DNA from: Candidatus Colwellbacteria bacterium
Lineage (GTDB): Bacteria > Patescibacteriota > Minisyncoccia > UBA6257 > Colwellbacteraceae
Assembly: GCA_016176525.1 (NCBI GenBank)
Contig: JACOWZ010000003.1
Coordinates: 459,357 to 523,356 of the forward strand
Length of the DNA: 64,000 nt
Reading direction: 5' to 3'
In this document: piece after piece, positions 1-64,000 of the stretch
Numbering within the stretch: the first letter of the stretch is position 1
Layout of the letters: the number at the start of each line of letters is the position of its first letter
The notes under the pieces: generated by a model
What the model saw: only the letters and a program-made list of their open reading frames with translations
Told to the model about the DNA's origin: nothing
The model's database searches: none
Position numbers and translations under genes: made by a program

Positions 1-1
1 C

Positions 2-583
2 TTCTTGTCGGATGGCGATTTAAGCGTGGCGAAATTTCCGTTTTATAACATAGAAACTACTTATAAGAAAGATGTAATTCGCGATTTTTTTGAATATTTA
101 AGGCAAGAAACGGAGGGTATTAAGATATCTGCAGATTTGTTTGGATTAACTACTGTTGCGTATGACGACTTAGGAATCGGCCAAAAGATTGAATACGCTT
201 ATGAAAACTTTGATTTTGTTGCGCCGATGGTTTACCCGTCGCATTATGCTTCGGGGTTTAGGGGTTATGCCCGCCCGGCAGAGTTTCCATACGAGGTTGT
301 GTTTGCCTCAATGGAAGGAGCGTTGCAAAAATTGCTTGCGTGGGAGAATTCGCCAGTACAGAGGCAAACAGATCCGAACTTGCCTCCACCCGAATCAGAA
401 AAGCGTGTGGGTGGAAAATTGCGTCCTTGGCTGCAAGATTTTGATTTGGGCGCAACTTATGATGCGGGTAAAGTAAGGGCGCAAATTAAAGCAACAGAAG
501 AGGCGCTAGGTGAGCACTATGCAGGGTTTATGCTTTGGGACCCACGAAACAATTATACGCGCGAGGCACTACTACCAGAATAA
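2..583 (+). CDS. C-terminal fragment of an uncharacterized protein (possible TIM-barrel glycoside-hydrolase-like, DUF4015-like); 5' end lies outside the window
   Basis: ORF open to the window start. The DUF4015-like assignment is from memory of motifs such as VAPMVYPSHY and FMLWDP, not checked against a database. Confidence 0.3.
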   Translation, partial: FLSDGDLSVAKFPFYNIETTYKKDVIRDFFEYLRQETEGIKISADLFGLTTVAYDDLGIGQKIEYAYENFDFVAPMVYPSHYASGFRGYARPAEFPYEVVFASMEGALQKLLAWENSPVQRQTDPNLPPPESEKRVGGKLRPWLQDFDLGATYDAGKVRAQIKATEEALGEHYAGFMLWDPRNNYTREALLPE

Positions 584-585
584 TT

Positions 586-680
586 AAGTTCTAAATTCTA
601 ATTTCTAATCAAGATCTAATCAATTAAGACTTAAGTAAATAGAACTTCAATAGAACTTAAAAATTAAAACTTAGAAATTA
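586..680. repeat. AT-rich inverted pair of a short TTCTAA-rich repeat, also seen at 40575-40612 and 44437-44472
   Basis: left arm AAGTTCTAAATTCTAATTTCTAATCAAG; right arm reverse-complements to TAATTTCTAAGTTTTAATTTTTAAGTTCTA, 28 of 30 matches to site B. Confidence 0.6.
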
Positions 681-682
681 TT

Positions 683-1390
683 ATGAATATTTACGAAGTA
701 AAATTACATGAATTTAAGGGTCCGATGGATAAGCTCTTGGAGCTGATCGAGGCCAAAAAGCTTGATATAACCCAAGTCGGTTTAGCAGAGGTTACCGGAG
801 ATTTCTTAAATTATATACGGTCGCTAGAAAGTTTGCCGCACAAAGTGCTTGCAGACTTTATTTCTATTGCAGCCAAACTAATACTTATAAAGTCGCACAC
901 TCTTTTGCCGGAGCTGACCTTAGGTGAAGATGAACGCGCTGAAATAGGCGAGCTTGAAAAGAGATTGTATATATACAAACAACTAAAAGGCGCCGAGAGA
1001 AACATACAAGAGCTTTGGAGTAAAAATATATCTTACGGTCGAGAGTTTATGCTGAATGTCACTCCAGGCGGGTTTTATCTAACCCAAAAGATCAGCCCCG
1101 AGATGCTTTTGGAAGCGTTGGGGGCACTTATAAAAAATCTGGAGATTTTTACGCCCAAGCGCGAGACAGAGCGCCTCACGATGATAAGTTTTGAAGAAAA
1201 ATTAAAAGAGCTTATGGGGAGAATTGAGTCTTTGGTTTCTTCTAGTTTTTCCGATATTGTAAAGGGTAAAGAAAAGTCAGAGATTGTGGTATTATTCTTG
1301 GCGCTATTACATCTCTTAAAAGATGGTCTTCTTATGATAGAGCAGGAAGGGCAGTTTGGAGAAATAAAAGTGGCAAAAAACAACAAATAA
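683..1390 (+). CDS. scpA: segregation and condensation protein A (kleisin)
   Basis: N-terminal LDELIEAKKLDIT...DFL.YI motif and length typical of ScpA; immediately followed by scpB. Confidence 0.85.
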   Translation: MNIYEVKLHEFKGPMDKLLELIEAKKLDITQVGLAEVTGDFLNYIRSLESLPHKVLADFISIAAKLILIKSHTLLPELTLGEDERAEIGELEKRLYIYKQLKGAERNIQELWSKNISYGREFMLNVTPGGFYLTQKISPEMLLEALGALIKNLEIFTPKRETERLTMISFEEKLKELMGRIESLVSSSFSDIVKGKEKSEIVVLFLALLHLLKDGLLMIEQEGQFGEIKVAKNNK

Positions 1391-1393
1391 CAA

Positions 1394-1942
1394 ATGGCAG
1401 ATAACGACCTAACAAAAAAACTGCAAGCGTTGCTCTTTATTTACGGTGAGCCTACAAAAATATCTAAATTAGCAGAGGCCACGGGTGCACCGGAGCAGCA
1501 AGTAAAAGAGTCTTTGGAGGGTTTAAAAAGTTCTTTACAAGAGAGCGGAAGCGGCCTGGATTTAATGTTGTCGGAGGACGAGGCTATGCTCACAACAGCA
1601 GCCGAAGTGGGGGAGACAGTAAAAGGTGCAATAAAAGAAGAACTGGATTCCCAACTTACGCCTGCAAGCCTTGAGACACTAGCCATAATAGCTTATTTGG
1701 GGCCGGTGTCGCGCGCGGTTATTGAATATATACGTGGTGTGAATTCAAGTTTTATGCTGCGTAATTTGATGGTGCGTGGCTTAATTACAAAAGATGGGTC
1801 TCACCGTACTCCGGAATACAAGGTTACGTTTGATTTCTTACGGCATATGGGAGTTGATTCTCCAGAGAAATTGCCCCAATATCAAGAGTATAAAGAAAAG
1901 GTGCGACAGTTAATGGAAACCAGCAATAATGAGCAAACATAA
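1394..1942 (+). CDS. scpB: segregation and condensation protein B
   Basis: LETLAIIAY.GPVSRA.IE.IRGV winged-helix motif of ScpB; 4-nt gap after scpA. Confidence 0.85.
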   Translation: MADNDLTKKLQALLFIYGEPTKISKLAEATGAPEQQVKESLEGLKSSLQESGSGLDLMLSEDEAMLTTAAEVGETVKGAIKEELDSQLTPASLETLAIIAYLGPVSRAVIEYIRGVNSSFMLRNLMVRGLITKDGSHRTPEYKVTFDFLRHMGVDSPEKLPQYQEYKEKVRQLMETSNNEQT

Positions 1943-2843
1943 TATTCTGGCTTTAGTTTTTACTGCAGTTGTTTTAGTGTTTGTGGTTATAAACAAAGCT
2001 GATACAGGTGCCGGCGTGCCAGTTGCGGCAACAGAAGTGGATTCGGCAGGCTCACCACAAGAGGCGCCGGACAGCCAAGAGTTCTACGCTGCCACGATTG
2101 CTTCGCCGCAGTCCGTGGATATTTGGTTTGATGAGCTGAATATTAGCGCGCGTAGTTTAGGTGTTTTTGACTTAAAGGGCGGGGAGTTCGCCCTAAGAGA
2201 CGAAACCAAACTTTGGCCTATAGCTTCTATTACAAAGCTTATGAGCGCTCTCATAATATACGATTATGTGCCTGCAGGCGCGAAAATTAAGATTTCTGCA
2301 GTGGATATTGTCCGCGGAGAGCATGATTACGAGATGTTTTCCGCAGGAGAAGTTTTTACAAGAGACGATTTGTTAAAAGCTATGCTTATGCGTTCTTCTA
2401 ATACTGCAGCCGAGGCACTTGCAAACTTCAGTGCGGACAGAGCGGATTTTATACAACTTATGAATTCGTATGCAGTGCGTCTTGGCATGAAGAGCACAAG
2501 ATTTTACGACCCAAGCGGGATATCATCTCAAAATCAATCAAATGTTGAAGATTTATTTAAATTGGTAATGGCTATTTTAACCGAGAAACCGCAGATTTTT
2601 GAGATTACCGGTAGAGCAGCGGCGAATGTTACAGAACTTACAACATTAGAAACCAGAGAAATTCTAAATATAATTCCGTTTGCTGGCAGGCCGGACTTTT
2701 TTGGAGGTAAAACTGGCACCACGCCTGCCGCGGTAGGTAACTTGGTTGCGGTTTTTGCAGAAAGTGGCGGCGGAAGAGTAATAATTTTACTTGGTACAGA
2801 AGACAGGTTTAGAGAAGCAGAATTAATTTTAAACAAATGGTAA
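1929..2843 (+). CDS. dacA: D-alanyl-D-alanine carboxypeptidase (peptidase S11, PBP5/6-like) with N-terminal membrane anchor
   Basis: SxxK (SITK), SxN (SSN) and KTG (GGKTGTT) motifs in the canonical order. Confidence 0.8.
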   Translation: MSKHNILALVFTAVVLVFVVINKADTGAGVPVAATEVDSAGSPQEAPDSQEFYAATIASPQSVDIWFDELNISARSLGVFDLKGGEFALRDETKLWPIASITKLMSALIIYDYVPAGAKIKISAVDIVRGEHDYEMFSAGEVFTRDDLLKAMLMRSSNTAAEALANFSADRADFIQLMNSYAVRLGMKSTRFYDPSGISSQNQSNVEDLFKLVMAILTEKPQIFEITGRAAANVTELTTLETREILNIIPFAGRPDFFGGKTGTTPAAVGNLVAVFAESGGGRVIILLGTEDRFREAELILNKW

Positions 2844-3862
2844 GCGAAGTAGTTTTAGAGGCTATTAGGCTTTTGGTTACTGCAATGTTCGCATTTGCGG
2901 TTGCACTTTTTGTATCTCCCATTGTTATACGCATTCTAAAACGTTTGAGTTTTGGCAAGCAAATTCGCACCGAAGAGTCTGCACCAATAATGGCCGGTTT
3001 ACATAAAAAGAAAGAAGGTACGCCGACCATGGGCGGGGTTGTAATTTGGGGCACCGTGCTTGCGATTGCTTTCGGGCTTTTATTTACAGATTTTAATTTT
3101 ATAGATAGGTCGGAAACTTACCTGCCGCTCGCCGCACTTGTAATTGCCGCTTTTTTGGGCCTAATTGACGATATTTTAGGGGTTTGGAGAAAGGGTCCGC
3201 TGGGCGGCGGGTTAACTGTAAAACATAAGCTTATTTCCTACACTTTGCTTGGAGTGCTTGGTGCTTGGTGGTTTTACTACAAGCTTGGGTTTACATCTAT
3301 TCATATTCCATTTTTTGGCGAGTGGGAAGTCGGCGCGTGGTATTTCTTAATATTTGTGTTTGTAATAATTGCAAGCACATTTTCGGCAAACGAAACAGAC
3401 GGATTAGACGGTCTTTTAGGTGGAGTTATGCTTTTTGCGCTAGGTGCGCTAACGCTTGTTGCATTTGTAATAGGCAAATTCCACTTGGCTGTATTGGGCG
3501 GCGCTATTTTAGGGGCACTTCTTGCCTTTCTTTGGTTTAACATTTACCCGGCTAGGTTTTTTATGGGCGACACCGGCTCTATGGCCCTGGGCGGTGTTTT
3601 GGGCACTATGGCGATGCTTACAGACACGGTGGTTCTTTTGCCACTTTTCTTTATAATTCCGGTTATTGAGTCGCTCTCTGTTATAGTCCAGCAGATTTCC
3701 AAGCGCACTCGCGGCAAAAAAATATTCCTTTCCACGCCGATTCACCACCATTTTGAGGCAAAAGGTTCTCCCGAGTCGCAAATTACGATGCGTTTTTGGA
3801 TAATATCTATTGTATCCGTTGGCCTCGGCCTTGTAATCTTCTTTATAGATAGATTTGTGTAG
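2837..3862 (+). CDS. mraY: phospho-N-acetylmuramoyl-pentapeptide transferase
   Basis: HKKKEGTPTMGG and DD..G motifs; multi-pass hydrophobic protein. Confidence 0.9.
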   Translation: MVSEVVLEAIRLLVTAMFAFAVALFVSPIVIRILKRLSFGKQIRTEESAPIMAGLHKKKEGTPTMGGVVIWGTVLAIAFGLLFTDFNFIDRSETYLPLAALVIAAFLGLIDDILGVWRKGPLGGGLTVKHKLISYTLLGVLGAWWFYYKLGFTSIHIPFFGEWEVGAWYFLIFVFVIIASTFSANETDGLDGLLGGVMLFALGALTLVAFVIGKFHLAVLGGAILGALLAFLWFNIYPARFFMGDTGSMALGGVLGTMAMLTDTVVLLPLFFIIPVIESLSVIVQQISKRTRGKKIFLSTPIHHHFEAKGSPESQITMRFWIISIVSVGLGLVIFFIDRFV

Positions 3863-3942
3863 CCTTCTTTAGAAAAGCAACTTTGGAATCGTTGTTCAGT
3901 ATGAAACTTTATGTTACTATACAGAACTAAATTAATACCAAA

Positions 3943-4566
3943 ATGTTAACTCCACCCAAAGACTCCACTATTATTAACGTTTGCGTTATACCGTCAGATG
4001 AGGTTGGTGCAGAGTGTGTGAAGATTAGCCAATCTTTAAGATCAAACGGTACGGCGTTCATATTGGATGGTAAAAGCAAGTTTGCACATATGACAGTATT
4101 TATGGCCAGATTTGCGAATAGTAAAATACCAAATATATTAAATGCAACGGAAAAGGCCCTAAAAAATACCCGTAGTTTTCTTTGCGAGCATACCGGTTAT
4201 TTTATGACTTCCGGAAGATATCTCGAGGTTTCTTACCGTAGGTCTGAACAGTTTATGGCGTTGCACGAGGGATTAATTAATAGTTTGAAAAACTACCGAA
4301 TTAATCCAGGCCAACCATTTGAGGAGGGATATTTTACTCCATATACCAAAGAACAAAGAAAAAATGCTGAAGAAACCGGCTACGATCTAGCTTACAACTT
4401 ATACAGGCCCCACATTACTCTTACGCGATATAAAGAAGGGCAAGTACCGGAAGTCTTTCCGGCATTTCCTCAAGTTAAACTATCATTTAACCTAAATAGG
4501 GTTTGCGTGTATAAAGCCGACGATAATGGGGCGGTTTATGAACGTCTCGCTGAATTTGTAATATAA
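3943..4566 (+). CDS. 2H phosphoesterase superfamily protein (LigT / 2'-5' RNA ligase-like)
   Basis: two H-x-T-x motifs (AHMTVF and PHITLTR) about 100 aa apart. Confidence 0.55.
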   Translation: MLTPPKDSTIINVCVIPSDEVGAECVKISQSLRSNGTAFILDGKSKFAHMTVFMARFANSKIPNILNATEKALKNTRSFLCEHTGYFMTSGRYLEVSYRRSEQFMALHEGLINSLKNYRINPGQPFEEGYFTPYTKEQRKNAEETGYDLAYNLYRPHITLTRYKEGQVPEVFPAFPQVKLSFNLNRVCVYKADDNGAVYERLAEFVI

Positions 4567-4645
4567 AATAAGTAGATTTCATCTCATCACCATATAGTGG
4601 GTTTAGTTTATAGCAAAACTTGCGTGTTATAATTGATTCATAGCG

Positions 4646-6115
4646 ATGTCTATTCTTATTAAAAATGTCCAAGTTGTGGACGGTACCGGTGCCGAGCCCT
4701 ACAAAGCAGACGTTTTTGTGCAGAAAAATTTAATTTCTGCGATAGGGGATTTAAAGAAAAAAGAAGCGGACGAGACGATAGATGGCCTTGGTAATTACCT
4801 TACCCCAGGATTTATAGATGTTGATTCCGCATCCGACCAATATTTGTCTATCTTTACGTACCCCGAGCAGACAGGGTTTAGGGAGCAAGGTGTTACAACA
4901 ATAGTAGGCGGGCATTGCGGGTCGTCCCTTGCACCGCTCTTATACGGCACATTAGAGTCTATACGCAAGTGGGCAGATATTACTAAAATAAATGTTGACT
5001 GGCATACGACTGCGGAACTTTTTGCGGCTTTGGAGAAACTTAAGCTCGGAGTTAATTTCGGCACGCTTACGGGGCACTCCACAATAAGGCGCTCTATAGT
5101 AGGGGAGACGACCAGAGGCCTTACATTCAACGAAATTAATGTTTTTAAAAAGATTTTAACTAAAGCGTTGGAGGAGGGGGCTTTCGGCATGTCCACCGGC
5201 TTGGGATATATTCACGGCAAAAATACGCCGGTTGATGAAATAAAAGAGCTTGCCTATATTGTAAAAAGATATGACGGGGTTTATTCCACGCACCTTAGAA
5301 ACGAAGGCTATGGACTTTTGGCTGCAATTGACGAAACTTTGGCTGTAGCAAAAGAGACAGGCGTTAAAACCATAATAAGTCACCTCCGGCCGTTAAACGG
5401 TTTTGAATTGCAGTTTGATGAAGCTGTCTATCGGATAAAAGAGAGCGCCGAAGGGAATGTATATTTCTACATTTATCCGTCTGACACCAGTCTTGTTGTT
5501 TTATATAAATTTTTGCCGGAGTGGGCGCAGGAGAGAAATTTAGAAAGGATGTTGGAGATTTTGCGAAATCCAAATAACGCCGAGCGCCTTGAGGCAGATT
5601 TGCAAGAAATTGCTTTAGGGAATCTTGTGGTTGCCGATGCTCCCAAGAATGAATATTTAGTGGGCAAAAGCCTTGCGGATTTATCAGAAATGTTCGCAAT
5701 TCCGCCTATAAAAAGTTTGCTTAAGCTTATGGACATAACAGGTCTAAAGGCTACTATGCTTCATAAAAACATTAACATTAATAAAATTACGGAAGTTATA
5801 GCCGAAGATTACGTGATGATTGCATCTAATAGCGCATCTCGCGCGTCTTCCGATAAATTTATCCCGGCGGAGCGTGCCACAAACACCTTCCCTAAATATT
5901 TACAGCTTACTGTGCCAACTAAAAAACTCTCAATACAAGCCGCGATAAGAAAAATAACATCATTGCCGGCAAATTATTTTGGAATAAAAGATAGAGGAAT
6001 TTTACGCGAAGGCAAAGTTGCAGATTTAACACTAATAGACAAGAACGACTTGAGTATAAAAGAGACTATACTTGCAGGCAAAGCATCTAGCGGAGAACCT
6101 TTAAAGAGGGGATGA
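4646..6115 (+). CDS. amidohydrolase-family protein, N-acyl-D-amino-acid deacylase (D-aminoacylase)-like
   Basis: blocks PGFID, GVTTIVGGHCGSSLAPL, GHSTIR, THLRNEG, ISHLRP are collinear with the D-aminoacylase sequence as I recall it; the usual HxH after PGFID is replaced by DVDSASD. Confidence 0.6.
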   Translation: MSILIKNVQVVDGTGAEPYKADVFVQKNLISAIGDLKKKEADETIDGLGNYLTPGFIDVDSASDQYLSIFTYPEQTGFREQGVTTIVGGHCGSSLAPLLYGTLESIRKWADITKINVDWHTTAELFAALEKLKLGVNFGTLTGHSTIRRSIVGETTRGLTFNEINVFKKILTKALEEGAFGMSTGLGYIHGKNTPVDEIKELAYIVKRYDGVYSTHLRNEGYGLLAAIDETLAVAKETGVKTIISHLRPLNGFELQFDEAVYRIKESAEGNVYFYIYPSDTSLVVLYKFLPEWAQERNLERMLEILRNPNNAERLEADLQEIALGNLVVADAPKNEYLVGKSLADLSEMFAIPPIKSLLKLMDITGLKATMLHKNININKITEVIAEDYVMIASNSASRASSDKFIPAERATNTFPKYLQLTVPTKKLSIQAAIRKITSLPANYFGIKDRGILREGKVADLTLIDKNDLSIKETILAGKASSGEPLKRG

Positions 6116-7203
6116 GGAGGACTGGAAAAATAGATTATTTGATTTTAGTGGCAGTTTTTTTGCTAATCGCCTTGGGTTTTTTGTTTCTAGCCTCTGCCTC
6201 ATCTGACTTAGGTAAGGTAAGGTTTGACAATGCATATTATTATATTTGGCGGCAGATTATATATGGAGCATCTGTTGGCTTAGTGGGCTTTTTTCTTGCA
6301 CTTAAAATTCCATACAAGAACCTAAAGCCTTACACATTTTATCTTCTTATCGCGAGTGTTGGATTGGTTGCACTTACTTTTACGCCACTTGGAATTGTAC
6401 TTGGTGGGGCTAGGCGCTGGTTGCAATTTGGCCCTTTTGTTTTTCAGCCTGCCGAGATTTTAAAATTTACTTTTATAATGTATCTGGCTGCGTGGCTTAG
6501 CAGTGAAAGAAAAAATCGCTCTAAAAGTTTTTATAACGGCTTTTTGCCGTTTATAGTTCTCTCCGGTACTATAGGCGGACTCTTGCTTCTACAGAGGTCA
6601 ACAAGCGCGGTTCTTATAACTATGCTCTCTGCGCTCTGCGTTTATTTTATAAGCGGCGCAAAATGGAGATATATTTTAGCGGTGTTCGGCTTAGGCGCGC
6701 TTGTGTTGCCTTTAGTAATTTATTTTACCCCATATAGATTAGAGAGAGTTCTTACTTTTCTTGACCCTGCACAAGATACATCAGGCGCAAGTTATCAGAT
6801 AGATAGGGCAAAAGTGACAATAGGTTCTGGTGGCTTTCTTGGAGTTGGATATGGTAATTCGGTAACCAAGCAATATTTGCCGGAGCGCATAGGGGACTCA
6901 ATTTTTGCGATAATTGCAGAAGAATTCGGCTTTGTAGGGGCGAGTTCTCTTATCCTTTTATATTCAGTTCTTGTTTTGCGCGGACTTATGGTTGCAAAAA
7001 ATATTGGAGAGCCCTTTGGCAGGCTTTTACTCGCAGGTATATCTATTATTATAGGTTTGCAAGCTTTTACGCATATTGGCGCTATATCTGGGGTAATACC
7101 CCTAACTGGTGTGCCGCTGCCGTTTATAAGCTATGGAGGCACTGCCCTTGCGGTGTTTATGATCGCTGCTGGGCTTATGTTAAATGTGACGAAGAGGGGG
7201 TAG
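6112..7203 (+). CDS. ftsW: SEDS-family cell division protein FtsW/RodA (peptidoglycan glycosyltransferase)
   Basis: 10-TM profile and the GARRWLQFGPFVFQPAEILK block typical of FtsW; sits next to murG. Confidence 0.8.
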   Translation: MRRTGKIDYLILVAVFLLIALGFLFLASASSDLGKVRFDNAYYYIWRQIIYGASVGLVGFFLALKIPYKNLKPYTFYLLIASVGLVALTFTPLGIVLGGARRWLQFGPFVFQPAEILKFTFIMYLAAWLSSERKNRSKSFYNGFLPFIVLSGTIGGLLLLQRSTSAVLITMLSALCVYFISGAKWRYILAVFGLGALVLPLVIYFTPYRLERVLTFLDPAQDTSGASYQIDRAKVTIGSGGFLGVGYGNSVTKQYLPERIGDSIFAIIAEEFGFVGASSLILLYSVLVLRGLMVAKNIGEPFGRLLLAGISIIIGLQAFTHIGAISGVIPLTGVPLPFISYGGTALAVFMIAAGLMLNVTKRG

Positions 7204-7210
7204 TTGCTTT

Positions 7211-7328
7211 CACCACCCACCCATACTCTACAAGTCACCGGCGTAATCCGCCGGCTGGCGGATTCGCCTTCTTCTCGCGCCGTCGCGCTCCGAAAATGAC
7301 TTTACGAGCATGGCTGGGCGGCTCATTA
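7211..7328 (+). repeat. copy 1 of a roughly 115-nt structured intergenic repeat (long imperfect outer inverted repeat enclosing two hairpins)
   Basis: shares the core AGTCACCGGCGTAA...CGCCTTCTTCTCGCGCCGTCGCGCTCCGAAAATGACT with the copies at 15357, 19243 and 54590; starts 8 nt after the ftsW stop. Confidence 0.8.
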
Positions 7329-7372
7329 AATCAACCTTTCTTTATTACACATTACCAATTACAATTTACTAA

Positions 7373-8509
7373 ATGCGTAAATTCCGGGTTTTAGTAACTG
7401 GAGGCGGCACAGGCGGGCATATTTTGCCGCTTATTGCTGTTATTGAAGAGCTTCAGATACTTGCTTCCTCATCCGGAGTGCCGTTAAAACTGCGTTATTT
7501 AGGGGCATATGGCACGTATAAAACGACTCTTGAGGCAAATGACGTTAAGGTTTGGAAGCTTGTTCCAAGCAAGCTTCGCAGATATTTTTCTTTGGAAAAC
7601 TTTATTGATTTCTTTAAGTTTTTTATAGGTTTGGTTCAGGCGCTTTGGTACGTTTTTTGGTTTATGCCGGATGTGCTTTTTTCCAAAGGCGGCCCAGGGG
7701 CATTGCCTGTTGTTGTAGCTGCTTGGTTTTACAGAGTGCCGATTGTGGTGCACGAGTCCGACAGTGTGCCAGGGCTAACCAACACTTTGAGTGCAAAGTT
7801 TGCAAAAACTATTACGCTTGGTTTTGAGGGAGCAAATGTTTATTTTAAGGGTAGGGGAGTGTATGTTGGCAATCCTGTGAGGCGCGGAATACTTTTAGGC
7901 GAACAGCGTTCGCAGAGCGCCTTAAAAGAGCTGTTTGGTTTTAATCCTGCTAAGCCTCTAATGCTTGTTTTTGGAGGGTCTCAAGGTTCTGTACGCATAA
8001 ACGATTTTGTTTTAGATAATTTGCCGCAGATTTTAGAAGTAACACAGATTTTGCACCAAACCGGCATAGAAAATTATAAAGATGTTAAAAATCAATCGGC
8101 GTTTGTTGTGGGAAGCGTCCGTGAGGATTTAAGGGGCGGGTATGCAGCGGTAGATTATTTTGACATTGGCATTAGAGACGCATATAGAGCCTCAGACGTT
8201 ATAATGGGCAGAGCCGGCGCCTCTGCGATAGCCGAGGCGGCAGCCTTTGGCAAGCCGATGATGCTTGTACCTCTGCCAGAGTCCGCAGGTGACCATCAAC
8301 GGCAAAATGCATATGAATATGCCAAAAGTGGCGGCGCGGTTGTACTAGAAGAAGAAAATCTATTGCCAAATTTGTTTATAAGCGCGCTGAAGGAAATATT
8401 AGAGAATAGTGAAAAATATACCACTATGAGTGAGGCTGCGAAGAATTATCACAAACAAAAGGAGGCGGCGCCTGCGATAGCTAAAATGATGTTGGGATAT
8501 TATAAATAA
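7373..8509 (+). CDS. murG: undecaprenyldiphospho-muramoylpentapeptide beta-N-acetylglucosaminyltransferase
   Basis: N-terminal VTGGGTGGHI.P motif and GT28 fold length. Confidence 0.9.
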   Translation: MRKFRVLVTGGGTGGHILPLIAVIEELQILASSSGVPLKLRYLGAYGTYKTTLEANDVKVWKLVPSKLRRYFSLENFIDFFKFFIGLVQALWYVFWFMPDVLFSKGGPGALPVVVAAWFYRVPIVVHESDSVPGLTNTLSAKFAKTITLGFEGANVYFKGRGVYVGNPVRRGILLGEQRSQSALKELFGFNPAKPLMLVFGGSQGSVRINDFVLDNLPQILEVTQILHQTGIENYKDVKNQSAFVVGSVREDLRGGYAAVDYFDIGIRDAYRASDVIMGRAGASAIAEAAAFGKPMMLVPLPESAGDHQRQNAYEYAKSGGAVVLEEENLLPNLFISALKEILENSEKYTTMSEAAKNYHKQKEAAPAIAKMMLGYYK

Positions 8510-8543
8510 CTACGTAACGAGGTAACAAAATAACAGAATAACA

Positions 8544-9950
8544 ATGGATAACAAAAGAGTAAAAGTGAGGTTTGCGCCAAGCCCAACTGGATGGCTGCAT
8601 ATTGGGGGAGCAAGGACCGCGCTATTCAATTGGCTTTTTGCAAAAGCAAATGGCGGTGAGTTTATATTGCGTATAGAAGATACTGACCGTGAACGCTCTA
8701 AAAAAGAATTTGAAGAAGGTATTTTAAGCGGCCTTAAATGGCTTGGTTTAGAGTGGGACGAGCTAATACGCCAGAGCGAGAGGAGAGAGGTGTATAAAGA
8801 ATATTTAGAACAACTAATAGCCTCAAAGGCGGCATATTATTGCTTTTGCACAAAAGAAGAGCTTGAAGGTGCGCGTGAAGGAATGGTGGTAAGCGGCTTA
8901 CCGCCAAAATACTCAGGGCGTTGCCGCGCACTCACGGATGCTGAAATTGAGGGGAAGAAACGTGCTGGCGCAAAAAATGTTATAAGGTTTAAGATGCCGG
9001 AGAAGAAAGTTATATTTAAAGATACAATAAGAGGGACGGTTACGTTTGATGCGGCTCTATTTGGCGACCAGGTTATAGCAAAGAGCTTAATAGAGCCATT
9101 GTATAACTTTGCAAACGTAGTTGATGATTCAGAGATGCAAATAACGCACGTTATAAGAGGGGAGGAACATCTAGCAAACACGCCAAGGCAGATTCTTATT
9201 GCTGAAGCGCTTGGGTTAGCTTCGCCAAGTTTTGCTCACATTCCTCTTATTCTGAACCCAGACAGGAGCAAAATGTCTAAAAGGTTTGCCGATGTTGCGC
9301 TAAAAGATTATATAAGCGGCGGTTATTTGCCTGACGCGATGTTTAATTTTTTGGCCTTTCTTGGATGGCACCCAAGAGAAGACAAAGACATTATGAGCCG
9401 CAATGAATTGGTTAAAGAATTCGAGCTTGAGCGCGTGCAAAAGGCCGGTGCAGTTTTCAATATTGAGAAGTTAAATTGGCTAAATAGCCATTACATAAAT
9501 AGACTCTCAAGTGAGGAATTTACCGAGCTTGCGCAAAAATATTTGCCGGACGACTGGAAGTTTACAAATACAATGGCCGAATCTGTGCGATCACGTGTTA
9601 AAAATCTAGGCGAGGTTAAAGATCTTGCAAGTTTTTATTTTAATTTGCCGAATTATGATAAAGCTATTCTTTTGTGGAAGAAAATGCCCCCAGCGGCAGC
9701 AGAGGCTAATTTAAGCAATATTGCGAAGATTCTAGAAGGCATTGATAATCTTAGTTTTACTAAGGAGAATTTGGAGAAGATTTTAATTGAAAAGACCAAG
9801 GATCTGCCTAAAGGCGAAGTATTCTGGCCGCTTAGAGTAGCTTTGTCTGGTGCGGAGAAATCGCCAACGCCCTTTGAAATAATGGAGGCGCTCGGCAAAA
9901 TTGAAAGTTTAGACAGAATAATGCGTGCTATTAATAAATTAAGGGAATGA
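8544..9950 (+). CDS. gltX: glutamyl-tRNA synthetase
   Basis: class I HIGG (PTGWLHIGG) and KMSKR motifs. Confidence 0.9.
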   Translation: MDNKRVKVRFAPSPTGWLHIGGARTALFNWLFAKANGGEFILRIEDTDRERSKKEFEEGILSGLKWLGLEWDELIRQSERREVYKEYLEQLIASKAAYYCFCTKEELEGAREGMVVSGLPPKYSGRCRALTDAEIEGKKRAGAKNVIRFKMPEKKVIFKDTIRGTVTFDAALFGDQVIAKSLIEPLYNFANVVDDSEMQITHVIRGEEHLANTPRQILIAEALGLASPSFAHIPLILNPDRSKMSKRFADVALKDYISGGYLPDAMFNFLAFLGWHPREDKDIMSRNELVKEFELERVQKAGAVFNIEKLNWLNSHYINRLSSEEFTELAQKYLPDDWKFTNTMAESVRSRVKNLGEVKDLASFYFNLPNYDKAILLWKKMPPAAAEANLSNIAKILEGIDNLSFTKENLEKILIEKTKDLPKGEVFWPLRVALSGAEKSPTPFEIMEALGKIESLDRIMRAINKLRE

Positions 9951-11269
9951 AACGTGTTACATTCATTGCATTATTCATAATAATTGCGCTTTTTGGCAAA
10001 TCTGCTATTACTTTCGCCCAAACCTCTGCTGATGATTTAAGAAACTCAATAAATGAGAAAGTGCGTGAACTTGAGGAGCTTAATGCTCGGATACAAGAAA
10101 CCCAGCAGACTTTAAATCTTGTTGCGGGGCAGAAAAGAACCTTAAGCACTGAAATACGCAGATTTGACCAGACTATAAATCAGCTTAGTTTGAACATTCG
10201 CGCAAGTGAGGTGAATATTGATAAACTCGGGCTTGAACTTGAAAAGCTTGGCATAGAAATTGAAGATATTGAGCGTGGCATAGATTCAAGAAAAGCTTCG
10301 ATTGCAAGCAGTTTGAGACTTATGCAATTGCGCGACAAAGATGGACTTGTTGAAACCGTGTTTAAGTACGATAGTTTGGCAGACGGCTTGGCTGAAGTAC
10401 AGGCGCTAAATGATTTGCGTAACACCTTATCGTTGGATGTTGCGTTTTTAGACTCACTACACAGTGATTTAACCGAGGCGGCACAACTCACACAAGCGAA
10501 AAAGTCGGAAGTTGAGCTGGAGAGAATGAATTTAAGCAAAAGAAAATCTATAGTAGACGACCAGCGCGATGATAAGGCAGTACTTTTAAAGCAAACCCAA
10601 AATAAGGAGAGTGTTTACCAGGCGCAACTTGCAGAGTTAGAGGGTGAGCAGAGGAAGATTGCAGAGGAAATAGACAGAATTGAGAGCGAGTTACGCGCGA
10701 AATTTGATAAGGCGCTGCTACCCACGCCTGCACCTGGGGTTTTAAGCTACCCAATTAAAGATGTGCGCATTACCCAGGGCTATGGTCCGGCGAGTGTGGA
10801 AACAAGGCGTTTTTACAGCAACCACAATGGAATTGATTTTGGCGTGCCAACGGGTACGCCTATTTTCGCGGTTTCGGACGGTTTAGTTATTGCAATGGAC
10901 AACAATGACATTGGCGCATGGAAAAACTATCAATATGGCAGATATGTTCTTATACAGCACGATAATAATCTTTCTAGCCTTTACGCCCACTTATCTGGGT
11001 ATGCTGAAGGCGTTGGTGTGGGCAGTAGAGTAAAAAGAGGACAGGTTATAGGTTATTCTGGCGGGGGCCGTGGGGCATATGGATCTGGAGTTTCGCTTGG
11101 ACCTCATTTGCATTTTACGGTTTATTATTGTGGCACTACAGGTTGGTTGAAGGGCACATCTTTAGATGTGTTGCAAAATTCTAACCTTTGCGGACTTGTG
11201 GCTAACTTTAAAAATGCGGCCGGCAGCGTGCCGATTGGGGCCCACATTGACCCCTCACCTTACCTCTGA
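9947..11269 (+). CDS. M23-family metalloendopeptidase with N-terminal signal peptide and long coiled coil (EnvC/murein hydrolase activator-like)
   Basis: coiled-coil N-terminal half; C-terminal half carries HNGIDF, D..H and HLHF M23 motifs; start overlaps the gltX stop (ATGA). Confidence 0.8.
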   Translation: MKRVTFIALFIIIALFGKSAITFAQTSADDLRNSINEKVRELEELNARIQETQQTLNLVAGQKRTLSTEIRRFDQTINQLSLNIRASEVNIDKLGLELEKLGIEIEDIERGIDSRKASIASSLRLMQLRDKDGLVETVFKYDSLADGLAEVQALNDLRNTLSLDVAFLDSLHSDLTEAAQLTQAKKSEVELERMNLSKRKSIVDDQRDDKAVLLKQTQNKESVYQAQLAELEGEQRKIAEEIDRIESELRAKFDKALLPTPAPGVLSYPIKDVRITQGYGPASVETRRFYSNHNGIDFGVPTGTPIFAVSDGLVIAMDNNDIGAWKNYQYGRYVLIQHDNNLSSLYAHLSGYAEGVGVGSRVKRGQVIGYSGGGRGAYGSGVSLGPHLHFTVYYCGTTGWLKGTSLDVLQNSNLCGLVANFKNAAGSVPIGAHIDPSPYL

Positions 11270-11312
11270 CCACAAAATAACCACGAGCTTTGTGGTCAGA
11301 GGTTATATTCCG
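11263..11312 (+). terminator. rho-independent terminator-like hairpin after the M23 peptidase gene
   Basis: perfect 14-bp inverted repeat CCTCTGACCACAAA / TTTGTGGTCAGAGG followed by a T-containing tail. Confidence 0.6.
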
Positions 11313-11337
11313 GGTTAGTATGGTATAATTTATAAAA

Positions 11338-11487
11338 ATGGAATTTCTCTTTGAGCTTTGGAACGACATAAAAAACTTGTTTGACCCTATTGTCGTAGTT
11401 GTAAAAGGCTTGTTTGCAATCTTAGCCAAGATCTTCTCTTTTTTTGCTAGTTTTATAACAAATCTACTCTCTGGCGGCGGCGCCTAA
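11338..11487 (+). CDS. small hydrophobic protein (49 aa), possibly leaderless
   Basis: ORF MEFLFELWNDIKNLFDPIVVVVKGLFAILAKIFSFFASFITNLLSGGGA; extended -10 TGgTATAAT ends about 9 nt before the ATG; no homology claim. Confidence 0.3.
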   Translation: MEFLFELWNDIKNLFDPIVVVVKGLFAILAKIFSFFASFITNLLSGGGA

Positions 11488-11494
11488 ACTTGGC

Positions 11495-11522
11495 TTGACA
11501 AACTTTTAAAAGAAGGTATAAT
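11495..11522 (+). promoter_or_regulatory. consensus sigma-70-like promoter (TTGACA-N16-TATAAT)
   Basis: exact TTGACA at 11495-11500 and exact TATAAT at 11517-11522; the GC-rich non-coding locus starts 2-7 nt downstream. Confidence 0.7.
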
Positions 11523-11523
11523 A

Positions 11524-12045
11524 GGGGACACTTATAAAGTTCTTTAGTATACCTAATTCGCAGCAGAAAAGAAGAGAGGATAGTATACGAATTACGACAC
11601 TTTGACTAGATAAATGAATTTACGAAATTGTCTTTTCTTTCCTGCTGCGGACAGGTTCTGTCTAGGGCGCATGGGTAACTAATCCCATCGCAAGCATCCT
11701 AGACAGGAATGTTTTTAAGACATCATAGCGAGCCGAGCGCGCTTTGGAGGGTTTCTAGAACTCTCTGGAGAAACAAGTACTCTGGCCTGATGGAATTGCG
11801 GGCTTTTGCGAGCCTGCGAAACCAATATCAAGGGATGTGATGTCGCCTGGGTGAACCGTAACGCCCTTGGTTACCCCAAACCCACGCTCGCGAAAAATTG
11901 CGAGTGTGGGATAGATCTTAATAGCCCCGTGGAGAGTTCTGTCTGTAAGTGCTTGCGCCGTGCATCCCAAATGACGGGCAGGTGGGGGTGCAGACAGACA
12001 GAATATCCCGGGGCACTTTACTTTTTATATAGTGTCAGAAAAGAT
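11524..12045 (+). ncRNA. candidate large structured non-coding RNA (about 520 nt) of unknown class
   Basis: no credible ORF on either strand; visibly higher GC than flanks; many hairpins including G-U pairs that only work on the + strand (GCGGGC/GCCUGC; CGCUCGC/GCGAGUG); 5' end GACACUUAUAAAG can pair with the 3' end CUUUUUAUAUAGUGUC. Confidence 0.5.
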
Positions 12046-12131
12046 ATATTGTGCGACGCTATATATTTTAAAAAGAAGATACTCCCCTGTGCAGATTTAT
12101 ATATTTATATAGGTTTGGTTTTAGCATATAA

Positions 12132-12899
12132 TTGTTTGTAATGCTAAAAAACGGCAATGGTGCAGCCAATTTTAAAGAATCTCACGGATATATTATTGAT
12201 GGAGTTTGGTATCCTAGAGTTACTAGTATTGTAAATATTAAAGCTAAGCCGGCCTTATATCGCTTTTATGGCTCGGTTCAGAGCTTTGCAGAGGGTGAAG
12301 CGATTAAAAACCGCTCTGCCGAAGAAGGCACTCTTATTCACGAAGCTGTGCAGAATTTTATGGTTGGCAAAGCTGTGTCGCCGGACCCGCGCACAGAGCC
12401 CTCTATAAAGGCATTAAAATCGTTTTTAGAGGCAAAGCATATCCAGTTTGTGCCGGAATGGATTGAGAGGCGTATTTTAAGCTTCAAAGAGAGATATGCC
12501 GGCACAATTGACGCACTGGCTTTAATAGACGGCAAATTCGGCGTTTTAGACATTAAAACCTCGCAAGAGATATATCGTGATTTCAATCTGCAAACTGCGG
12601 CTTATTTTGACGCGCTAAACGAAAGTGTTGAAGGACTCCAAACCCGCTGGATTTTACGCATAGACCAAGTACAGATGTGTTTAAGTTGCGGTGCAAAGCG
12701 GCGCATAAAGGGTGGCAGAGAGAAAATTCGCAACAATGGTGTTTATTGTAGGCATAATGAATGGTCGGAGGTTGTAGGCCAAGTTGAGTTAAAGGAATTC
12801 CCCCACTGGGCTGATGATTACCGTGCGTTTTTAGCGGCTAAAAAGTTGTGGGAGTGGGAAAACGAGAATTATTTAAAAGCTATTGGATATTTACGCTAA
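12132..12899 (+). CDS. PD-(D/E)xK nuclease superfamily protein (Cas4/RecB-like)
   Basis: D...D.K core (GTIDALALIDGKFGVLDIKTS) and a C-terminal Cys cluster (CLSC...C). Confidence 0.55.
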   Translation: MFVMLKNGNGAANFKESHGYIIDGVWYPRVTSIVNIKAKPALYRFYGSVQSFAEGEAIKNRSAEEGTLIHEAVQNFMVGKAVSPDPRTEPSIKALKSFLEAKHIQFVPEWIERRILSFKERYAGTIDALALIDGKFGVLDIKTSQEIYRDFNLQTAAYFDALNESVEGLQTRWILRIDQVQMCLSCGAKRRIKGGREKIRNNGVYCRHNEWSEVVGQVELKEFPHWADDYRAFLAAKKLWEWENENYLKAIGYLR

Positions 12900-13439
12900 C
12901 TTTTCTCCTGCCATAATAAAATATGGTGGAAAGTTTCTAAATTCTACAAGCAAGGAGATTTTACCGAAATAAGTTTCCATAATTCGCTTAACTAATGTGG
13001 AATATTGGAATACAACAAATCTCCCGTTATTATTTAGCGCTTTAAAAGTGCTTTCTATTATTTTATTTTTACTATCTAGATCCAAAAATGTGAATGGGAT
13101 GTTAGATATTACCATATGAATTTCTGGCAATCCCAAATCAGTAAGTTTAGTTAGCAAGCTCATTATATCCCCTTTTATAACAATAAGGCGTGAGTCTTTT
13201 ATTTTAAGGAGCTCTTTGTAAAAGTCATTATTTATTTCTATAGCTATTACTTTGCCGTCGGCTGGCAAGCGCTTTAATATTTCTCTAGTAACAGTTCCGC
13301 ATCCCGCCCCATATTCGACTATATATTTATAGGTGGGTTTTATAAAAGACAAGATTTTACCGATTGTATATTTGGAAGTTTCGGTAATTGCACCTACGCG
13401 CAAATCTTGTAGGGTGGCCTTAAAAAATTTCCAGCTCAT
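12891..13439 (-). CDS. class I SAM-dependent methyltransferase, small Erm/KsgA-like rRNA adenine methyltransferase fold
   Basis: motif I VEYGAGCGTVT and motif IV NIPF in the spacing of the KsgA/Erm family; lacks the C-terminal domain. Confidence 0.5.
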   Translation of the reverse strand: MSWKFFKATLQDLRVGAITETSKYTIGKILSFIKPTYKYIVEYGAGCGTVTREILKRLPADGKVIAIEINNDFYKELLKIKDSRLIVIKGDIMSLLTKLTDLGLPEIHMVISNIPFTFLDLDSKNKIIESTFKALNNNGRFVVFQYSTLVKRIMETYFGKISLLVEFRNFPPYFIMAGEKLA

Positions 13440-13660
13440 TACGCACGGCGAACTTCATATGCCCCCCCTTTGTAAATAAAAGTGTGCCGCCTGCCGTGGC
13501 TATCCGGCAATTCAATATTTTTTGCCATGCCGAATACGCGCACGCGTTCAAAAAGCTGCATAAACTCGCTTGCTCCCAGATTTCTTAGGGTTTTCATGCA
13601 CTCTGTAGAGTTGGCGTCGTATTGGATTTTATAGCCGTTTATTACTGTGGTGTTAGCCAT
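13439..13660 (-). CDS. small hypothetical protein (73 aa)
   Basis: ORF only; weak KTSC-like C-terminal YKGGAYEV; no confident family. Confidence 0.3.
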   Translation of the reverse strand: MANTTVINGYKIQYDANSTECMKTLRNLGASEFMQLFERVRVFGMAKNIELPDSHGRRHTFIYKGGAYEVRRA

Positions 13661-13662
13661 TA

Positions 13663-14244
13663 CTATAAATTCTGTTGTCTATTATATATGCCAATTAACT
13701 CTGTTTTCTCTATTATAGCACCCTCCATAGCGTGTTCTACTTCAGCTTTAGTTGCGCCTGCTTGCAGTTCAAGGACTTTGCCTAACGCAAAAATTCTGAA
13801 GAAATATCTGTGTTCTTTGTCTGGCGGGCAGGGGCCTGTGTATTTGTTCTCTCCCGCAGAGTTTGCGCCTTGCACTCCGGCAGGCGCTATCCCCTCTTCT
13901 ATTTGTATCGTCCTGGGTGGCATACCTGCCTGTACGGCAGGCATATTAAAAATAACCCAGTGGACAAATATTTCTATTCCGCGTGATTTTTTTACAAAAT
14001 CTGGTATGTCGGGGTCATCCATTATTAAAGCAAGTGATTTTGTCCCCGCTGGGACATCTGAGATTGTAAGCGGTGGAATTAAGTTTCCACCGTCGCAGGT
14101 ATACTTAGCCGGTATTGAGCTATTATGTGTAAATGCCTGGCTCTCTAACTTCATTGTGTTTTCTATTTTACCATCATATGCCGCAAAGCCAATAATAATT
14201 AGTAATATGACAAAAAATATAGTTAACAGTGGTTTATAGTGCAT
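13663..14244 (-). CDS. YbhB/YbcL-family PEBP protein with N-terminal membrane anchor
   Basis: KYTCDGGNLIPPL, DDPD.P, HWV.FN.P and GPCPP...HRYFF blocks. Confidence 0.75.
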   Translation of the reverse strand: MHYKPLLTIFFVILLIIIGFAAYDGKIENTMKLESQAFTHNSSIPAKYTCDGGNLIPPLTISDVPAGTKSLALIMDDPDIPDFVKKSRGIEIFVHWVIFNMPAVQAGMPPRTIQIEEGIAPAGVQGANSAGENKYTGPCPPDKEHRYFFRIFALGKVLELQAGATKAEVEHAMEGAIIEKTELIGIYNRQQNL

Positions 14245-14541
14245 TTATTTTGTTATAAAGTTTTTAAACTCCTTTAGATTATCATTATACTTAAATCCAA
14301 CGCTTTTTACTTGTGCAAGCGGCGAACCTTGGTGGCACCAGTCTATAAAGTTTTTTAAGTTTTCTTCTTCTCCTTCTGCCTCAATATAGACGGAACCATC
14401 AGGCAGATTTTCTGCAAACCCTTTAATACCAAGCTCTTCAGCGCGCTTTTGCGCAAAGTGCCTGAAGAAAACACCCTGTGCTTTTCCTTTAACAATTATA
14501 TCTATGTGTTTCATATATCTAACACAAGCGCTGTTTCCCAC
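14245..14541 (-). CDS. acyP: acylphosphatase
   Basis: V.GKAQGVFFR ... G.V.N..DGSV.IEAEG signature in about 95 aa. Confidence 0.75.
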   Translation of the reverse strand: MGNSACVRYMKHIDIIVKGKAQGVFFRHFAQKRAEELGIKGFAENLPDGSVYIEAEGEEENLKNFIDWCHQGSPLAQVKSVGFKYNDNLKEFKNFITK

Positions 14542-14882
14542 TCACCGTGCTTGTTTAGGTGCACATTTGCTTCGTGGTAGGTTACGGCCTTAATATTTTC
14601 TATAAATTTTTCTACTTTGTAGCCCTCTAAAATCGCTTCTATCTCTTTATCGGAAAATTTAAGGAATTTAACACGCGTATATATTTCTTTGTTGCTTTGA
14701 GCTAATTGCAAAGCTTCGTTTAAAAAGTCTACCAAAAGTGCCGTAGAGTCTGCGGATTTTACATATACAGGCTGTTTTAGGGTTACAGGTATGGCTTTTT
14801 GGGGATATAGAATTTGCATAAGCCCGCCAAGAGCCTCTCTAAACAGATCTTCTTTTGTGGGTGCTGTAATTTGCAGGCGCAT
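14511..14882 (-). CDS. archease-family protein (N-terminally short)
   Basis: C-terminal IKAVTYHEANVHLNKHGEWETALVLDI matches the archease C-terminus; the N-terminal HTAD segment is absent and in-frame stops lie upstream. Confidence 0.5.
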   Translation of the reverse strand: MRLQITAPTKEDLFREALGGLMQILYPQKAIPVTLKQPVYVKSADSTALLVDFLNEALQLAQSNKEIYTRVKFLKFSDKEIEAILEGYKVEKFIENIKAVTYHEANVHLNKHGEWETALVLDI

Positions 14883-15079
14883 TTTATTTCAGTTATTTAT
14901 TCTCTAGTTTCTATTATAATCGGCGCGTGGGTGTCTGACTTGCCGGCCTTGTACCCAAGCCCAAAGGCAAGAAAAACCAGTAGCGCGGCTGTAGCTATAG
15001 CAATATAAAATTCTTTCTTCTTAAATTTGACTTCGCTATCCATTTAGTCTATTATAACCAGAATTATATTTAGACAGAA

Positions 15080-15352
15080 ATGGCACATACAAAATCTGGT
15101 GGTTCAACAAAATTAGGTAGAGATTCACGGGCACAACGGCTAGGTGTAAAGGTTTATGACGGCGAGCCGATTAGCGCCGGAGAAATTATATTGCGCCAGA
15201 GAGGAACTAAGGTTATCCCGGGAACGAATGTTAGGCGCGCCGGCGACGACACTCTCTATGCCGCAAAGCAGGGCACAGTAAAATTCTTCTCAAAAAAGAA
15301 AACTCGTTTCGACGGCAACCGCCGCTACATTAAAGTTGTTTCTGTAGTCTAA
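15080..15352 (+). CDS. rpmA: 50S ribosomal protein bL27
   Basis: [23 protein letters not shown]...RQRGTK.IPG. Confidence 0.9.
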
Positions 15353-15356
15353 TAAC

Positions 15357-15470
15357 TCACCAAACCCACAGTATCTCGAGTCACCGGCGTAAAATTCTTG
15401 CTGAATTTTCGCCTTCTTCTCGCGCCGTCACGCTCCGAAAATGACTCTCGACACAATGGGTTTGGTTCGT
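15357..15470 (+). repeat. copy 2 of the structured intergenic repeat
   Basis: about 95% identical to copy 4 and shares the core with copies 1 and 3; starts 5 nt after the rpmA stop, in a convergent gap before rplI. Confidence 0.8.
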
Positions 15471-15476
15471 AAAAGA

Positions 15477-15917
15477 TTAGGCCGAGACTACCTCTATTTT
15501 AACTTCTCCTACTACTCCCCTGCCTAGGTTTAATATAATTCTGTGAGTTCCGGTTGTTTTTATGTGGCCTTCTGGGAATTCTACTTCTGCGTTTTCCAGA
15601 CCAAACTTTGTGAGTCTATCTTTTATTTCTATATCTCTAATTGAGGCGAATAATTTGCCCTTATCCCCTACCTTTACTTTTATAACTATGGGTTTATTTT
15701 TTGTTTCTTCTTCTAGGGTTTTAAGTTTTGTGCGTAGTTCTTCTACCTCTTTATTAATTACCTCGCGCATATTAGCCACTTCTTTTAGCGCTGCACTGGT
15801 TGCGGGTTTAGCTAAACCTTTAGGTATCAGAAAATTTCTAGCATAACCGTCAGATACATTCTTAATGTCGTTAATTCTTCCAACTCCCTTTATATCTTTT
15901 TGTAATACTACTTTCAT
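15477..15917 (-). CDS. rplI: 50S ribosomal protein bL9
   Basis: [28 protein letters not shown]. Confidence 0.9.
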
Positions 15918-17137
15918 AATGATTGTTTAAGTATTTCCACGGCTTTGTCGAGTTGTGGATCTTCAACGGACTCTAAATCTTCTGGGGGTTCAACTGCGTA
16001 ATCGGGCTCTATTCCATGCCCGTTTATTACAGTGCCTTTTGGAGTAACCCAGCGCGCTATTGTAATTTTTAACGTTGAGCCATCGTGCAGATAATCCAAC
16101 TCTTGCACTGTGCCTTTGCCGAAGCTTTTTTCTCCTATTATCTTAATTCCGCGGTTATCGCGCAGAGCTCCGGCAAATATTTCGGATGCGGATGCCGAAC
16201 CCTTATTGATTAAAATTGTTACCGGAAAATCTTTAAATTCTCCATTCCTTCTGGATTTAAATTCAGTTTCTTTACCATCTGCAAATTGCTCCTTTACTAC
16301 TAGTGATTCTGGCTCCAAAAACCAGCCCGCAGAGGCTATTGAAACTTCCAAAAATCCGCCAGGATTATTGCGTAAATCCAATACTGCTCCCGTCGCCCCA
16401 TTTTTATATATATTTCTCATTGCCTCACCCAATAGCCGGTTTGTGTTCTCGTTAAAGCTGAAGATTTGCACGTGGTAGATGCCATCTCCGACCTCGGTGT
16501 ATTCAATGGTTGGCACTCTTATAAGGTCTCTTACTACTGTAAATTCCTGTGATCTATCCCAGCCATCTCTTATTATAGTGAGAGTTATTGATGTTCCGGG
16601 TTCGCCTCTTATTAATCTTACAGATTCTTCAACAGAGAGATCTACAGTGGACTCTTTATCAATTTCTAAAATTATATCCCCTGCCTTTAGTCCGGCTTTA
16701 TCGGCGGGTGTGCCCTTTAGTGGGGCGATTATCTGCAATCGTTTGTCTCTTATGCCTATTTCCATTCCAACACCGCCGAATATGCCACGGACATCTTCGC
16801 TGAATTTCTCCGCGTCGGACGGTTTCAGAAAAATTGTGTAGGGGTCGTTATAGGCGCCTGCGAGCCCTGATATCGCGCCGTATATAAGGTCTTCGGCGCT
16901 TACATCACCTCTGTCTACGTGGTGTTCTCGCAGTTCGTTCCATGCTTCCCAAAATATGCTGAAATCTGCATCTATATCTTCCGGTGTCTCTCCGCCTTTT
17001 ATCCCAGAGATTACAACATCTTTAGGGTTTTCAGTCCCTGCCTCGTAGCCTAAATTAAAAGTAAACCTAGCAACTAGTATTGTGAGCGCTAGTACTATAA
17101 AAAATAACCAGATACCTTTGTTTATCCTTTTTAGCAT
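15914..17137 (-). CDS. ctpA: carboxyl-terminal processing protease (S41) with PDZ domain
   Basis: PDZ block GDIILEIDK and S41 LDLRNNPGG motif; N-terminal TM helix. Confidence 0.85.
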
Positions 17138-17177
17138 AATGGAAATAATAACTTGTTTCTAATATAATATCAATTAA

Positions 17178-17453
17178 TTGGATTATATAGACAAGTTAAA
17201 GCAGCGAGCAAAAGAGTCAAAAGTTTATACCAAGCATCAGCTGGTTGGGCTTGAGCTTGCAGAGATTTTAGACGACGAAGAGCATAAATCTTTATATATG
17301 AAACTTGCTAAAACACACGACGCAGATAGATTGCTCAAGCTTGCAAAATCGGTTGCTGAGAATAAAAAAGTAGAAAATAAAGGAGCGTATTTTATGCGCG
17401 TTTTGGAAATCAGAAAAATAAAAGCGGCTTCTTCCGAAGAAGATAGCCGCTAA
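17178..17453 (+). CDS. hypothetical protein (91 aa, TTG start)
   Basis: ORF with native AT-rich composition; no recognisable family. Confidence 0.35.
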   Translation: MDYIDKLKQRAKESKVYTKHQLVGLELAEILDDEEHKSLYMKLAKTHDADRLLKLAKSVAENKKVENKGAYFMRVLEIRKIKAASSEEDSR

Positions 17454-17474
17454 TGGGGTTGCGGTGTAATTAAG

Positions 17475-17876
17475 TTAGCCGTCTACGATCTGTACTGCGT
17501 AGATGACGAACTTATAGTCCGCTTTGCACTTCAGGTAGAGGGCGTAGTCTTCGCCGGCGTACCACACCTTCACCTGCTGGTTGTTCTCGCTGGCGTTGCG
17601 GAGTGTGGACACGATTGCCTGTTCGTTGGGTCCCGTTGTTATGGCATATGTGTCCGTCGGCTGGCCGGCGGGCAGGTAGTGAGCGAACTGGACGTTCCAG
17701 GTCGGGCAGATGGTGCCGCTCGGCCACACCGTGAGGACGTGGTCATTGAAGTAGCAGTTCTCCTCGGCTTCTCCGCAGACGCGGCTGCCGACACGCACCG
17801 TCATTGAAGAGACGAAGGCGGTCAGAATGCCGGCGATGATGAGGACGCCGATTAGGACCTTGCCGGCGGTCTTCAT
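17475..17876 (-). CDS. small secreted Cys-containing protein (133 aa) of foreign GC-rich composition
   Basis: N-terminal signal/TM MKTAGKVLIGVLIIAGILTAFVSS; GC-rich codons (GGC/GCC/CTG/GAC) unlike the flanks; start overlaps the upstream lipoprotein stop (ATGA). Confidence 0.6.
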   Translation of the reverse strand: MKTAGKVLIGVLIIAGILTAFVSSMTVRVGSRVCGEAEENCYFNDHVLTVWPSGTICPTWNVQFAHYLPAGQPTDTYAITTGPNEQAIVSTLRNASENNQQVKVWYAGEDYALYLKCKADYKFVIYAVQIVDG

Positions 17877-18520
17877 CCCTTCACCTCCGCCATATTACTG
17901 GCATCAGCGACGCCTGACGGGTTCGCGAAGTTGTAGCCTTGGTCCCAAGCCGTGTTGAGGCCCGGGAATGTGCGTTTCATCGCCTTGATGCAGCCGTGGT
18001 CCATCGAGTTCGCCAGCGACAAGCTGGTCAACTCGACGCAGTAGACGACTTCGTTGTCTGTGTACTTGCACTCCGTATCCGAGTACCGGATCCAGTAGAA
18101 GCGCAGTTCCAATTTTTCGGCGCGCCATTGCTGGAGACTGTTGATTAGCTTGCTATCGTAGGGCAAGCCATATTTTGCTTCGTCGCCCGAGCCAGTGCCG
18201 TGGTCGTTGCGGAACTGGACACTCCACTTCATGTTCGAGCAGACACCTCCAACGTGCGGATAGCCATTGTTGTCGGGGCACGGCAAGATGGCCGTCGCTC
18301 TGTCCTCACCGCTGTAGGCGCTGTTGTCGGGGCTGCACGAGGTGTCCATGCCGTACTCCTGATACACTCGGGCAGGGATGTCCTGGCCGACGCCACCAGC
18401 GATGATGTTCATTGTGTTTGCTTTCACGGGGCCAGATTGTTCATCCGCACAGCCGGCGAGTAGGGCGGTTGCGATTACGGCGAGCGCGATGCTCACCGCC
18501 TTGGTTTTCATTTTCACGTT
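17873..18520 (-). CDS. Cys-rich lipoprotein of foreign GC-rich composition (start at GTG 18520 or ATG 18514)
   Basis: lipobox LLAGC after MK(M)KTKAVSIALAVIATA; AGGAGA 9 nt upstream of the GTG; GC-rich codon usage. Confidence 0.6.
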   Translation of the reverse strand, partial: NVKMKTKAVSIALAVIATALLAGCADEQSGPVKANTMNIIAGGVGQDIPARVYQEYGMDTSCSPDNSAYSGEDRATAILPCPDNNGYPHVGGVCSNMKWSVQFRNDHGTGSGDEAKYGLPYDSKLINSLQQWRAEKLELRFYWIRYSDTECKYTDNEVVYCVELTSLSLANSMDHGCIKAMKRTFPGLNTAWDQGYNFANPSGVADASNMAEVKG

Positions 18521-18613
18521 ACCATTTCTCCTTATGTGCAAACTTTCAGATTTTAAAAGGACATTCCTAAAGCCGCAAACGGCTTTGGAATTACCCTTTC
18601 ACCGTCTTCAGCT

Positions 18614-18641
18614 TGCGGCAATATTGTACATATAAATGCTT
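18614..18641 (-). promoter_or_regulatory. sigma-70-like promoter for the GC-rich operon (TTGACA-N16-TACAAT on the - strand)
   Basis: the reverse complement of 18614-18641 reads TTGACAaataagcatttatatgTACAAT; the roughly 90-nt leader carries the hairpin AAAGCCGUUUGCGGCUUU. Confidence 0.5.
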
Positions 18642-18743
18642 ATTTGTCAAATCTCCGCATGGGAAGAATACTTCATAAGGAGCCGCTATACTATGTTAAT
18701 AACGGGGTGGTATCATTAATTATGTCACCCAATTTCCGGTATT

Positions 18744-19220
18744 ATGAATATAAATACAAAAATACTTAATGCGCGGGATAAAAAGGATGCCAAGTTTTTG
18801 CGCAAAAAGACAGCTAAGTTTGACTTTAAAAAACACACTAAGAGTGAGATAACAAAGTTAGTGTCGCAAATGAAGGCTATAATGCTCAGTGCTAACGGCC
18901 AAGGGCTTGCAGCAAACCAAATAGGGCTGAATTCTTCTGTTTTCGTTGCGCAGGTTGACGGCAAATTTTATGCTGTTTTCAACCCCACAATCACTAAAGC
19001 AACGGAGGAAAAAGACACTTGGCAAGGCGAGGGGTGTTTGAGTTTGCCTGGAGTAACGGCGCCAACATACTCACCCGCTAAACTTACGCTTGAAGGCCAA
19101 GACAAAAATGGCAAGAAATTAAAGATAAAGGCTTGGGGAATGCTCGCGCTCACCTTCCAGCACGAGGTAGACCATCTCAATGGCAAATTATTTATTGATC
19201 GCAGGGTTGTAAATTCATAG
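18744..19220 (+). CDS. def: peptide deformylase
   Basis: GLAANQIG, EGCLSLPG and HEVDHLNG motifs. Confidence 0.9.
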   Translation: MNINTKILNARDKKDAKFLRKKTAKFDFKKHTKSEITKLVSQMKAIMLSANGQGLAANQIGLNSSVFVAQVDGKFYAVFNPTITKATEEKDTWQGEGCLSLPGVTAPTYSPAKLTLEGQDKNGKKLKIKAWGMLALTFQHEVDHLNGKLFIDRRVVNS

Positions 19221-19242
19221 TATCTTACGTTTGTCTGCTTCG

Positions 19243-19358
19243 CCATCCAGCCATACTCTACAAGTCACCGGCATAAAATTCTTACTGAATTTTTGCCTTT
19301 TTCTCGCCTTGTCAGGCTCCGAAGATGACTTTACGAGCATGGCTGGGCGGCTCATTAA
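19243..19358 (+). repeat. copy 3 of the structured intergenic repeat
   Basis: same outer arms as copy 1 (CCATACTCTACAAGTCA ... TGACTTTACGAGCATGGCTGGGCGG); both internal hairpins present with covarying stems; lies between def and fmt. Confidence 0.8.
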
Positions 19359-19387
19359 CTTTTACGAACTCTGATATAATCTTTGTT

Positions 19388-20233
19388 ATGAAATATATTT
19401 TTTTCGGAACTCCGCGGTTTGCGGAAATTGTCTTAAAAAAGCTGATTGATTCTGGTATGTTGCCAGTTGCGCTTGTGTGCAACCCCGACAAGCCGGTTGG
19501 CCGCAAAAAGGTTATTACTCCGCCACCCACCAAAAAACTACTCACTACTAACTACTCACTACCAACTGTTATTTTGCAGCCAGAAAAATTGGACGACGAG
19601 TTTCTAACTAGACTAAAGAAACTGAAGGCTGATTTCTATGTCGTTGCGGCTTATGCAAAGATTTTACCGAAAAAATTACTCCAGATTCCGCACCTTGGCG
19701 TAATCGGTGTGCATCCCTCGCTTTTGCCAAAGTATAGAGGTGCAACGCCAATACAGTCTGCAATTTTATCTGGTGGAGAGAAAACCGGCATTTCGCTTTA
19801 TTTAATAGACGAAGGAATGGACAGCGGCTCAATTCTCGCCCAGCGAGAATTAGAAATAGTAGATGTAGATTATCGAAAATTAGAAGAAGAATTAGCAGAA
19901 CTTGCTGGAGCAATGCTCGTAGAAACACTTCCAAAATTTGTTAAGGGTGAAATAAAACCCATGCCGCAAGATGATTCTAGAGCAACTTATACGCGCAAGT
20001 TTAAAACAGAAGATGGGTTTATTGATTCCGAGGCTTTGCGTAAGGCAGAAGCCGGTGATAAAAAGCTCGCAAAAGAAATATACAATAAAATTCGCGCCCT
20101 TAATCCCGAGCCGGGTGTTTACACAATAAAGAACGGCAAGCGTATTAAACTACTAAAAGCAAAGCTCGCCGAAAGTGGCGAGCTTATACTTTTAGAAATC
20201 CAGAAAGAAGGAGGTAAACCTCAAACTATCTAG
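19388..20233 (+). CDS. fmt: methionyl-tRNA formyltransferase (start moved to the ATG at 19388)
   Basis: MKYIFFGTPRFA...NPDKPVGR Fmt N-terminus; the tracked ORF start at 19325 would read through the repeat element; a TATAAT sits at 19371-19376. Confidence 0.85.
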   Translation: MKYIFFGTPRFAEIVLKKLIDSGMLPVALVCNPDKPVGRKKVITPPPTKKLLTTNYSLPTVILQPEKLDDEFLTRLKKLKADFYVVAAYAKILPKKLLQIPHLGVIGVHPSLLPKYRGATPIQSAILSGGEKTGISLYLIDEGMDSGSILAQRELEIVDVDYRKLEEELAELAGAMLVETLPKFVKGEIKPMPQDDSRATYTRKFKTEDGFIDSEALRKAEAGDKKLAKEIYNKIRALNPEPGVYTIKNGKRIKLLKAKLAESGELILLEIQKEGGKPQTI

Positions 20234-20729
20234 ATGCTTGGATTACCTGTGCTACTCCATCAATATCTTGTGCATCAGGAGCTGATACGGTAATTTGGCC
20301 GTTTGCATCTTGCAATACCTCATATTGGGTGTCGTAGTTAGTTGCGTCTGTCCATGTGCCTGTCTGCGGGTCTACCGGCAGAGAAGAAATATATGTTGGC
20401 ACTAGACAATCTGCAATGTCGTAGTCGCCCACCGTGCTGCTCATATTAATAGCAGCTGCAGGTATCGGTTCATCTGTCGCGTCTGCATCTGGGTCGCAAA
20501 CTGCAGGGACTCCACCTTGGCCGGCGGCCTCAAAATCACCCCCTCTTAGGTCAACTAATCTTTGGCCTATAGCGTTAAGAAGGGTGTTAACATCTGCGGT
20601 TCTTGTTGTGTTGTTAGCTTGGGCAAACTGCCTTGCGGGGTTTAGTGCAACAAGTACAACGCCAGCCAAAACGGCGATGATGCCTATAACTATCAAAAGC
20701 TCAATAAGTGTAAAACCTTTTTTGTTCAT
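20226..20729 (-). CDS. type IV pilin (probable major pilin)
   Basis: class III signal MNKKGFTLIELLIV with G|FTLIE cleavage/methylation site. Confidence 0.8.
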   Translation of the reverse strand: MNKKGFTLIELLIVIGIIAVLAGVVLVALNPARQFAQANNTTRTADVNTLLNAIGQRLVDLRGGDFEAAGQGGVPAVCDPDADATDEPIPAAAINMSSTVGDYDIADCLVPTYISSLPVDPQTGTWTDATNYDTQYEVLQDANGQITVSAPDAQDIDGVAQVIQASR

Positions 20730-20798
20730 TAATTCAATTGTATTTGTCGACCTTTTAAACTGTTTTAAATTATATCACAGCATTATCTAGTCTCAATG

Positions 20799-21218
20799 TT
20801 AAAAACTTTCTACTTCTTCCCACGACACAAGCGATAATGTTATGTTTTCTATAACTACATATAGGTTTGTAACTGCCTCCAATACAGTAGACGTTGCTTT
20901 AATGGCTTTTTTAGGCGGTATTTCAATAATATCTTCTATAGGCAGTATTGTGCATGAGTCTTGCCCGATATTTATGGTTTCGTTTCCAGCGTAGAGCGGG
21001 TTTTCGGAGAGCCGCAAGATAGCGGTATTTGCGCACGCCTTTGCGGCAGACGCGCTAATTTCTTTGTAGTAACTCTCTTGCACATTCCCCTGCCCTACAT
21101 AGCCGCGCCAGCTTACCGCGAGAACTATTGTTATAGTGAGTGCAGATATAAGGATTACGGAAGTGAGCGCAATATACCCGTTGTTATTCATGTAGGTAAA
21201 TGGTTGTTTCAAAAACAC
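20799..21218 (-). CDS. pilus-associated minor protein with N-terminal hydrophobic helix
   Basis: hydrophobic N-terminus (MNNNGYIALTSVILISALTITIVLAVS) without the G-F-T-L-I-E motif; inside the pilin operon. Confidence 0.4.
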   Translation of the reverse strand: MFLKQPFTYMNNNGYIALTSVILISALTITIVLAVSWRGYVGQGNVQESYYKEISASAAKACANTAILRLSENPLYAGNETINIGQDSCTILPIEDIIEIPPKKAIKATSTVLEAVTNLYVVIENITLSLVSWEEVESF

Positions 21219-21666
21219 GCTCGTTTTCTTCCAGATAATCCTGAATATCCAGATTAATTCTTACTCCTGCGGGCCTATCTCCCACCGAAGCAATGTGTGT
21301 AAACTCCAGATTAGAAATTATTGTTCTCTCGCTGTTTAATTCAAGCCACCCGCCATTATTTTTTTGAATGCGTATGTTGGTTCCGTTTAAATCAAACTCA
21401 ACGGGGTTATCGTTGTAGTTAAACCTATCTATAGATAGTGAGTCTCCAGATACGCCAGAAGCGGGGCTATTAATATCGCTTGCGCTTGCCATTGCCCATC
21501 GAAATTTACCCAATATAAAATTTGCTTCTTCTTCAACTGCGGCAATGCGCTCTATATCTTCACTCCCTAATATTATTTGATAAGTTGCCGAGAGTACAAA
21601 ACCAATGGTTAGGGCAAGTATCGCCGCGTAGATTATTGTTTCTATAAGAGTAAACCCCTTACGCAT
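21184..21666 (-). CDS. prepilin-type minor pilin/pseudopilin
   Basis: MRKGFTLIETIIYAAILAL prepilin N-terminus. Confidence 0.7.
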   Translation of the reverse strand: MRKGFTLIETIIYAAILALTIGFVLSATYQIILGSEDIERIAAVEEEANFILGKFRWAMASASDINSPASGVSGDSLSIDRFNYNDNPVEFDLNGTNIRIQKNNGGWLELNSERTIISNLEFTHIASVGDRPAGVRINLDIQDYLEENERVFETTIYLHE

Positions 21667-21667
21667 G

Positions 21668-23080
21668 TTATGGGCTGGAGGTTATTATCCGCAGAGCATC
21701 GTTGCTGCGCACTGCGGTGTAGACCAAGTTATTTTCGTAATCAATATCCATAATACTCTGTGGGAAGTTAAAGCTGCTCCAGAGCTGGATATCGTCCGGA
21801 TCGTCAGTTCTCCAAACCTGGAATTCTGTGTTTGAGTTTGTTGTGCCTATAAAAGAAAGGTAGTCGCGCGTGTATATTCCGTTTACGTCGCCGCCCGGAT
21901 TGCCCGAATCTTTTGGGTCCACTGCAGCCGGCACAGTTGCGTCTATTACCCTAAATCCATCAGAGGCAGAGTTTCTTCCAAAATAGGCCATATTTCCCGC
22001 CAAAAAGACGCTCTTGCCATCAGACCCGTCGGGGGCATCATATGACCCGACTTCGGTTATTGAGCCCGGCGTTGCAACGTCCAGCATTACAAGCTCTTTA
22101 TCGCTGGGTGACATTGCAATATGGGCAATTTCGTTTTGCATATGAATATTGTTTACATCCCCACCCACTTCGTAGCTGCCAGCAATTGTGGGTGTTAGCG
22201 GATTTGATACATCAATAATATAAAATTCGTTCCCATTACTTGCCGTCTTTGTGCCCAAATAAACCATATCATCGTAGAAGAAAATACTTAGCGCTTCTAC
22301 TCCGCCTTCTTCCTCCTCCCCTTCTCCAAAAGGAAGATTAAGAGAAGATGCCACCAGTGGAGCATTAATGTTTGATATATCTACCACAAAAAATTGTGTG
22401 TCTTCATCGCTCGCTGCTATGTATGCGTAGTCCGTGGCTGCGTCAACTGCATTGGCCCCGCTTATACCTAGATTGAGGCTAGATACTATAGATGGGTTTT
22501 CGCCATCTGTTGCGTCTATTATCCAAAAATCAGCGTGCGCAACTGCAGAAATTTTAGAGGTCATATAAACGATGCCGTTTATTGCATCTAAGCCTGTCCC
22601 TTGGTTGCCGTTTGGCGTTAAACTAATTGACCCTAGTGTTCTTGGATTTTGCCAATCGCCGGTTAGACCGCCTCCCCCGCCGTCGCCGCCAAGTTTTGTT
22701 ATTTCAAACGGGTCTGTTATTAAGCTTCTTAGTTCAACTTCTTCCGGGCGGTTTGGGTCTACATCCCAAATAACTTTTACAATAACTTCTTTTTCAAAAC
22801 TGCTTAAATCCACTATTGTCCGCTCTATTGTAAATAAGCTGCTATTATAGCTTCTTTCTATTACAGAGCTAAAGTCATCTTTTGCGTCTGCTAACACGCC
22901 TTCTAATTCTGCTCTTGCAAGCTGCAGTGCCTCGTTTCTGTTTTGTGTATCTATTGATACAGACTGGTTGCCAACCGCAACTATTACTATGGCGGATATT
23001 GTTATTGCGATAATCGCAAGAGCGACCAGAATTTCTACCAACACTTGCCCTTTCTTACCAACTAATTCTGCCTTCATCAT
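21668..23080 (-). CDS. large minor pilin: prepilin-like N-terminus fused to an LVIVD-repeat (beta-propeller-like) domain
   Basis: N-terminal GQVLVEILVALAI; at least four repeats of the form ...YxYIAxSDxxxFxVVDISNxxAPxxxxS / YLGTKTASNGNEFYIIDVSNPLTPT; poly-Gly linker GGDGGGGG. Confidence 0.6.
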   Translation of the reverse strand: MMKAELVGKKGQVLVEILVALAIIAITISAIVIVAVGNQSVSIDTQNRNEALQLARAELEGVLADAKDDFSSVIERSYNSSLFTIERTIVDLSSFEKEVIVKVIWDVDPNRPEEVELRSLITDPFEITKLGGDGGGGGLTGDWQNPRTLGSISLTPNGNQGTGLDAINGIVYMTSKISAVAHADFWIIDATDGENPSIVSSLNLGISGANAVDAATDYAYIAASDEDTQFFVVDISNINAPLVASSLNLPFGEGEEEEGGVEALSIFFYDDMVYLGTKTASNGNEFYIIDVSNPLTPTIAGSYEVGGDVNNIHMQNEIAHIAMSPSDKELVMLDVATPGSITEVGSYDAPDGSDGKSVFLAGNMAYFGRNSASDGFRVIDATVPAAVDPKDSGNPGGDVNGIYTRDYLSFIGTTNSNTEFQVWRTDDPDDIQLWSSFNFPQSIMDIDYENNLVYTAVRSNDALRIITSSP

Positions 23081-23483
23081 TTACCGATATAGTTCTTGAC
23101 CTTTTGTTATTGTCTAGTGTCAGGTCCCCTGCTGGGGTTGCAATGCCCTCAAGTTCACTAAATACAAATTCTTGGGTTCCAGAAATATTCACCACCACGG
23201 CTACAGGAATCTCTTCGTCGTAGTCTGGGTCCCTATTCGCATAAGAAGGTCCCCTGAAAAGCACATAATTTATGCCATCTGTGTAGAATCCATGCTCGGA
23301 CTCGCCAATGTTTGCCATGGCGCGCGTGCGTGCCCGCTGGATTAAGCTGACTGCTGTCCCTAAGTCAGCTTCCAGCGCATAAGTGCGGTATTGTTCTATT
23401 GCTACGAGCAGTCCCATACCGCCAAGAGCAGCCAAAATCCCAATTGCTATGACAATTTCTATTAAAGTAAACCCTTTTCTCAT
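23055..23483 (-). CDS. prepilin-type pseudopilin (GspH/FimT-like)
   Basis: MRKGFTLIEIVIAIGILAAL N-terminus. Confidence 0.7.
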   Translation of the reverse strand: MRKGFTLIEIVIAIGILAALGGMGLLVAIEQYRTYALEADLGTAVSLIQRARTRAMANIGESEHGFYTDGINYVLFRGPSYANRDPDYDEEIPVAVVVNISGTQEFVFSELEGIATPAGDLTLDNNKRSRTISVNDEGRISW

Positions 23484-24658
23484 CTTGTTGTGGGCCTAAT
23501 CCCCTGCGTTACCTCGTATATTGGCATTATTATAGATATTGCCACAAAGCCTACTAGCAAGCCCATAACAACCATTAAAATTGGCTCAAGTACACTTGAT
23601 AAATTCTTTACGGTTCCATCCAGTTCGTTTTCGTAGAACTCGGAGAGATATGCAAGGTTGGAGTCTAGGTTGCCTGTCTGTTCGCCGATTTGGACCATGC
23701 GCGTTACGGTCGGCGGAAAAAGAGAAGGGTGCTTATCAAACCTTTTGTAGAGCGCCTCGCCCCGTGTAACCTCTTCCGCGGCTTTTTTAAGGGATTCTTT
23801 GTAAACTAAATTTGCAACTGTGTCCGATGTTGCCGATATTGCCTCCACTATTTTTGTTCCACTTTTTAATAAAAGCCCGAGCGTGCGGGTAATGTTTGCC
23901 ATATTATAGTGTTTGGCCATTGTGCCGAATATCGGTATAAGAAGAATCATGCGGTGGTATACATATTTTATTACTTTTATTCTTAATAGCAGTGCAAAAC
24001 CTATTATAAAAACCACCAAACCAATTCCTATATAAATGTAATATTGCTGTATAAAGTTAGCCGAGGATATTAATATTTTTGTTGTTATCGGCAACTCTAC
24101 TTTTAAGCTTGTAAATATCGGCATTATTTTTGGGAGCACAAAGAAAACCAAGCCGCCGGAGACGCTAAGGGTCGCAACTAAAATTACCATCGGGTAAATT
24201 AAGGCAGAGCGCACTTTAGCATGTAGTTCGCTTTTTTTCTTTGTTTCTACTGCAAGATATTCCAAATTTTCGGGCAGTGTACCGCTTATCTCGCCAAGTT
24301 TTATAACGCCCACAAAAAGCTCGCCAAACGTACCCTTATATTTAGATAAGGATTCCGATAGAAACTGGCCGTTTTCTAGATCTATTCCAACTTTGTCTAG
24401 AATTTTTCCAAAACCGCGGCTTTTAATCTGGTTGCGAATAATCTTAATGCTCTCTATCTCGGACATTCCGGACTTTAACATTAGAGACAGATGTTTTGAA
24501 AAAAGCAGAAGTTCGTTTAAAGGCACTTTTGTAGGTAAAAGAAAAGAAAATTCAAAATGTTTTTTGGGGCGTTTGCTACCCTGCCTCGGTGGGACGGCCG
24601 CTTTTTCGTCGCTTGACTTTGTTTTAACAACTATGTCTTGCTGCATTCCTTTATTCAT
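23480..24658 (-). CDS. pilC: type IV pilus inner-membrane platform protein (GspF/PilC family)
   Basis: two GspF-type repeats; follows the assembly ATPase gene. Confidence 0.8.
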   Translation of the reverse strand: MNKGMQQDIVVKTKSSDEKAAVPPRQGSKRPKKHFEFSFLLPTKVPLNELLLFSKHLSLMLKSGMSEIESIKIIRNQIKSRGFGKILDKVGIDLENGQFLSESLSKYKGTFGELFVGVIKLGEISGTLPENLEYLAVETKKKSELHAKVRSALIYPMVILVATLSVSGGLVFFVLPKIMPIFTSLKVELPITTKILISSANFIQQYYIYIGIGLVVFIIGFALLLRIKVIKYVYHRMILLIPIFGTMAKHYNMANITRTLGLLLKSGTKIVEAISATSDTVANLVYKESLKKAAEEVTRGEALYKRFDKHPSLFPPTVTRMVQIGEQTGNLDSNLAYLSEFYENELDGTVKNLSSVLEPILMVVMGLLVGFVAISIIMPIYEVTQGIRPTTR

Positions 24659-25883
24659 GAATCACGCGCAGAATTTCTTCTAGCGATGTTATTCCCTCTT
24701 TTGCCTTATTGATGCCGTCTTGCAACATCGTGGTCATACCTTCACTTATGGCTATGCGTCGTATTTCTGCAGAGGATGCGCGCGCAACTATGGCATTCCT
24801 TATTGCCTCTGTCATCTCCAACACTTCGTGTATGCCGATTCTGCTTATGTAGCCGGTTTTGCTGCATTCTTTACAGCCAACCGGACTGTAGAAAATCTTG
24901 CTTTTGCCTAGATGTTCCATAGGGAATGTTTCCTTGAGGCTTTCTAGCTCTTTTTCTGTTAGCTCTTTTTTAAGCTTACATATGTTGCAAAGTTTGCGGA
25001 CCAGGCGCTGGCCTATTGCAATGTTTACTGTTGAGGCTATTAAGAACGGTTCTATTTCCATATCTAGCAAGCGCGGCAATGTAGTGGCGGCATCGTTTGT
25101 ATGTAGTGTAGATAGCAGCAGGTGGCCGGTCAACGCCGCGTTTACGGCGATGCCTGCGGTTTCGTTGTCGCGTATTTCGCCCACCATTATTATGTTTGGG
25201 TCTTGCCGGAGTATAGAGCGCAGGCCCCTTGCAAACGTAAGACCGGTTTGCGAATTAACTTGTATTTGGTCTACACCCTCCAAAGAATATTCTATAGGGT
25301 CTTCAATTGTTATTATAGAAACATCGGGATTATTTAGTTCTCTAAGTATTGTGTAGAGCGTTGTGGTTTTGCCGCTACCGGTTGGCCCTGTTGCCAGAAT
25401 CATTCCGTATGGCTTAGAAATCGCGTGGCGTATTGCTTTTATGTCTCTCTTTGAAAAGCCGATGTTCTCCAGATTAAAAGTCTCTCCTTGTTCTACTAAG
25501 AGCCTCAACACTGCGTTTTCGCCGTAGTGCGTGGGCATAATGGATACGCGAATATCAAACCGTGTTTTTTTGTCTTTTGTCATAAATTTAAACCTGCCGT
25601 CTTGTGGAGTGTTGTGTTCGTCGGTGCGGAGTCCCGAGAGCACTTTGATGCGGCTGATTATTTCTTGATGAATTTCTACTGGAACCGTAAAAGAATCTTG
25701 CAAAACCCCGTCTATGCGCACGCGCACCTTAAAGGCATTTTCTGTGGGGCTAAGGTGGATGTCGGAGGCGCGGGAGTCATATGCAAACTCTATTATAGAC
25801 TCCACAATGTTTATTATGGAGATTTCTGCAGAGGGCTTTGTTAGAGTTTGTTCTATAGAAGTTTTGGTTGAATTACCAAGCAT
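24651..25883 (-). CDS. pilB: type IV pilus assembly ATPase (GspE/PilB family, short form)
   Basis: Walker A ATGPTGSGKTTTL; C-terminal tetracysteine motif CNIC...CKEC typical of PilB/GspE. Confidence 0.75.
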   Translation of the reverse strand: MLGNSTKTSIEQTLTKPSAEISIINIVESIIEFAYDSRASDIHLSPTENAFKVRVRIDGVLQDSFTVPVEIHQEIISRIKVLSGLRTDEHNTPQDGRFKFMTKDKKTRFDIRVSIMPTHYGENAVLRLLVEQGETFNLENIGFSKRDIKAIRHAISKPYGMILATGPTGSGKTTTLYTILRELNNPDVSIITIEDPIEYSLEGVDQIQVNSQTGLTFARGLRSILRQDPNIIMVGEIRDNETAGIAVNAALTGHLLLSTLHTNDAATTLPRLLDMEIEPFLIASTVNIAIGQRLVRKLCNICKLKKELTEKELESLKETFPMEHLGKSKIFYSPVGCKECSKTGYISRIGIHEVLEMTEAIRNAIVARASSAEIRRIAISEGMTTMLQDGINKAKEGITSLEEILRVIHE

Positions 25884-25904
25884 GTATATAATTTTAGCAT
25901 ACGT

Positions 25905-26333
25905 ATGTGGAAGGCAATAATTACAATATTTTTGTTGGGGCTAATATTTATTGTGGTTCAAAAGGATGATATGCGGGTTTTATTTGGGGATACAGAGGTT
26001 ATAGTAGAGATAGCAGATACGGATGAAAAACGCGCGCTTGGACTTTCCGGCCGCGAGGAACTAAAAGATGACCATGGGATGCTTTTTATATTTGAGAACA
26101 AGCATATACCTGGCTTTTGGATGAAAGACATGAATTTCGCCATTGATATTATCTGGATCGGCGAAGATTTTATTGTGCGTGATATAACGCCAAATCTGCT
26201 GCCAGAAACCTATCCGCAAGCTTTTTATCCTAGAGAGCCGGTTTTGTATGTATTAGAGGTCTCCGCTGGCTGGGCAGCACGGCACAATATTGAAGTTGGC
26301 GCCACCCTGAATTTCGAGATTCAGGGTAATTAA
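25905..26333 (+). CDS. DUF192 domain protein with N-terminal TM helix
   Basis: ADTDEKRALGLSGRE..GMLFIF....FWMKDMNF.IDIIWI pattern. Confidence 0.6.
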   Translation: MWKAIITIFLLGLIFIVVQKDDMRVLFGDTEVIVEIADTDEKRALGLSGREELKDDHGMLFIFENKHIPGFWMKDMNFAIDIIWIGEDFIVRDITPNLLPETYPQAFYPREPVLYVLEVSAGWAARHNIEVGATLNFEIQGN

Positions 26334-26471
26334 GGATATTGAGGTGATGGAGAAGGGTGACGCCCTGTAGATTCTTTTGCTACACTCCTTTTTTATGTAA
26401 GTGTCAATGGGTTGATTCGTCATGTTAAACAAAAGGTCGCATTATTACAAATTATAAAAATCAAGAGAATC

Positions 26472-26834
26472 ATGAAAAAACTTACTGGTTTTATAGCTCT
26501 TTTCGGATTTGCAACTCTTATGGTTTTAACAGCCGCTGCGCAGACTAACGGCGCTTATAACTACATTGATACGGAGGGTTATGTTAAGAGAATACAAGCT
26601 CAAAGCGCCGAAGATGCGCTAGCACTCTCGGTGAATGATGCCTCTGTACACAGTGGAGTAATACATAATCCAAACCCACTCAGTGTTGGCGACAGGTTTG
26701 CGTTTAAGTATATGTATGTTGCTTCAGACGGCACTCTTAAAAGTGTTGAAGCTGCAACCGCAGATGATGCTGCAGTGCTTGCCGTAGATAGAGATCCGAA
26801 CAGTGGTTTTTGGCTAAGGGATAAAGCTAATTAA
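26472..26834 (+). CDS. small secreted hypothetical protein (ATG at 26472)
   Basis: signal peptide MKKLTGFIALFGFATLMVLTAAAQ; no family assignment. Confidence 0.4.
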   Translation: MKKLTGFIALFGFATLMVLTAAAQTNGAYNYIDTEGYVKRIQAQSAEDALALSVNDASVHSGVIHNPNPLSVGDRFAFKYMYVASDGTLKSVEAATADDAAVLAVDRDPNSGFWLRDKAN

Positions 26835-26964
26835 TCCCTTTTACCTTTATGCCTTGTTCATGTATTGGGCCCACAACAGATACAGCGCGAGATCTATCTT
26901 CAAAAGATGAGTCTCGCGCTGATGTAATAGTAGAAGTTAGTGTAGAAGAATACGTTGAAGTAAA

Positions 26965-27396
26965 CTAGTCTTTAGCTTCCAGCACCCAGTCTCTCATAAA
27001 AACCATAAAGTCTTCTTTTCTTAGTTCAATGCTTGTTTCACGCAAGTGTTTAATAGGGTGTTTTTCGGGCCTTGGTTCGTAGTGGCCTGTAATACGCCTG
27101 TTTCTGTAAAACCTTATGTGGTATTGGAATCTCTCCATATGGATTTTGCGCAAGCTAAAAAGCTCTTCTACGTCTTTATAGGCTATAAAATGCCGCTTAA
27201 AGCCGTGGTTGCGCATATGTTTAATAAACTCTTTTGGAGTTTTATCTTGTTTGAGCCAGCCTAGATGTTTTTTGTCTTTATCTTTTTCGCGCCACGGTAT
27301 TCTCCAACGGCCCATACACATCCTAAATATTGGCCAGACGGGTGCTGCAATAAGCCAAAAAGACTTGCCAATCCCCTTTTTAATTACGCGGACCAT
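26965..27396 (-). CDS. basic hypothetical protein (143 aa), His/Arg-rich
   Basis: ORF only; no motif I can name. Confidence 0.35.
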   Translation of the reverse strand: MVRVIKKGIGKSFWLIAAPVWPIFRMCMGRWRIPWREKDKDKKHLGWLKQDKTPKEFIKHMRNHGFKRHFIAYKDVEELFSLRKIHMERFQYHIRFYRNRRITGHYEPRPEKHPIKHLRETSIELRKEDFMVFMRDWVLEAKD

Positions 27397-27498
27397 ATGT
27401 TTTTATTTGATTTTTAATTATAAATCACAAGTTTATTTTAGGCAACGTTTTTATAAAGAATATAAAAAAATAGCTCCGAATTGGAATTCGGAGCTGTA

Positions 27499-27574
27499 AC
27501 GCGAGCGGAAGGATTTGAACCTTCGGGTTCCAGTCTCCGGTAGACTGGCGTCTTGCCAAGCTAGACTACGCCCG
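27499..27574 (-). tRNA. tRNA with non-canonical anticodon arm (CCG-containing loop; would read CGG/Arg if a CCG anticodon is used)
   Basis: manual cloverleaf: acceptor GCGGGCG/CGCUCGC, D-stem GUCU/AGAC, T-arm GAAGG-UUCAAAU-CCUUC; the anticodon arm CCAGU-CUACCGGAG-ACUGG is 19 nt, either a 9-nt loop or a 7-bp stem with a 5-nt loop; CCA not encoded. Confidence 0.7.
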
Positions 27575-28112
27575 CAAAGAGCTCCAGGCACGCTTAGGAG
27601 GGAGGGATATTTCGGGGTAAGTGTGCCCTGGAGCTGGGTTATGTTTTAATGTGCACCCCTTCGTGCGGTTCAAGCCGGTTTGGCTCGTTTGATGGTTGTC
27701 ACTTGATTGTCTGCTGTTTGGGTTGTTAACCAAGGGGGTTTCCAGAGAAACTCCCATTTTGTTTGAGACAATACCTGGACAATCGCATGCACGCACGAAG
27801 GGGGTTGTTCCACTTAAGGAACTTCGTCCTATCGACACCGGCTTGTCGCCGAGTGTATTTTACGTCGCTCGGACGAATGAGCGAACAACTCTAGCTTTGT
27901 TGGCATCCGCCAACACCTTTTCCCGAGTCAATACTCGGTACTTTTGCGTATTCCAGAGAAGACCATGCTAGGCGGCTTGTCTTCTCTCCGATCTCGTAGT
28001 ACGTAGTCCATCTGGTTTGGTGCTTTTACCGTTTCTCGATGGAGTAGAAACAGTAGCGAGCCCTTTACGGCTCACATTCAATTTATATCATAAAGCCCAA
28101 TTTATGGCAAAT
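27575..28112 (-). ncRNA. candidate structured non-coding region (about 540 nt) directly 5' of the tRNA on the same strand; class unknown
   Basis: no plausible ORF; elevated GC; 12-bp stem AGCTCCAGGCAC/GTGCCCTGGAGCT and many further hairpins; strand uncertain. Confidence 0.35.
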
Positions 28113-28538
28113 TTACTCTATAATTAGGTTTAACCCTGTTTTTTTGTCGTGCGCGCGGCGAATTTCGCCGGAAAAAGCCCTAATGTGCATCTCCCCCGCC
28201 CCGGAGATTATCAGTTCCATAACGTGCCCCCCGATTGTGCTAAAGTTTTGTTTGCCGAATGTTCCGTGCAGGTGAATAATCGTATTTTTATCTTCTCCAA
28301 TCGCAATATTGCCTACAAGCGAAAGAATTTCTAAATCTTCAGTAAAGACTTCCTTCTTATATTTCATTTCTTTTAAATTATAAAAGCCGAGTGTAAGTTT
28401 GCTTGTTGCACCTAGCCCGGTAATATGCCCGGCTTTAATATTTTTCTCTTTTGCGAATTTAGATATACCGGAGATTATCTCTTCTCCTGGAGAAAAGTTT
28501 AAAGTATAAAAATTTCCATCTTGATGTGCTATTTTCAT
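28113..28538 (-). CDS. PPC (DUF296) domain protein
   Basis: collinear with the plant/prokaryote PPC domain (ISGISKFAKEK..GHITGLGATSKLTL ... EILSLVGNIA ... HLHGTFG..GGHVMELIISGAGE). Confidence 0.55.
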   Translation of the reverse strand: MKIAHQDGNFYTLNFSPGEEIISGISKFAKEKNIKAGHITGLGATSKLTLGFYNLKEMKYKKEVFTEDLEILSLVGNIAIGEDKNTIIHLHGTFGKQNFSTIGGHVMELIISGAGEMHIRAFSGEIRRAHDKKTGLNLIIE

Positions 28539-28561
28539 CCAGTTTATTATATAATAAATGT

Positions 28562-28951
28562 ATGAAAAAGATATTACTTTTAGCGATTTTGGTGGTTGTG
28601 GGAGTGGTCGTTTGGCAGTTTGTTGCTAGAGAAGATTCGTATCAAAAAACACCGACTTCTGCTGATAATGCCCCACCGGGGAGTATTCACAATTTGCCTG
28701 TGCCGGATGCAGTGGCGGCCGTACGCAGGCTTGCGGCAGAAACTTACAATGTCCCGGAAGGCGAAGTAATTGTAATCACTGCATACGAAAGAGAGTGGCC
28801 AAATTCATGCTTGGGGCTTGAAGCAGGGGGCGAGTTTTGTGCCCAAGTTATTACCCCGGGCTACGAAGTTACAGTAAAAGCCGGCAGTCAAAACTATACT
28901 TACCGCACAAACTCAAACGGCACCGCTATTCGCCTTGCAGAATCTCAATAA
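28562..28951 (+). CDS. secreted hypothetical protein (ATG at 28562)
   Basis: signal peptide MKKILLLAILVVVGVVVW; two Cys; no family assignment. Confidence 0.4.
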   Translation: MKKILLLAILVVVGVVVWQFVAREDSYQKTPTSADNAPPGSIHNLPVPDAVAAVRRLAAETYNVPEGEVIVITAYEREWPNSCLGLEAGGEFCAQVITPGYEVTVKAGSQNYTYRTNSNGTAIRLAESQ

Positions 28952-29153
28952 TCTTCTGTTTTGATGTGTGGCCAGAGATGATTCTGACCGAATATTTTGG
29001 AACACTAAAATACTCCGCGAGTGCATCTACAACTGCCCTGTTCGCCCTCCCCTCTTTCGGTGGCTCTTTTACAGACACCACAAAAACACCCTCGCCGATT
29101 TTCTCAATTTTCTCCTCCCTTGCCGAGGGTTTTACTTTAACAGAAATTTTCAT
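28926..29153 (-). CDS. DUF167 (YggU-family) protein
   Basis: MKISVKVKPSAREEKI...GRANRAVVDALAEYF.VPKYSVRIISGHTSKQKII matches the YggU pattern. Confidence 0.65.
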   Translation of the reverse strand: MKISVKVKPSAREEKIEKIGEGVFVVSVKEPPKEGRANRAVVDALAEYFSVPKYSVRIISGHTSKQKIIEILQGE

Positions 29154-29175
29154 GGCTCCCAGTGTTCTCCGTAAT

Positions 29176-29943
29176 TTATAAATTATTTTTCTTAATAAAA
29201 TCTATAATAACTCCGTTAACAGCATCAATTTCACTAAAATTATGTCGGAAATCATGCCCAATATTTTTTATTACAATGTACTCTTTAGGTTCGTTTGCGT
29301 TATTATAAACTTTCTTTACGTCCTCGGGAGGGCAAATTTTATCTAATTCTCCAGCCAGGAAAAGAACTGGAACCTTAACTCTTTTGACATCTTCGTCCAC
29401 GCGATATTTATAATTATCCAAAATATGCGAATATGGAACTTTGAAAGTTTTAGTTCCAGAATCGCCTGGAATATCGCGATTATGAATCGTAAAACCACTT
29501 TTTTCTGCCTCTTTTAGTTTTTCGTCCATAACAGATTGCAACGACGGCATAATTGATATTACAGCAGATATTTTGGTGTCTCTGGCGGCATACATAACTG
29601 CAAGTCTTGCGCCCCTGCTGTGGCCGCCGATAATAATTTTCTTATAACTCCCGCGATTTAACATAAACTCCACAACTGCCTTGATGTCTGCCAAATATTG
29701 GGTAGTTGTATACTCCGAAATATTACCCTCACTCTCCCATGTGCCGGTAGGGTCAAATCTAACAGTTGTATAACCTTGTTTTACTAATTCTCCGGCAAGT
29801 TTTACTAAATGAGTATAGTCTTTGGTGTCTAAATAACCCGGTAAAAGAATAGCGAGTTTTTCTGACTTTACTTTTTCATCACGCTCTACAACTGCCGCTA
29901 GCCTATTCTTACCAGAAGGAATTTTAACTTTTTCTTGAATCAT
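29176..29943 (-). CDS. alpha/beta hydrolase
   Basis: nucleophile elbow GGHSRG plus downstream Asp/His candidates (GELDKICP, GHDF). Confidence 0.65.
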   Translation of the reverse strand: MIQEKVKIPSGKNRLAAVVERDEKVKSEKLAILLPGYLDTKDYTHLVKLAGELVKQGYTTVRFDPTGTWESEGNISEYTTTQYLADIKAVVEFMLNRGSYKKIIIGGHSRGARLAVMYAARDTKISAVISIMPSLQSVMDEKLKEAEKSGFTIHNRDIPGDSGTKTFKVPYSHILDNYKYRVDEDVKRVKVPVLFLAGELDKICPPEDVKKVYNNANEPKEYIVIKNIGHDFRHNFSEIDAVNGVIIDFIKKNNL

Positions 29944-29995
29944 AAGTACCCACTATTCTACCACCCTTTCTGGGGTTTATTTTAATAGACTATTA

Positions 29996-30838
29996 CTAAT
30001 AGTGAATTTCATAACTAATAGGTTTTATACATCCTCCTTTTATAGTACCTAAGCCAAAATTAACTGTATAAGCACTATCTGTGGGGTTTGGATAAGGGAA
30101 CTGAAAATCATAAGAGAACTGGTCTTCTTGAGTTTTCCCATTTATAGACGATATGTAATTAATGTTAAATATAACATTTGCAGAATTACCTCGGCCTAAG
30201 TGAGGTATAATTTGTAATTCTATAGGAATGCTTTGTTTTATCGGGGCAGAAATAGTGCGGCCAGGCACGTCTCTTTCCAGTAGATTCGACTGATCCTCCG
30301 GCGCTGTTAAATTGCTTCGCTCAAAACCAACAACTTGAGCATCTTTCTCTGCTATATAGAATCTAAATATTTCAGGATTTTTTCCTAATGAGAATATAAA
30401 TGTCGGCAAAATATCCACCTTGCTTACATTTTTTGCCTCAAATTTGACATTTATAGATTTAAAATTTGTTGGGATTACGTCTTTATACCACATGTCTGGA
30501 GATGAAAAATTAGAACCTTGTCTAACACAATAAAAGCCTTGGTTATCTGGTCCGGCATAACTGCGAGTATCCCATTTTCTCTTTGATTCTACAAACTCCT
30601 CTTGAATTATGTTAATACCACTAGCGGTTTGAAGAAATTGCTCTTTCTTTTCGGGACTTAAAGATGCACCTCCTTGGCTACTAATATCAATATCTATCTC
30701 AGGATTATTGTTATTAAGAACAAAGATGTAATAGCATAAAACGAAACCAAACACGAAAGCAGTGATTATTGCTCCTAATGAAATTTTTCTCTCTTGGAGC
30801 CATTTAACACCATCTTTAATGAGCTGAATCATTAACAT
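29996..30838 (-). CDS. membrane-anchored hypothetical protein (280 aa)
   Basis: single N-terminal TM helix, then a large domain with no motif I recognise. Confidence 0.35.
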   Translation of the reverse strand: MLMIQLIKDGVKWLQERKISLGAIITAFVFGFVLCYYIFVLNNNNPEIDIDISSQGGASLSPEKKEQFLQTASGINIIQEEFVESKRKWDTRSYAGPDNQGFYCVRQGSNFSSPDMWYKDVIPTNFKSINVKFEAKNVSKVDILPTFIFSLGKNPEIFRFYIAEKDAQVVGFERSNLTAPEDQSNLLERDVPGRTISAPIKQSIPIELQIIPHLGRGNSANVIFNINYISSINGKTQEDQFSYDFQFPYPNPTDSAYTVNFGLGTIKGGCIKPISYEIHY

Positions 30839-30943
30839 TTTACTTCGTTAATCTTTTTATATAATTAAAGTGTTTTCAAAAGTTATGGAGAGTGGTGCGA
30901 CTTTTACTGCCTTAATGACCACCACCCTACATTTATAATTCTC

Positions 30944-30969
30944 TAATAACTCCGCATAAGCGGAGTTAT
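30944..30969 (-). terminator. perfect palindromic hairpin downstream of the HTH gene
   Basis: AATAACTCCGC-ataa-GCGGAGTTATT directly after the stop of the 30973..31347 gene. Confidence 0.4.
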
Positions 30970-30972
30970 TGT

Positions 30973-31347
30973 CTACAGATTTATTTTATCTAAGCGTCCA
31001 ATATGTTTTTCAAGAAGCCCCGCTTTTTCTTCATCTGTCATTCCAGTTAACTTTCTAGATGGTATTTCTAATGTCTTCATCCATCTTGCAATTGTGCTGT
31101 AACCGACTCCGAAGTATTTAGCTACTTTATCTACAGAACCATACTTATTGTATAATTCCATCAAGCTACTTCTATCTGGCATTGGCATTTTCTTGTATGA
31201 CCTTCTTTTCGGTAGCTCAACTCCCCAATTTCTCAGAAGAATCTTTAATTGGTACTCTGAAATGTATAGCCTCTTTGCTATATCTTTAAGCGGTATGCCC
31301 TTATCCTTTAAAGCTCTTATTATCTTATTCTTTTGGTCTTCATTCAT
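30973..31347 (-). CDS. DNA-binding protein with two helix-turn-helix motifs (resolvase/sigma-70 region 4-like)
   Basis: IPLKDIAKRLYISEYQLKILL and GSVDKVAKYFGVGYSTIARWMK HTH-like segments. Confidence 0.4.
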   Translation of the reverse strand: MNEDQKNKIIRALKDKGIPLKDIAKRLYISEYQLKILLRNWGVELPKRRSYKKMPMPDRSSLMELYNKYGSVDKVAKYFGVGYSTIARWMKTLEIPSRKLTGMTDEEKAGLLEKHIGRLDKINL

Positions 31348-31655
31348 TTTGATAAATATTAACCTATACGACCTTTAACATCTCTATTGTACTAAACCAA
31401 CCTAAAATGTCAAATTATGAGAAATCGGTGTTAGTTTCTTGTTATCTTCTATATTATATGCCACAACCGTTATTCTTTACAAAGCTGGTAATCTCTCTTA
31501 AACTCTTATCTCATGTGTTTTCGTAGACGGTTTTTAATCTTTATCCAAAGCGACCTTACATTTGTCGTAAGCGGAACGTCTATGTGAACAGCGGTTTTAT
31601 TTCCTAAATCTTTAGTCATACTTAGATTCTCTTCTTATTTTGGTGATTTTCTAAA

Positions 31656-31673
31656 TTCTGCTATGTAGCAGAA
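31656..31673 (+). promoter_or_regulatory. perfect 8+8 inverted repeat (candidate operator) upstream of the pyrD-like gene
   Basis: TTCTGCTA-TG-TAGCAGAA, immediately followed by TTGACA at 31677-31682. Confidence 0.35.
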
Positions 31674-31737
31674 TTGTTGACACGACCCTTGTATATAAAT
31701 ACCCTAAATGCAGATCGTTTACAGGTAGAAGATATGT

Positions 31738-32685
31738 ATGCTTCTAAAAGGAATTGATTTTGGGCCAATCTGCGGCGCATCTGGTGTTCAAGGCTTTTTC
31801 GGCGAGGGGTATTGGTACCATCGCGTGTTAAAACCCGTGGGTCTAGATTTCCGCGGAATGACGTTTGTCGCTAAAACGACTACGCTTAATCCCCGTAAAG
31901 GCAATATGCCGCTTCGCAGAAATTTTACTCCGTGCGAAATCTTGCCGGAGTCAATTGTTGTGCGCCCGCTAAAAGGCATAGCCTTGAATGCAGTTGGGCT
32001 AAGTGGTCCCGGAGCAAAAGCGCTTTTTGAACAACAACTTTGGCAAAGACGCAAAGAGCCGTTCTTTATTTCTTTTATGTCGGTTGCGGAGAACCCGACT
32101 TTAAGAATTGAAGAGCTTGCGGCATTTGTTGAGCTTTTCCATAAGTATTTGCCGCATTTTAAGGCGCCGGTTGGGCTACAGATTAATTATTCTTGCCCGA
32201 ATGTGGGTCTCCATATGGAAGAGCTGGTCCACGAAGTTAAGAGTGGACTAGACATAGCTTTTTCTTTAAAGATCCCCGTCGTGCCGAAGTTTAATCTGAT
32301 GCTTCCCGCCGAAACTGCGGCAGATATTGCAGAGCACCGCGCTTGTGATGCATTGTGTATTTCAAACACAATTCCATGGGGACAATTCCCCGACAGGATT
32401 GATTGGAATACGCTTTTCCCGGGCGGCAAATCCCCTCTCGAGCGCTTTGGCGGAGGCGGCCTTTCTGGCAAGCCGCTGCTTCCGCTTCTTCTTGAGTGGC
32501 TTATTGCCGCGCGTGAATCTGGCTTAAAAAAGCAGATTAACGCCGGGGGTGGCATCTTGTCTCTACGTGATGCGGAGCGTGTTTTTCAGGCAGGGGCAGA
32601 TTCCGTCTTCTTGGGCTCTATTGCTTTTCTGCGCCCTTGGAGGATACGTAAGATTATCTCTGGGATTAATTCACAGAGAGCTTAA
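31738..32685 (+). CDS. dihydroorotate dehydrogenase-family (PyrD-like) flavin oxidoreductase
   Basis: GLSGPG, INYSCPNVG, GGGGLSGKPL and NAGGGILS..DA...GAD.V.LGS blocks in PyrD order; GC visibly above the flanks. Confidence 0.6.
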   Translation: MLLKGIDFGPICGASGVQGFFGEGYWYHRVLKPVGLDFRGMTFVAKTTTLNPRKGNMPLRRNFTPCEILPESIVVRPLKGIALNAVGLSGPGAKALFEQQLWQRRKEPFFISFMSVAENPTLRIEELAAFVELFHKYLPHFKAPVGLQINYSCPNVGLHMEELVHEVKSGLDIAFSLKIPVVPKFNLMLPAETAADIAEHRACDALCISNTIPWGQFPDRIDWNTLFPGGKSPLERFGGGGLSGKPLLPLLLEWLIAARESGLKKQINAGGGILSLRDAERVFQAGADSVFLGSIAFLRPWRIRKIISGINSQRA

Positions 32686-32686
32686 A

Positions 32687-32713
32687 ACGGCATATCTATG
32701 CCGTTTTTTATAT
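32687..32713 (+). terminator. rho-independent terminator of the pyrD-like gene
   Basis: AAACGGCATA-tct-ATGCCGTTT followed by TTTTATAT. Confidence 0.7.
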
Positions 32714-32718
32714 AAAAA

Positions 32719-32752
32719 AAAGCCACTAAGGGTAACCTTAGTGGCGGGTTTG
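32719..32752 (-). terminator. rho-independent terminator for the convergent small-gene trio
   Basis: GCCACTAAGG-ttac-CCTTAGTGGC followed on the - strand by an 8-U run. Confidence 0.7.
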
Positions 32753-32755
32753 TGC

Positions 32756-33043
32756 TTATGCTTTGGGTTCGGATCTTGTGAGTCCGATGAGCGGGTTGCC
32801 GCTAATGTAGCGTTGGGTCTTAAGATCGCTACTCCATGCGAACTCAATGTTAAAGCTCACTGAGTGCGAGCGGATGAGATCGCCGATTGCTTCATTGCTT
32901 GTTTTCCCGGCAGCCCATTTTCCCGGCTCTCCTTCGATGCATGCGTGTATGTCGTGAGCTCTTTTTGTAAGAACTATTTTTACCATTTCACCACCTCCAC
33001 AGTGATGTATGCTCGTTATACTGTAATATACAAAATATGTCAA
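32756..33043 (-). CDS. HicB-like (UPF0150) small protein; likely true start at MVKIVL (32986)
   Basis: KIVLTKRAHDIHACIEGEPGKWAAGKTSNEAIGDL resembles the HicB/UPF0150 core. Confidence 0.4.
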   Translation of the reverse strand: MTYFVYYSITSIHHCGGGEMVKIVLTKRAHDIHACIEGEPGKWAAGKTSNEAIGDLIRSHSVSFNIEFAWSSDLKTQRYISGNPLIGLTRSEPKA

Positions 33044-33059
33044 TATATAAAAAAGCCCG

Positions 33060-33278
33060 TTAGGGCTTGTGTGGGTTGAAAAGGACTGTTACGTGCGGAA
33101 TTGGCGGAAAAGACGTTGATCCGTCATCTTCAATTGTTTTGGTTATATGTGCGCTTATAACCCTGATGCCGGTATCGTCATCTGGGCAAATTGTTGCTAT
33201 TACCTTGCTGTCCAGAATTACCTCTACAAGGTTAACGGGGCGGATGCTGTGTTTTACTATCCGAAACTCAACTGGCAT
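33060..33278 (-). CDS. small hypothetical protein (likely start MPVEFRIV)
   Basis: ORF in an operon with the flanking small genes; no family. Confidence 0.3.
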   Translation of the reverse strand: MPVEFRIVKHSIRPVNLVEVILDSKVIATICPDDDTGIRVISAHITKTIEDDGSTSFPPIPHVTVLFNPHKP

Positions 33279-33292
33279 GCTTACCTCCTTGC

Positions 33293-33577
33293 TTAAGGGC
33301 ACTTGTGGTTGGGGTTGTTGGTCGGTGTACCGCATTTACCACATGTCCATGGCCTTGGGCCTTGTTCGGAATATTGCCCCTTATCCAAAAGCTTTGCCCT
33401 ACTTAGGCGATCTAAGATGATCTCCGGATGCTCGGCTTCCATGTGTTGTTTTTGAGCTTGTAGATCTTTTTCTGGCAGCTCTTTTGGGCAGCCCGGGCAC
33501 TTTATCATCTTTACAACTTCTACTTCTTTTTCCATTTTAACCCTCCATTTGGAGATGTACTGGCCGCAGATTACCAC
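33293..33577 (-). CDS. zinc-ribbon protein
   Basis: CPGC ... CGKCG two CxxC pairs. Confidence 0.45.
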   Translation of the reverse strand: MVICGQYISKWRVKMEKEVEVVKMIKCPGCPKELPEKDLQAQKQHMEAEHPEIILDRLSRAKLLDKGQYSEQGPRPWTCGKCGTPTNNPNHKCP

Positions 33578-33654
33578 CTATTGTGGTTTTTGTAAACTTT
33601 TCACTATGCTAGTATCTGAATTGAATTGAAAAGGTAAGAGGAATACAATTATAA

Positions 33655-34344
33655 ATGATGCCTAAATTTCCCAAGAATGGCTCACTTGCTGATTTTCAGA
33701 GATTTATACACAAAGTTTATGCGATGCCGGACGCCCGGCTATATTCCTTAGAGGATCTTTTAACACATCAGCAACGCTTTGCAATGCGTGCCATTAAGGG
33801 TATCCGTAAAGGCAAGAAAATAAAAATAGAGTTTAATTTAATCATTGCTCTTGCTTGGCTTATGGCAATAGCTAATAGATTATACGTTGATCTTGAGACT
33901 CGAGTTTGGGAACGCTTTCCGAATCTTTGCTCCTATTGCGGTGAGCGGACTTGCGTATGTAAAGTAATGAAAGTTAAAAAGAGAATTAAGATTAAACCCA
34001 GACGATCGCAAAAACCGAAAAGCGTTGCAGAATTCCAGGCGATGTTTGAAAATATTTATCCGTCTAACACAAGAACACTGGATCACGCAGGCATCCATAT
34101 GGCCGAAGAGGTGGGTGAAATAAGCGAAGCGGTTCACAACTTTATGGGAGAGCATAAAGGAGCGCAGTTTAGCGACATTGAGTTTGAGATGGCTGATCTT
34201 GTGTCGTGCATTATGGGTGTTGCCAACTCCGCTCACATTGATATTGCTTCTACGCTTTCAAAAATGTTTTCAAATGGCTGCCACGTTTGCCATAAAGCGC
34301 CTTGCACCTGTAGATTCTCCGAGGTGGCAAATATAAAGACTTAA
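33655..34344 (+). CDS. tandem MazG-like all-alpha NTP-pyrophosphatase domains, each followed by a CxxC-x4-CxC cluster
   Basis: second module HMAEEVGEISEA...EFEMADLV matches the MazG EExxE...ExxD pattern; the first module is degenerate; CSYCGERTCVC and CHVCHKAPCTC clusters. Confidence 0.5.
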   Translation: MMPKFPKNGSLADFQRFIHKVYAMPDARLYSLEDLLTHQQRFAMRAIKGIRKGKKIKIEFNLIIALAWLMAIANRLYVDLETRVWERFPNLCSYCGERTCVCKVMKVKKRIKIKPRRSQKPKSVAEFQAMFENIYPSNTRTLDHAGIHMAEEVGEISEAVHNFMGEHKGAQFSDIEFEMADLVSCIMGVANSAHIDIASTLSKMFSNGCHVCHKAPCTCRFSEVANIKT

Positions 34345-34393
34345 ACTGAGAAGTAGAATAATCGGCAAAAATCTATTATAATATGCCCCAAAT

Positions 34394-34466
34394 TGCCAGA
34401 TCGTCTAGGGGTAGGACGTCGCTCTCTGGAAGCGAAAACCGGGGTTCGAATCCCTGTCTGGCAACA
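34394..34466 (+). tRNA. tRNA-Gln (CUG)
   Basis: manual fold: acceptor UGCCAGA/UCUGGCA, D-stem GUCU/GGAC, anticodon arm UCGCU-CUCUGGA-AGCGA with anticodon CUG, T-arm CGGGG-UUCGAAU-CCCUG. Confidence 0.75.
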
Positions 34467-34470
34467 AATT

Positions 34471-34995
34471 ATGCCGAACATAAAAATACCAAAATCAAAT
34501 CGTAAACGGGCGCTAATACTTGTTGATATACAAAAAAGTTTTGTAAAAAACCAAAAAAGTAAATTAATTAAGAATCTAGACAAACTTTTAAAACAAGAAA
34601 AGTACGATCTCTTTATCGAAGCAACATTTCATGCGGAAAAGGGTTCCTTATGGGATAGACAAACCCATTGGACCTTTCCCTATGAACCAATGATATCCGA
34701 AATCACAAAGAAACTTTTGAAAGGCAAAAAAATAGTAAAAGTAATTAAAGAAACTCGATCCGCATTCAAAGGAAATAAAAATATTCTTGCTTTACTGAGA
34801 AAGAAGAAGATAGAAGAGATTCATGTCGCTGGTTTTGATATAAATGATTGTGTATTTGCCACCGCCCAAGAATCATTCGATTACGGATTTTATACTTATG
34901 TAATTGAAGAATGTGTTGGATCTAGTGCTGGGGTCGCTTTGCACAAAGCTGCTATAAAAATCCTTCGATATCTTGGACTTACTAATCATTCTTGA
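34471..34995 (+). CDS. isochorismatase-family cysteine hydrolase (start moved to the ATG after the tRNA)
   Basis: ALILVDIQKSF N-terminal motif and catalytic Cys context VAGFDINDCVFATAQES. Confidence 0.7.
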   Translation: MPNIKIPKSNRKRALILVDIQKSFVKNQKSKLIKNLDKLLKQEKYDLFIEATFHAEKGSLWDRQTHWTFPYEPMISEITKKLLKGKKIVKVIKETRSAFKGNKNILALLRKKKIEEIHVAGFDINDCVFATAQESFDYGFYTYVIEECVGSSAGVALHKAAIKILRYLGLTNHS

Positions 34996-35034
34996 TCAAA
35001 ATAGCTTCAACGTTATCTAGCTAAAAATAAAGAA

Positions 35035-35619
35035 ATGGAGAAGAAATTTTTTGAAAATAGAGAAGAGCCAAAACAAGAAGTTATTTTTGACAAAACCAAG
35101 GGGACTCTCTTGCTTGAGGTGGATAAGAATAAACTTGGTGTTGAAGCTCTACGTGATGAAGCTATTGCGAGAAATCTAAACGAGAAAAACACATTTCATT
35201 TAACGGTTATTGGGAGTGATACCGCAGAAAAAATAGTTAAATCCTTAGCTGGGCATAGTGGTGATGAAATAGCGGCTGTTTTGTTTAAAATTGAAGATTT
35301 GGCCCGCAAAGTAAAATGGAATGTTGATCTTAAGCCAGAGTTTTATTATGTAACCAAAGAATATAACGATGCTAGTTCTGAAGATCCAGAGCAGTTGATA
35401 AAAGAGATGAGAGAATCAATTATTCAAATTGCGGATGCAAACGGCATAGCAGAATTCTACGACGAGTTGAAAAATTTGACTGGTTTGGAATTTGAATTGC
35501 CTATGCCGCATGTAACGCTCTTTACCAACAGTACGCGTCCAGATAAGAAACTTAGAGGAATTGGAATATATTCGAGGGAGGAATTTCAAGAGATGAATCC
35601 GATCAAGATTGAAGTGTAA
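35035..35619 (+). CDS. 2H phosphoesterase superfamily protein (second copy in the window)
   Basis: two H-x-T-x motifs FHLTVIGS and PHVTLFTN. Confidence 0.5.
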   Translation: MEKKFFENREEPKQEVIFDKTKGTLLLEVDKNKLGVEALRDEAIARNLNEKNTFHLTVIGSDTAEKIVKSLAGHSGDEIAAVLFKIEDLARKVKWNVDLKPEFYYVTKEYNDASSEDPEQLIKEMRESIIQIADANGIAEFYDELKNLTGLEFELPMPHVTLFTNSTRPDKKLRGIGIYSREEFQEMNPIKIEV

Positions 35620-35710
35620 TTGGAACAGAAAAGAATAAGTGTGCCTGCACTATAGTTTGAAGTAAATCCATTTTCGTAGTAATCTCCAGTTAGTTCCAAG
35701 GAGTTTCGAC

Positions 35711-35968
35711 GTGATACTCTCCTCTGAAATAACATGGAAAGTGTTCGGGCAAAGAATACTTGCTTTGGCGCTTATTGTAAGTTACGTAGGGACATTCACG
35801 CTTTTTTACGCGGCATTATTAGCTCCCTGGCTACTTATCTATTACTGGGCTCACTATGAAGTGGTTACGAATGTGATGCTTTGGAGACTCCCATTGTTAT
35901 TTGTAATGATGGGAGTTATCCATACCTCTATTGATGTTGCATCACGCATTTATCTAAAACCACATTGA
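35711..35968 (+). CDS. small membrane protein (85 aa)
   Basis: two or three predicted TM helices; GTG start. Confidence 0.35.
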   Translation: MILSSEITWKVFGQRILALALIVSYVGTFTLFYAALLAPWLLIYYWAHYEVVTNVMLWRLPLLFVMMGVIHTSIDVASRIYLKPH

Positions 35969-35981
35969 GTATCCCGATTAC

Positions 35982-36008
35982 CCGCACTTAAGGTGCGGCT
36001 TTTCTTTA
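35982..36008 (+). terminator. rho-independent terminator
   Basis: CCGCAC-ttaag-GTGCGG followed by CTTTTCTTT. Confidence 0.6.
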
Positions 36009-37535
36009 GAGCTCTTTCAAATCTAGTATTTGGTCGACTCTAATTTGACTTACAAAGTCGGGAACGTGACTTACCAGTATCATCGCGCCATCGTAACGAT
36101 TTAAGGCGTCTGCTATAACCGGAATGTGGCGGAAATTTATGTGGTTGGTTGGTTCGTCCAATATTAAAAGTCCCGGCCGTTGGAGCACAATTTGGGCAAA
36201 AGCCACAAGGCCTTTTTGTCCTTCGGATAGGGCGCCGATTTTGGTTTTTAATATTTCGGCATTTAGCAAAAAACCAGATGCGTGTGAGCGCAACTCTTGT
36301 TCTGTTGCAAAATCAGCCGCGTTTTTGAGCGCATCATAGACGGTTTCTTCAAAGTTAAGAGTGGAGAAGTCTTGTCTGTAATAGCCGATGCGGATCCCCG
36401 AAGCCACATGCTCGCCTTTCGCATGGCCTGTTGCAAGGCGCTCTAAAAGGGTTGTTTTGCCAATTCCGTTTGGTCCCGTGAGAAGCAAGTGGTCTTTCTT
36501 TCGAAGGATAATATTAACCTTCTTTTCAACGTTTTTGTTGTTTTTAACTACTGATACAGATGTAAGCGTGAGCACTTTTGGATCAATCTCACTTTTATCT
36601 TGGGAGGGAATAGTAAACTTTCTTATTGTTTTGTCTTCAACTCTTACGTCCACAATCTCTTCTTCTAGTTCCTCTATTTTCTCCCTCATTTTACGGGCCA
36701 CGTCTCGCATGTGGCCTCCCTTTTGCGCAAAAAAGCCAGCTTGTTCTTTGCGGTGTTGGATGTCTTTCTCTAGGCGCGCATTTTCTCGGTTTTCTTTATC
36801 AATTCTTGCGGCAATCATGCGCACCACGTCGTTATAGTTTCCCTGATATTGCTCAATTTTACGGGTAAAGATCTCCAAATAAATAACGCCGTCGGTAAAA
36901 GAGTTTAAAAAGTTTGCATCGTGCGATATAACTATTACGGTGCCTTTATAGCTTTCTAGAAAGTTAGTTAGATGGGCAATGCCTTCTTTGTCAAGATTGT
37001 TAGTTGGTTCGTCCAACAGTAATAAGTCTGGATTTTGAATAAGGGCCGCGGCAAGAAGCAGTCGCGCTTGCTGCCCGCCGGATAAGCTCTTAACAATTCT
37101 ATCTTTTGATATTTCTAAATTTACCACATCCAATATTTTTTCAATTTTAGGATCAATGTCATAAATTTTTTTAGCGAATTGATTTTCAAAATATTCCCGC
37201 ACAGTTAAATTGCTTTCTCCGCGGGGAATTACTTGTTTTGCTGTTGCAATGGTAAGGCCTTTTTTAATGTGGATTTTCCCAGATTCGGGTTTTCTTGCGC
37301 CTGTTATAAGCTCAAAAATCGTGCTTTTGCCGGCGCCGTTTTGGCCCATAAGCGCAATTTTTGAGCCGTCTTTGATAGAAAAATCTACCTCATTCAGAAT
37401 GGGTTTCAAGTGGCCATATTCGAAGGACGCCTTTTCAAACCTTAATATTGTCTCTCCTGACTTAGGCATAGGGAAGTAGAATACCCTATCGGTGGCTTCT
37501 TTTCCATGGAGGGCGCCGTCCGAATCTGCGTACAT
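36006..37535 (-). CDS. ABC-F family ATPase (ribosome-associated, two ABC domains, no TMD)
   Basis: two Walker A motifs (GQNGAGKST, GPNGIGKTT) and two signatures (LSGGQQ, LSEGQK). Confidence 0.85.
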   Translation of the reverse strand: MYADSDGALHGKEATDRVFYFPMPKSGETILRFEKASFEYGHLKPILNEVDFSIKDGSKIALMGQNGAGKSTIFELITGARKPESGKIHIKKGLTIATAKQVIPRGESNLTVREYFENQFAKKIYDIDPKIEKILDVVNLEISKDRIVKSLSGGQQARLLLAAALIQNPDLLLLDEPTNNLDKEGIAHLTNFLESYKGTVIVISHDANFLNSFTDGVIYLEIFTRKIEQYQGNYNDVVRMIAARIDKENRENARLEKDIQHRKEQAGFFAQKGGHMRDVARKMREKIEELEEEIVDVRVEDKTIRKFTIPSQDKSEIDPKVLTLTSVSVVKNNKNVEKKVNIILRKKDHLLLTGPNGIGKTTLLERLATGHAKGEHVASGIRIGYYRQDFSTLNFEETVYDALKNAADFATEQELRSHASGFLLNAEILKTKIGALSEGQKGLVAFAQIVLQRPGLLILDEPTNHINFRHIPVIADALNRYDGAMILVSHVPDFVSQIRVDQILDLKEL

Positions 37536-38697
37536 GTGGAATACGCTTTCTTGGTAGAGTTAGCATTGCCTCTGTAACACCTGGCAGATCCGGCAGTTTA
37601 GCCACGGGGAGCGTAAGCCGTATAAGCCGCTCAATAACTTTTACATCTCTTTTTTGATCGGGCCGCGCGAATGAAATTGCATGTCCTTTGCCGCCGGCGC
37701 GCCCAGTGCGGCCGATTCTGTGCACATAGTCTTCTGCCATTTGCGGCAAATCATAATTTATAACAAGTTCAATGTTTGTAACATCAATTCCACGCGCGGC
37801 AATGTCTGTTGCCACGAGCACGCGATATTTGCCGTTTTTAAAACCCTGGAGCGCTTCTTTCCGCTGGTTTAGCGATCTATCTGAATGAATTTCGGCGACC
37901 GTTTCGCGCATGGAGCGTACTTTAGAAACAATTCTAGAGACTCCGTGCTTTGTGCGTAAAAATATTAAAACCGAGCCCTTGTATTCTTTTAATATTTTTT
38001 CAAGCAGTTTTGGTTTTGCTTCTTGCGGGATAAAAAACACTTCCTGCGTAACATCTTTCGCGATTGTTCCTTGAGGCGCAATCTCTACTCTAACCGGGAG
38101 TTTCATATACGACCTTGCCATATTTATAATCGCCTCTGGCATGGTTGCCGAAAAAAGCATTGTTTGCCTTTCTTTTGGGAGCGCCGAATTAATTTTTCTA
38201 AGTTGTGGCGCAAAGCCCATATCAAGCATGCGGTCGGCCTCGTCTAGCACCAGAACATTTACTTTATCCAAATAAATGCTTTTTTGTTCAAGGTGGTCGA
38301 TGATTCTCCCTGGCGTTCCGATAACAATGCTCGGGTTTCTATAAATCGCTTTCTTTTGGCGGAAAATCGGTTCGCCGCCTATCAAAGTAGCGGTACGCAC
38401 ACCCAAAGGCTGGCATATTTTCTCGAGTGCTTCGTTTATTTGGAGGGCAAGTTCCCGAGTCGGGGCGATAATTAAGCCCAATCCCTTTTTATTCAAAATA
38501 TATTGGATGAGCGGGATTCCGAAAGCTAGAGTTTTGCCGGTTCCGGTTTGGGCTATGCCCATCAAGTCTTTGCCGTCAATTCCAATAGGGATTGACTGTT
38601 CTTGAATAGGCGTTGGGGTGGTTAATTTAAGTTTTGCGAGAATATCCAAAATAGCGGGCGCGATTCCCAAGCCATAAAAGTTTTTTATGTTTTCCAT
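37486..38697 (-). CDS. DEAD-box ATP-dependent RNA helicase
   Basis: AQTGTGKT, DEAD, SAT and HRIGRTGRAG motifs. Confidence 0.9.
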   Translation of the reverse strand: MENIKNFYGLGIAPAILDILAKLKLTTPTPIQEQSIPIGIDGKDLMGIAQTGTGKTLAFGIPLIQYILNKKGLGLIIAPTRELALQINEALEKICQPLGVRTATLIGGEPIFRQKKAIYRNPSIVIGTPGRIIDHLEQKSIYLDKVNVLVLDEADRMLDMGFAPQLRKINSALPKERQTMLFSATMPEAIINMARSYMKLPVRVEIAPQGTIAKDVTQEVFFIPQEAKPKLLEKILKEYKGSVLIFLRTKHGVSRIVSKVRSMRETVAEIHSDRSLNQRKEALQGFKNGKYRVLVATDIAARGIDVTNIELVINYDLPQMAEDYVHRIGRTGRAGGKGHAISFARPDQKRDVKVIERLIRLTLPVAKLPDLPGVTEAMLTLPRKRIPHVRRFGRRPPWKRSHR

Positions 38698-38717
38698 GTT
38701 CTAATAGTATTGAAAAA

Positions 38718-38745
38718 GTTCAGCTCCGAGGAGGGGTTCGGAGCT
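38718..38745 (-). terminator. hairpin plus U-run between the nuclease gene and the helicase gene (terminator or leader structure)
   Basis: on the - strand AGCUCCGA-accccucc-UCGGAGCU followed by GAACUUUUU. Confidence 0.4.
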
Positions 38746-38922
38746 AATGAAGGGTACCCGGGGCCGCCCAGCGCTAGGTTGGGTGGAGGGTGGGTGGTGG
38801 GCTAAATTAGCCATGCACCAAGCAGCACCCGGGACGGGAGCCATGTGGATTTTAACCACACAATGCTCCCACTTGAGGTCTGTTATGAGCTAAATAAATT
38901 ATACTATAAATAAATACTTTAT

Positions 38923-39672
38923 CTAGGTTCCCGCCTTTTTGGCAGCCTCTCTATATGGGCAATATTCGCAAAGCTCTCCTGCTTTTGGCAAAGAATTTTC
39001 CACAAGGCACTTTTTAATTCTTTGGAGAGTTTCTGGAATCCATGCATCTTTGCAATTGTGTGGGAATACTTGCACGTCAAATTCCAGTTTTTTATCAAAG
39101 GCTTTTCTGTCTGTTTTGCCGTTGACGTAAACAAAATAGCCGATGTCCGCTACTTTAAAACCGTTTTGCCTAAAGAGCCATTGGTATATTTCCATTTGAC
39201 GCTTATATCCTTCTTTCCATCTGCCCTCCATAGTAATCTCTCGCTCGGTAGCAGTAGCCTTGTAGTCTACTATAATTAACTCCCCTTTCGGATTTATCCA
39301 TATATCATCAATTGCCCCGGTTATAAGAAGATTGGTTGGCTTATGCAGATATTGAATTCCTTTAAAGTTGTTGCGCCATACATCCAGCTCCTTGTGCGGA
39401 TACGGTACGGCGTCTATCGCATAGTGTTCCATAAGCGGGTGTTTGGAGCCGTTTGCGCGGTGAATATCAAATTCTTTCTTTAAAAGCGTGTCCACAGCGT
39501 TGTTTAGAGTAAATGCCGGCATTGAGGGCCGCGAAATACCGAGCCTGCGATCAAGATAAAAACAGCGCGGGCATTCGGTGAATAGTTCTATTTTAGAGCG
39601 GCTTAGTTTAAATGGAGATGTGGATTTTGGATCAAATGTAGTTTTATAACGATTATTGCCGTTGTATGCCAT
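38923..39672 (-). CDS. PD-(D/E)xK nuclease with Cys cluster (Cas4/RecB-like)
   Basis: GAIDDIWINPKGELIIVDYKAT core; N-terminal CPRC and C-terminal C...CEYC cysteines. Confidence 0.65.
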   Translation of the reverse strand: MAYNGNNRYKTTFDPKSTSPFKLSRSKIELFTECPRCFYLDRRLGISRPSMPAFTLNNAVDTLLKKEFDIHRANGSKHPLMEHYAIDAVPYPHKELDVWRNNFKGIQYLHKPTNLLITGAIDDIWINPKGELIIVDYKATATEREITMEGRWKEGYKRQMEIYQWLFRQNGFKVADIGYFVYVNGKTDRKAFDKKLEFDVQVFPHNCKDAWIPETLQRIKKCLVENSLPKAGELCEYCPYREAAKKAGT

Positions 39673-39737
39673 AAGACTTTATTTTAACATTGCTTGCGTT
39701 TAATGCATAAATATGGTAAATATAGCGCGCAGGTAAT

Positions 39738-40098
39738 TCAGGTAATAGCTCTGCAAACTTCCGTAATTTTAACCGAAAAGACAGCTCTTTCCAAAGGCGA
39801 GTTTGTAGGGAGGAAAGTCCGGACACCTAGCAACAAGTACAGGTTAACGGCCTGCCGCAGTAATGCGAGAGGTGCGAACAGTGACGCCCCGTGGCGAAAG
39901 CTTATGGGGGAGCCCTATCTCAAGCTAGTCGGCTCAATTCGGTGATAGAGATAAAAAAGCCGAAGTGAAACGTTTCTAAATCCTTACCGGGTGCAAGACC
40001 GTGCTCCGATAAACATCGGAGAGAGTCGCTAGAGCCCGCGAGTAATCTCGGGCCCAGATAAATTGTTGCCAAATACAGAATCCGGCTTATGAATTACC
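39738..40098 (+). ncRNA. rnpB: RNase P RNA (bacterial type A)
   Basis: GGAGGAAAGUCCGGAC (P4 5' strand), ACAGAAUCCGGCUUA (P4 3' strand), P1 pairing AGGUAAUUCA/UGAAUUACCU. Confidence 0.85.
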
Positions 40099-40107
40099 TG
40101 CATATAA

Positions 40108-40133
40108 AAACCCCGTGTATAACGGGGTTTTTA
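40108..40133. terminator. bidirectional rho-independent terminator shared by rnpB (+) and rnhA (-)
   Basis: AAAAACCCCGTgtataACGGGGTTTTTAT, A-run before and T-run after. Confidence 0.75.
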
Positions 40134-40568
40134 TATGCCCAAGTCTTGTGCTTGGTTTACGAGTCTGTCTGCTTCTTTGTTTAATTCTCGCCGCACGTGT
40201 TTAAATTCAACTTTGGGAAAATCTTGTTTTAAATTCCACACTTCTATAAAAAGCGGCTGAAGGTTTTGGTCTTTTATTTTATATTGTCCCGTCATTTGTT
40301 TGTATATAAGTTCGCTGTCTGTGCGCAACTCTATTTCTGAATTCTCGCGTTTTTTGCCTAAAAGTTGTTTTGTCTTTTTTAGTGCAAATATAACAGCCTT
40401 GTATTCTGCAACATTGTTTGTAGCAATGCCGATGTACTCGCTGTATTCTTTGTGCATTCTTGGAGCTTGCGAATCTGTGTTTTCTTCTTCTATAACAACG
40501 CCGATTGAAGCAGGGCCAGGGTTGCCTCTTGCCCCGCCATCTGTGTAGATGATAATTTTATGTTCCAT
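40131..40568 (-). CDS. rnhA: ribonuclease HI
   Basis: TDGGARGNPGPA, E..A..AL and DS.....QM.G.YK blocks. Confidence 0.85.
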   Translation of the reverse strand: MEHKIIIYTDGGARGNPGPASIGVVIEEENTDSQAPRMHKEYSEYIGIATNNVAEYKAVIFALKKTKQLLGKKRENSEIELRTDSELIYKQMTGQYKIKDQNLQPLFIEVWNLKQDFPKVEFKHVRRELNKEADRLVNQAQDLGI

Positions 40569-40574
40569 AAAATT

Positions 40575-40612
40575 TAATTTCTAAGTTTTAATTTCTAAAT
40601 TCTAATCAAGTT
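40575..40612. repeat. TTCTAA-rich AT repeat (site B) just upstream of the rnhA start
   Basis: TTAATTTCTAAGTTTTAATTTCTAAATTCTAATCAAG. Confidence 0.6.
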
Positions 40613-40619
40613 ATAAGTT

Positions 40620-41459
40620 TTAAGATTTAATTATTCGCCAGGGCCAAGATTTGTTAATGTCTAATGCAAACGCTGCTGCTGCCCTGTGCCCCCCCCCTCC
40701 GTATTTGGCGGCGAGCTTTGAAACATCCACTTTGCCGTTTGAGCGCAACGACACTCTCTTTCTGCCACCGGATTCTGCATAAACTATGCCTATCGGCGGT
40801 TTTCTTTTCGTCAGTTCATGCCCTATGGCAGATGTTAGGCTTGCAAAGATAGCCGAATTTGCGGCGAGGGTCTTATATCCCTCAAAGACAACCAGTTGCG
40901 CCCTATCGGAGGCACGTTTCACTAGCCCCTTATTGTGTTCCAGTATTATTTTACCTTTTTCTATAATTTTTTTCCCGTTTTTCCTTTTTTCTAGATCTTG
41001 GGCAATTTTGTCCAAAACTTTAAAGTCAAACTCGTAGAGTTCTAACGCGCAGGCGATTTCTGCTGTGTTTTTAATCTTAAATTTCCATAAGTCAATATCT
41101 TCTATATGGCGCAGAAGTTTTGGTATTTTTTTGCGTGGATGGAAAAATTTCCATGCGAGCACAGCGCCAGAGTGGTGTAGAGCATAAGAATAGTTTGGCA
41201 CACTCTCTGTAATATGCTTTGCGCTTATATGGTGGTCTATTATCGTAAGAGACTTTGCAGATTTCAGTATTTTCTTTGTTTCTTTCTCTGGAAAACAAAA
41301 ATCTAGTGTGTATACTTCTTTGCCTTTTAAGTTTGCTGGCGGCGGTTTTTGGTGTTCTTGGGCAATATAGATTGCGTTTTTGCCGAACTTTTTCCACGCC
41401 GCCCAAGCTGCGCCGAAACCGTCGTAGCAATTCTTATGATAAATAATTACTTTTGTCAT
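40620..41459 (-). CDS. nrnA: DHH-family phosphoesterase (NrnA-like nanoRNase / pAp phosphatase)
   Basis: DHH motifs (CYDG, IDHH) and DHHA1 GGGH. Confidence 0.65.
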   Translation of the reverse strand: MTKVIIYHKNCYDGFGAAWAAWKKFGKNAIYIAQEHQKPPPANLKGKEVYTLDFCFPEKETKKILKSAKSLTIIDHHISAKHITESVPNYSYALHHSGAVLAWKFFHPRKKIPKLLRHIEDIDLWKFKIKNTAEIACALELYEFDFKVLDKIAQDLEKRKNGKKIIEKGKIILEHNKGLVKRASDRAQLVVFEGYKTLAANSAIFASLTSAIGHELTKRKPPIGIVYAESGGRKRVSLRSNGKVDVSKLAAKYGGGGHRAAAAFALDINKSWPWRIIKS

Positions 41460-42514
41460 TTAAGTGTTTCTATTGCTGGCAGTCTTTTACCGGCTAGAAA
41501 TTCCAGCATAGCTCCACCGCCGGTAGATATAAAACTAAATCTTTTCTGCAGGCCAAGCCTTATAACAACTTCTGTTGTGTCTCCGCCGCCCACAATTGAA
41601 AACCCGCGAGATGCGGCTATTGTCCTTGCAACTTTGTTTGATCCCACGCTAAAGCGCTTTGTGTCTATATCTCCCATCGGGCCGCTCCATATTATAGTTT
41701 TTGCTTTTTTTATTGTTTTTACGTAGTTTTCTGCAGTTTTTTTGCCGATGTCCAGTATCTTAGAATCGTTCCAATGCCAATCTACCGGCAAAACTATTTT
41801 CTTCTTTTGTACAAGTTTCTTTGCGAGCTCTAGCATATGTGGTTCAAAAATTGAAGAGCCAATATCTAAACCACTTGCTTTTAGTACGGTGTTTGCCGGG
41901 CCTCCCCCCAAAAGTATATTTGTTGTTTTGTTGTAGAGGTTTTTTATCACGCTCATTTTGTCTTCGATCTTTGCCCCGCCGATTATTAGAACAAACGGTT
42001 TTGTTGGTTTAGTTATTGCTTTTGATAAAGCCTTAATTTCGGCTTTAAAAGTAGGGCCCATGCAGGATTTTATATATTTTGTTATGCCAACGGTTGAGGC
42101 ATTTTTGCGGTGCGCTGTGGCAAAATCGTCGTTTACGAACAAGTCGCCAAGGCTAGCGAGATTTTTTGCAAGTTTTGCGTCGTTTTTAGTTTCTCCAGGC
42201 AAGAAGCGTATGTTTTCTAACATTAACATAGAACCGTGCGGAGCCTCTGTGATTTGGTTTTTTAATCTTGGAAAGTTAAAGTGACTTAGAAATATAATTT
42301 TCCTTTTTAGCCTTTTCTCTAAAAGGACCTTAAGCGGCAAAAGACTTTTTTTTCTATCTCTGCCTTTGGGGCGGTCTCTGTGGCTTATTATTACAAGTTT
42401 ATTCGTTTTTTTAGCTATCTTTGCTATTACTTCGGCAGCTTTATGGAAGCGGATTGATTTTGCTATTTTATAGCCGTTTTTTATATCTAAATTTACGCGC
42501 AAAAGTGTAATCAT
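41456..42514 (-). CDS. pgk: phosphoglycerate kinase
   Basis: RVNLDI N-terminus; GGGDTTEVV; STGGGAMLEFLAGKRLP C-terminal signature. Confidence 0.85.
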   Translation of the reverse strand: MITLLRVNLDIKNGYKIAKSIRFHKAAEVIAKIAKKTNKLVIISHRDRPKGRDRKKSLLPLKVLLEKRLKRKIIFLSHFNFPRLKNQITEAPHGSMLMLENIRFLPGETKNDAKLAKNLASLGDLFVNDDFATAHRKNASTVGITKYIKSCMGPTFKAEIKALSKAITKPTKPFVLIIGGAKIEDKMSVIKNLYNKTTNILLGGGPANTVLKASGLDIGSSIFEPHMLELAKKLVQKKKIVLPVDWHWNDSKILDIGKKTAENYVKTIKKAKTIIWSGPMGDIDTKRFSVGSNKVARTIAASRGFSIVGGGDTTEVVIRLGLQKRFSFISTGGGAMLEFLAGKRLPAIETLK

Positions 42515-42556
42515 TCAGTTAATTATATCACAGAAAAAGCCAAACCCCCGCCGAGG

Positions 42557-42582
42557 CGGGGGCAGGCACATATTATGTAGGA
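42557..42582 (-). terminator. GC-rich hairpin plus U-tract between tpiA and pgk
   Basis: on the - strand CCCCCGCC-ucgg-GGCGGGGG followed by UUUGGCUUUUUC. Confidence 0.5.
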
Positions 42583-42665
42583 GGGCAGTCCACGGGTTGG
42601 TTAAAACCTAGGGACTATACTCATACTCACTCGGGGGCCATTATACATCAAAACACCCCTAAAAG

Positions 42666-43391
42666 TCAAATTAACTTGTTAAATTCCTCCGGGTTTAGAG
42701 AAGCCCCGCCAACCAGCGCCCCGTCTATTTCTGGGTGAGATAGGAACCCCGAGCTATTTCGTCCATTTACGGAGCCGCCGTAAAGTACTTTAGTTTGTAG
42801 TGAGTAGTTTGTAGTGAGTAGAGATTTGATAAATATTGACATTTCGGCGGCGGATTCTGGCGTGTCGGGCGTGCCCGTACCTATTGCCCAGATGGGCTCA
42901 TAAGCTATGATTAAGTTTTCAGTTTTCAGTTTTAAGTTTTCAGCTCCTTTTAGGTCTTTTTCTAGTTGGTTTTGGACATAGTTTTTTGCGGTTTCAATCC
43001 CCTTTTCGCGGATTTCTTTTGGTTCGCCGACGCAGAGGATTATATTTAGGCCGCCCTCTAGCGCGGAGAGAAGCTTTTTGTTTATTAGTTCATCAGTTTC
43101 GCCTCCGCCAACTGGCGGATTGCGCCTTTCAGAGTGTCCGAGTATTACATATTCTACGCCAAACTCCTTAAGCTGACGCCACGATATTTCGCCCGTATAT
43201 GCCCCTAAATCGCCCCAGAATGCGTCCTGCGAGGCCAATTTGGCCTTTTTAAGGGTCTTGCTCGCAGACTCTAAAAACACGTGCGGCGGGGCTATTACAA
43301 CACCTTTGTGATCCTCCGCTTTTGCCAATTTTACGGCCTCTTTTGTAGTAAGAGGATTAGTCTTCCAATTAGCTACGAGTAATTTTTTCAT
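42666..43391 (-). CDS. tpiA: triosephosphate isomerase
   Basis: ANWKTN, ILGHSERR, AYEPIWAIGTG and YGGSV motifs. Confidence 0.9.
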   Translation of the reverse strand: MKKLLVANWKTNPLTTKEAVKLAKAEDHKGVVIAPPHVFLESASKTLKKAKLASQDAFWGDLGAYTGEISWRQLKEFGVEYVILGHSERRNPPVGGGETDELINKKLLSALEGGLNIILCVGEPKEIREKGIETAKNYVQNQLEKDLKGAENLKLKTENLIIAYEPIWAIGTGTPDTPESAAEMSIFIKSLLTTNYSLQTKVLYGGSVNGRNSSGFLSHPEIDGALVGGASLNPEEFNKLI

Positions 43392-44425
43392 CTTGCTTCT
43401 CTTATAAATTTTGCGGCGTCGTCCGGATCCATTATGTTTATATCTATTCCTGTGCCGAGTTCAAAACCGGCTATTTTTGATATTTTGGGCAATATCTCTA
43501 TATGCCAATGATAGTGCTCGTGTTTATGTTTGTCTTTAATTGGCGCAGTATGAATAAAAAGATTATATTGCGGCTTTAGCGCGTTGTGCAATTTTCTTAC
43601 GGTTTCTTGCGTTGCGGTTATGATGTCGTCAATTTGGTTTGCAGGTGTATCTTCAAAATAAGGGTTGTGGCGCTTTGGGTATACACGCGTTTCAAAAGGT
43701 AATCGCGAGACAAACGGCGCGAAGCTTATTGCGAACTCATTTTCAAATATTATTCTTGACCCCTGTTCTTTTTCCCATTTAATCATATAGCAATGCACGC
43801 ATTTACCCGTTCTTTTTTTGTATCTTCCGGAACCTGCAAGAGAGTGTCCAACATCTGGCGGGATTACTGGGAGCGTTATTATTTGGTAATGCGGATGGTA
43901 GACAGAAGCTCCAGCCAAGGGACCTATATTGTGGAACATGGATACGTAAGATATACTGCCGTCTTCTTTAATAAATGCTTTGTATCTGTCAGCAAGGGCC
44001 TTAAATAAGGTTTTTGCTTCGTTATGGGATAAATCCCAAATATCTTTGTTGTGGTCTTTTGTTATTACAACTTCGTGGTGGCCAACCCCGTTTATTGCGG
44101 AGTATGGACCTATTTTAAATAATTTAACAGCCGCACATTCTTTGCATTTTATTTTTCCTTTTGTGTGAGTATGCGTTACTGCAGGATATTTATTGTTTAT
44201 TATTTTTACCAGCCAATTGTCTTTTGCGGCGTCGTTTTTGGGGTAGCTTGCGACTAACGGCCCTGCCCCGGCACGCTCCGGGTGCTCAAAAGGACAGGTT
44301 TTCGCGCTTGTTTTCTCTATTGGTTTCTCCACCGCAAAGTCGTGCGGCCTCTGCCCCCTTGCAGTTGATATTAGTATCCAGTCTCCGGAAACCGGGTCTT
44401 GTCTTAATTCAGAATTCTGAAGCAT
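43388..44425 (-). CDS. galT: galactose-1-phosphate uridylyltransferase (HIT-like)
   Basis: N-terminal RQDPVSGDWILIS..RG.RP and HPHYQI HxHxQ motif. Confidence 0.7.
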   Translation of the reverse strand: MLQNSELRQDPVSGDWILISTARGQRPHDFAVEKPIEKTSAKTCPFEHPERAGAGPLVASYPKNDAAKDNWLVKIINNKYPAVTHTHTKGKIKCKECAAVKLFKIGPYSAINGVGHHEVVITKDHNKDIWDLSHNEAKTLFKALADRYKAFIKEDGSISYVSMFHNIGPLAGASVYHPHYQIITLPVIPPDVGHSLAGSGRYKKRTGKCVHCYMIKWEKEQGSRIIFENEFAISFAPFVSRLPFETRVYPKRHNPYFEDTPANQIDDIITATQETVRKLHNALKPQYNLFIHTAPIKDKHKHEHYHWHIEILPKISKIAGFELGTGIDINIMDPDDAAKFIREAR

Positions 44426-44436
44426 AAGTATAAATA

Positions 44437-44472
44437 TTTTACTACACTAGATTAGAACTTAGAAATTAGATC
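44437..44472. repeat. TTCTAA-rich AT repeat (site C, inverted) just upstream of the galT start
   Basis: reverse complement reads CAAGTTCTAAGATCTAATTTCTAAGTTCTAATCTAG. Confidence 0.6.
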
Positions 44473-46346
44473 TTAGAACTTGCAGGCGATAGCCTGTTTT
44501 GGTAGTACCATTCAAATACATCTCGTGCTATTGGCAGAGTGTTTGAACTGCCCTCCACGGCATCTTCTATAAGGATAAGTATTGCAATTGTCGGATTATC
44601 TGCGGGGGCATAACCAACAAACATTGCGTTTGTTTTTGTATTTAGGGCAGTTTGGGCACTGCCAGTTTTAGCTGCTACTTTTATTGGCAGCCCAGAGAGC
44701 ATATAAGCCGTGCCATAAGTACGAGAGACCGCGTCTTGCATGCCGATTTTTACTTCTTTTAAGGATTTTGCCATATCTGATACATCAAAAAGAAGTTCTT
44801 CGGGCCGATTCATATTTATTTTTGGGCGGTATACGAGTCCCTCGTTTGCAACGGCAATTATTGTATCTAAAATTTGCAGCGGCGTTATATTAAGGTCTCC
44901 CTGGCCGATTGATATGTTGTAAGTATCCCCAACTCTCCATGGAATACCTGTTCTTTTTTCTTTTTCTTCTGCGGTTGGCAGAAAACTTGTGGGTTCCACG
45001 CCTAAATCGATGCCGGTTTCACGGCCCAGCCCGAACAAGAGCCAATACTTGTTTAATCTTGTTATGCCGAGCGAATTTATTGGGTAGCTTGTACCCTGTA
45101 CAATACCGGCTTCGTTTTTAGGCAGACCGCCTCCCACGGTATAGAAAAAAATGTTAGAGGAGCGCGCAATGGCGGAGTATAAATTAACCCAACCGTGCGC
45201 TTTCCAATCCACAAAATAACTGGGATTATCTGGGAAGTATGGGTTTGGAATTTCTATCTGTCCACGCGAGTTTATTGATGCGGTTGTAGATATTACGCCC
45301 TCTTCCAAAGCCGCAGTTGCGTGCAGTGGTTTTATTGTAGAACCGGGGCTGTATAGCCCCGAAACCACGCGGTTAAAGAGCGGTTGGTTTTTCGCATTTA
45401 GATATTTAGAAATATTATCGGGTTCAAAGCTTGGCAAGCTTATTAGTGAAAGCACTTCACCGTTTTTTGGATTTATGGCTATTCCTGCGCCGGCTGTTTG
45501 CCCTTTCGTTTTCATATAAGCAAGCAACCTTTCATAAAAGTATTCTTGCAACTCGCCGTCTAATGTAGTTTGCAGCGTTTCGCCAGTCTCCGGCTCTTTT
45601 ATTAATTTTTCTTCTTGCTCGTTGAGCCTAGCATCTCTTAATATTATTTTTTCGCCGTGGCGCCCTAAAAGTATGTCGTTATAGTATTTTTCTAGGCCGG
45701 CTTTGCCGATAGAGTCTAAAAGATTAATTTTTTCGTTAGATTCAAGGTCTTCTTTTGTAGGAAGGCCAACATAGCCAAGTACGTGCGAAAATGCGGGGCT
45801 CACGTAGTGTCTTTTGTAATCGCCCTCAACACTAATTGAGTTTAGTGATAGGTCTTTAAGTTTTATTGCATCTGAAGTGGATATATCTTCGGCTATTTTA
45901 AGATTTATATTTTCCTCTAAGTTTGCGCTAGAGAGCTTGTCCTTAATCTCCATCTCTGGGATATTCAGTGTTTCTGATAGAGCTTTTAACGCCTCGTCTT
46001 TTTCGCCCATTTGAAGCATTACGCTTGGGTTTAGAAATGCGCTTAGAACAAACTTGTTTTCTAGTATGGGTTTGCCGAATCTATCCACTATTAGTCCGCG
46101 CTGTGCCAAAATAGGGATTTCTTTATGCATATTGCGTTCTGCCCTTGTTTTATAGAAGTTGCCTTTTGCAACTGCAAGAAAAAGCGCGTTTGCTAAAAAT
46201 AGCAAGCAGATTATCACTGTTACCGTAAAAATTGCTTTAAATAGTCCGGGTTTTAGCGGCAATTCAACGGGGTTTGGCTCTCTTTCTACGTCTGATACAA
46301 CTTCTTCAAAGTCTATGCCTCTATCTTTTCTGCGCATATTTATCAA
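44466..46346 (-). CDS. mrdA: penicillin-binding protein 2 (peptidoglycan D,D-transpeptidase)
   Basis: SxxK (GSTIKP), SxN and KTGSAQ motifs; adjacent to mreBCD. Confidence 0.85.
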   Translation of the reverse strand: MINMRRKDRGIDFEEVVSDVEREPNPVELPLKPGLFKAIFTVTVIICLLFLANALFLAVAKGNFYKTRAERNMHKEIPILAQRGLIVDRFGKPILENKFVLSAFLNPSVMLQMGEKDEALKALSETLNIPEMEIKDKLSSANLEENINLKIAEDISTSDAIKLKDLSLNSISVEGDYKRHYVSPAFSHVLGYVGLPTKEDLESNEKINLLDSIGKAGLEKYYNDILLGRHGEKIILRDARLNEQEEKLIKEPETGETLQTTLDGELQEYFYERLLAYMKTKGQTAGAGIAINPKNGEVLSLISLPSFEPDNISKYLNAKNQPLFNRVVSGLYSPGSTIKPLHATAALEEGVISTTASINSRGQIEIPNPYFPDNPSYFVDWKAHGWVNLYSAIARSSNIFFYTVGGGLPKNEAGIVQGTSYPINSLGITRLNKYWLLFGLGRETGIDLGVEPTSFLPTAEEKEKRTGIPWRVGDTYNISIGQGDLNITPLQILDTIIAVANEGLVYRPKINMNRPEELLFDVSDMAKSLKEVKIGMQDAVSRTYGTAYMLSGLPIKVAAKTGSAQTALNTKTNAMFVGYAPADNPTIAILILIEDAVEGSSNTLPIARDVFEWYYQNRLSPASSKI

Positions 46347-46716
46347 TTATATAAAACACAGCAAAAAATAAAGCTGTGTTGTAGATTGCGGTTTTTAGAA
46401 AGGCGATTAATTCAAAACCAATTAGTTGTGTAATTCCGGTTGCTATGATTATTGCAAAAAAGCCGCAGATCGGTTTTTTCCATGGCAGGTATTGGAGCGC
46501 CGCAATGCCGGAAAGGGCTGCGAAGGCAAAAAGTATTGCCTGCGGGTCTAACCCGGCATAGAATTTTACTGAAATTGCGGCAATAAGCACTAGTATTAGT
46601 CTCCTTGGCCAATCGCTAAATAAGGCCGACAATGCTATTACAAGGGCAAGCGTAACATTGGGCTGTATGGCGCCAGCGAGAATTATTATGCTCGCGCTAG
46701 CGACTAACTTGAACAT
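46321..46716 (-). CDS. mreD: rod shape-determining protein MreD (small polytopic membrane protein)
   Basis: hydrophobic 131-aa protein in the mreB-mreC-X-mrdA position. Confidence 0.45.
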   Translation of the reverse strand: MFKLVASASIIILAGAIQPNVTLALVIALSALFSDWPRRLILVLIAAISVKFYAGLDPQAILFAFAALSGIAALQYLPWKKPICGFFAIIIATGITQLIGFELIAFLKTAIYNTALFFAVFYIIDKYAQKR

Positions 46717-47341
46717 CCCTTAGTTTGTTTATCTCTACAGACGGCGCGATTAAAGCTTCTTTAAAAGGCATATTAATATCTTCTTGTATTTCTATTATAC
46801 GGCCGATATTAAGGCCATAAGGCAAGCCGGCGCTTGCAGTTAAAACTATGTCGCCGACTCTTACTTCACTTTCTTTTGGAATCATAGTTATTCTGGGGCT
46901 TGATCCGCCCTTTAAAAAGCCGTCTCTCTGCTCAGTGCCTATCCTAACAGCAAGTTCTATAGAGGGATCAAATATTGTTGACACTACGCTGTAAGTCGAG
47001 AAAACTTTTTTGACTACTCCAACAAATAAATTACGGTTTGAAACTATTGCAGCTGCTACCTCTAGGTTTGAAGAGCCCGCTTCTATTGCTATTTCTTGTA
47101 ATCCCCGCAAAGGATGGCTGCCATAAACTTTAAATGAGTCTGGTTGTGTAATCTCATCGTTGAATATTTCGGTTTTAAGGCTTTCAATTTGTATCTTAAG
47201 TTGTTCAATCTCTGACTGTAAATTATTTTCGCTATTTGGGAATATAAGAGAAGCTGCTTTTAATTTTAGGCCGGTGGGCGTTCCCCATATAAATATGCCC
47301 GTGAGCGCAATTATTGCTATTGTATAACTCCAAAAACGCAT
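46697..47341 (-). CDS. mreC: rod shape-determining protein MreC
   Basis: N-terminal TM plus coiled coil, then beta-rich domain; position after mreB. Confidence 0.6.
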   Translation of the reverse strand: MRFWSYTIAIIALTGIFIWGTPTGLKLKAASLIFPNSENNLQSEIEQLKIQIESLKTEIFNDEITQPDSFKVYGSHPLRGLQEIAIEAGSSNLEVAAAIVSNRNLFVGVVKKVFSTYSVVSTIFDPSIELAVRIGTEQRDGFLKGGSSPRITMIPKESEVRVGDIVLTASAGLPYGLNIGRIIEIQEDINMPFKEALIAPSVEINKLRDVQVSR

Positions 47342-47348
47342 AAAGTGT

Positions 47349-48389
47349 CTATATATTTACTACTCTAGGTTGCTGTTGATTTAGCAGTATATTTTTATAT
47401 GTTGGCATATCTTCTATTATAATCCCCAACCCTCTTACCGTGCAGGTTAATGGATCTTCAACAACTGCGGTTGCAACAGTTATTTCAGATGCAATGTATT
47501 TATCCAAACCCCTTAGTTTGCTTGTACCGCCGGTTAAATAAATTCCTCTTTTTAGAATATCTCCCACAAGCTCCGGAGGAGATTCTTCTATAAGAGTTTT
47601 TATCGCTTCTGTTATGCCTTTTAGCGATTTTTGGAGCATAGCTCTAACTTGAGTGTCGCGCAGGGTTATTTCTTTTGGAAGACCGGTACTAACGTTTCTG
47701 CCGCGTATTGTAATTTCCAATTTTTCCTGCAGAGGTATGGCAGAGCCAATATTCACTTTTATTTCTTCGGCTGTAGGTTCGCCTATAAGCACGCCAAATT
47801 CGTCTTTTATGCCCTTGATAATTTCTTCGTTGAACTTTTCTCCGGCTATCTTAAGGCTTTTTGATTTTACAGTTCCACCAACCGATATTATGGATATCTC
47901 TGTTGTTCCCCCACCCATGTCTATAATCATATTGGAGGTGGGTTCTTCTATGGGTAGCCTTGCCCCAATTGCAGCTGCAAGCGGCGCTTCTACCAAAAAT
48001 ACTCTGCCTGCTCCGGCGGAGACCACCGCGTCTTCTACAGATTTCCGCTCTACCTCTGTAAGATTTGTAGGCACGCTTATTGCCGCTGCATTAAAGCGCG
48101 AGAAAAAACCGCCTTTCCCGGCTTTCCGCAGAAAGTATTTTAATATTTCTTCAGTCATTTCAAAATCAGAAACCACGCCGTGGATTAGCGGTTTAATAAG
48201 CTTAATATGCTCCGGCGTGCGGTCCAGCATTTTTTTGGACTCCGCGCCGATGTTTAATATCTGGTTTGTCCTTTGGTTTACCGCAACCATTGTGGGTTCG
48301 TTTATAACTATTCCCTGTCCGCTCAAATAAAGCAGAGTGTTTGCGGTGCCTAAATCTACCCCAACGTTTTTATAAAAGTTTCTTAACAT
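47349..48389 (-). CDS. mreB: rod shape-determining protein MreB (actin-like ATPase)
   Basis: VGVDLGTANTLLY phosphate-1 motif; about 346 aa. Confidence 0.9.
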   Translation of the reverse strand: MLRNFYKNVGVDLGTANTLLYLSGQGIVINEPTMVAVNQRTNQILNIGAESKKMLDRTPEHIKLIKPLIHGVVSDFEMTEEILKYFLRKAGKGGFFSRFNAAAISVPTNLTEVERKSVEDAVVSAGAGRVFLVEAPLAAAIGARLPIEEPTSNMIIDMGGGTTEISIISVGGTVKSKSLKIAGEKFNEEIIKGIKDEFGVLIGEPTAEEIKVNIGSAIPLQEKLEITIRGRNVSTGLPKEITLRDTQVRAMLQKSLKGITEAIKTLIEESPPELVGDILKRGIYLTGGTSKLRGLDKYIASEITVATAVVEDPLTCTVRGLGIIIEDMPTYKNILLNQQQPRVVNI

Positions 48390-49581
48390 TATTTATTGAT
48401 ACTAGTTTTGTTTTACTGCTGTTTCTTTGCTTTAGTTCAATTTTCCCCTTAGTTTTTTGGCTTATTACCGCCCTGTAAGGAATACCGAGCAAATCTGAAT
48501 CTGCGAATTTCTCGCCAGCTGTTGTATCGCGGTCATCATAGAGTATATTATCCTTCTTGTCCTGTAAACTCTTATAAGCCTTAGTTGCTAGTCCTTTCTT
48601 AAGTTCTATTAGGTGTAGTTTAAATGGGGCGACTTTCTCCGGCCAGAGTAAACCGCGATTATCTCTATTAATTTCTGCAAGCGTGCCCATAATACGGCTG
48701 ATGCCTATACCGTAGCAGCCCATTACAGCCTCCAGTTCCTCGCCGGATTTTGTTTTGTATTTTACTGCAAAAGGGCTTGAATATTTTGTGCCCAGCTTAA
48801 ATATATTGCCAACTTCAATGCTATTTGATTTTTGTATTTCGCCTTTGCCGCATTTGGGGCAAGCGCCTTCTCTAATTTTTGCAATTTCTTTGTTCTGCGA
48901 AAATCCACACGCTTTGCAGTAAAATATTTCGTCTTCACCAATATCGGAGAGAGCTTGGAACTCATGCGAGTATTTAGAGAATGTGCCGCCGCTAGCCTCG
49001 GTTAATAGGGCTTTTATGCCAAGCCGTTTAAATATGCGTTTGTAGGCGTTTAACGCTTTTGCATAAAATTTCTCTAAATCTTTTTCGTCCGTATGGAAAC
49101 TGTAGAGATCTTTCATTAAAAATTCTCTGCCACGCAAAATACCGGATTTTGCCCGCGGTTCGTTACGGAATTTCGTTTGTATTTGGTAAAAATATGCAGG
49201 CAAGTCTCTATATGAGCTTATTTGTTTTTTTGCGATGGGAGCAATAATTTCCTCGTGGGTAGGGCCCAAAGCAAACCACTTGCCGCCGTGGCCCTCTACT
49301 TTGTATAGAATATCAAGAGTCTCCCACCTACCTGTAGTTTGCCAGTTCTCTTTTGGATGCAAAACAGGCATTAAAAGCTCGTTTGCGCCCAAAGAGTTCA
49401 TTTCTTCGCGAATAATAGCAGTAATATTTTCTAAAACCCTAAGGCCCAACGGAAGATACGAATATATGCCGGCCGCCTCTTTATTTATAAACCCGCCGCG
49501 TACAAGCAGTTTTGCGCCTTCTGTTTCTTCATCGGAAGGTGCTTTGTGAGATGTCTTTATAAATAATTCTGATTGCCGCAT
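48370..49581 (-). CDS. proS: prolyl-tRNA synthetase (compact form; zinc-ribbon-like CxxC...CxxC insertion in place of the editing domain)
   Basis: class II motif 2 YQIQTKFRNEPRAKSGILRGREFLMKDLYSFH matches the ProRS sequence as I recall it; insertion CKACG...CPKCG. Confidence 0.75.
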   Translation of the reverse strand: MRQSELFIKTSHKAPSDEETEGAKLLVRGGFINKEAAGIYSYLPLGLRVLENITAIIREEMNSLGANELLMPVLHPKENWQTTGRWETLDILYKVEGHGGKWFALGPTHEEIIAPIAKKQISSYRDLPAYFYQIQTKFRNEPRAKSGILRGREFLMKDLYSFHTDEKDLEKFYAKALNAYKRIFKRLGIKALLTEASGGTFSKYSHEFQALSDIGEDEIFYCKACGFSQNKEIAKIREGACPKCGKGEIQKSNSIEVGNIFKLGTKYSSPFAVKYKTKSGEELEAVMGCYGIGISRIMGTLAEINRDNRGLLWPEKVAPFKLHLIELKKGLATKAYKSLQDKKDNILYDDRDTTAGEKFADSDLLGIPYRAVISQKTKGKIELKQRNSSKTKLVSINNVKKLL

Positions 49582-49593
49582 ATTACTAGTGTC

Positions 49594-50595
49594 TTATGTT
49601 AAGAGTTTGGCAATGTCGCTTATGGTGACAATTATCGCAAGTAGTATAAGAAGACCGAACCCAACTGCGTTTGCAAGGTACTCGGTTTTCTGGTTTAGGC
49701 GCCGGCCAAGTATTTTTTCTGCGACCACAAAAGAAAGCCTGCCGCCGTCTAATGCCGGTATAGGCAAAATATTAAACACGGCTAAGTTAAGCGAAAGGAT
49801 TCCGGCCAGCTGCACTAAAAATATTGTTCCCATCTCGGAAGTGGACTTAACAATACCGAATATTCCAACTGGCCCGGCAACGCTATCCAATACCTCACCG
49901 CCGTTAAATAAGCTAATTACTATTCCTCCAAGAGCTTGGAATATTGCGCCTATTATATATACCGATGTTGTAAAACCTAGCTTTAACCCGTGAAGTACCC
50001 CGCGGCCATACATAGTTTCTGAAATTGTTACGCCAATTCTTCCTTCGCTTTCTGTAAATTCTGTTCTAGGTGTAACCTCTTTGCTGTTTAAGGTTATTGC
50101 TTTACCCTCGTTTTGCGCAAGATATGTTTGAAAGCTCTCCAGTGATTCAAAGCCTGTTATAATTTCACCGGGCTTAAGGCCCGCTTGCATAGCTGGGCTA
50201 TCTTCTAAAACTGAAATTATTTTTATGCCTTTTGGTTCTGTACCTATCGCAAACACAGCGCTAAGCGCTAGCCAGCCAATAAGAAAGTTCATTGCCACGC
50301 CTGCTACTAAAATTACTGTTTTTTTCCATATCGGCTGAGCGGCAAAACTGCGCTTTTCATCTTCTGGGGTTTCTGCCTGTTCTTTATTTTCGCCAAATAT
50401 TTTTACAAATCCGCCGAAAGGGACTGCATTTATACTATATTTTGTTTCGCCTATTTTTTTAGAAAAAACCCTTGGTGGGAAACCAATCCCAAATTCCTCT
50501 ACCTTAAGCTTGAATAGCTTCGCCGCAATAAAATGGCCGAATTCGTGGCCGATAATAAGTAGTCCTATTAATCCTATAAATGTGAGTATCAGCAT
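49594..50595 (-). CDS. rseP: site-2 protease (M50, RseP-like) with PDZ domain
   Basis: HEFGHF zinc motif at the N-terminus; PDZ segment; C-terminal TM helices. Confidence 0.8.
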   Translation of the reverse strand: MLILTFIGLIGLLIIGHEFGHFIAAKLFKLKVEEFGIGFPPRVFSKKIGETKYSINAVPFGGFVKIFGENKEQAETPEDEKRSFAAQPIWKKTVILVAGVAMNFLIGWLALSAVFAIGTEPKGIKIISVLEDSPAMQAGLKPGEIITGFESLESFQTYLAQNEGKAITLNSKEVTPRTEFTESEGRIGVTISETMYGRGVLHGLKLGFTTSVYIIGAIFQALGGIVISLFNGGEVLDSVAGPVGIFGIVKSTSEMGTIFLVQLAGILSLNLAVFNILPIPALDGGRLSFVVAEKILGRRLNQKTEYLANAVGFGLLILLAIIVTISDIAKLLT

Positions 50596-51137
50596 TAGTT
50601 TTGTATTTCTTTAATTTTGCTCTCAACCATACTGTCAATTTGCTCGTTTACGGAATCTATTTCTTTCTGGATGTTTTCTTTTATTCTGAATTTTTCGTCT
50701 TTGTCTTTTGTGCCTGTTTCTGCTTTCTTTTTGATGTCGTCTCTTGTTGTTCTTATTCTTATGCGTATATTCTCTGTCATTGATTTTGCGGTTTTAATAA
50801 GTTCTTCTTGCCTTTCAGATGTAAGTTCCGGCATTTTCAGTCTTATTGAGTTGCCTTGGTTTGATATGGAGTATCCTAGTTTTGCCTCTTCCAATGCTTT
50901 TTGGATGGTTTGTAGAGAGGCTTTGTCCCATGGCGAAACTATTATATCCCGCGGCGGTTCCACACTAAGGGATGCTAATTGTTTTATAACAAGCTGGGTG
51001 CCCATATAGTCTACTTTAATATTCTCTATTGGGGCTGCTGTAGGCCTATTTGTGCGTATCTTTAGTAGCTCCTCTTTTAGAGAAGATACGGCTTGCTCCA
51101 GTTTCTGTTTTAGTTCTTTTATATATTCGCTATTCAT
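50595..51137 (-). CDS. frr: ribosome recycling factor
   Basis: about 180 aa with the RIRTTRDD block. Confidence 0.85.
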   Translation of the reverse strand: MNSEYIKELKQKLEQAVSSLKEELLKIRTNRPTAAPIENIKVDYMGTQLVIKQLASLSVEPPRDIIVSPWDKASLQTIQKALEEAKLGYSISNQGNSIRLKMPELTSERQEELIKTAKSMTENIRIRIRTTRDDIKKKAETGTKDKDEKFRIKENIQKEIDSVNEQIDSMVESKIKEIQN

Positions 51138-51148
51138 AATTTATTATT

Positions 51149-51973
51149 CTAATTTAGTGCTGCTTCTAATTGCATCCGCTTGTTTGTATTATATTCTTTA
51201 ATCAGGCTTATTCGTCTTAGAATTTTACCGATTTGTTTATAATTTTCTCTAACATTCGCACTCATTATTGTAACTAAACTATATAAAAACGGCAGAATTT
51301 TTTCTTTGTTTTCTGCACTTGATAGTTCGGCAACAACTTTTGCGCGGTTAGTCTGGTTTTTTAAATAAGACTTTGCCAGAGATTCAGATTCTTTTAATGA
51401 TTTATCTGTAAGAAGCGCAATAGCTCTCCCCGGCCGACCGAAAGACGTTTTGGAGATTTTATCGGCTTCTTCGGCGTTCAGACTGTAGTTTTCTTTAAGC
51501 AATATAGATATTTCTGACTCTGTAACTGTTGGAAAGTAGATCTTTTGGAACCTTGAGTTTAGTGTAGGCAAGAGGTTCTCTGTGTTTGAAGATATAAGCA
51601 CCAAAAGCCCATGTTCCGGCGGCTCTTCGGCTATTTTTAATATTGCGTTTTGGGCCTGATATGTTAGGGCATCCGCATTGTCTATTATAGCCATTCTATA
51701 TCTGGAACTTATAGGCTTTTGATAAAGAGCGATTTTTAGATCGCGGATTTCTTCTATGCCTATTGAGTCGTTTACCGGTTTTAAGATTAAACACTCTCTT
51801 AGCTGTCTTGTAGGGGTTTCAAATTTATTATTTTCCAAAAGACTTGCAAGAGCCGAAGCAAAAGTGTATTTGCCTACTTGCGGTTCTCCAAAGAAAATGT
51901 AGGCATGCGAGAGTTTGTTCTCTTTCGCGAGTTTCTTAAATATTTTTTCTATATTTTTATGGCCTATAATCAT
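51149..51973 (-). CDS. holB: DNA polymerase III delta-prime subunit-like AAA+ clamp-loader protein
   Basis: LSHAYIFFGEPQVGKYT P-loop-like motif and NSRFQ (SRC-like) motif. Confidence 0.55.
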   Translation of the reverse strand: MIIGHKNIEKIFKKLAKENKLSHAYIFFGEPQVGKYTFASALASLLENNKFETPTRQLRECLILKPVNDSIGIEEIRDLKIALYQKPISSRYRMAIIDNADALTYQAQNAILKIAEEPPEHGLLVLISSNTENLLPTLNSRFQKIYFPTVTESEISILLKENYSLNAEEADKISKTSFGRPGRAIALLTDKSLKESESLAKSYLKNQTNRAKVVAELSSAENKEKILPFLYSLVTIMSANVRENYKQIGKILRRISLIKEYNTNKRMQLEAALN

Positions 51974-52980
51974 TAATTTTTGTTCAAAAGTGCCCTCTTA
52001 TATACTCCTAGGTGATCTAATATTATTCCCGAGCCCTTGGCAACGCATAAGATTGGATCTTCCGCTATATAAGACTGCACGCCAAGCAGCCGTTTGAAGA
52101 ATTCTTCAATGTTGCGGAGCTGCGCGGAACCGCCAGAGACTATTATCCCCTTTTCCATTACGTCTGCCACAAGTTCCGGCGGAGTTTCGTTAAAAACCGC
52201 TTGTATAGAGCTTATTATTTCAGATAAGAGGGGGTTTAGGGCTTCTGCTATTTCGTTGGATGTAACGCTTAAATCTCTTGGAAGGCCGGAGGCTATGTCT
52301 CTGCCTCTGAATTTAAATTCAATTTTGCTTTTTAAGGGCAGTGCCGAGCCGGCGCCTATTTTTATTGCTTCTGCGGTTTGTTCTCCGATAGAAATTCCGT
52401 ATTTTTTCTTTACATAGTTCATTATAGCCTCGTCAAACTTATTTCCAGCAACTCTTAAGCTCGCCCATTTTACTATTCCACCGAGAGAAATTACTGCGAC
52501 TTCAGATGTGCCGCCACCAATATTGATTATCATATTTCCGGAAGAAGAGTTTATCGTTATGCCGGCGCCTAGCGCTGCCATAAGCGGTTCGCGGACAACA
52601 TATGCATTTTTTGCGCCTGCTTCCATTGCCGCATTTATCACTGCTCTGCGTTCTGTTGCAGTAATTCCGGCAGGCACGGATATTACAACCTCTGGCCTGA
52701 ATAAATTAAACTTTCCGACAGCTTTTCCTATAAAATAGCGCAACATTGCGCGTGTTATGTAGTAGTCTGCTACAACGCCATCTTTAAGGGGCTTGTATGC
52801 GGCAATGTCGCCCGGAGTTCTCCCTATCATTTCTTTCGCCTCGCGTCCGACGGCGAGCACCGAGTTGTCGGGAATATTTAGAGCTACAATGGTGGGCTCG
52901 TTTATAACAAAACCCTTGCCGGGTACAAAAACTACAGTATTTGTGGTGCCTAAATCTATGCCGATTCTTCGCGTTAACAT
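51973..52980 (-). CDS. second MreB/Mbl-like actin homologue
   Basis: IGIDLGTTNTVVF phosphate-1 motif; paralogous to the 47349..48389 gene. Confidence 0.8.
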   Translation of the reverse strand: MLTRRIGIDLGTTNTVVFVPGKGFVINEPTIVALNIPDNSVLAVGREAKEMIGRTPGDIAAYKPLKDGVVADYYITRAMLRYFIGKAVGKFNLFRPEVVISVPAGITATERRAVINAAMEAGAKNAYVVREPLMAALGAGITINSSSGNMIINIGGGTSEVAVISLGGIVKWASLRVAGNKFDEAIMNYVKKKYGISIGEQTAEAIKIGAGSALPLKSKIEFKFRGRDIASGLPRDLSVTSNEIAEALNPLLSEIISSIQAVFNETPPELVADVMEKGIIVSGGSAQLRNIEEFFKRLLGVQSYIAEDPILCVAKGSGIILDHLGVYKRALLNKN

Positions 52981-53032
52981 TTAAGTAATTCTAGAATATC
53001 TGGTTTAAGGGCGGGTGTCAAAACTAAACTAT

Positions 53033-54535
53033 CTAGAATAATTTGATTTTTGCTCCTAGAGAATTGAGTTTTTTGTGTATGTCTTCGTACCCGCGGTTTA
53101 TTGAATATACGTCGCGTAGAATTGAAGTACCCGGTGCGGCGAGCATTGCCAAAAGTATTATCGCTGCAGGACGAAGCGCAGGCGGGGCAACTATTTCTGC
53201 GGGCTTAAATTTAGTCGGCCCGATTATTTGCACTCTATGCGGGTCTATAAGATTTATTTCTGCACGCAGTTTAGAGAGTTCAGTATAGTGTATAGCTCTG
53301 TTTTCGTATATCCAATCGTGTATTAGAGTTGTCCCTTCTGCAATACATGCAATTGGCACAAAAAAGGGCAGGTTGTCTATGTTTAGGCCCGGATATGGCA
53401 AGGGGTGAATTTTATCATCCGGCGCACGGAGTTTAGACGGGTATGTTTTAATATCTACTAAATTAGTATATCCGTTTTTAGCTTTATAGGTTTTAGAGAC
53501 CTTAAATTTAAAGCCCATTTTTTCCAGTTTTAAAAGCTCCACGCCTAAAAAGTCTATAGGGCATCTTTTAATTTCAATTGACGAGCTGGTTAGCACAGCC
53601 GCAGTAATGTATAGCATAGAGTCAATGGGGTCTTCGCTTATGTAATACTCAATATTTTTCTTTATTTCAGGGTTGCCATGTATCGTTAAATTATGTGTTC
53701 CTATCCCCTCTATTCTTACACCGCATTTTTCCAAAAACCAGCAAAGTTCTTGCACTTGATAGTTAGATGAGGCAAAGGTTATAGCTGTTGTTCCATTTAT
53801 GCGCGCTGCGGCCATAATGGCGCTCCCGGTTGCGGTATCTCCGGTTTCGTACATTACTATATTTGCGGGAGTTAGTTTATTTTTAACTGTAATTTTGTAG
53901 TTTTTACTGTCTGTTTCTATATCTACGCCAAGATTTTGCAGGGCATAAAAATGCGGGCGCACAGTACGTTTGCCAAGCCTGCACCCGCCGGCATGCGGCA
54001 GTTTAAAACTCTTTAGTTTATGTATTAGCGGCGCTATTAAAAGAATGGCGCTGCGGGTTTTAATTGCTGATTCAACATTAAGGTTTTTTAAGTCGATTTT
54101 TTTAGGTGGAACGATTTCTACACTCCGCGGAGCTATCCATTTTATTTTTGCACCGATACTTATTAAAACTTCTATTATTCGGTTTACTTCTTCAATTTTA
54201 GGCACATCGTGCAAAGTAGTTTTGCCTTCGTTCAAAAGTGATGCGCAGAGCAAAAAAACGGCGCCGTTTTTGGAAGAGTTTGTGGTAACCGAGCCGGAGA
54301 GCGTAGTTGGGCCCTCTATCTTAAAATTTATAGATTTTGGGGTGGCGATAAGTTCACGGTTGAATATGCCGCTTATTTTTACGAGTGTCTCCGCACTTAA
54401 GTTTTGTTTGCCGGCTTCAATTCGGGCAACTGCGCTTTGTGTTGTGTGTAGCGCGCGCGCGAGTTCGTCTTGGGTCATTCCGCGGCTGGCGCGCAGTCCG
54501 GCTATAAAATGCCCTAGTTTTTTAATGTCAGCCAT
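53033..54535 (-). CDS. murA: XRE-type HTH domain fused to UDP-N-acetylglucosamine 1-carboxyvinyltransferase (MurA)
   Basis: N-terminal Cro/C1-type HTH (GMTQDELARALHTTQSAVARIEAGKQNLS); MurA blocks SKNGAVFLL and active-site LPHAGGCRLGKRTVRPH. Confidence 0.7.
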   Translation of the reverse strand: MADIKKLGHFIAGLRASRGMTQDELARALHTTQSAVARIEAGKQNLSAETLVKISGIFNRELIATPKSINFKIEGPTTLSGSVTTNSSKNGAVFLLCASLLNEGKTTLHDVPKIEEVNRIIEVLISIGAKIKWIAPRSVEIVPPKKIDLKNLNVESAIKTRSAILLIAPLIHKLKSFKLPHAGGCRLGKRTVRPHFYALQNLGVDIETDSKNYKITVKNKLTPANIVMYETGDTATGSAIMAAARINGTTAITFASSNYQVQELCWFLEKCGVRIEGIGTHNLTIHGNPEIKKNIEYYISEDPIDSMLYITAAVLTSSSIEIKRCPIDFLGVELLKLEKMGFKFKVSKTYKAKNGYTNLVDIKTYPSKLRAPDDKIHPLPYPGLNIDNLPFFVPIACIAEGTTLIHDWIYENRAIHYTELSKLRAEINLIDPHRVQIIGPTKFKPAEIVAPPALRPAAIILLAMLAAPGTSILRDVYSINRGYEDIHKKLNSLGAKIKLF

Positions 54536-54589
54536 AGTACGCGAATTATAGCATATGTGCTATATTTAACATAATTTGGTTGTTTGAGG

Positions 54590-54702
54590 CTCCCCAAACC
54601 CACAGTATCTCGAGTCACCGGCGTAAAATTCTTACTGAATTTTCGCCTTTTTCTCGCACCGTCGTGCTCCGAAGATGACTCTCGACACAATGGGTTCGGT
54701 TC
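54590..54702 (+). repeat. copy 4 of the structured intergenic repeat
   Basis: about 95% identical to copy 2; ends 4 nt from the map stop but on the opposite strand. Confidence 0.8.
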
Positions 54703-54705
54703 GCT

Positions 54706-55458
54706 TTATTCCGTAACCACTCTGCTGCCTTTTTCTGTAATCAATATTGTGTGCTCAAAATGAGCGGAGGGGCTGTTGTCGGCTGTTGCGAAGCTGTCGT
54801 CCGGCAGTTGGACAATTCTGCCGGTGCTAATAGATGTCATCGGTTCTATGGCAAGCACCATTCCGGGTCTTAACTTAATGCCTGCGCCGGGCTTGCCAAA
54901 GTTGTAAATTACAGGCTCTTCGTGAATTTCTATGCCCACGCCGTGGCCCGTTAAGCCTTCTATTATGTGGAATCCTTTATTAGATATTGTGCGTTCTATT
55001 GCAAAGCCTATATCACCCAAGGTTTTGCCCGGCTTTGCGGCACGTATCGCTTCCACAAGCGCTCTTTTTGTTGTGCTTATAAGGTCTAGGTTTTTTGCCG
55101 TAACTTTGCCTATAGGCACGGTTACTGCAGCGTCTGTTATGCCACCCTGCCAATCTACACCTATGTCTATTTTTAAGACATCGCCGGATTTTAAGAAATA
55201 TTTTTTAGGCACGCCGTGCACTACAACCTCGTTTACGGATGCACAAATACTTGCTGGAAATGGAACTTTAGCTCCGTACGGCCTATAGCCTAAAAAAGCT
55301 GGCTTTGCACCCAACTCTTTTATCTGCTTATGTGCCATGTTATCCAGACTAATCAGATCTATACCTTCTTTTGCGGCATTCTTAAGACTTTTTAGTACAG
55401 CAGAGAGAATTTTGCCGGATTTTTCGATTTTCTCTATTTGTTTTTCTGTTTTTATCAT
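54706..55458 (-). CDS. map: type I methionine aminopeptidase
   Basis: pita-bread fold blocks; HGVGIEIHEEP. Confidence 0.9.
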   Translation of the reverse strand: MIKTEKQIEKIEKSGKILSAVLKSLKNAAKEGIDLISLDNMAHKQIKELGAKPAFLGYRPYGAKVPFPASICASVNEVVVHGVPKKYFLKSGDVLKIDIGVDWQGGITDAAVTVPIGKVTAKNLDLISTTKRALVEAIRAAKPGKTLGDIGFAIERTISNKGFHIIEGLTGHGVGIEIHEEPVIYNFGKPGAGIKLRPGMVLAIEPMTSISTGRIVQLPDDSFATADNSPSAHFEHTILITEKGSRVVTE

Positions 55459-55511
55459 ATTGCTTTATATAACTCACCAAACTACAGCATCGCAGACAGT
55501 TTGGTTCGTAA

Positions 55512-56180
55512 TCATGTTAAATGTTTGCATATATTTTCAAAAACTTTGCTGATTCTTTGTTCGCCGTTTACTTTAATAATATTGTATCCCCTGTCTTTTA
55601 AGTAGCCAAAAACCGGCATTGTTTCTTTGGTATAGACGCCATAGCGTTTTCTAATAATTTCCGGTTTGTCGTCTTCTCTATAGATAAAAGGTGAACCGTC
55701 GTATTTACAGTGGGTAATGTTTGCGAAATCAGGGTTATAGTCTGCACTTGGTATGTTGTGTTTATTAAGTTTGCAAACGCGCCTGTGGGTGTTTCGTTTA
55801 ACTGATTCTTCTTCACTTATATTTATAAGAACCATTTTAATATTATCGCGTCCATATAAAGCCTCTAGTTTTGGGAGTATAATTTCGGTTTCTTCAACTG
55901 TGCGCATAGACCCAGATGTTACAATCCCCTTGCTTATGGCTTTTACCTCATCAACTTTTTTATTAAACCAGCCGGCAAACATTTTGGGGCTTGTCAGTTC
56001 TCCGCGGGCTTTCCGTTTTTTTTCTTCTAGAATCTTTTTGTCGTTCGGGTCGGCTTTTGCAAAGCCTTCTTCTATAATTTTAGATGTTTCTAAGTGGGCT
56101 AGCCCCGTGAACTCGCTCAATTTTTCGGCCTGCGTACCTTTGCCGCTTCCTGGAGCACCAAATAAGATTATTACTTTCAT
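55512..56180 (-). CDS. adk: adenylate kinase (start at MKVIILFG)
   Basis: GAPGSGKGTQA P-loop; LID region with Cys/His residues. Confidence 0.85.
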   Translation of the reverse strand: MKVIILFGAPGSGKGTQAEKLSEFTGLAHLETSKIIEEGFAKADPNDKKILEEKKRKARGELTSPKMFAGWFNKKVDEVKAISKGIVTSGSMRTVEETEIILPKLEALYGRDNIKMVLINISEEESVKRNTHRRVCKLNKHNIPSADYNPDFANITHCKYDGSPFIYREDDKPEIIRKRYGVYTKETMPVFGYLKDRGYNIIKVNGEQRISKVFENICKHLT

Positions 56181-56236
56181 AGTAATAATCTTACTATATT
56201 TAAACATTTAAATGTTGCAATATTGCGTGAGCGTTG

Positions 56237-57511
56237 TTAGCGTATGCCTTCGTATTCTCTTACTGTAAGCTGTGAGTCCAGCTGTTTTGATGTTTCAAGC
56301 GCCACAGACACTACAATTAGAATTGCTGTTCCACCGAGCGTTAGTGCCGGAGTATTGGTTAAGAATTGCACTATTATAGGCAATATTGCGATTAGCCCCA
56401 GGAAAGATGCGCCGAATACAGTGATTCTGGAGATAATGTTCTTTAAAAATCCGGCAGTGGGTTCTCCAGGCCTTATACCTGGCACGAATCCTCCGCTTCT
56501 TTGCAGATTCTTAGATATTTCTCTTGGGTCAAATGTAACCGATATATAAAAATAGGTAAAAGCAAATACTAGGACAAAATATATTATTCCGTATATTAGC
56601 TGATTGTTGAATATTCTCGTAACCCAGTCTGTAACTATAGTGCCTATATTTTCGGAGAAGGCAGATATTATTTGCCCGAAGAATTGCGGAAAAAGGAGTA
56701 TTGATATTGCAAATATTATAGGGATTACGCCTGCTTGGTTGACTTTTAGCGGCAGGTAGCTAGATGCGCCGCCATATACGCGGTTGCCCCTAATTCTCTT
56801 TGCGTAAGATATAGGCACCTTGCGCTCGCCTTCGTTTACCATAACAATGCCGGCTATAACAGTAAGAGCCAACAGCACAAATGCTATGTATGTTGTAAGA
56901 AGTTCTGGAGTGTAAGATATATAAGCATTTACCATTAAGCTCGGCAAACCGCTTACGATTCCTGCAAAAATTAATAGTGATACGCCGTTGCCAAGCTTTT
57001 GCTCAGTGATTAACTCGCCAAGCCATACTAATATCATAGAACCTGCAGTTATTGTTACAACATTTACTATTGTGGCAGTTAAACCAACATCCGGCAGAAC
57101 ACCCTGCGAAGATAAGAGTTTTAAAAATCCAAAACCTTGTATTGCAGAGAGTGGAATAGTTAAGTAACGTGAAAACCTATTGAATTTAGCCCGGCCTTGC
57201 GCACCTTCTTCGTAATAAAGCGCCTTCAGCTGCGGGAAAATCATAGTCATAAGCTGCATTATAATTGTTGCCGTAATATAAGGCCCCAAACCCAACATAA
57301 CTATTGATAGATTTGCTAGTGCGCCTCCCGAGAATATATTTAAGAATCCTAAAAGCTGGTTGTTGCCAAAAAATTGTTCGAGTGCGGCAACATCTACTCC
57401 AGGTATAGGGATTGCGGCAAACAATCTAAAGATAACGAGTATTAAGGCTATAATAAAGATTCTCTGCCTTAACTCCGAAATTTTGAATATGCGAGATATT
57501 TTACCTGCCAT
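56237..57511 (-). CDS. secY: preprotein translocase subunit SecY (start at MAGKISRIF, overlapping the uL15 stop)
   Basis: 10-TM SecY profile; the ATG sits inside ATGGCAGGTAA, which also carries the rplO stop. Confidence 0.9.
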   Translation of the reverse strand: MAGKISRIFKISELRQRIFIIALILVIFRLFAAIPIPGVDVAALEQFFGNNQLLGFLNIFSGGALANLSIVMLGLGPYITATIIMQLMTMIFPQLKALYYEEGAQGRAKFNRFSRYLTIPLSAIQGFGFLKLLSSQGVLPDVGLTATIVNVVTITAGSMILVWLGELITEQKLGNGVSLLIFAGIVSGLPSLMVNAYISYTPELLTTYIAFVLLALTVIAGIVMVNEGERKVPISYAKRIRGNRVYGGASSYLPLKVNQAGVIPIIFAISILLFPQFFGQIISAFSENIGTIVTDWVTRIFNNQLIYGIIYFVLVFAFTYFYISVTFDPREISKNLQRSGGFVPGIRPGEPTAGFLKNIISRITVFGASFLGLIAILPIIVQFLTNTPALTLGGTAILIVVSVALETSKQLDSQLTVREYEGIR

Positions 57512-57734
57512 TTTTCTTTCTATTTTTCTTTCTAAATCTCGCAGCTTTGTTTCCAAATCCGCGCAGTTTTGGCAAACGCTGTGTATAGTCGCGAGAAGCA
57601 GGGCGAATTCTTCTGCCAGAGCGAGATTTTTGTCCCTTTTGGCCGCGGCCGGATGTTGTGCCGCGCTTGCCGCCTCGGGCTATTCTCTTTTTCTTTTTAT
57701 TCGGATATTTTGGTTTTATTTCGTGTAGCAACAT
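57501..57734 (-). CDS. rplO: ribosomal protein uL15, unusually short (77 aa, N-terminal extension only)
   Basis: GRGQKGQKSRSG motif; stops 80-90 aa earlier than typical uL15; in-operon position between rpsE and secY. Confidence 0.6.
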   Translation of the reverse strand: MLLHEIKPKYPNKKKKRIARGGKRGTTSGRGQKGQKSRSGRRIRPASRDYTQRLPKLRGFGNKAARFRKKNRKKNGR

Positions 57735-57744
57735 AAACTATGAA

Positions 57745-58206
57745 TTACTTTATTTTTTTAAGCGCTTCCATTGTAGCTAGCGCATTTGTTAGTTTGTTCT
57801 TAGTTCTGCTAAGGCATTTTGCAGTTATATCGTTTATCCCTAGAAGACGCAGCACAACACGCGGTGCGCCGCCGGCCATAAGGCCGTGCCCTTTAACAGC
57901 TGGTTTAATTATAACTCTAGCTGCTCCGAATTTAGATTCTACGGAGTGCGGGATAGTGCCGTCTTGTGTTTTTATTTTCGTCATATTCTTTTTTGCTGCA
58001 CGTTTGGCTTTGTCTATAGCTCCTATAACGTCGGCTCCTTTTGCAACGCCAATACCAACCGAACCTTTTTCGTCGCCTATTACAACGGTGGCTCTAAAAC
58101 TCATTCTTTTTCCGCCCTTAGTAACTCTTGTAACTCGACGCAGGTCTAGCACCTCGTTCTTAAATTCTTCTCTATTTTTAGTGAATCTTGCTCTTGGTGT
58201 TCTCAT
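57745..58206 (-). CDS. rpsE: 30S ribosomal protein uS5
   Basis: VTKGGKRMSFRATVVIGD...GVAKGADV signature. Confidence 0.9.
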   Translation of the reverse strand: MRTPRARFTKNREEFKNEVLDLRRVTRVTKGGKRMSFRATVVIGDEKGSVGIGVAKGADVIGAIDKAKRAAKKNMTKIKTQDGTIPHSVESKFGAARVIIKPAVKGHGLMAGGAPRVVLRLLGINDITAKCLSRTKNKLTNALATMEALKKIK

Positions 58207-58210
58207 TATT

Positions 58211-58555
58211 TTATATTTTTAACCCTTCTTTTCGTGCGCCTTCAGCGAGCGCCATTACTCTACCGTGGTATTTATACGCTCCTCTATCAAAACGAGCTTT
58301 TTTGATTCCAGCTTCTATCGCAGATTTTGCGAGCAATTTGCCCAAGCTTTCAGCTTGTTCTTTCTTTGTGCCTTTCTTTTTGCCTAATTGTACAGATGAA
58401 GCCGAAACTACAGTTTTATTATCCTCGTCGTTAATCAGCTGCGCATAAATGTATTTATTGCTTCTAAATACAGACAAACGTGGCGCTTCTTTAGTGCCTC
58501 TAACGCGTACTCTATTTCTTATAGCTCTTCGTTTTTTAGGTGTTAATCTTTTCAT
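58211..58555 (-). CDS. rplR: 50S ribosomal protein uL18
   Basis: operon position and RLSVFRSNKYIYAQLIDD motif. Confidence 0.9.
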   Translation of the reverse strand: MKRLTPKKRRAIRNRVRVRGTKEAPRLSVFRSNKYIYAQLINDEDNKTVVSASSVQLGKKKGTKKEQAESLGKLLAKSAIEAGIKKARFDRGAYKYHGRVMALAEGARKEGLKI

Positions 58556-58565
58556 AGTATTTTTA

Positions 58566-59120
58566 TTATTTAGCGGCGCCAGTTGCTGCTGCAGCTTTCT
58601 TGCCTTGCTTCTTGCGAACCACTTCGTTTTTATATCTGATTCCCCTGCCTTGATACGGTTCCGGTTTTTTAATTTTTCTTATCTTTGCTGTGATTTCTCC
58701 AACTAGAGATTTATCTGGGCCTATCACTTGTATAATATTTTTCTCTACCTTTACTTTAATTCCTTTAGGTATTTGAAATTTAACAGGGTGTGAAAAACCG
58801 ATGTTTAAAACCAACTTTTCTCCTTCAACGGAGGCCCTGTATCCAACGCCGACTACTGACAACTCTTTTATAAAGTCTTCTTTAGCGCCATGTACTGCGT
58901 TTGTAATTAGCGCACCCATTGTTCCCCAATTGCTCAACACTTGCTTAGAATCCCCTATAGGAGCAAGCGTTATAAAGCCATCTTTAATCTCTGGCTTTAT
59001 GCCGTGCAAAATGTTTACTGAGTTGGTTGAATTTTTACCTTTAACCTGAATAGTACTGTCTTTTATCTCAACAAGCACTCCTTCGGGTATTTTGATTGGT
59101 TTTTTTCCTATTTTAGACAT
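58566..59120 (-). CDS. rplF: 50S ribosomal protein uL6
   Basis: MSKIGKKPI..P.GV two-domain uL6. Confidence 0.9.
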   Translation of the reverse strand: MSKIGKKPIKIPEGVLVEIKDSTIQVKGKNSTNSVNILHGIKPEIKDGFITLAPIGDSKQVLSNWGTMGALITNAVHGAKEDFIKELSVVGVGYRASVEGEKLVLNIGFSHPVKFQIPKGIKVKVEKNIIQVIGPDKSLVGEITAKIRKIKKPEPYQGRGIRYKNEVVRKKQGKKAAAATGAAK

Positions 59121-59138
59121 TGTAATCTTTTAAATGTT

Positions 59139-59516
59139 TTACCAGATTTCAAACAATAATTCGCCTCCGACTTTGTTCTTTTTTGCGTCTGTCTCTGTCA
59201 TTATCCCATGTGAGGTTGAGAGCACATAATGCCCCATGCCTTTGTGTGATTTTTTAATATCTTTATATCCTATATATGTTTTCTTTGACGGTTTGCTTAA
59301 AAACTTAATTCCGGATATTGCCGGATCGCCAGCATTATATTTTAGCCTAATGTCTATTATCTTTTTTATTCCCCTGCCTTTTTTAACAGCGGACTCCAAA
59401 AAACCGGATTTTACCAGAGTTTCAACGAGCGTCATATTGAGTTTTGAATAAGGGATTTTTACTCTTTCATATTCCCTGTCTAGGCCATTTTTTATTTTTG
59501 TTAGTGTGTTTATCAT
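59139..59516 (-). CDS. rpsH: 30S ribosomal protein uS8
   Basis: DP..D.LTRIRN-like N-terminus and HG.MT C-terminus. Confidence 0.9.
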   Translation of the reverse strand: MINTLTKIKNGLDREYERVKIPYSKLNMTLVETLVKSGFLESAVKKGRGIKKIIDIRLKYNAGDPAISGIKFLSKPSKKTYIGYKDIKKSHKGMGHYVLSTSHGIMTETDAKKNKVGGELLFEIW

Positions 59517-59527
59517 GGTTTAGTTAT

Positions 59528-59713
59528 TTACCAACTCGCCTTTTTAACTCCGGGTATTTGGCCGGCGGATGCCATTTCTCTAAAACAGATTCTGCAAAGT
59601 TCAAAGTCTTGAATATATCCCCTTTTTCGGCCGCAGCGAAAACATCGCCTTACAACTCTTGTAGAGAACTTAGGTTTTTTCTGCGATCTTGCTATAACTG
59701 ATTTTTTGGCCAT
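59528..59713 (-). CDS. rpsZ: 30S ribosomal protein uS14 (zinc-binding type Z)
   Basis: 61 aa with C..C...C..C. Confidence 0.9.
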
Positions 59714-59727
59714 GGGAAGATATATTA

Positions 59728-60204
59728 CTATTTTTTAAGCGGCACTGCCAAGTCTTTAATTAACTTAACCGCCTCTTCTTTATTTTTCGCTTTTACGACG
59801 AGCGTTATTTGTAGTCCAAATGGGAACTGCGCTTTTTCCGGATTTATTTCCGGAAAAACTGTATGCTCTTTCATACCTATAGAAAGATTGCCTTTTTTAT
59901 CAAAGTGTTTCGGGTCTATTCCTTTAAAGTCTCTTACTCTAGGCAGAGCAACGTTAACCAGCCTTTCTAAGAAATTAGTCATTTTTTTGCCGCGCAGGGT
60001 TACTACTGCACCTATTACATCTCCCTGCCTTGTTTTAAAATTAGCAATTGATTTTTTAGCGCCGCGTTTTGCGGGATATTGGCCTGTAAGCGCACTCAAA
60101 TCTTTTATAATTTCGGGCAGTATTTTTTCTTCAAATGCTGGCATTTGCCTCAATTTACCTACACCCACCGAAACTACTATTTTTTCTAAAGTGTTGCGTT
60201 GCAT
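59728..60204 (-). CDS. rplE: 50S ribosomal protein uL5
   Basis: operon position and conserved uL5 blocks. Confidence 0.9.
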
Positions 60205-60491
60205 TTTTTACAATATCTAATCTTATTCTTATCTCCAATTTTTATGCCAATCTTTACCGGTTTATTGCACGAACCGCATATAATCTGCACATTCGATGCG
60301 GGCATTGCTTTCGGCATAGATACTATTTGCCCTTTTTCTCCTTGTTTCTTGGGCCGAACAGATTTTTTATACAAGTTTAAACCCTCTAATATAAGCTTTT
60401 CAGCTTTCATTTGAACTGATAAAACCTTGGCAGTTTTACCTTTTTCTTTGCCTGTCATAACCATTACTTTGTCTCCTTTTAGTATTCTCAT
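60186..60491 (-). CDS. rplX: 50S ribosomal protein uL24
   Basis: KGDKVMVMTGKEKGK KOW motif. Confidence 0.9.
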   Translation of the reverse strand: MRILKGDKVMVMTGKEKGKTAKVLSVQMKAEKLILEGLNLYKKSVRPKKQGEKGQIVSMPKAMPASNVQIICGSCNKPVKIGIKIGDKNKIRYCKKCNATL

Positions 60492-60495
60492 GTTT

Positions 60496-60864
60496 TTATA
60501 CTATTTCTTCTGCCATTCCAATTATTGCGTCGTAGCCAGCTTCTTTTATTTCTCTCGGTATTGGGCCGAAAATTCTGGTACTCTTTGGTTCTTTTTTCTC
60601 GTCTATTATTACTGCTGCATTTTCGTCAAAGCGCACATAGCTGCCATCGCTTCTTCTTTTTGGCGCGCGGCTGCGCACTATCACAGCTTTTACTATGTCT
60701 TTTTTCTTAATTGCTTTGCGCGGCTCTGCAGTTTGTACAGAGGCTATAATTATTTCTCCTAAACGCGCATATCTTTTACGGCTGCCGCCAGGCACTCTAA
60801 AACATCTTATTGTTTTTGCTCCGGAGTTGTCAGCAACTTTTAATATGGATCTTTCTTGTATCAT
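60496..60864 (-). CDS. rplN: 50S ribosomal protein uL14
   Basis: MIQERSILKVADNSGAK. Confidence 0.95.
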   Translation of the reverse strand: MIQERSILKVADNSGAKTIRCFRVPGGSRKRYARLGEIIIASVQTAEPRKAIKKKDIVKAVIVRSRAPKRRSDGSYVRFDENAAVIIDEKKEPKSTRIFGPIPREIKEAGYDAIIGMAEEIV

Positions 60865-60866
60865 GG

Positions 60867-61118
60867 TTATACTTTATTTACTATTTTCCATTTTTTTTCT
60901 TTGGATAGCGGCCTAGTTGCTTCTATTACAACTTTATCTCCGGTTTTATATTGATTATCAGGGTTCTCTGCTTTAAATCTTTTCGTAACCAAAATCCTTT
61001 TTTCATATTTTTTATGCATCTTAATTCTAGTTACGGCTACAACCGCGGTTTTTTGCATCTTATCCGAGACAACTACACCTTCCAGTTGCCTCTTTTGGAT
61101 TGTATTATTGTTTTCCAT
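60867..61118 (-). CDS. rpsQ: 30S ribosomal protein uS17
   Basis: GVVVSDKMQKT.VV. Confidence 0.9.
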   Translation of the reverse strand: MENNNTIQKRQLEGVVVSDKMQKTAVVAVTRIKMHKKYEKRILVTKRFKAENPDNQYKTGDKVVIEATRPLSKEKKWKIVNKV

Positions 61119-61120
61119 TG

Positions 61121-61324
61121 TTATTTTGTTGCTTCGTTACCTTTTATAAAGGTTAAAATTCTTGCTATTTTCTTTTTGGTTTCTTGAATAAGTTTTATAT
61201 TCTTAACTTTTCCGGCTACTAAGTCAAATTTTAAGGCGCGGAGCTCCTCGCGAGCTTCTTTAAGGGTTTTCTGCAACTCTGCAATATTCTTATCTTTTAA
61301 CTTTTGTATGTCTTTAGTTTTCAT
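61121..61324 (-). CDS. rpmC: 50S ribosomal protein uL29
   Basis: 67-aa helical protein in the operon position. Confidence 0.85.
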   Translation of the reverse strand: MKTKDIQKLKDKNIAELQKTLKEAREELRALKFDLVAGKVKNIKLIQETKKKIARILTFIKGNEATK

Positions 61325-61734
61325 TATTTTTTCACTAACCTCGTTTTAAACGGCATTTTGTGCCCGGCTAGCCTTAGTGCTTCTTTAGCAGCGCTCTCGG
61401 ATAGTCCGTCTACTTCGTAAATTACTCTGCCCGGTTTTACTGGGAAAACATAGTGGTCTACCATGCCTTTACCGCCGCCCATTGTTACTTCTGGCGGCCT
61501 TTTTGTAACGGGTTTATCTGGGAACACTCTAATCCACACCTTGCCTCCGCGCTTTGTAAAATTAGTTATGGTTCTTCGGCCGGCTTCTATTTGGCGCGAA
61601 TTTAACCTTGCAGCTTGAAGAGCTTGCAGGCCAAAACTGCCATAAGCAAGGCTTAATCCGCGAGTTTCTATCATGCGCTTGCGCGAGCGTCCCTTTTGCC
61701 ATTTTCTATGTTTTACTTTCTTTGGAATTAACAT
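61324..61734 (-). CDS. rplP: 50S ribosomal protein uL16
   Basis: MLIPKKVKHRK.QKGR. Confidence 0.95.
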   Translation of the reverse strand: MLIPKKVKHRKWQKGRSRKRMIETRGLSLAYGSFGLQALQAARLNSRQIEAGRRTITNFTKRGGKVWIRVFPDKPVTKRPPEVTMGGGKGMVDHYVFPVKPGRVIYEVDGLSESAAKEALRLAGHKMPFKTRLVKK

Positions 61735-61739
61735 ATTTT

Positions 61740-62381
61740 TTATTTAGTAAAAATCTCGCCTTTGTATAGCCAGACCTTAACCCCCACAGTACCATAGCTG
61801 CACACTGCAGGCGATGTGCCATAGTCAATATTTGAACGTAAAGTTGAAAGAGGCAGTTTGCCTTTTGCGAGCCATTCTGTCCTTGCAATTTCATTGCCGT
61901 CTAGTCTGCCAGATAGCATAATTTTTGCTCCCTTTACTTCTCGGTTTTGCATTATATATTCTAGATGCTTTTTTATTGTTCTTCTGTATTTCATGCGCCT
62001 TATAAGATCAGAGGCAATATTCTGCGCAACTACTGCGGCATGAACCTCTGTTCTTTTAACTTCTTCTACGTTAAGGCTTACGGCTACTTTTTGGTCTAGC
62101 ACCTGTTCAATGCTTCTAATAAGCATTTCTACTCCTTTACCGCCGCGGCCTATTATTAATCCGGGTTTGCTAGCCTTGATTAAGATTTTAAGCTTGTCGC
62201 CGGCTCGTTCTATCTCTACGCTTGCTATTCCCGCGCCTGCTGTTTTAGAGGCTATAACCTTGCGGATTCTAACATCTTCTTTAAGCCACTTTCCAATTCC
62301 GCGCTTAGGGGCAAACCATCTGGAATCCCAGTTCTTGTTTATTCCTAATCTATATAGGTTTGGATTTATTTTTCTAGCCAT
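61740..62381 (-). CDS. rpsC: 30S ribosomal protein uS3
   Basis: KH domain plus C-terminal domain; operon position. Confidence 0.9.
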   Translation of the reverse strand: MARKINPNLYRLGINKNWDSRWFAPKRGIGKWLKEDVRIRKVIASKTAGAGIASVEIERAGDKLKILIKASKPGLIIGRGGKGVEMLIRSIEQVLDQKVAVSLNVEEVKRTEVHAAVVAQNIASDLIRRMKYRRTIKKHLEYIMQNREVKGAKIMLSGRLDGNEIARTEWLAKGKLPLSTLRSNIDYGTSPAVCSYGTVGVKVWLYKGEIFTK

Positions 62382-62387
62382 TTTATT

Positions 62388-62888
62388 TTATATTGATTTT
62401 CTTCTAAACATCTTTTGGAAGAAGCCTGGCTTTTTCTGTGCTGCTTTAGCTTTTTCTTCTTGCGGTTTCTTTGCTTTCTGCTTTTCTTTTGTCGGTAGTT
62501 CTTTCTTAATTTTCTTGATTGCTTTAGGAATTATATATTTAGTGGTTATTGCCATATCTTTTTCTGCAAGGACAAGGTTTACATGGCTTAATTTTTTTTG
62601 AATCGGCGTTGCCATACCCCGAGCTCTTGGCAAATATCTTTTTAGCATTGCTCCCCCATTTACAATAATTGATTTTATAAAAAGCTTATTTTCGTCCATT
62701 TTTAGCACACGTGCGTTTGCTACTGCAGACTCTATAAGCTTTTCTAGCGGTTTTGCGGCTCGCAGCGGCGACAAGCGCACTTCTGCTAAAGCGCTTGGAA
62801 CACTCTTATTTTTTAAGGTGTTCACAAGAAAGCGCACTTTTCGCGGCGCTATAGAAAGATTTTTAAGTTGTGCTTTTGCCTCTGCCAT
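62388..62888 (-). CDS. rplV: 50S ribosomal protein uL22 with Lys-rich C-terminal extension
   Basis: uL22 core followed by a KEKQKAKKPQEEKAKAAQKK tail. Confidence 0.85.
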   Translation of the reverse strand: MAEAKAQLKNLSIAPRKVRFLVNTLKNKSVPSALAEVRLSPLRAAKPLEKLIESAVANARVLKMDENKLFIKSIIVNGGAMLKRYLPRARGMATPIQKKLSHVNLVLAEKDMAITTKYIIPKAIKKIKKELPTKEKQKAKKPQEEKAKAAQKKPGFFQKMFRRKSI

Positions 62889-62890
62889 TG

Positions 62891-63223
62891 TTATTTGCTT
62901 GGGGTTTTAGCCTCCGTTTTTGCCGCCATTTCCGCTTCTTTAGCTTTTTGTTCTAATTCTTTCTGGATTTTTCCGCCATGTCTTACGAATTTTCTGGTTG
63001 GTGAAAACTCGCCAAGTTTATGCCCAACCATCTCTTCTGTAATAGCAACGCTTATAAATTCTTTGCCGTTGTGTACGGAAAATGTAAAACCAACCATTTC
63101 TGGGGCAATTTCGGATTTCCTAGACCATGTTTTAATAGCCGTTTTTCCATCCGGTTTTTTACCTGTAATTTTTTTAATTAATCTTTGGTCAACGTATGGA
63201 CCTTTCTTTAAGCTTCTAGACAT
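62891..63223 (-). CDS. rpsS: 30S ribosomal protein uS19
   Basis: [12 protein letters not shown]. Confidence 0.95.
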
Positions 63224-63224
63224 A

Positions 63225-64000
63225 TTATTTCTTCTTTTTATTTATTCTTCTTGAGATTATCAGCTTATTAGACCACTTTTTTCGATTTCTAGTCTTGTGG
63301 CCTCCTGTAATTTTACCCCACATTGTTTTCGGTTTTCTTGTTCCTCTGGGTTGTCTGCCTTCTCCACCGCCGTATGGGTGGTCAACGGGGTTCATTGCTG
63401 TACCGCGCACGGTTGGCCTTATGCCCATCTGTCGCGATCTACCGGCCTTGCCTATTACAACCAAATTATTGTCAGGGTTAGAAACTTGGCCAATGGAGGC
63501 AAAATTACCCGAGAGAACTTTTCTTATTTCTCCTGATGGCATTTTAATGTGAGTGAAGCCCTGTTCGTGCGCTAAAATTTCTGCCGAACTGCCCGCACTT
63601 CTTACAATTTGGCCGCCTCTGCCAGGATTTAGTTCTATATTGTGGGCGTTGAAGCCCAAGGGAATATTTTTTAGCGGCACGCGGTTGCCAGGCTCTAATG
63701 GGGCAGAATAAGATGTTAAAACAGTGTCTCCAGCTTTTATTCCGTGCGGAGCAATCATATATCGCCTTTCGCCGTCACCAAAGACAACACGCATTATAAA
63801 ACAAGTTCTATATGGATCGTATTCTAGGGTTTCTACGCGGCCGGGAACATCCATTTTGTTTTGTTTAAAGTCGATTTTTCTGTATAGCTTTTTTACTCCG
63901 CCGCCTTGGTGGCGTGTTGTTATCCGCCCTTGGGAATTCCTACCCGAATGGGCTTTTAATTTTTGGGTTAATTTCTTTAAAGGCTTAACCCTGCTTAAAA
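63225..64000 (-). CDS. rplB: 50S ribosomal protein uL2 (5' end beyond the window; the tracked ORF begins at an internal Met)
   Basis: the frame stays open upstream of 63854 to the window edge and encodes ...[26 protein letters not shown], the conserved uL2 N-terminal region. Confidence 0.85.

What the first reader, a model, noticed from the sequence alone, without database searches (positions are those of the whole stretch)
7211..7328. Four-copy family of roughly 115-nt structured repeats, each abutting a stop codon, with compensatory changes preserving two hairpins
Seen in sequence: related elements sit at 7211-7328, 15357-15470, 19243-19358 and 54590-54702. All have the same + orientation, regardless of neighbouring gene direction. 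Each has a long imperfect outer inverted repeat, for example CAAACCCACAGTATCTCGAGTCA ... TGACTCTCGACACAATGGGTTTG. The outer arms enclose an identical core CACCGGC ... CTCCGAA(A/G)ATGAC and two internal hairpins whose stems differ between copies but stay complementary. Hairpin 1 is GGCGTAAAATTC/GAATTTTCGCC in copies 2-4 but GGCGTAATCCGCC/GGCGGATTCGCC in copy 1. Hairpin 2 is GCGCC..GCGC, GCCTT..AGGC, GCAC..GTGC or GCG..CGC. That pattern of covariation implies selection on structure, as RNA or cruciform DNA, rather than on sequence. Two subfamilies differ in the outer arms (copies 1 and 3 versus 2 and 4). Every copy starts or ends 4-25 nt from a stop codon (ftsW, rpmA, def, and map on the opposite strand). 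This resembles a REP/BIME/MITE-like mobile hairpin element. An alternative is a 3'-UTR stability or termination module or a small ncRNA. I do not recognise it as a described RNA family.
Basis: seen in the sequence. Interest (0 to 1): 0.75.

Follow-up and report, generated by a model that had tools for sequence, protein, structure and literature searches.

The report
Structured intergenic hairpin repeat, Patescibacteria
Four copies of an undescribed non-coding repeat sit between housekeeping genes of a tiny Candidatus Colwellbacteria genome; each has a conserved ~62-nt core that folds into a three-way junction at the tip of a long hairpin, and the family behaves like a horizontally spread selfish element rather than a gene-specific regulator.

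Summary
The window holds exactly four copies (7212-7322, 15359-15466, 19242-19351, 54594-54699), all in one orientation. None matches an Rfam family.

The minus strand folds far better, because the stem mismatches are G.U there and A.C on the plus strand. The fold is a long outer stem (P1) capped by a three-way junction:
- P2 is UUC-GGA-[4 bp, GACG loop]-GA-GAA.
- An AA linker follows.
- P3 is a hairpin with a bulged A.

Covariation is strong: 94.7% of cells pair, 23 of 35 pairs change on both sides, and 0 of 500 shuffles reach this.

Relatives occur only patchily, in distant Patescibacteria whose Def and Fmt proteins are 31-33% identical to the window's. In them the core is near-identical while the arms are local, fast-evolving and up to about 45 bp long. 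The element is absent from the same sites in the nearest relatives. Assemblies break at the core, and arms and cores recombine. Its orientation is unrelated to neighbouring transcription.

Best reading: a new interspersed, mobile-like structured repeat occupying intergenic hairpins, recognised as a folded single strand. RNA versus single-stranded DNA, and the mobilising enzyme, remain unresolved. It fails the defining tests for MITE, REP and attC membership.

The parts
7212..7322 (-). Copy 1: full hairpin element (arm type A, core variant alpha), between ftsW (stop at 7203) and murG (start at 7373). The unit shared with copy 3 extends to about 7205-7329.
   Evidence: (87.8 bits)
7236..7298 (-). 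Copy 1 conserved core: P1 top CAUU/GGUG, P2 and P3. P3 has a unique distal stem, AAUCCGCC/GGCGGAUU.
   Evidence: The Logan contig L108 of the same genome ends at 7238, three bases into the plus-strand start of this core.
7272..7294 (-). Copy 1 P2: UUC-GGA-GCGC-GACG-GCGC-GA-GAA. It comprises P2a, a conserved GGA/GA internal loop, and P2b with a GACG loop.
7240..7268 (-). Copy 1 P3 hairpin with a conserved bulged A four pairs from its base.
15359..15466 (-). Copy 2: full hairpin element (arm type B, core variant alpha). It fills the spacer between the convergent genes rpmA (stop at 15352) and rplI (minus strand, stop at 15477).
   Evidence: (87.8 bits)
15382..15443 (-). Copy 2 core (P2 at 15417-15439, P3 at 15386-15413).
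19242..19351 (-). Copy 3: full hairpin element (arm type A, core variant beta), between def (stop at 19220) and fmt. The Formyl_trans_N match begins at residue 22 of the ORF at 19325-20233, so the real fmt start is probably the ATG at 19390.
   Evidence: (88.8 bits)
19266..19327 (-). Copy 3 core (P2 at 19301-19323 with P2b GCCU/AGGC; P3 at 19270-19297 with base GGCA/UGCC).
54594..54699 (-). Copy 4: full hairpin element (arm type B, core variant beta). It lies downstream of map (minus strand, stop at 54706) and upstream of the HTH-MurA-like gene (minus strand, start at 54535).
   Evidence: (91.1 bits)
54616..54677 (-). Copy 4 core (P2 at 54651-54673 with P2b GCAC/GUGC; P3 at 54620-54647).

Best explanation
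This is a previously undescribed family of interspersed, non-coding, structured repeats of Patescibacteria (Parcubacteria/Paceibacteria). It behaves as a selfish, horizontally spread, non-autonomous element.

Anatomy. Each copy is a conserved ~62-nt core. On the window's minus strand the core folds into a three-way junction:
- P1 top is CAUY/GGUG with an invariant U.G pair.
- P2 is UUC-GGA-[3-4 bp, mostly a GACG loop]-GA-GAA.
- An AA linker follows.
- P3 is an 11-12 bp hairpin with a bulged A.
The core sits at the tip of a 23-45 bp palindromic stem whose sequence is largely site-specific.

Shown:
- The fold is maintained by compensatory change on one strand.
- Within a genome the core is the repeated or homogenised unit.
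- The arms evolve fast but stay paired.
- Arms and cores recombine.
- Sites are gained and lost between relatives.
- Orientation is independent of neighbouring transcription.

Inferred. New copies arise in two ways: by copying whole hairpins into intergenic spacers, and by replacement or conversion of the hairpin tip. The location is tolerated because these genomes already use long perfect intergenic hairpins of terminator type, and an insertion at the tip leaves such a hairpin intact. The folded junction is the recognition structure for a trans-acting factor that propagates or processes the element. I lean slightly towards RNA over single-stranded DNA as the folded molecule. The enzyme is unknown.
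For: Copy number and structure:
- Exactly four copies in the window and no Rfam family.
- Covariation on 13 sequences: 94.7% of cells paired, 23 of 35 pairs with double changes, 0 of 500 shuffles as high. Slid controls give only 36-53% paired.
- More divergent members keep the architecture with covarying P2a, P2b, P3 and P1 top: L088 (x2), L110a, L122 and L124.

Strand asymmetry:
- RNA and DNA folds both favour the minus strand.
- Transition mismatches in the arms are 21 G.U against 4 A.C (p=0.0009). Counting one copy per arm family gives 14 against 3 (p=0.013).
- This runs against the local mutation bias, since third-codon skews show the plus strand carries the G/T-rich leading-strand sequence.

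Mobile-like behaviour:
- The core is near-identical in genomes whose Def and Fmt are 31-33% identical to the window's.
- An exact-pattern scan of 185,579 species genomes found only three other genomes. The metagenome scan found one locus.
- The element is absent at the syntenic ftsW-murG and rpmA-rplI sites of the nearest relatives. The rpmA-rplI site there carries a plain 19-bp hairpin.
- At the trxB site of the ELA106 clade the element is present at 83% or higher TrxB identity, inferred from contig breaks for L109 and L122. It is flipped and diverged in L110. L123 has a coreless 27-bp hairpin, and more distant relatives lack the element.
- Contigs end exactly at the core boundary.
- The four ELA106 paralogues have identical cores, but their arms are unrelated apart from the L020/L046 pair.
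- In the window all four combinations of arm type and core variant exist.
- Orthologous pairs show no core substitutions, while the arms carry compensated substitutions and compensated indels.

Setting:
- Gene contexts include convergent, divergent, sense and antisense arrangements.
- Plain long hairpins are common at gene ends in these genomes.
Against: - No transposase, reverse transcriptase or other partner gene was seen, although only about 64 kb of this genome and short loci of the others were available.
- There is no target-site duplication and there are no terminal repeats, so the insertion mechanism is undefined.
- Compensated changes at orthologous sites could reflect a host-level function. 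They could also arise by DNA-level palindrome correction without any selection on a fold.
- The within-genome identity of cores needs gene conversion or repeated replacement, which is inferred and not shown.
- The sample is small: about 20 copies from about 9 genomes.
- No expression data exist.
- Keeping about 110-nt selfish repeats in a contig of 0.64 Mb is unusual for such a streamlined organism.
Confidence: 0.5

Rival explanations
1. A host-beneficial RNA module at transcript ends. The long stem would act as a terminator, or as a block to 3'-exonucleases or an RNase III site. The junction at the tip would bind a protein. On this view it is a decorated version of the plain intergenic hairpins, comparable to the SPRITE terminator-like repeat.
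For: - All four window copies, and most related copies, abut at least one gene 3' end; several sit between convergent genes.
- A relative has a plain hairpin at the orthologous rpmA-rplI site.
- In the ELA106 clade the core is bracketed by A-tracts and 3-6 U, as in a bidirectional intrinsic terminator.
- The arms stay paired through compensated substitutions and indels at orthologous sites.
Against: - Copies 1 and 3 are antisense to both neighbouring genes. At informative co-directional sites the orientation is roughly random.
- Three independent copies lie between divergent genes (L021a, L059/L063, L110a).
- The window copies have no U-tract and no terminator call.
- The patchy phylogenetic distribution, together with a near-identical core across lineages whose Def and Fmt are 31-33% identical, does not fit a vertically inherited regulatory part.
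- The element is absent at the same sites in close relatives.
Confidence: 0.2
2. A non-autonomous single-stranded-DNA transposon of the IS200/IS605 (PATE) or REP/RAYT type. A Y1 HUH transposase would cut at the core boundaries, and the core would insert into single-stranded hairpin loops.
For: - No terminal inverted repeats and no target duplication.
- Hairpin-rich and strand-asymmetric.
- Orientation is independent of transcription.
- Runs of one orientation: 4 of 4 in the window, 3 of 3 on one ELA106 contig, 2 of 2 in L021.
- Only the core is repeated and it sits at hairpin tips.
- A 'solo core' without arms exists at L124.
Against: - P2 and P3 are unlike each other, whereas IS200/IS605 ends carry similar hairpins (from my own knowledge of the family).
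- No shared flanking tetranucleotide.
- No Y1 transposase family appears among the precomputed Pfam hits of any locus fetched.
- Skew at third codon positions puts the well-folding strand on the leading-strand template. That is the opposite of the rule for IS608 and ISDra2 (plus my own knowledge).
- L110 and L088 each hold two copies in opposite orientation a few kb or less apart.
Confidence: 0.15
3. Independent small RNA genes in several copies, acting in trans.
For: - A conserved junction with invariant unpaired purines, a bulged A and a U.G pair.
- Arm type A carries a -10-like TTTAAT/GTTAAT just upstream on the minus strand.
Against: - No promoter-like or terminator-like site beside any copy.
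- No upstream motif is shared between arm types.
- The arms differ from copy to copy.
Confidence: 0.05
4. A chance similarity or a simple local duplication with no structural meaning.
For: None beyond the small number of copies in the window.
Against: - 0 matches expected by chance.
- Related copies occur in other genomes.
- Covariation far exceeds the controls.
Confidence: 0.01

Closest known systems
[quoted passage not shown]
   Same: Both are interspersed, non-coding, hairpin-forming repeats, biased to intergenic regions near 3' ends and between convergent genes. A structural role at the RNA level has been suggested for both (review PMC3184786).
   Different: This element has a conserved asymmetric three-way junction at the hairpin tip and site-specific arms. 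The window copies have no U-tract. Its orientation is not tied to transcription. It occurs in Patescibacteria.
MITEs such as Correia/NEMIS, ERIC and RUP
   Same: Size is about 100-160 nt. Both are multi-copy, intergenic, non-autonomous and able to fold into a long hairpin (PMC3184786).
   Different: MITEs are defined by conserved terminal inverted repeats around a variable core, plus target-site duplications. Here the centre is conserved and the arms vary, and there is no duplication.
REP/BIME/REPIN elements mobilised by RAYT transposases, and IS200/IS605-derived PATEs
   Same: They lack terminal repeats and target duplications, act in a strand-specific way as single-stranded hairpins, and are dispersed in intergenic regions (my own knowledge).
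   Different: In REPINs the arms are conserved and the loop varies. PATEs carry two similar end hairpins. Neither feature is found here, and no Y1 or RAYT gene was seen in the sequence available.
Neisseria REP2 repeats
   Same: They are 120-150 bp intergenic repeats without terminal inverted repeats, with two internal stem-loops (PMC3184786).
   Different: [quoted passage not shown] This element carries none of these and is enclosed by a long outer stem.
Integron attC sites (for example the Vibrio cholerae repeats)
   Same: They are about 120-nt imperfect palindromes just after stop codons, all in one orientation, and are active as a folded single strand.
   Different: There are no R''/R' core sites. 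The flanking genes are syntenic housekeeping genes, not cassettes. In attC sites the outer ends are conserved and the tip varies, the reverse of what is seen here.

Membership tests
Any Rfam 15 RNA family (including hammerhead, twister, pistol, hatchet, Y RNA, 6S and riboswitches) | A covariance-model match at or near the family's gathering score | tested here: not met
   The whole window at gathering thresholds gives only RNase P and two tRNAs. Copy 2 searched at E<=10 gives one 12-bit chance hit, to C0299.
MITE | Terminal inverted repeats conserved among copies and shared with a parent insertion sequence | tested here: not met
   Outer arms differ between copies and between genomes. Among the related genomes only L020/L046 and L021a/b share arm sequence, and in the window only the pairs c1/c3 and c2/c4 do.
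MITE | Target-site duplication flanking each copy | tested here: not met
   No direct repeat at the borders of any of the four copies.
MITE | Small, non-coding, multi-copy, and absent from some orthologous sites | tested here: met
REP/BIME/REPIN | Short conserved palindromic arms (REP units) with a variable spacer | tested here: not met
   Conservation is highest in the central core and lowest in the arms.
REP/BIME/REPIN | A RAYT (Y1) transposase gene in the same genome | not testable with these tools
   Only 64 kb of the 644,793-bp contig was available. No Y1 family appears in the precomputed Pfam lists of the fetched loci.
IS200/IS605-derived PATE | Two similar subterminal hairpins and a conserved flanking tetra- or pentanucleotide target | tested here: not met
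   P2 and P3 are dissimilar. The flanks share no motif.
IS200/IS605-derived PATE | The active (folding) strand lies on the lagging-strand template | tested here: inconclusive
   Third-codon skews make the plus strand the leading-strand sequence. The better-folding minus strand is therefore the leading-strand template. The inference is indirect and rests on four copies.
Integron attC | R'' (RYYYAAC) and R' (GTTRRRY) core sites at the ends | tested here: not met
   Neither motif occurs in or within 10 nt of any copy, on either strand.
Integron attC | Copies separate mobile gene cassettes next to an integrase | tested here: not met
   The neighbours are ftsW, murG, rpmA, rplI, def, fmt and map. 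The ftsW-murG and rpmA-rplI arrangements are syntenic with relatives that lack the element.
Intrinsic (Rho-independent) terminator | A G+C-rich hairpin followed directly by a U-tract | tested here: not met
   No terminator-like call at any window copy. Copies in the ELA106 clade do have 3-6 U after the core on both strands, so this feature is met only in part of the family.
Structured RNA (generic) | Helices supported by compensatory changes, with G.U pairs on one strand | tested here: met
   Whether the molecule is RNA rather than single-stranded DNA was not testable.

The most novel reading that the evidence does not exclude
The core is a new kind of small mobile unit. It would be a folded single-stranded three-way junction of about 62 nt that specifically colonises, replaces and flips at the tips of long intergenic palindromes. 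It would spread between distant Patescibacteria through an enzyme not yet linked to any known repeat class. Alternatively, it is a new protein-binding or catalytic RNA motif carried by such hairpins.
Probability: 0.2. Interest if true: 0.8.

Novelty: new variant of a known kind. Interest (0 to 1): 0.55.

Why it matters
Patescibacteria have some of the most reduced bacterial genomes, and I found no description of interspersed repeats or structured non-coding elements in them in four full-text literature searches.

This family has three uses:
- It is a clean, covariation-supported structural motif with an inverted conservation pattern: conserved tip, free arms. It could lead to a new mobilising or RNA-binding protein.
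- It is a marker of horizontal exchange between distant lineages of this group.
- It explains contig breaks in their metagenome assemblies.

It also shows how long perfect intergenic hairpins in these genomes evolve: quickly, yet staying paired.

Tried and rejected
Searches with negative results:
- Rfam at gathering and at permissive thresholds found nothing.
- Two covariance models with filters off found no further or degenerate copies in the window.
- Viral contigs hold no true copy. Three core patterns were scanned, and the loci from the two later patterns were also checked with the model.
- The idea that the variable arms are guide- or spacer-like was tested with exact 18-21-mers from three arms. 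None matches IMG/VR, and the arms have no other match in the window.
- Sigma-70 promoter and U-tract terminator scans around each copy gave nothing above the shuffled expectation.
- attC boxes, a GTAG REP signature and target duplications are absent or incidental.

Uninformative attempts:
- Homology between the copy 2 arms and the plain hairpin at the same site in a relative is not significant (p=0.32).
- Extending the window through edge proteins failed. One look-up returned a contig that itself breaks at copy 1, and the other protein is not on record.
- Most hits of the genome and metagenome pattern scans were chance matches, in the genome scan mostly to G+C-rich genomes.

Explanations considered and set aside:
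- A terminus of replication between the copies was rejected, because third-codon skews have the same sign for genes on both strands.
- Mutation bias as the cause of the G.U asymmetry was rejected for the window on the same evidence.

Full report
**Observation.** The four elements are present as described. An exact core pattern matches the window four times with none expected. Two covariance models run without filters find exactly these four copies at 86-91 bits, and the next hits (13-15 bits) are plain hairpins. All copies share one orientation.

The outer arms form two types: A in copies 1 and 3, B in copies 2 and 4. The flanking genes are FtsW, MurG, L27, L9, Def, Fmt, Map and an HTH-MurA-like protein. 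Gaps to stop codons are 6-21 nt, because each element nearly fills its spacer. The organism is a Candidatus Colwellbacteria MAG with a contig of 644,793 bp.

**Structure and strand.** Both strands can draw the same shape, but the minus strand is much more stable:

| Strand | RNA fold energy (kcal/mol) | z-score |
|---|---|---|
| Minus | -56 to -70 | -8.2 to -8.8 |
| Plus | -40 to -50 | -4.5 to -7.6 |

DNA energy parameters give the same ranking.

On the minus strand the element has these parts:
- a long stem P1;
- a conserved P1 top, CAUY/GGUG, with an invariant U.G pair;
- P2, which is UUC-GGA-[4 bp, GACG loop]-GA-GAA;
- an AA linker;
- P3, an 11-12 bp hairpin with a bulged A four pairs from its base.

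In a 13-sequence alignment 94.7% of cells pair, 23 of 35 pairs change on both sides, and no shuffle out of 500 reaches the observed values. Slid controls give 36-53% pairing.

Transition mismatches in the arms are 21 G.U against 4 A.C on the minus-type strand (p=0.0009). Counting one copy per arm family gives 14 against 3 (p=0.013). There is no Rfam match, even at E<=10.

**The family elsewhere.** An exact 22-base gapped pattern scanned over 185,579 species genomes gave true relatives in only three genomes:
- MAG ELA106, four copies;
- bin Ki1-1-6m_bin-1343, two copies;
- a Candidatus Parcubacteria MAG, two copies.

A metagenome scan gave one locus, L088, with two diverged copies plus partial fragments. 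Contigs fetched through TrxB homologues added L110 (two copies), L122, and an arm-less "solo core" in L124. Viral contigs hold none.

The divergent members keep the architecture while P1 top, P2a, P2b and P3 covary. The GGA/GA (GCA/GA in L088B) internal loop is kept in every member except the decayed L110b, and the bulged A in all but L110b, L060 and L122; the purine-rich linker varies (AA, CA, GG) and the GACG loop persists in most.

ELA106 and Ki1 are very distant from the window organism: their Def and Fmt are 31-33% identical to the window's. Yet their P2 and junction differ from the window's by one or two bases.

**Evolutionary behaviour.**
- *Window genome.* All four combinations of arm type (A/B) and core variant (alpha, CAUU...GAAGAAG; beta, CAUC...GAAAAAG) occur. 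Arms and cores have therefore recombined.
- *ELA106 paralogues.* The four paralogues have identical 61-nt cores. Their arms are unrelated apart from one pair.
- *ELA106 versus Ki1.* Orthologous sites have about 90% identical flanking genes and no core substitutions. Their arms carry compensated substitutions and compensated indels.
- *Nearest Colwellbacteria* (FtsW about 60% identical). They keep the gene order but lack the element. Their ftsW-murG spacers are 63-92 nt; no hairpin scored in either, and the sequences read show no obvious one. Their rpmA-rplI spacer holds a plain perfect 19-bp hairpin.
- *Assembly breaks.* Three independent assemblies break exactly at the core boundary.

At the trxB/ispD site of the ELA106 clade the state tracks relatedness:

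| Locus | TrxB identity to ELA106 | State at the site |
|---|---|---|
| L109 | 95% | Contig ends at the core boundary |
| L110 | 84% | 38-bp perfect stem; core flipped and diverged |
| L122 | 83% | Contig ends at the core boundary |
| L123 | 82% | 27-bp perfect hairpin without the core |
| L112, L113, L124, L125 | 77-79% | Element absent at this site (one has a plain A/T-tract terminator) |

These genomes are rich in plain long perfect hairpins at gene ends.

**Context.** Copies occur between convergent, co-directional and divergent genes. At informative co-directional sites the orientation relative to transcription is mixed, and copies 1 and 3 are antisense to their operons. No promoter-like or terminator-like signal accompanies the window copies.

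Third-codon skews on the plus strand are G>C and T>A for genes on both strands. The whole window is therefore one replichore, with the plus strand as the leading-strand sequence. Two things follow. The G.U excess on the minus strand runs against the local mutation bias. The well-folding strand is the leading-strand template, which does not fit the IS200/IS605 rule.

**Interpretation.** The data best fit an interspersed, selfish, non-autonomous structured repeat. Its conserved tip is the unit that is copied or homogenised, and its arms are only required to pair. It lives where long intergenic hairpins are already tolerated.

Selection on one folded strand is shown. Whether that strand acts as RNA or as single-stranded DNA is not resolved, and neither is the enzyme that propagates it. 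I lean slightly towards RNA, for two reasons. The junction has invariant unpaired purines, a bulged A and a U.G pair. The replication-strand test also goes against the single-stranded-DNA transposon model.

The rivals are:
- a host terminator or stability module, weakened by orientation, divergent-gene sites and patchy distribution;
- a Y1-type single-stranded-DNA transposon, weakened by dissimilar hairpins, no partner gene seen and the wrong strand;
- stand-alone sRNA genes, which have no transcription signals.

**Comparison and novelty.** In lifestyle the element resembles SPRITE, Correia/ERIC-type MITEs, REP/REPIN and Neisseria REP2 (review PMC3184786). It fails the defining tests for MITE (terminal repeats, target duplication), REP/REPIN (conserved arms), PATE (paired end hairpins) and attC (R boxes, cassettes). 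Four full-text literature searches gave no description of it. I therefore rate it a new variant of a known kind, with moderate interest.

**Limits.** The sample is about 20 copies from about 9 genomes. Collection scans were exact-pattern only, so divergent members are under-sampled. Only 64 kb of the host genome was available. There is no expression evidence. DNA-level palindrome correction could mimic part of the arm covariation.

Noticed in passing
window 39730-40104 (+): Bacterial RNase P RNA class A (125 bits). It has a roughly 40-nt insertion in the first hairpin and is followed at once by a perfect bidirectional terminator-type hairpin at 40099-40139.
   Followed up: partly
window 27499-27576 (-) and 34394-34465 (+): tRNA-Arg(CCG) and tRNA-Gln(CTG).
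   Followed up: no
window 11262-11303, 18559-18596, 26883-26921, 40099-40139: Plain long hairpins with 11-17-bp near-perfect stems, most at gene ends, most without a U-tract after the stem. They appear to be this genome's usual intergenic hairpins.
   Followed up: partly
window 11270-12131, especially 11557-11651: An ORF-free stretch of about 860 nt. It contains a roughly 95-nt hairpin with a stem of about 20 bp (one mismatch) (GCAGCAGAAAAGAAGAGAGG.../...CUUUUCUUUCCUGCUGC) around an unrelated inner segment. There is no Rfam match. It may be another structured element.
   Followed up: partly
window 1-64000: Third-codon skews show the plus strand is the leading-strand sequence throughout. About 65% of coding bases lie on the minus strand, so these genes are head-on to replication, which is unusual.
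   Followed up: partly
window 48277-48358 and 52877-52958: An 82-nt direct repeat, 74% identical, inside two minus-strand genes of 346 and 335 aa. The genes are probably paralogues.
   Followed up: no
window 53033-54535 (-): A 500-aa protein that fuses an N-terminal HTH_3 domain to an EPSP-synthase/MurA-type domain.
   Followed up: no
L088 2381-2780: Two diverged copies in opposite orientation, 130 nt apart. Between them are two tandem fragments truncated at the 3' end (a 5' arm plus the start of the core), and a further 1.2 kb without long ORFs follows. This looks like a hot spot of rearrangement.
   Followed up: partly
L124 6318-6376 (-): A 'solo core' with P2 and P3 but no outer stem. Twenty bases of its P3 are identical to the P3 of the Parcubacteria copies in L021.
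   Followed up: partly
L123 4306-4382: A perfect 27-bp hairpin at the orthologous trxB/ispD site with a 23-nt unrelated tip instead of the core. It is either the pre-insertion state or the result of core loss.
   Followed up: partly
L125 5984-6074: A G+C-rich (74%) hairpin with a branched tip that scores 29 bits with the second model. The opposite strand folds slightly better. It may be a distant relative or a separate family.
   Followed up: no
L108, L109 and L122 contig ends: Short-read assemblies of three different organisms end exactly at the boundary of the core. The element is therefore a practical cause of fragmentation in Patescibacteria MAGs.
   Followed up: yes

What the first reader, a model, noticed from the sequence alone, without database searches (positions are those of the whole stretch)
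11495..12045. Consensus promoter driving a roughly 520-nt GC-rich, ORF-free, highly structured locus (candidate large ncRNA of unknown class)
A textbook TTGACA-N16-TATAAT promoter at 11495-11522 is followed by about 520 nt with no credible ORF on either strand; the two tracked ORFs here are overlapping, antisense and low-complexity. GC is visibly higher than the flanks, as structural RNAs are in AT-rich genomes. Hairpins are dense and some need G-U pairs that only exist on the + strand. The 5' and 3' ends can pair, closing the molecule. It is not RNase P RNA; that gene is at 39738-40098. I tried to fit tmRNA and found no tag ORF ending in a hydrophobic A-A stop, no T-arm GGUUCGA and no CCA-adjacent acceptor. 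Length and ornate structure leave open a ROOL/GOLLD-like large ncRNA or a lineage-specific RNA. A Cas4-like nuclease gene starts about 90 nt downstream.
Basis: partly seen in the sequence, partly recalled or inferred. Interest (0 to 1): 0.7.

Follow-up and report, generated by a model that had tools for sequence, protein, structure and literature searches.

The report
Orphan 510-nt structured RNA gene
A tiny-genome groundwater bacterium (Candidatus Colwellbacteria) carries a roughly 510-base, protein-free, strongly folded RNA gene behind a perfect promoter, which matches no known RNA family and has no relative in any collection searched, so it is a real but unconfirmed candidate for a new RNA.

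Summary
TTGACA-N16-TATAAT at 11495-11522 is the only perfect sigma-70 consensus in the 64 kb (0.02 expected). It abuts the most over-folded stretch of the window (MFE -210 kcal/mol, z -9.1). That stretch is GC-enriched and has no credible ORF. A 13-bp helix joins its 5' end (11527-11539) to 12023-12036.

No Rfam 15 family matches, even at E<=10. ARAGORN finds no tRNA, intron-containing tRNA or tmRNA. A six-frame translation finds no protein homologue.

New here: the host is a Candidatus Colwellbacteria MAG. In most of the 80 related genomes the M23 peptidase gene lies within about 100 nt of the PD-(D/E)XK nuclease gene, and none of the wider gaps resembles this sequence. In relatives that carry a small ORF there, a conserved palindrome follows it within about 3-60 nt. 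Here about 545 nt (11488-12032), promoter included, sit between the two. It is therefore a lineage-specific insertion.

No homologue turned up in syntenic loci, metagenomes, viral contigs, phages or plasmids. Covariation cannot be tested.

Best reading: a self-contained gene for an abundant structured ncRNA of unknown class (confidence about 0.5). Rivals are a selfish-element remnant, a leader of the nuclease gene, and neutral hairpin-rich DNA.

The parts
11495..11522 (+). Perfect sigma-70-type promoter, TTGACA-N16-TATAAT. The predicted start is about 11528-11530.
   Evidence: 12/12 match. Unique in 64 kb with 0.02 expected. Best of all sites in the window.
11527..11539 (+). 5' strand of closing helix P0 (GACACUUAUAAAG). 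It begins at the predicted transcription start.
   Evidence: Pairs with 12023-12036 in the MFE and centroid structures of 11527-12037.
11552..11655 (+). Arm H1: a long AU-rich hairpin with 26 predicted pairs.
   Evidence: Mean pair probability 0.91. z -5.6. Inverted repeat I1.
11656..11708 (+). Arm H2: stem UCUGUCUAGG/CCUAGACAGG with an inner AUGGG/CCCAU hairpin.
   Evidence: Pair probability 0.97-0.99. z -4.9.
11719..11844 (+). Domain H3: a branched domain closed by GACAUCAU/GUGAUGUC. It holds H3a (11742-11770) and H3b (11789-11829).
   Evidence: Pair probabilities 0.73-0.95. z -3.4 for the domain and -4.4 for H3b.
11845..11877 (+). Arm H4: a weak hairpin and the least certain part.
   Evidence: Pair probability 0.73. 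z only -1.4.
11881..11910 (+). Arm H5: an uninterrupted 13-bp hairpin that includes G-U pairs.
   Evidence: Pair probability 0.97. z -7.4.
11924..12014 (+). Arm H6: a 33-pair GC-rich hairpin. It is followed by the U-rich tract 12017-12026 and so looks like a terminator.
   Evidence: Pair probability 0.98. z -6.4. The sequence ACTTTACTTTTT follows the stem.
12023..12036 (+). 3' strand of closing helix P0 (UUUUAUA-U-AGUGUC). It overlaps the U tract and the first 4 nt of the palindrome.
11338..11487 (+). Left boundary (context): a small hydrophobic ORF of 49 aa that also follows the M23 gene in several relatives.
   Evidence: Gene called in L111. Positional homologues in L003, L011, L063, L067 and L070 at 20-31% identity.
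12033..12058 (.). Right boundary (context): a conserved operator-like palindrome, TGTCAGAAAAGATATATTGTGCGACG.
   Evidence: Found in 50 of 80 related loci, as a single copy in nearly all of them, and once in the window.
12141..12899 (+). Downstream PD-(D/E)XK nuclease gene (context), with its own promoter at 12104-12132.

Best explanation
The locus is a self-contained gene for a stable non-coding RNA of about 500-510 nt.

Proposed workings:
- RNA polymerase starts at about 11528-11530 from the strongest promoter in the window.
- The transcript folds into six hairpin arms or domains (H1-H6) around a central loop.
- A terminal helix between its first 13 nt and 12023-12036 can close that loop.
- Transcription ends at or just after the U-rich tract that follows H6.

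The cassette (promoter plus RNA, about 545 nt, 11488-12032) was gained in this Colwellbacteria lineage. It lies between a small ORF and a conserved palindrome that sit within about 3-60 nt of each other in the relatives that carry both.

I infer that the RNA acts in trans as an abundant structural or scaffold RNA, either with a protein partner or as an RNA-only assembly. I do not think it acts as a messenger or a cis leader.

Shown: the promoter match, the lack of coding capacity, the exceptional fold, the end pairing, the insertion status, and the absence from known families.

Inferred: transcription, the 3' end, stability, and trans action.
For: The perfect promoter is unique in the window.

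The fold is the top-ranked 500-nt window on the + strand of the window, with z -8.9 to -9.1. Each major arm is individually significant.

The closing helix begins at the predicted start site.

The + strand has 24 G-U pairs against 10 on the minus strand, and a lower energy.

GC is 0.53 in the core against 0.42 for the genome, comparable with the RNase P RNA gene at 0.49.

There is no ORF and no protein homologue.

The nuclease keeps its own palindrome and promoter downstream.

The sequence is identical in three independent assemblies.

Genes annotated by Pfam from about 4.6 to 20 kb are housekeeping, apart from a few short ORFs with no hit. None encodes a reverse transcriptase, transposase, integrase or Cas protein.
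Against: There is no expression data.

No homologue exists in any searched collection, so there is no covariation and no evidence of purifying selection.

The arms are long, near-perfect hairpins. Known ornate RNAs instead have short helices with conserved junctions, so this pattern also fits young or neutral inverted duplications.

The strand asymmetry in folding energy (-32.6 kcal/mol) is only about 1.5 sd from the window's mean, because the + strand is G-rich throughout.

The closing helix and termination at the U tract are mutually exclusive as drawn.
Confidence: 0.5

Rival explanations
1. The locus is a remnant or non-autonomous copy of a selfish element, MITE-like or otherwise invasive, that landed in a variable intergenic spacer. 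On this reading the terminal complementarity is a pair of inverted terminal repeats rather than an RNA helix, and the transcript has no host function.
For: It is a lineage-specific insertion of about 0.5 kb. The ends are 13-bp inverted repeats. GC is higher than the host's. The same spacer holds unrelated insertions in other genomes: L006 (a small ORF), L025, L036 and L062. No relative of the sequence exists in other species.
Against: No target-site duplication flanks the inverted ends, by direct reading. The promoter lies outside those ends yet inside the inserted segment. No second copy exists in 64 kb. No transposase or integrase gene lies nearby. The interior is six separate hairpins, not two mirrored halves. 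G-U pairs favour one strand.
Confidence: 0.15
2. The locus is neutral, hairpin-rich non-coding DNA built by local inverted and direct duplications or by template switching. It happens to carry a consensus promoter and is transcribed or not without consequence.
For: The hairpins are long and near-perfect. There are internal short repeats: GTTCTGTCT twice, and TTGCGAG-containing repeats (D4 and D7). There is no conservation anywhere.
Against: The joint occurrence of three features is unlikely by chance: the only perfect promoter in 64 kb (0.02 expected), the most over-folded segment, and a closing helix that starts at the predicted +1. Patescibacterial genomes are highly reduced (PMC13011429), so half a kilobase of neutral spacer would be unusual. 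The 24 G-U pairs against one A-C 1x1 mismatch in the + fold argue for selection at the RNA level.
Confidence: 0.12
3. The locus is a long structured 5' leader, or a second upstream promoter, for the PD-(D/E)XK nuclease gene. The strong promoter reads through H6 and the palindrome into the nuclease, and the folded leader controls stability or translation.
For: Same strand as the nuclease and only about 105 nt upstream of it. The U tract after H6 is interrupted, and the scan did not call it a terminator. Another gene in the window, the DEAD-box helicase, has a roughly 190-nt structured GC-rich leader.
Against: The nuclease keeps its own near-consensus promoter at 12104-12132, whose -10 ends 8 nt before the ATG, and its conserved palindrome. 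None of the syntenic relatives examined has a comparable leader. The RNA closes on itself before the palindrome.
Confidence: 0.1
4. The locus is an extremely divergent copy of a known RNA (tmRNA, 6S, SRP RNA, or a group I or II intron) that covariance models miss.
For: Patescibacteria are reported to hold group I introns too divergent for RF00028 (PMC13011429). This genome's own RNase P RNA scores only 125 bits and carries large insertions.
Against: No family reaches more than chance scores, even when only 391-951 nt are searched. The best group I score is 11.5 bits against a 50-bit threshold, and it falls on the AU-rich arm. ARAGORN finds nothing at its default threshold or at 90% of it, with introns allowed; only implausible calls appear at 80%. 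There is no TTCRA T-loop motif and no tag frame. The locus has its own promoter and lies between genes, not inside a tRNA, rRNA or coding sequence.
Confidence: 0.05

Closest known systems
ROOL, GOLLD and OLE RNAs (large ornate bacterial ncRNAs of unknown biochemical function; reported to form RNA-only homo-oligomers, PMC12286853)
   Same: A stand-alone, ORF-free, strongly folded bacterial RNA of several hundred nucleotides, with no obvious partner gene.
   Different: No covariance-model match of any strength. Different phylum. Built of a few long near-perfect hairpins rather than many short helices with conserved junctions. Seen in one species only, so nothing is known about conservation.
tmRNA (ssrA)
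   Same: Similar size class, with 5' and 3' ends that pair.
   Different: No tRNA-like domain, no T-loop and no tag reading frame. ARAGORN and Rfam are negative.
Divergent group I introns of Patescibacteria (PMC13011429)
   Same: The same phylum is known for structured RNA insertions that standard models miss.
   Different: Those introns sit inside tRNA or rRNA genes and have no promoter of their own. This locus lies between protein genes, has its own promoter and no exon halves, and shows only a chance-level RF00028 score.
Closed stable RNAs such as RNase P RNA and 6S RNA
   Same: A terminal helix joins the two ends. GC is enriched relative to the genome.
   Different: The genuine RNase P RNA is at 39730-40104. 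6S RNA is a single rod of about 180-200 nt with a central bubble (from established knowledge), whereas this RNA is about 510 nt and multi-armed. No model match.
MITEs and other non-autonomous insertion elements
   Same: About 0.5 kb, lineage-specific, with inverted termini, inserted in a variable spacer.
   Different: No target-site duplication, no second copy in 64 kb, a promoter outside the inverted ends, and a strand-biased G-U content.

Membership tests
tmRNA (RF00023 and clan) | tRNA-like domain: a 7-bp acceptor stem, a T-arm with a GGUUCGA-type loop, and a 3' end next to CCA. | tested here: not met
   ARAGORN finds no tmRNA at its default threshold on the window or the region. Only an implausible permuted call, running into the nuclease gene, appears at 80% threshold. 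No TTCRA motif occurs in 11488-12140 (read).
tmRNA (RF00023 and clan) | Covariance-model score and a tag ORF ending in hydrophobic residues. | tested here: not met
   No tmRNA-clan hit at E<=10 in searches of 951 nt or 391 nt.
ROOL / GOLLD / OLE / HEARO / raiA (Rfam large ncRNAs) | A match to the family covariance model at or near the gathering score. | tested here: not met
   These families are absent from all hit lists.
Group I intron (RF00028) | Catalytic core P3-P9, detected by the covariance model. | tested here: not met
   The best score is 11.5 bits against a gathering score of 50. It covers only 11495-11654, which is the promoter plus the AU-rich arm. Caveat: PMC13011429 reports patescibacterial introns that this model misses.
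Group I intron (RF00028) | Interrupts a host gene, with tRNA, rRNA or CDS exon halves on both sides. | tested here: not met
   ARAGORN with introns allowed finds no tRNA at its default threshold or at 90% of it; only implausible calls appear at 80%. The flanks are a complete small ORF and a conserved palindrome. The locus has its own promoter.
Group II intron (RF00029 and D1-D4 models) | Domain V hairpin and a covariance-model match. | tested here: not met
   No hit. PMC13011429 reports none in Patescibacteria.
6S RNA | A single rod of about 180-200 nt with a central bubble, plus a covariance-model match. | tested here: not met
   No hit. The predicted fold is a six-armed structure of about 510 nt.
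RNase P RNA | A match to RF00010 or RF00011. | tested here: not met
   The real gene is at 39730-40104 with 125 bits. Nothing is found at this locus.
MITE / non-autonomous transposable element | Terminal inverted repeats. | tested here: inconclusive
   A 13-bp terminal complementarity exists, but it is equally an RNA closing helix.
MITE / non-autonomous transposable element | Target-site duplication and multiple genomic copies. | tested here: not met
   No duplication abuts the ends (read). No second copy occurs in 64 kb. The rest of the genome could not be searched.
Protein-coding gene or pseudogene | An open frame with homologues. | tested here: not met
Conserved structured RNA class (any) | Homologues with compensatory base changes. 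| not testable with these tools
   No homologue was found. The three available copies are identical.

The most novel reading that the evidence does not exclude
This is the founding member of a previously unseen class of large, end-closed, multi-armed RNA in CPR/Patescibacteria. On this reading it is a highly expressed RNA that a genome-reduced symbiont acquired and keeps because it forms a functional particle, for example an RNA-only or RNA-protein assembly. Its relatives would be too divergent or too rarely sampled to be found by sequence.
Probability: 0.2. Interest if true: 0.7.

Novelty: new variant of a known kind. Interest (0 to 1): 0.45.

Why it matters
Patescibacterial genomes are highly reduced (PMC13011429), and in most relatives examined this particular spacer is only tens of bases long. 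Half a kilobase of non-coding DNA behind the best promoter in 64 kb is therefore unlikely to be idle.

If the RNA is expressed and functional, it would add a large structured RNA from a phylum for which my literature searches found none described. It would also be a compact, well-delimited target for structure probing or cryo-EM.

If it proves to be a selfish or neutral insertion, it shows how hairpin-rich DNA with a strong promoter can arise in a streamlined genome, and it marks the M23-nuclease spacer as an insertion hot spot.

Tried and rejected
Known RNA families and tRNA-like genes:
- tmRNA, and tRNA with a group I intron. ARAGORN found nothing at its default threshold, with introns allowed, or at 90% threshold, and gave only implausible calls at 80%. 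Rfam searches were negative. The idea came from PMC13011429.
- TIGR arrays, CRISPR-like arrays and ToxI-like tandem repeats: no repeat array is present.
- Diversity-generating retroelement template: no variable-repeat-like copy in the window and no reverse transcriptase among the Pfam-annotated neighbouring genes.

Repeat and element ideas:
- A cluster of REP-like palindromes. The TGTCGCAAAA...TTGCGACA palindrome turned out to be present as a single copy in nearly all loci that carry it, and it looks like an operator, not a dispersed repeat.
- CsrB-like sponge: GGA motifs are not enriched. This was a manual count only.
- Two long-range complementarities (I10 and I11) are no more than chance would give for a 500-nt RNA, by my own estimate.

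Homologue hunts that found nothing:
- nhmmer against the 80 syntenic loci, including with maximum sensitivity.
- A covariance model of H5-H6 searched against 566 kb of held sequence.
- blastn against phages and plasmids.
- Six-frame 'spurious ORF' search against 5.8 billion proteins.
- Two metagenome pattern scans. The first had 0 hits. The second had 11 hits with no similarity beyond the 18-mer.
- Five viral scans.

Closest relatives of the species:
- The closest nuclease is 79% identical but sits on a 957-nt contig. The closest M23 proteins are 49% and 44% identical, on contigs that end about 40 nt after the gene. Neither reaches the region of interest.
- Three assemblies of the same species are identical, so they give no variation to analyse.

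Full report
WHAT IS THERE. On the + strand the order of features is as follows.
- The M23 peptidase gene (9947-11269), followed by a hairpin.
- A 49-aa hydrophobic ORF (11338-11487).
- A perfect TTGACA-N16-TATAAT promoter (11495-11522).
- About 510 nt of ORF-free, GC-enriched, strongly folding sequence (11527-12036).
- A 26-nt palindrome (12033-12058).
- A second promoter (12104-12132).
- A PD-(D/E)XK nuclease gene (12141-12899).

CHECK OF THE OBSERVATION.
- Promoter. It is the only exact consensus match in 64 kb on either strand, with 0.02 expected, and the best-scoring site in the window. Three of the five 11/12 sites fall in gaps between called ORFs, so this organism appears to use the consensus.
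- Fold. The + strand of 11524-12030 folds to -204.3 kcal/mol, z -8.9 against dinucleotide shuffles. The minus strand gives -171.7, z -5.9. I folded 500-nt windows tiled every 250 nt across the 64 kb and regressed energy on GC. The two windows covering this locus rank first and second on the + strand.
- Single arms. Individual arms are significant on their own: H1 z -5.6, H2 -4.9, H3b -4.4, H5 -7.4, H6 -6.4. H4 is weak at -1.4.
- G-U pairs. The + fold has 24 G-U pairs among 166, and the minus fold has 10.
- GC. It is 0.505-0.555 at 11700-11999, against 0.417 for the window.
- End pairing. Folding 11527-12037 yields a 13-bp closing helix with one bulge, 11527-11539 with 12023-12036, in both the MFE and centroid structures, z -9.1. 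The helix begins at the position where transcription should start, 5-8 nt after the -10 hexamer.
- Assembly. The locus is identical in contigs assembled from three sequencing runs, so it is not an assembly artefact.
One caution applies. The strand difference in folding energy is only about 1.5 sd from the window average, because the + strand is G-rich throughout. Strand assignment therefore rests mainly on the promoter and the G-U count.

NOT CODING. All six frames carry 7-13 stops under code 11, and code 4 does not rescue a frame. The longest ORF (111 aa, 11806-12141) runs through the U tract, the palindrome and the nuclease promoter. A concatenated six-frame translation found nothing at E<=10 among 5.8 billion proteins.

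NOT A KNOWN RNA.
- Rfam 15 at gathering thresholds finds RNase P RNA (39730-40104) and two tRNAs in the window, and nothing here.
- At E<=10 on 951 nt and on 391 nt, only chance-level hairpin matches to eukaryotic microRNA and snoRNA models appear. The group I intron model scores 11.5 bits against a 50-bit threshold, on the AU-rich arm.
- ARAGORN finds no tRNA or tmRNA at its default threshold or at 90% of it, even with introns allowed. Only at 80% threshold does it give implausible calls.
- A 2026 paper shows that Patescibacteria hold group I introns too divergent for RF00028, but those introns interrupt tRNA genes (PMC13011429). This locus has no exon halves, lies between protein genes, and has its own promoter.

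ORGANISM AND COMPARATIVE CONTEXT. The nuclease is 100% identical to a protein of a Candidatus Colwellbacteria MAG. I fetched 80 syntenic loci from other Patescibacteria species.
- In most of them the M23 gene lies within about 100 nt of the nuclease gene. In a minority there is a short hydrophobic ORF between the two, followed by the palindrome.
- In those relatives the palindrome follows the small ORF's stop within about 3-60 nt. Here 545 nt separate them (11488-12032). The promoter and the RNA together therefore form a lineage-specific insertion.
- The palindrome (consensus TGTCGCAAAA-N6-TTGTGCGACA) occurs in 50 of 80 loci, as a single copy in nearly all of them, and once in the window. It usually lies just upstream of M23 or of the nuclease. 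It behaves like an operator, not a dispersed repeat.
- Other genomes carry unrelated insertions in the same spacer: L006 encodes a small ORF, and L025, L036 and L062 differ again. The spacer is a hot spot for insertions.
- Genes annotated by Pfam between about 4.6 and 20 kb are housekeeping: FtsW, MurG, GltX, M23, a methyltransferase, PEBP, acylphosphatase, archease, L27, L9, an S41 peptidase, deformylase and formyltransferase. None encodes a reverse transcriptase, transposase, integrase or Cas protein.

NO HOMOLOGUE ANYWHERE. The following all found nothing beyond the sequence itself.
- nhmmer against the 80 loci, also at maximum sensitivity.
- A covariance model of H5-H6 searched over 566 kb.
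- blastn against phage and plasmid collections.
- Two metagenome scans and five viral scans.
The species is poorly sampled. The next-closest nuclease is 79% identical but sits on a 957-nt contig. The next-closest M23 proteins are 49% and 44% identical, on contigs that stop about 40 nt after the gene. Covariation, the decisive test for a structured RNA, therefore cannot be run.

ANATOMY.
- P0: closing helix, 13 bp.
- H1 (11552-11655): AU-rich, 26 pairs.
- H2 (11656-11708).
- H3 (11719-11844): a branched domain with H3a and H3b.
- H4 (11845-11877): weak.
- H5 (11881-11910): 13 uninterrupted pairs.
- H6 (11924-12014): 33 pairs with a GC-rich base, followed by ACUUUACUUUUU.
H2 and H6 share the stem sequence UUCUGUCU/AGACAG. 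H3b and H5 share UUGCGAG. This hints at growth by internal duplication. As drawn, P0 uses the U tract, so termination right after H6 and closure by P0 exclude each other. The 3' end is therefore uncertain, between about 12025 and 12036.

MECHANISM AND RIVALS. My best reading, at confidence about 0.5, is a self-contained, strongly transcribed gene for a stable, end-closed, multi-armed ncRNA that acts in trans as a structural or scaffold RNA. The promoter match, the fold, the end pairing and the insertion status are shown. Expression, stability and trans action are inferred. The rivals are these.
- A selfish-element remnant whose inverted ends mimic a closing helix (0.15). Against it: no target duplication, no second copy in 64 kb, and a promoter that lies outside the inverted ends.
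- Neutral hairpin-rich DNA (0.12). Against it: the coincidence of the unique promoter, the top-ranked fold and the helix at +1, plus the excess of G-U over A-C.
- A leader for the nuclease gene (0.10). Against it: the nuclease's own promoter and palindrome, and the absence of such a leader in relatives.
- A very divergent known RNA (0.05).

COMPARISON AND NOVELTY. In kind, the locus resembles the orphan large bacterial RNAs ROOL, GOLLD and OLE. Like them it is long, ORF-free, strongly folded and of unknown function. It fails the only available membership test for each of them and for tmRNA, 6S, RNase P and group I/II introns. I file it as a new variant of a known kind, namely a stand-alone large structured ncRNA with no family. 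Claiming a new class would need homologues and expression data. Interest is moderate (0.45): the locus is real, clean and unexplained in a streamlined genome, but it rests on one sequence from one species.

Noticed in passing
window 12033-12058; L003-L082 (for example L036 2452-2477, L062 2590-2695, L071 1185-1294): A 26-nt palindrome with consensus TGTCGCAAAA-N6-TTGTGCGACA occurs in 50 of 80 Patescibacteria loci, as a single copy in nearly all of them, and once in the window. It lies just upstream of the M23 peptidase gene or of the PD-(D/E)XK nuclease gene. It looks like the operator of an unidentified regulator. L062 and L071 carry three copies in a row.
   Followed up: partly
window 11338-11487: A small hydrophobic ORF (49 aa) follows the M23 gene. 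It has an extended -10-like TGGTATAAT upstream at about 11322-11330. Positional homologues at 20-31% identity occur in several relatives. It was called as a gene in one Logan assembly (L111) but not in another (L001).
   Followed up: partly
window 38698-38925 (- strand): A GC-rich, strongly folding stretch of about 190-230 nt (z -5.0) lies between a 10/12 promoter (38925-38898) and the start of a DEAD-box helicase gene (37486-38697). It has no Rfam match and is probably a structured 5' leader.
   Followed up: partly
L006 2413-2936; L025 2343-3000; L036 2423-3000; L062 2284-3000: The M23-nuclease spacer holds unrelated lineage-specific insertions in other genomes. L006 has a small ORF beginning MSLRVLLGYSQKDF. 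L025 has a folded 282-nt GC-rich stretch (z -3.9). The spacer appears to be an insertion hot spot.
   Followed up: partly
window 12104-12143: The -10 hexamer of the nuclease promoter ends 8 nt before the ATG, so the nuclease mRNA would be leaderless or nearly so. Relatives show the same arrangement, for example L070.
   Followed up: no
window 39730-40104: The RNase P RNA (bacterial type A) scores only 125 bits and carries an insertion of about 38 nt in the first hairpin after P1. This shows how divergent this lineage's known RNAs are.
   Followed up: no
window 38923-39672 (- strand): A second PD-(D/E)XK nuclease superfamily gene (249 aa, PF12705, E 6.6e-17) lies immediately upstream of the RNase P RNA gene.
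   Followed up: no
L108 3152-3187; L109 2747-2787; L110 6273-6311: Three contigs from the closest M23 relatives all end about 40 nt after the M23 stop codon, in AT-rich sequence with GATTTA/GAATTAT-like repeats. Assembly seems to break at this spacer in those organisms.
   Followed up: no
window 32001-32750 (+): This is the second most over-folded 500-nt stretch of the window after GC correction (z -2.9). It lies inside ORF 31738-32685 and has no Rfam hit.
   Followed up: no

What the first reader, a model, noticed from the sequence alone, without database searches (positions are those of the whole stretch)
17475..18541. Sharply GC-rich two-gene operon (lipoprotein plus small secreted protein) embedded in AT-rich native DNA
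The segment from about 17470 to 18545 has strongly GC-biased codon usage (GGC, GCC, CTG, GAC, GTG). By eye it is near 60% GC against roughly 40% in the flanks. The two translationally coupled ORFs (ATGA overlap) encode a Cys-rich lipoprotein (lipobox LLAGC) and a 133-aa signal-peptide protein with four Cys. The promoter and 5' UTR (18545-18640) are AT-rich, so only the coding sequence looks foreign. This is the signature of a recent horizontal acquisition from a high-GC donor that has not yet ameliorated. Neither protein resembles a family I can name. The size and topology suggest a surface or secreted effector pair, such as a toxin/binding subunit or a lectin-like pair.
Basis: partly seen in the sequence, partly recalled or inferred. 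Interest (0 to 1): 0.65.

Follow-up and report, generated by a model that had tools for sequence, protein, structure and literature searches.

The report
Phage-derived membrane-protein pair captured by CPR bacterium
A 1.3-kb GC-rich insert in an AT-rich ultrasmall (CPR) bacterium carries two related, membrane-anchored proteins of a previously unnamed family otherwise found on virus-like contigs; a second, unrelated CPR bacterium captured the same pair independently, which hints that these proteins help such cells deal with phages or with their host's surface.

Summary
Window 17475-18541 has 57.9% GC against 41.4% for the rest (z=6.3). The two ORFs rank first and second of 75 for GC3 (0.75/0.83; others at most 0.49). 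Two independent assemblies reproduce the junctions. Eight related CPR loci show an empty site where orf91-def-fmt is contiguous, so a 1.3-kb cassette was inserted there. It comprises a native-style near-consensus promoter, a structured leader, ORF1-ORF2 (ATGA overlap) and an intrinsic terminator. The donor was probably not a cell. Nearly all homologues lie on phage-like contigs (14-110 kb, with varied replication modules) where the pair matches local GC. The only other cellular copy is an equally anomalous island in a Saccharibacteria MAG, from a different phage sub-clade and also behind a consensus promoter. ORF1 and ORF2 are paralogues in an unannotated superfamily (hhalign 99.5% and 97% through a bridging family). 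The domain is membrane-anchored, disulfide-rich and probably OB-fold, with weak resemblance to AB5-toxin B subunits. Function is inferred, not shown. The likeliest role is an envelope-binding module used by phages for superinfection exclusion and domesticated by CPR cells. Phage origin is well supported; mechanism is speculative.

The parts
17428..18743 (-). Whole inserted cassette (approximate limits), lying between the conserved end of orf91 and the def start codon
   Evidence: In 8 related CPR loci orf91, def and fmt are contiguous (overlapping or abutting in 7; about 150-nt spacer in L017). In the window they are 1.29 kb apart. The left limit is inferred from where the orf91 C-terminus departs from its relatives.
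18623..18650 (-). Sigma-70-type promoter-like site TTGACA-16-TACAAT (11/12) in AT-rich DNA
   Evidence: Only 6 sites with at least 11/12 matches occur in the 64-kb window on both strands (about 2 expected). It has the same 16-nt spacer as three of the other five strong sites, including the one upstream of the pilin gene at 20796.
18512..18620 (-). 5' leader with a long stem-loop (core arms 18556-18599), then UUUUAAAA, then AAGGAG upstream of the start
   Evidence: RNA fold -36.4 kcal/mol, z=-4.06, 0 of 200 shuffles as stable. No Rfam family. No other copy in the window and no similarity to phage flanks.
17873..18511 (-). ORF1: 212-aa lipoprotein (LAGC lipobox) with an OB-like core carrying the W-x-V-Q-F-x-N-D-H signature, a Cys-rich insertion and a C-terminal helical region; 6 conserved Cys
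   Evidence: The ORF finder's alternative TTG start at 18541 gives 222 aa; GTG 18517 is also possible (AAGGAG lies 10 nt upstream).
17475..17876 (-). ORF2: 133-aa paralogue of the ORF1 core with an N-terminal TM/signal anchor (the ancestral lipobox Cys is lost), 4 Cys, and the N-D-H-P motif replaced
   Evidence: ATGA overlap with ORF1 and GGAGG 7 nt upstream of its ATG.
17423..17450 (-). Intrinsic terminator (GC stem, UUCG-type loop, then UUUUAUUUUU) that overlaps the 3' end of the convergent orf91
   Evidence: RNA fold -17.9 kcal/mol, z=-2.98; sequence.

Best explanation
The segment is a self-contained expression cassette of about 1.3 kb whose coding part came from a high-GC (at least about 60%) phage or virus-like element. 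It was inserted between the formerly coupled genes orf91 and def of a Candidatus Colwellbacteria (CPR) genome.

The cassette has a strong native-style promoter, a structured leader, two translationally coupled genes and a terminator. The two products are paralogues belonging to a previously unnamed, metagenome-only superfamily. This superfamily consists of small extracytoplasmic domains that are lipid- or TM-anchored, disulfide-stabilised and probably OB-fold.

The following is inferred, not shown. On the outer face of the membrane the two proteins form a hetero-complex that binds an envelope component (glycan or protein). ORF1 keeps the invariant D/W/N-D-H/Y residues and ORF2 has lost them. 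In phages, where the pair sits among early and replication genes, this most likely modifies or masks the cell surface to block superinfection. In the CPR cell the captured pair is kept and strongly expressed for the same reason, as resistance to phages that carry or resemble the donor.

Stated probabilities: foreign, phage-derived, domesticated cassette about 0.85-0.9; envelope-binding OB-like heteromer about 0.5; superinfection exclusion or phage resistance as the selected function about 0.3.
For: Foreign origin:
- GC and GC3 are extreme outliers.
- Eight related loci show an empty site.
- The junctions are reproduced in two independent assemblies from different runs.

Phage source:
- Homologues lie in unidirectional arrays of small ORFs. 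Neighbours include DNA ligase, PolB, protein-primed PolB, PIF1/Dda-like helicase, MCM, MazG, ThyX, a 5-hmdU kinase-like gene, HNH and LAGLIDADG.
- Neighbours match PHROGs strongly (1e-135, 7e-69, 4e-53) and match cultured phages distantly.
- In those contigs the pair's GC and GC3 match the carrier, whereas in both CPR genomes it is an island.
- Among 185,579 GTDB species representatives only one other cellular genome has it.

Independent capture: the window copy groups with L001, L073 and L003 (69-72%). The Saccharibacteria copy groups with L078 and L006 (74-84%).

Domestication and expression:
- Both CPR copies have near-consensus or perfect promoters (11/12 and 12/12) and intrinsic terminators. 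The phage copies lack these.
- All invariant residues and Cys are retained.

Protein nature:
- Lipoboxes or TM anchors are present in all full-length members.
- Six conserved Cys in ORF1.
- Paralogy through a bridging family: hhalign 99.5% (E 3e-23) and 97.0% (E 1e-10).
- The AF2 model (pLDDT 76.5, pTM 0.73) has beta1-beta2-beta3-alpha-beta4-beta5 order.
- Best fold neighbours are OB-fold AB5 B subunits and small uncharacterised phage proteins.

Precedents:
- Phage surface lipoproteins mediate superinfection exclusion: Ltp (PMC3952083) and T5 Llp (PMC9586334).
- A phage of a high-GC host binds its CPR epibiont and infects it to a limited extent (PMC13578794).
Against: - No structural phage genes were seen in the 12-kb slices available. 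None of the carrier contigs or families is in IMG/VR or INPHARED. The 'phage' label therefore rests on gene content.
- Host signals of the carriers conflict. It is unknown whether those viruses ever meet CPR cells.
- Fold matches are not significant against PDB (E>=0.09, TM 0.45-0.54), and three structure libraries were unavailable.
- No similarity to any known superinfection-exclusion or defence protein.
- Heteromer formation, ligand and function are untested.
- The insertion mechanism is unknown. There is no integrase and there are no convincing flanking repeats.
- The AT-rich promoter, leader and terminator have no identifiable source.
Confidence: 0.8

Rival explanations
1. Transfer from a high-GC cellular donor (for example the CPR cell's actinobacterial or proteobacterial host) rather than from a virus. 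Under this view the virus-like contigs are merely other recipients.
For: The composition implies a source of about 60% GC or more. CPR bacteria live attached to other bacteria (PMC13578794). The carrier contigs are not independently classified as viral.
Against: A scan of 185,579 species-representative genomes found the family in no high-GC cellular genome, only in one Saccharibacteria MAG where it is again an island. All long non-CPR contexts look like phage replication modules, with matching composition.
Confidence: 0.08
2. The captured pair serves attachment rather than defence. It would be a surface-displayed lectin-like OB-fold heteromer that binds a glycan or receptor on the CPR cell's host bacterium, the same envelope target it binds for the donor phage. 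This would help the epibiont adhere.
For: The nearest folds are glycan-binding AB5 B subunits. In a monoderm-like CPR cell both proteins would be exposed on the cell surface (lipobox and TM anchor). There is a strong promoter comparable to the pilin gene's. Two epibiotic CPR lineages captured it independently.
Against: Fold similarity is weak. In diderm phage hosts these lipoproteins would face the periplasm, not the outside. No adhesin family match. There is no evidence on the ligand.
Confidence: 0.15
3. It is an AB5-type or other secreted toxin/effector pair.
For: There are two translationally coupled secreted proteins with an ATGA overlap, as in stxAB or pltAB. The top PDB fold hits are PltB, ArtB, SubB and pertussis S2/S3. 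APSE phage P10 is among the viral fold hits.
Against: No enzymatic A-subunit domain is present: Pfam, NCBIfam and PDB give nothing. The two proteins are paralogues of one another. They are membrane-anchored through a lipobox or TM segment rather than released. Fold scores are non-significant.
Confidence: 0.04
4. It is an assembly or binning artefact: a contaminant fragment joined into a CPR contig.
For: A sharp compositional step in a MAG is the classic warning sign.
Against: Two independent Logan assemblies from different sequencing runs give the identical def-ORF1-ORF2-orf91-Ctp-L9 arrangement at 100% identity. The foreign part is bracketed on both sides by native genes within a 645-kb contig. 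It is fitted with a native-style promoter and terminator.
Confidence: 0.02
5. It is the last remnant of a decayed prophage rather than a discrete cassette insertion.
For: The genes are of phage type. Prophage decay commonly leaves accessory genes behind.
Against: The foreign DNA is only about 1.0 kb and ends at the two coding boundaries. It sits inside a formerly coupled housekeeping operon. No integrase, att-like repeat, tRNA or other phage gene lies nearby. The same two-gene unit stands alone in the Saccharibacteria island as well.
Confidence: 0.05

Closest known systems
Phage 'morons' (independent promoter-gene-terminator units of deviant GC inserted between genes; concept of Hendrix and colleagues, from my own knowledge)
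   Same: It is a self-contained transcription unit with its own promoter and terminator. Its composition differs sharply from its neighbours. It is an accessory gene pair that is dispensable to the neighbours. The same pair also occurs in unrelated viral backbones.
   Different: Here the moron-like anatomy is found in cellular CPR chromosomes, not in the phage copies. The phage copies sit inside polycistronic arrays without a promoter of their own. The promoter and terminator are native-style AT-rich DNA, not part of the transferred piece.
Phage superinfection-exclusion lipoproteins: Ltp of S. thermophilus phage TP-J34 (PMC3952083) and Llp of coliphage T5 (PMC9586334)
   Same: These are phage-encoded, lipid-anchored, small extracytoplasmic proteins, expressed from early or lysogenic regions. 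Ltp is surface-exposed on a monoderm cell, as ORF1 would be on a CPR cell.
   Different: No sequence similarity was found (no Pfam or PHROG hit). The predicted fold class differs: OB-like, against the helical repeats of Ltp (from my own knowledge). This system is a two-paralogue pair with three or two predicted disulfides. Function here is untested.
B subunits of AB5 toxins (PltB, ArtB, SubB, pertussis S2/S3): glycan-binding OB folds
   Same: They are the best-scoring PDB fold neighbours. Both are small secreted beta-rich domains with disulfides, have the same beta1-beta2-beta3-alpha-beta4-beta5 order, are often phage-borne, and are encoded by overlapping gene pairs.
   Different: Scores are not significant (E>=0.09, TM 0.45-0.54, 6-13% identity). 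There is no A subunit. The proteins here are membrane-anchored rather than released. ORF1 has an extra Cys-rich insertion and a C-terminal helical region.
Two-component spanins (i-spanin plus o-spanin lipoprotein) of phages of diderm hosts
   Same: Both are adjacent or overlapping phage genes encoding a lipoprotein and a second membrane-anchored protein.
   Different: In the phage copies both proteins are lipoproteins. They are globular and beta-rich rather than coiled-coil or proline-rich. They lie among replication and early genes with no lysis genes seen nearby. CPR cells have no outer membrane to disrupt (from my own knowledge).

Membership tests
Horizontally acquired genomic island | Composition and codon usage deviate significantly from the resident genome | tested here: met
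   GC 0.579 against 0.414, z=6.3. GC3 0.75/0.83 against a mean of 0.378, z=7.5/8.9, ranks 1-2 of 75.
Horizontally acquired genomic island | Absent from the same site in related genomes (empty site) | tested here: met
   Eight related loci have orf91-def-fmt contiguous. The relatives are distant, however (Ctp 45-48% identity).
Horizontally acquired genomic island | Homologues exist in a plausible donor pool with matching composition | tested here: met
   Phage-like contigs of 62-68% GC carry the pair with GC3 0.83-0.93. The window copy is 69-72% identical to that clade.
Horizontally acquired genomic island | Real junctions, not a misassembly | tested here: met
   Identical arrangement in two further assemblies from different runs.
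Bacterial lipoprotein (Lgt/Lsp substrate) | N-terminal signal peptide ending in a lipobox [LVI][ASTVI][GAS]C | tested here: met
   ORF1 has LAGC with the Cys at residue 31 (TTG numbering). 15 of 18 family members have a lipobox and the other three are N-terminally truncated calls. ORF2 of the window does NOT meet this feature: SSM replaces SGC.
Bacterial lipoprotein (Lgt/Lsp substrate) | Host encodes Lgt and LspA, and the protein is lipidated | not tested
   Only 64 kb of the 645-kb genome was available. No experiment.
Phage moron | Own promoter and terminator flanking the accessory gene or genes | tested here: met
   TTGACA-16-TACAAT promoter-like site and a stem plus U-run terminator. The same is seen in the Saccharibacteria island. 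These are predictions only.
Phage moron | Located within a phage or prophage genome | tested here: not met
   The neighbours are L9, Ctp, def and fmt, which are housekeeping genes. In the phage contigs the pair lacks a promoter of its own.
Ltp-type or Llp-type superinfection-exclusion lipoproteins | Sequence or profile similarity to the family | tested here: not met
   No Pfam, PHROG or PADLOC hit outside the signal peptide. No PDB-sequence hit.
Ltp-type or Llp-type superinfection-exclusion lipoproteins | Blocks adsorption or DNA entry of the cognate phage | not testable with these tools
   Needs an infection assay.
AB5 toxin | B subunit: OB fold related to known B subunits | tested here: inconclusive
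   The top PDB cluster is PltB, ArtB, PltC, SubB and PT-S2/3, but with E 0.09-0.8 and target-normalised TM 0.45-0.54. The model core is confident (pLDDT above 90) with OB strand order.
AB5 toxin | Adjacent enzymatic A subunit (ADP-ribosyltransferase, N-glycosidase or subtilase) | tested here: not met
   Neither ORF has any enzyme-domain hit, and ORF1 and ORF2 are paralogues.
AB5 toxin | Soluble secreted pentamer (SPase I signal, no membrane anchor) | tested here: not met
   Lipobox or TM anchors occur throughout the superfamily. Oligomeric state was not tested.
Two-component spanin | An i-spanin with an N-terminal TMD and periplasmic coiled coil, plus a small proline-rich o-spanin lipoprotein, in a lysis cassette | tested here: not met
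   Both phage proteins are lipoproteins. The predicted fold is a beta-rich OB-like core. The contexts are replication and early genes.
New 'WxVQ-NDHP' membrane-anchored OB-like superfamily (proposed here) | Profile-level homology among the ORF1 family, the ORF2 family and the 109-131-aa small family | tested here: met
   hhalign A5 vs A1: 99.5%, E 3e-23. A5 vs A2: 97.0%, E 1e-10. Direct A1 vs A2: only 25%, E 8e-4. Columns G, D, W, N-D-H and Y are invariant across 42 sequences.

The most novel reading that the evidence does not exclude
CPR epibionts are exposed to phages of their high-GC bacterial hosts. At least twice they have captured the early-expressed surface-masking (superinfection-exclusion) pair of such phages and put it under a strong native promoter. 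This would immunise the epibiont against collateral infection or adsorption by host phages. If so, the pair is a new class of OB-fold exclusion proteins. The composition and phylogeny of the captured genes would then point to the still unknown host, or host virome, of Colwellbacteria.
Probability: 0.2. Interest if true: 0.8.

Novelty: new variant of a known kind. Interest (0 to 1): 0.55.

Why it matters
Hosts and phages of most CPR/Patescibacteria are unknown, and the first experimental CPR-targeting phage was reported only in 2026 (PMC13578794). Here a viral gene pair was captured independently by two CPR classes, kept intact and given consensus promoters. That is a concrete, testable trace of phage-CPR or host-phage-CPR contact.

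It also defines an unannotated protein superfamily, with about 45 sequence clusters detected here, all from metagenomes, and a clear signature (W-x-V-Q-[LF]-x-N-D-H-P). That signature could be added to family databases and tested for envelope binding or phage exclusion.

If the function is different or trivial, the finding is still a clean textbook example of an un-ameliorated HGT cassette with a defined empty site in a reduced genome.

Tried and rejected
- **Family and sequence libraries:** Pfam, NCBIfam, PHROGs, PADLOC and PDB-sequence searches on both proteins and on distant members gave only signal-peptide noise.
- **Leader RNA:** Rfam on the leader and island found nothing, so a known riboswitch was rejected.
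- **Cultured phages and plasmids:** INPHARED tblastn with ORF1, ORF2 and a small-family member, and PLSDB plasmids, gave no match.
- **IMG/VR:** scans with three alignments found none.
- **First structure model:** the AF2 run on the shallow 18-sequence alignment was unusable (pLDDT 48.5). It was replaced by the 42-sequence run.
- **Host of the carrier viruses:** inference from neighbour genes gave conflicting answers: Proteobacteria phages, tectivirus-like or archaeal pPolB, archaeal-virus MCM, Actinobacteria phages. No host is claimed.
- **Spurious profile hits:** P0028 (Ig-like repeats) and P0031 (kinase fragment) from the profile search were judged spurious.
- **Shared 9-mer:** CCGCAACCC downstream of ORF2 in both CPR islands is absent from the phage copies and judged chance.
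- **Flanking repeats:** none convincing. A 17-nt, 82% inverted repeat brackets the island but is one of many such pairs.
- **Depositor names:** NCBI names for P0006, P0011 and P0013 were not available.
- **Rejected hypotheses:** spanin, AB5 toxin, prophage remnant and misassembly were considered and rejected or down-weighted (see the rivals and membership tests).
Full report
OBSERVATION.
- Window 17475-18541 has 57.9% GC against 41.4% for the rest of the 64-kb window. It is the most GC-rich 1067-nt window, 6.3 sd above all non-overlapping ones, whose maximum is 48.7%.
- Third-codon-position GC is 0.75 (ORF1) and 0.83 (ORF2). The other 73 non-overlapping ORFs of at least 100 aa average 0.378 (sd 0.05, max 0.487), so the two ORFs rank first and second, z = 7.5 and 8.9.
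- Composition falls to 0.32-0.40 within about 30 nt of the ORF1 start and the ORF2 stop.
- The ORFs overlap by ATGA.
- ORF1 has an LAGC lipobox and six Cys in its mature part. ORF2 has an N-terminal hydrophobic segment and four Cys.
- The likeliest ORF1 start is ATG 18511, the depositor's call, giving 212 aa, or GTG 18517. It is probably not the TTG at 18541.

WHOSE GENOME, AND IS THE JUNCTION REAL. ORF1 and ORF2 are identical to hypothetical proteins HYS87_02780 and HYS87_02775 of a Candidatus Colwellbacteria (CPR/Patescibacteria) MAG, on a 644,793-bp contig. Two further assemblies, made independently from two different sequencing runs, give the same def-ORF1-ORF2-orf91-Ctp-L9 arrangement at 100% identity.

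EMPTY SITE. A metagenome scan with the neighbouring Ctp protease returned 63 related loci. In eight of them (L010, L011, L013-L015, L017, L018, L052; Ctp 45-48% identical) the genes orf91, def and fmt lie contiguously on one strand. In seven of these the def start overlaps or abuts the orf91 stop; L017 has a spacer of about 150 nt. In the window the same three genes have the same orientation, but orf91 (17178-17453) and def (18744-) are 1.29 kb apart. The gap holds the GC-rich pair on the opposite strand. The C-terminus of orf91 departs from its relatives where it runs into the terminator hairpin. The insertion therefore spans about 17428-18743. These relatives are not close sisters, so the time of insertion is open.

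ANATOMY. Read on the minus strand, the insert is a complete transcription unit.
- Promoter-like site TTGACA-16-TACAAT at 18650-18623. It is one of only six sites with at least 11/12 matches in the window, against about two expected. Its 16-nt spacer is shared with three of the other five strong sites, including the one upstream of the pilin gene.
- A leader that folds into a long stem-loop (-36.4 kcal/mol, z = -4.06). It matches no Rfam family.
- AAGGAG, then ORF1.
- GGAGG, then ORF2.
- A GC stem followed by UUUUAUUUUU (-17.9 kcal/mol).
The promoter, leader and terminator are AT-rich, unique in the window, and unrelated to sequences flanking the pair elsewhere.

WHERE THE PAIR COMES FROM. ORF1 has 17 relatives (47-72% identity) and ORF2 six (55-69%) among 5.8 billion clustered proteins. 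None is annotated. Every non-CPR context that could be read is a unidirectional array of small, mostly unannotated ORFs with phage-type replication or nucleotide-metabolism genes:
- DNA ligase, LAGLIDADG, SprT and PTH2 (L001, 78.6 kb, and a similar 94-kb contig);
- AAA ATPase, PIF1/Dda-like helicase and PolB (L003, 62.6 kb);
- ParB-HTH and HNH (L004, 46 kb);
- protein-primed PolB and MazG (L006);
- ThyX and a 5-hmdU-kinase-like gene (L073);
- MCM helicase (L076)
. Several neighbours match PHROG families strongly (1e-135, 7e-69, 4e-53) and match cultured phages distantly.

In these contigs the pair has the composition of its carrier. GC3 is 0.48-0.58 in carriers of about 50% GC and 0.83-0.93 in carriers of 62-66% GC. 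It has no promoter of its own there.

The ORF1 homologue is followed by an ORF2 homologue in nearly all contexts. The exceptions are L076, where a 50-aa ORF intervenes, and L078, where ORF2 is missing.

Caveats. No capsid or terminase gene lies within the slices I could read. The family is also absent from IMG/VR, INPHARED and PLSDB. 'Phage-like' is therefore a well-supported inference, not a demonstration. Host signals from neighbour genes conflict, so I assign no host.

A SECOND, INDEPENDENT CAPTURE. Among 185,579 GTDB species representatives the only hit is a Saccharibacteria MAG. There too the pair is an island: 61% GC in 47% GC flanks, with GC3 of 0.76/0.83. It lies next to SHMT, FolD, DAGK, PGI and RecA. 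Its anatomy matches the window's: a perfect TTGACA-16-TATAAT promoter, a leader, an ATGA-overlapping pair and an intrinsic terminator. In both proteins the window copy groups with L001, L073 and L003 (69-72% for ORF1). The Saccharibacteria copy groups with L078 and L006 (74-84%). These are therefore separate acquisitions from different viral sub-lineages. Both retain high GC3, so amelioration is slight at most.

WHAT THE PROTEINS ARE. An exhaustive profile search of 1.84 billion representatives showed that the ORF1 family is a single 50%-identity cluster. It also gave weak hits to proteins of 109-125 aa. Expanding these gave about 25 unannotated, metagenome-only proteins of 109-131 aa. They also lie on ORFan-rich mobile or viral-type contigs.

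This small family bridges ORF1 and ORF2:
- small family against ORF1 family: hhalign 99.5%, E = 3e-23;
- small family against ORF2 family: 97.0%, E = 1e-10 over 106 columns;
- direct ORF1-ORF2 comparison: only suggestive (25%, E = 8e-4)
. The pair therefore consists of two paralogues.

Across 42 sequences, G20, D24, W76, N82-D83-H84 and Y94 (mature ORF1 numbering) are invariant, within the signature W-x-V-Q-[LF]-x-N-D-H-P. ORF2 keeps the scaffold but has Q-Y-N-P in place of N-D-H-P.

All full-length members start with a hydrophobic segment, usually ending in a lipobox-type Cys and sometimes forming a plain TM anchor. Every ORF2-family copy extracted from the loci has a lipobox, but the window ORF2 has lost the Cys (SSM for SGC) and has a longer hydrophobic segment.

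With the 42-sequence alignment, AlphaFold2 gave a usable model of mature ORF1 (pLDDT 76.5, pTM 0.73, core above 90). Its order is beta1-beta2, a low-confidence Cys-rich insertion, then beta3-alpha-beta4-beta5, followed by three C-terminal helices. That is the canonical OB-fold order (my own knowledge). Foldseek against PDB returned no significant hit. Its top cluster was OB-fold AB5-toxin B subunits (PltB, ArtB, PltC, SubB, pertussis S2/S3; E 0.09-0.8, target TM 0.45-0.54), together with MCM and ligase OB domains. Against viral models the best hits were an uncharacterised Caudovirales protein (E = 8e-4) and APSE phage P10 (E = 0.014). The other three libraries were unavailable.

HOW IT MOST LIKELY WORKS.
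Shown:
- a foreign cassette with an empty site in related loci;
- a donor pool on virus-like contigs;
- two independent captures by CPR bacteria;
- intact conserved residues;
- strong predicted expression signals;
- extracytoplasmic anchoring signals;
- paralogy of ORF1 and ORF2.

Inferred:
- Both proteins sit on the outer face of the membrane and form a hetero-complex of an 'active' (NDH-bearing) and a 'degenerate' OB-like domain.
- The complex binds an envelope glycan or protein.
- In the viruses the genes lie in early and replication regions, which is where lytic phages place exclusion genes such as T5 llp (PMC9586334). The complex there masks or alters the surface to prevent superinfection.
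- In CPR cells the captured pair gives resistance to related phages.

The Ltp lipoprotein of S. thermophilus phages is a precedent for a surface-exposed exclusion lipoprotein on a monoderm cell (PMC3952083). The finding that a prophage of a high-GC host binds its Saccharibacteria epibiont and infects it to a limited extent gives an ecological route and a selective reason (PMC13578794).

Probabilities: phage-derived domesticated cassette 0.85-0.9; envelope-binding heteromer about 0.5; exclusion or defence as the function about 0.3; adhesion to the host about 0.15; toxin at most 0.05.

COMPARISON AND NOVELTY. As a phenomenon this is a known kind: an un-ameliorated HGT island, or a moron-like accessory cassette. 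Four things are new.
- The protein superfamily has no Pfam, NCBIfam or PHROG model and no cultured representative.
- Its members are a paired, paralogous, membrane-anchored OB-like architecture.
- Two CPR classes independently captured the same viral pair.
- In both cases the pair was fitted with near-consensus promoters.
It fails the membership tests for Ltp/Llp, AB5 toxins and spanins, and resembles the first two only in how it may work. I rate it a new variant of a known kind, with interest 0.55. The acquisition story is solid and moderately surprising. The functional reading is a lead that would matter for CPR-phage-host biology if confirmed.

Noticed in passing
window 17178-17453 (+), and L010, L011, L013-L015, L017, L018, L052: orf91 is a conserved 75-91-aa protein with an 'NKGAYFM' motif and no Pfam or NCBIfam match. 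It overlaps or abuts def in seven of eight related CPR loci (a spacer of about 150 nt in L017), forming an orf91-def-fmt operon. It looks like an unannotated small partner of the deformylase/formyltransferase genes, and the island split that operon in this genome.
   Followed up: partly
window 20226-20729 (-), promoter-like site at 20796: This type IV pilin gene (N_methyl motif) has an 11/12 promoter-like site with a 16-nt spacer. Its variable C-terminal half is richer in GC (about 0.51) than its surroundings.
   Followed up: no
window 18556-18599 (-), within leader 18505-18620: This is a very stable leader stem-loop (-36 kcal/mol including the outer stem, z=-4.1) followed by UUUUAAAA, lying between the promoter and the ORF1 start. 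It matches no Rfam family. It could be a 5' stabiliser or an attenuator.
   Followed up: partly
window 17423-17439 and 18671-18687: A 17-nt inverted repeat (82% complementary) brackets the inserted cassette almost exactly. It is one of many such weak pairs in the region, so it may be chance.
   Followed up: no
window 11495 (+); also 31413, 33043, 42669 (-): These are the other near-consensus or perfect sigma-70-type promoter-like sites in the window (12/12 at 11495). Several have 16-nt spacers, which suggests a preferred promoter architecture in this genome.
   Followed up: no
window 39730-40104 (+), 27499-27576 (-), 34394-34465 (+): RNase P RNA (class A, 125 bits), tRNA-Arg(CCG) and tRNA-Gln(CTG). 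These explain some of the minor GC peaks in the window.
   Followed up: yes
L073 6621-8491; L076 5165-6976; L006 1631-3844: The carrier contigs of the pair have very different replication and modification modules. L073 has ThyX plus a 5-hmdU-DNA-kinase-like gene, which suggests hypermodified thymidine. L076 has an MCM helicase closest to archaeal viruses. L006 has a protein-primed PolB closest to tectiviruses and Methanosarcina spherical virus. The pair therefore moves among unrelated viruses.
   Followed up: partly
L076 1882-2034; L078 1925-2320: There are variations on the pair. In L076 a 50-aa ORF sits between the ORF1 and ORF2 homologues. L078 has an ORF1 homologue followed by an unrelated 131-aa ORF.
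   Followed up: no
L079 and L080 (53-55 kb contigs, GC 0.45), gene at 4344-4706 / 4187-4549: These are single-domain members of the new superfamily (120 aa, TM-anchored). They lie next to a resolvase and an HNH gene on ORFan-rich contigs from a groundwater project (Ga0172379) with the same JGI sample-series prefix as some of the CPR relatives (Ga0172371, Ga0172375, Ga0172380).
   Followed up: no
window 17456-17464 and L007 1647-1655: The 9-mer CCGCAACCC occurs 11 and 18 nt after the ORF2 stop in the two CPR islands. It is not found downstream of the phage copies, so it is probably coincidence.
   Followed up: yes
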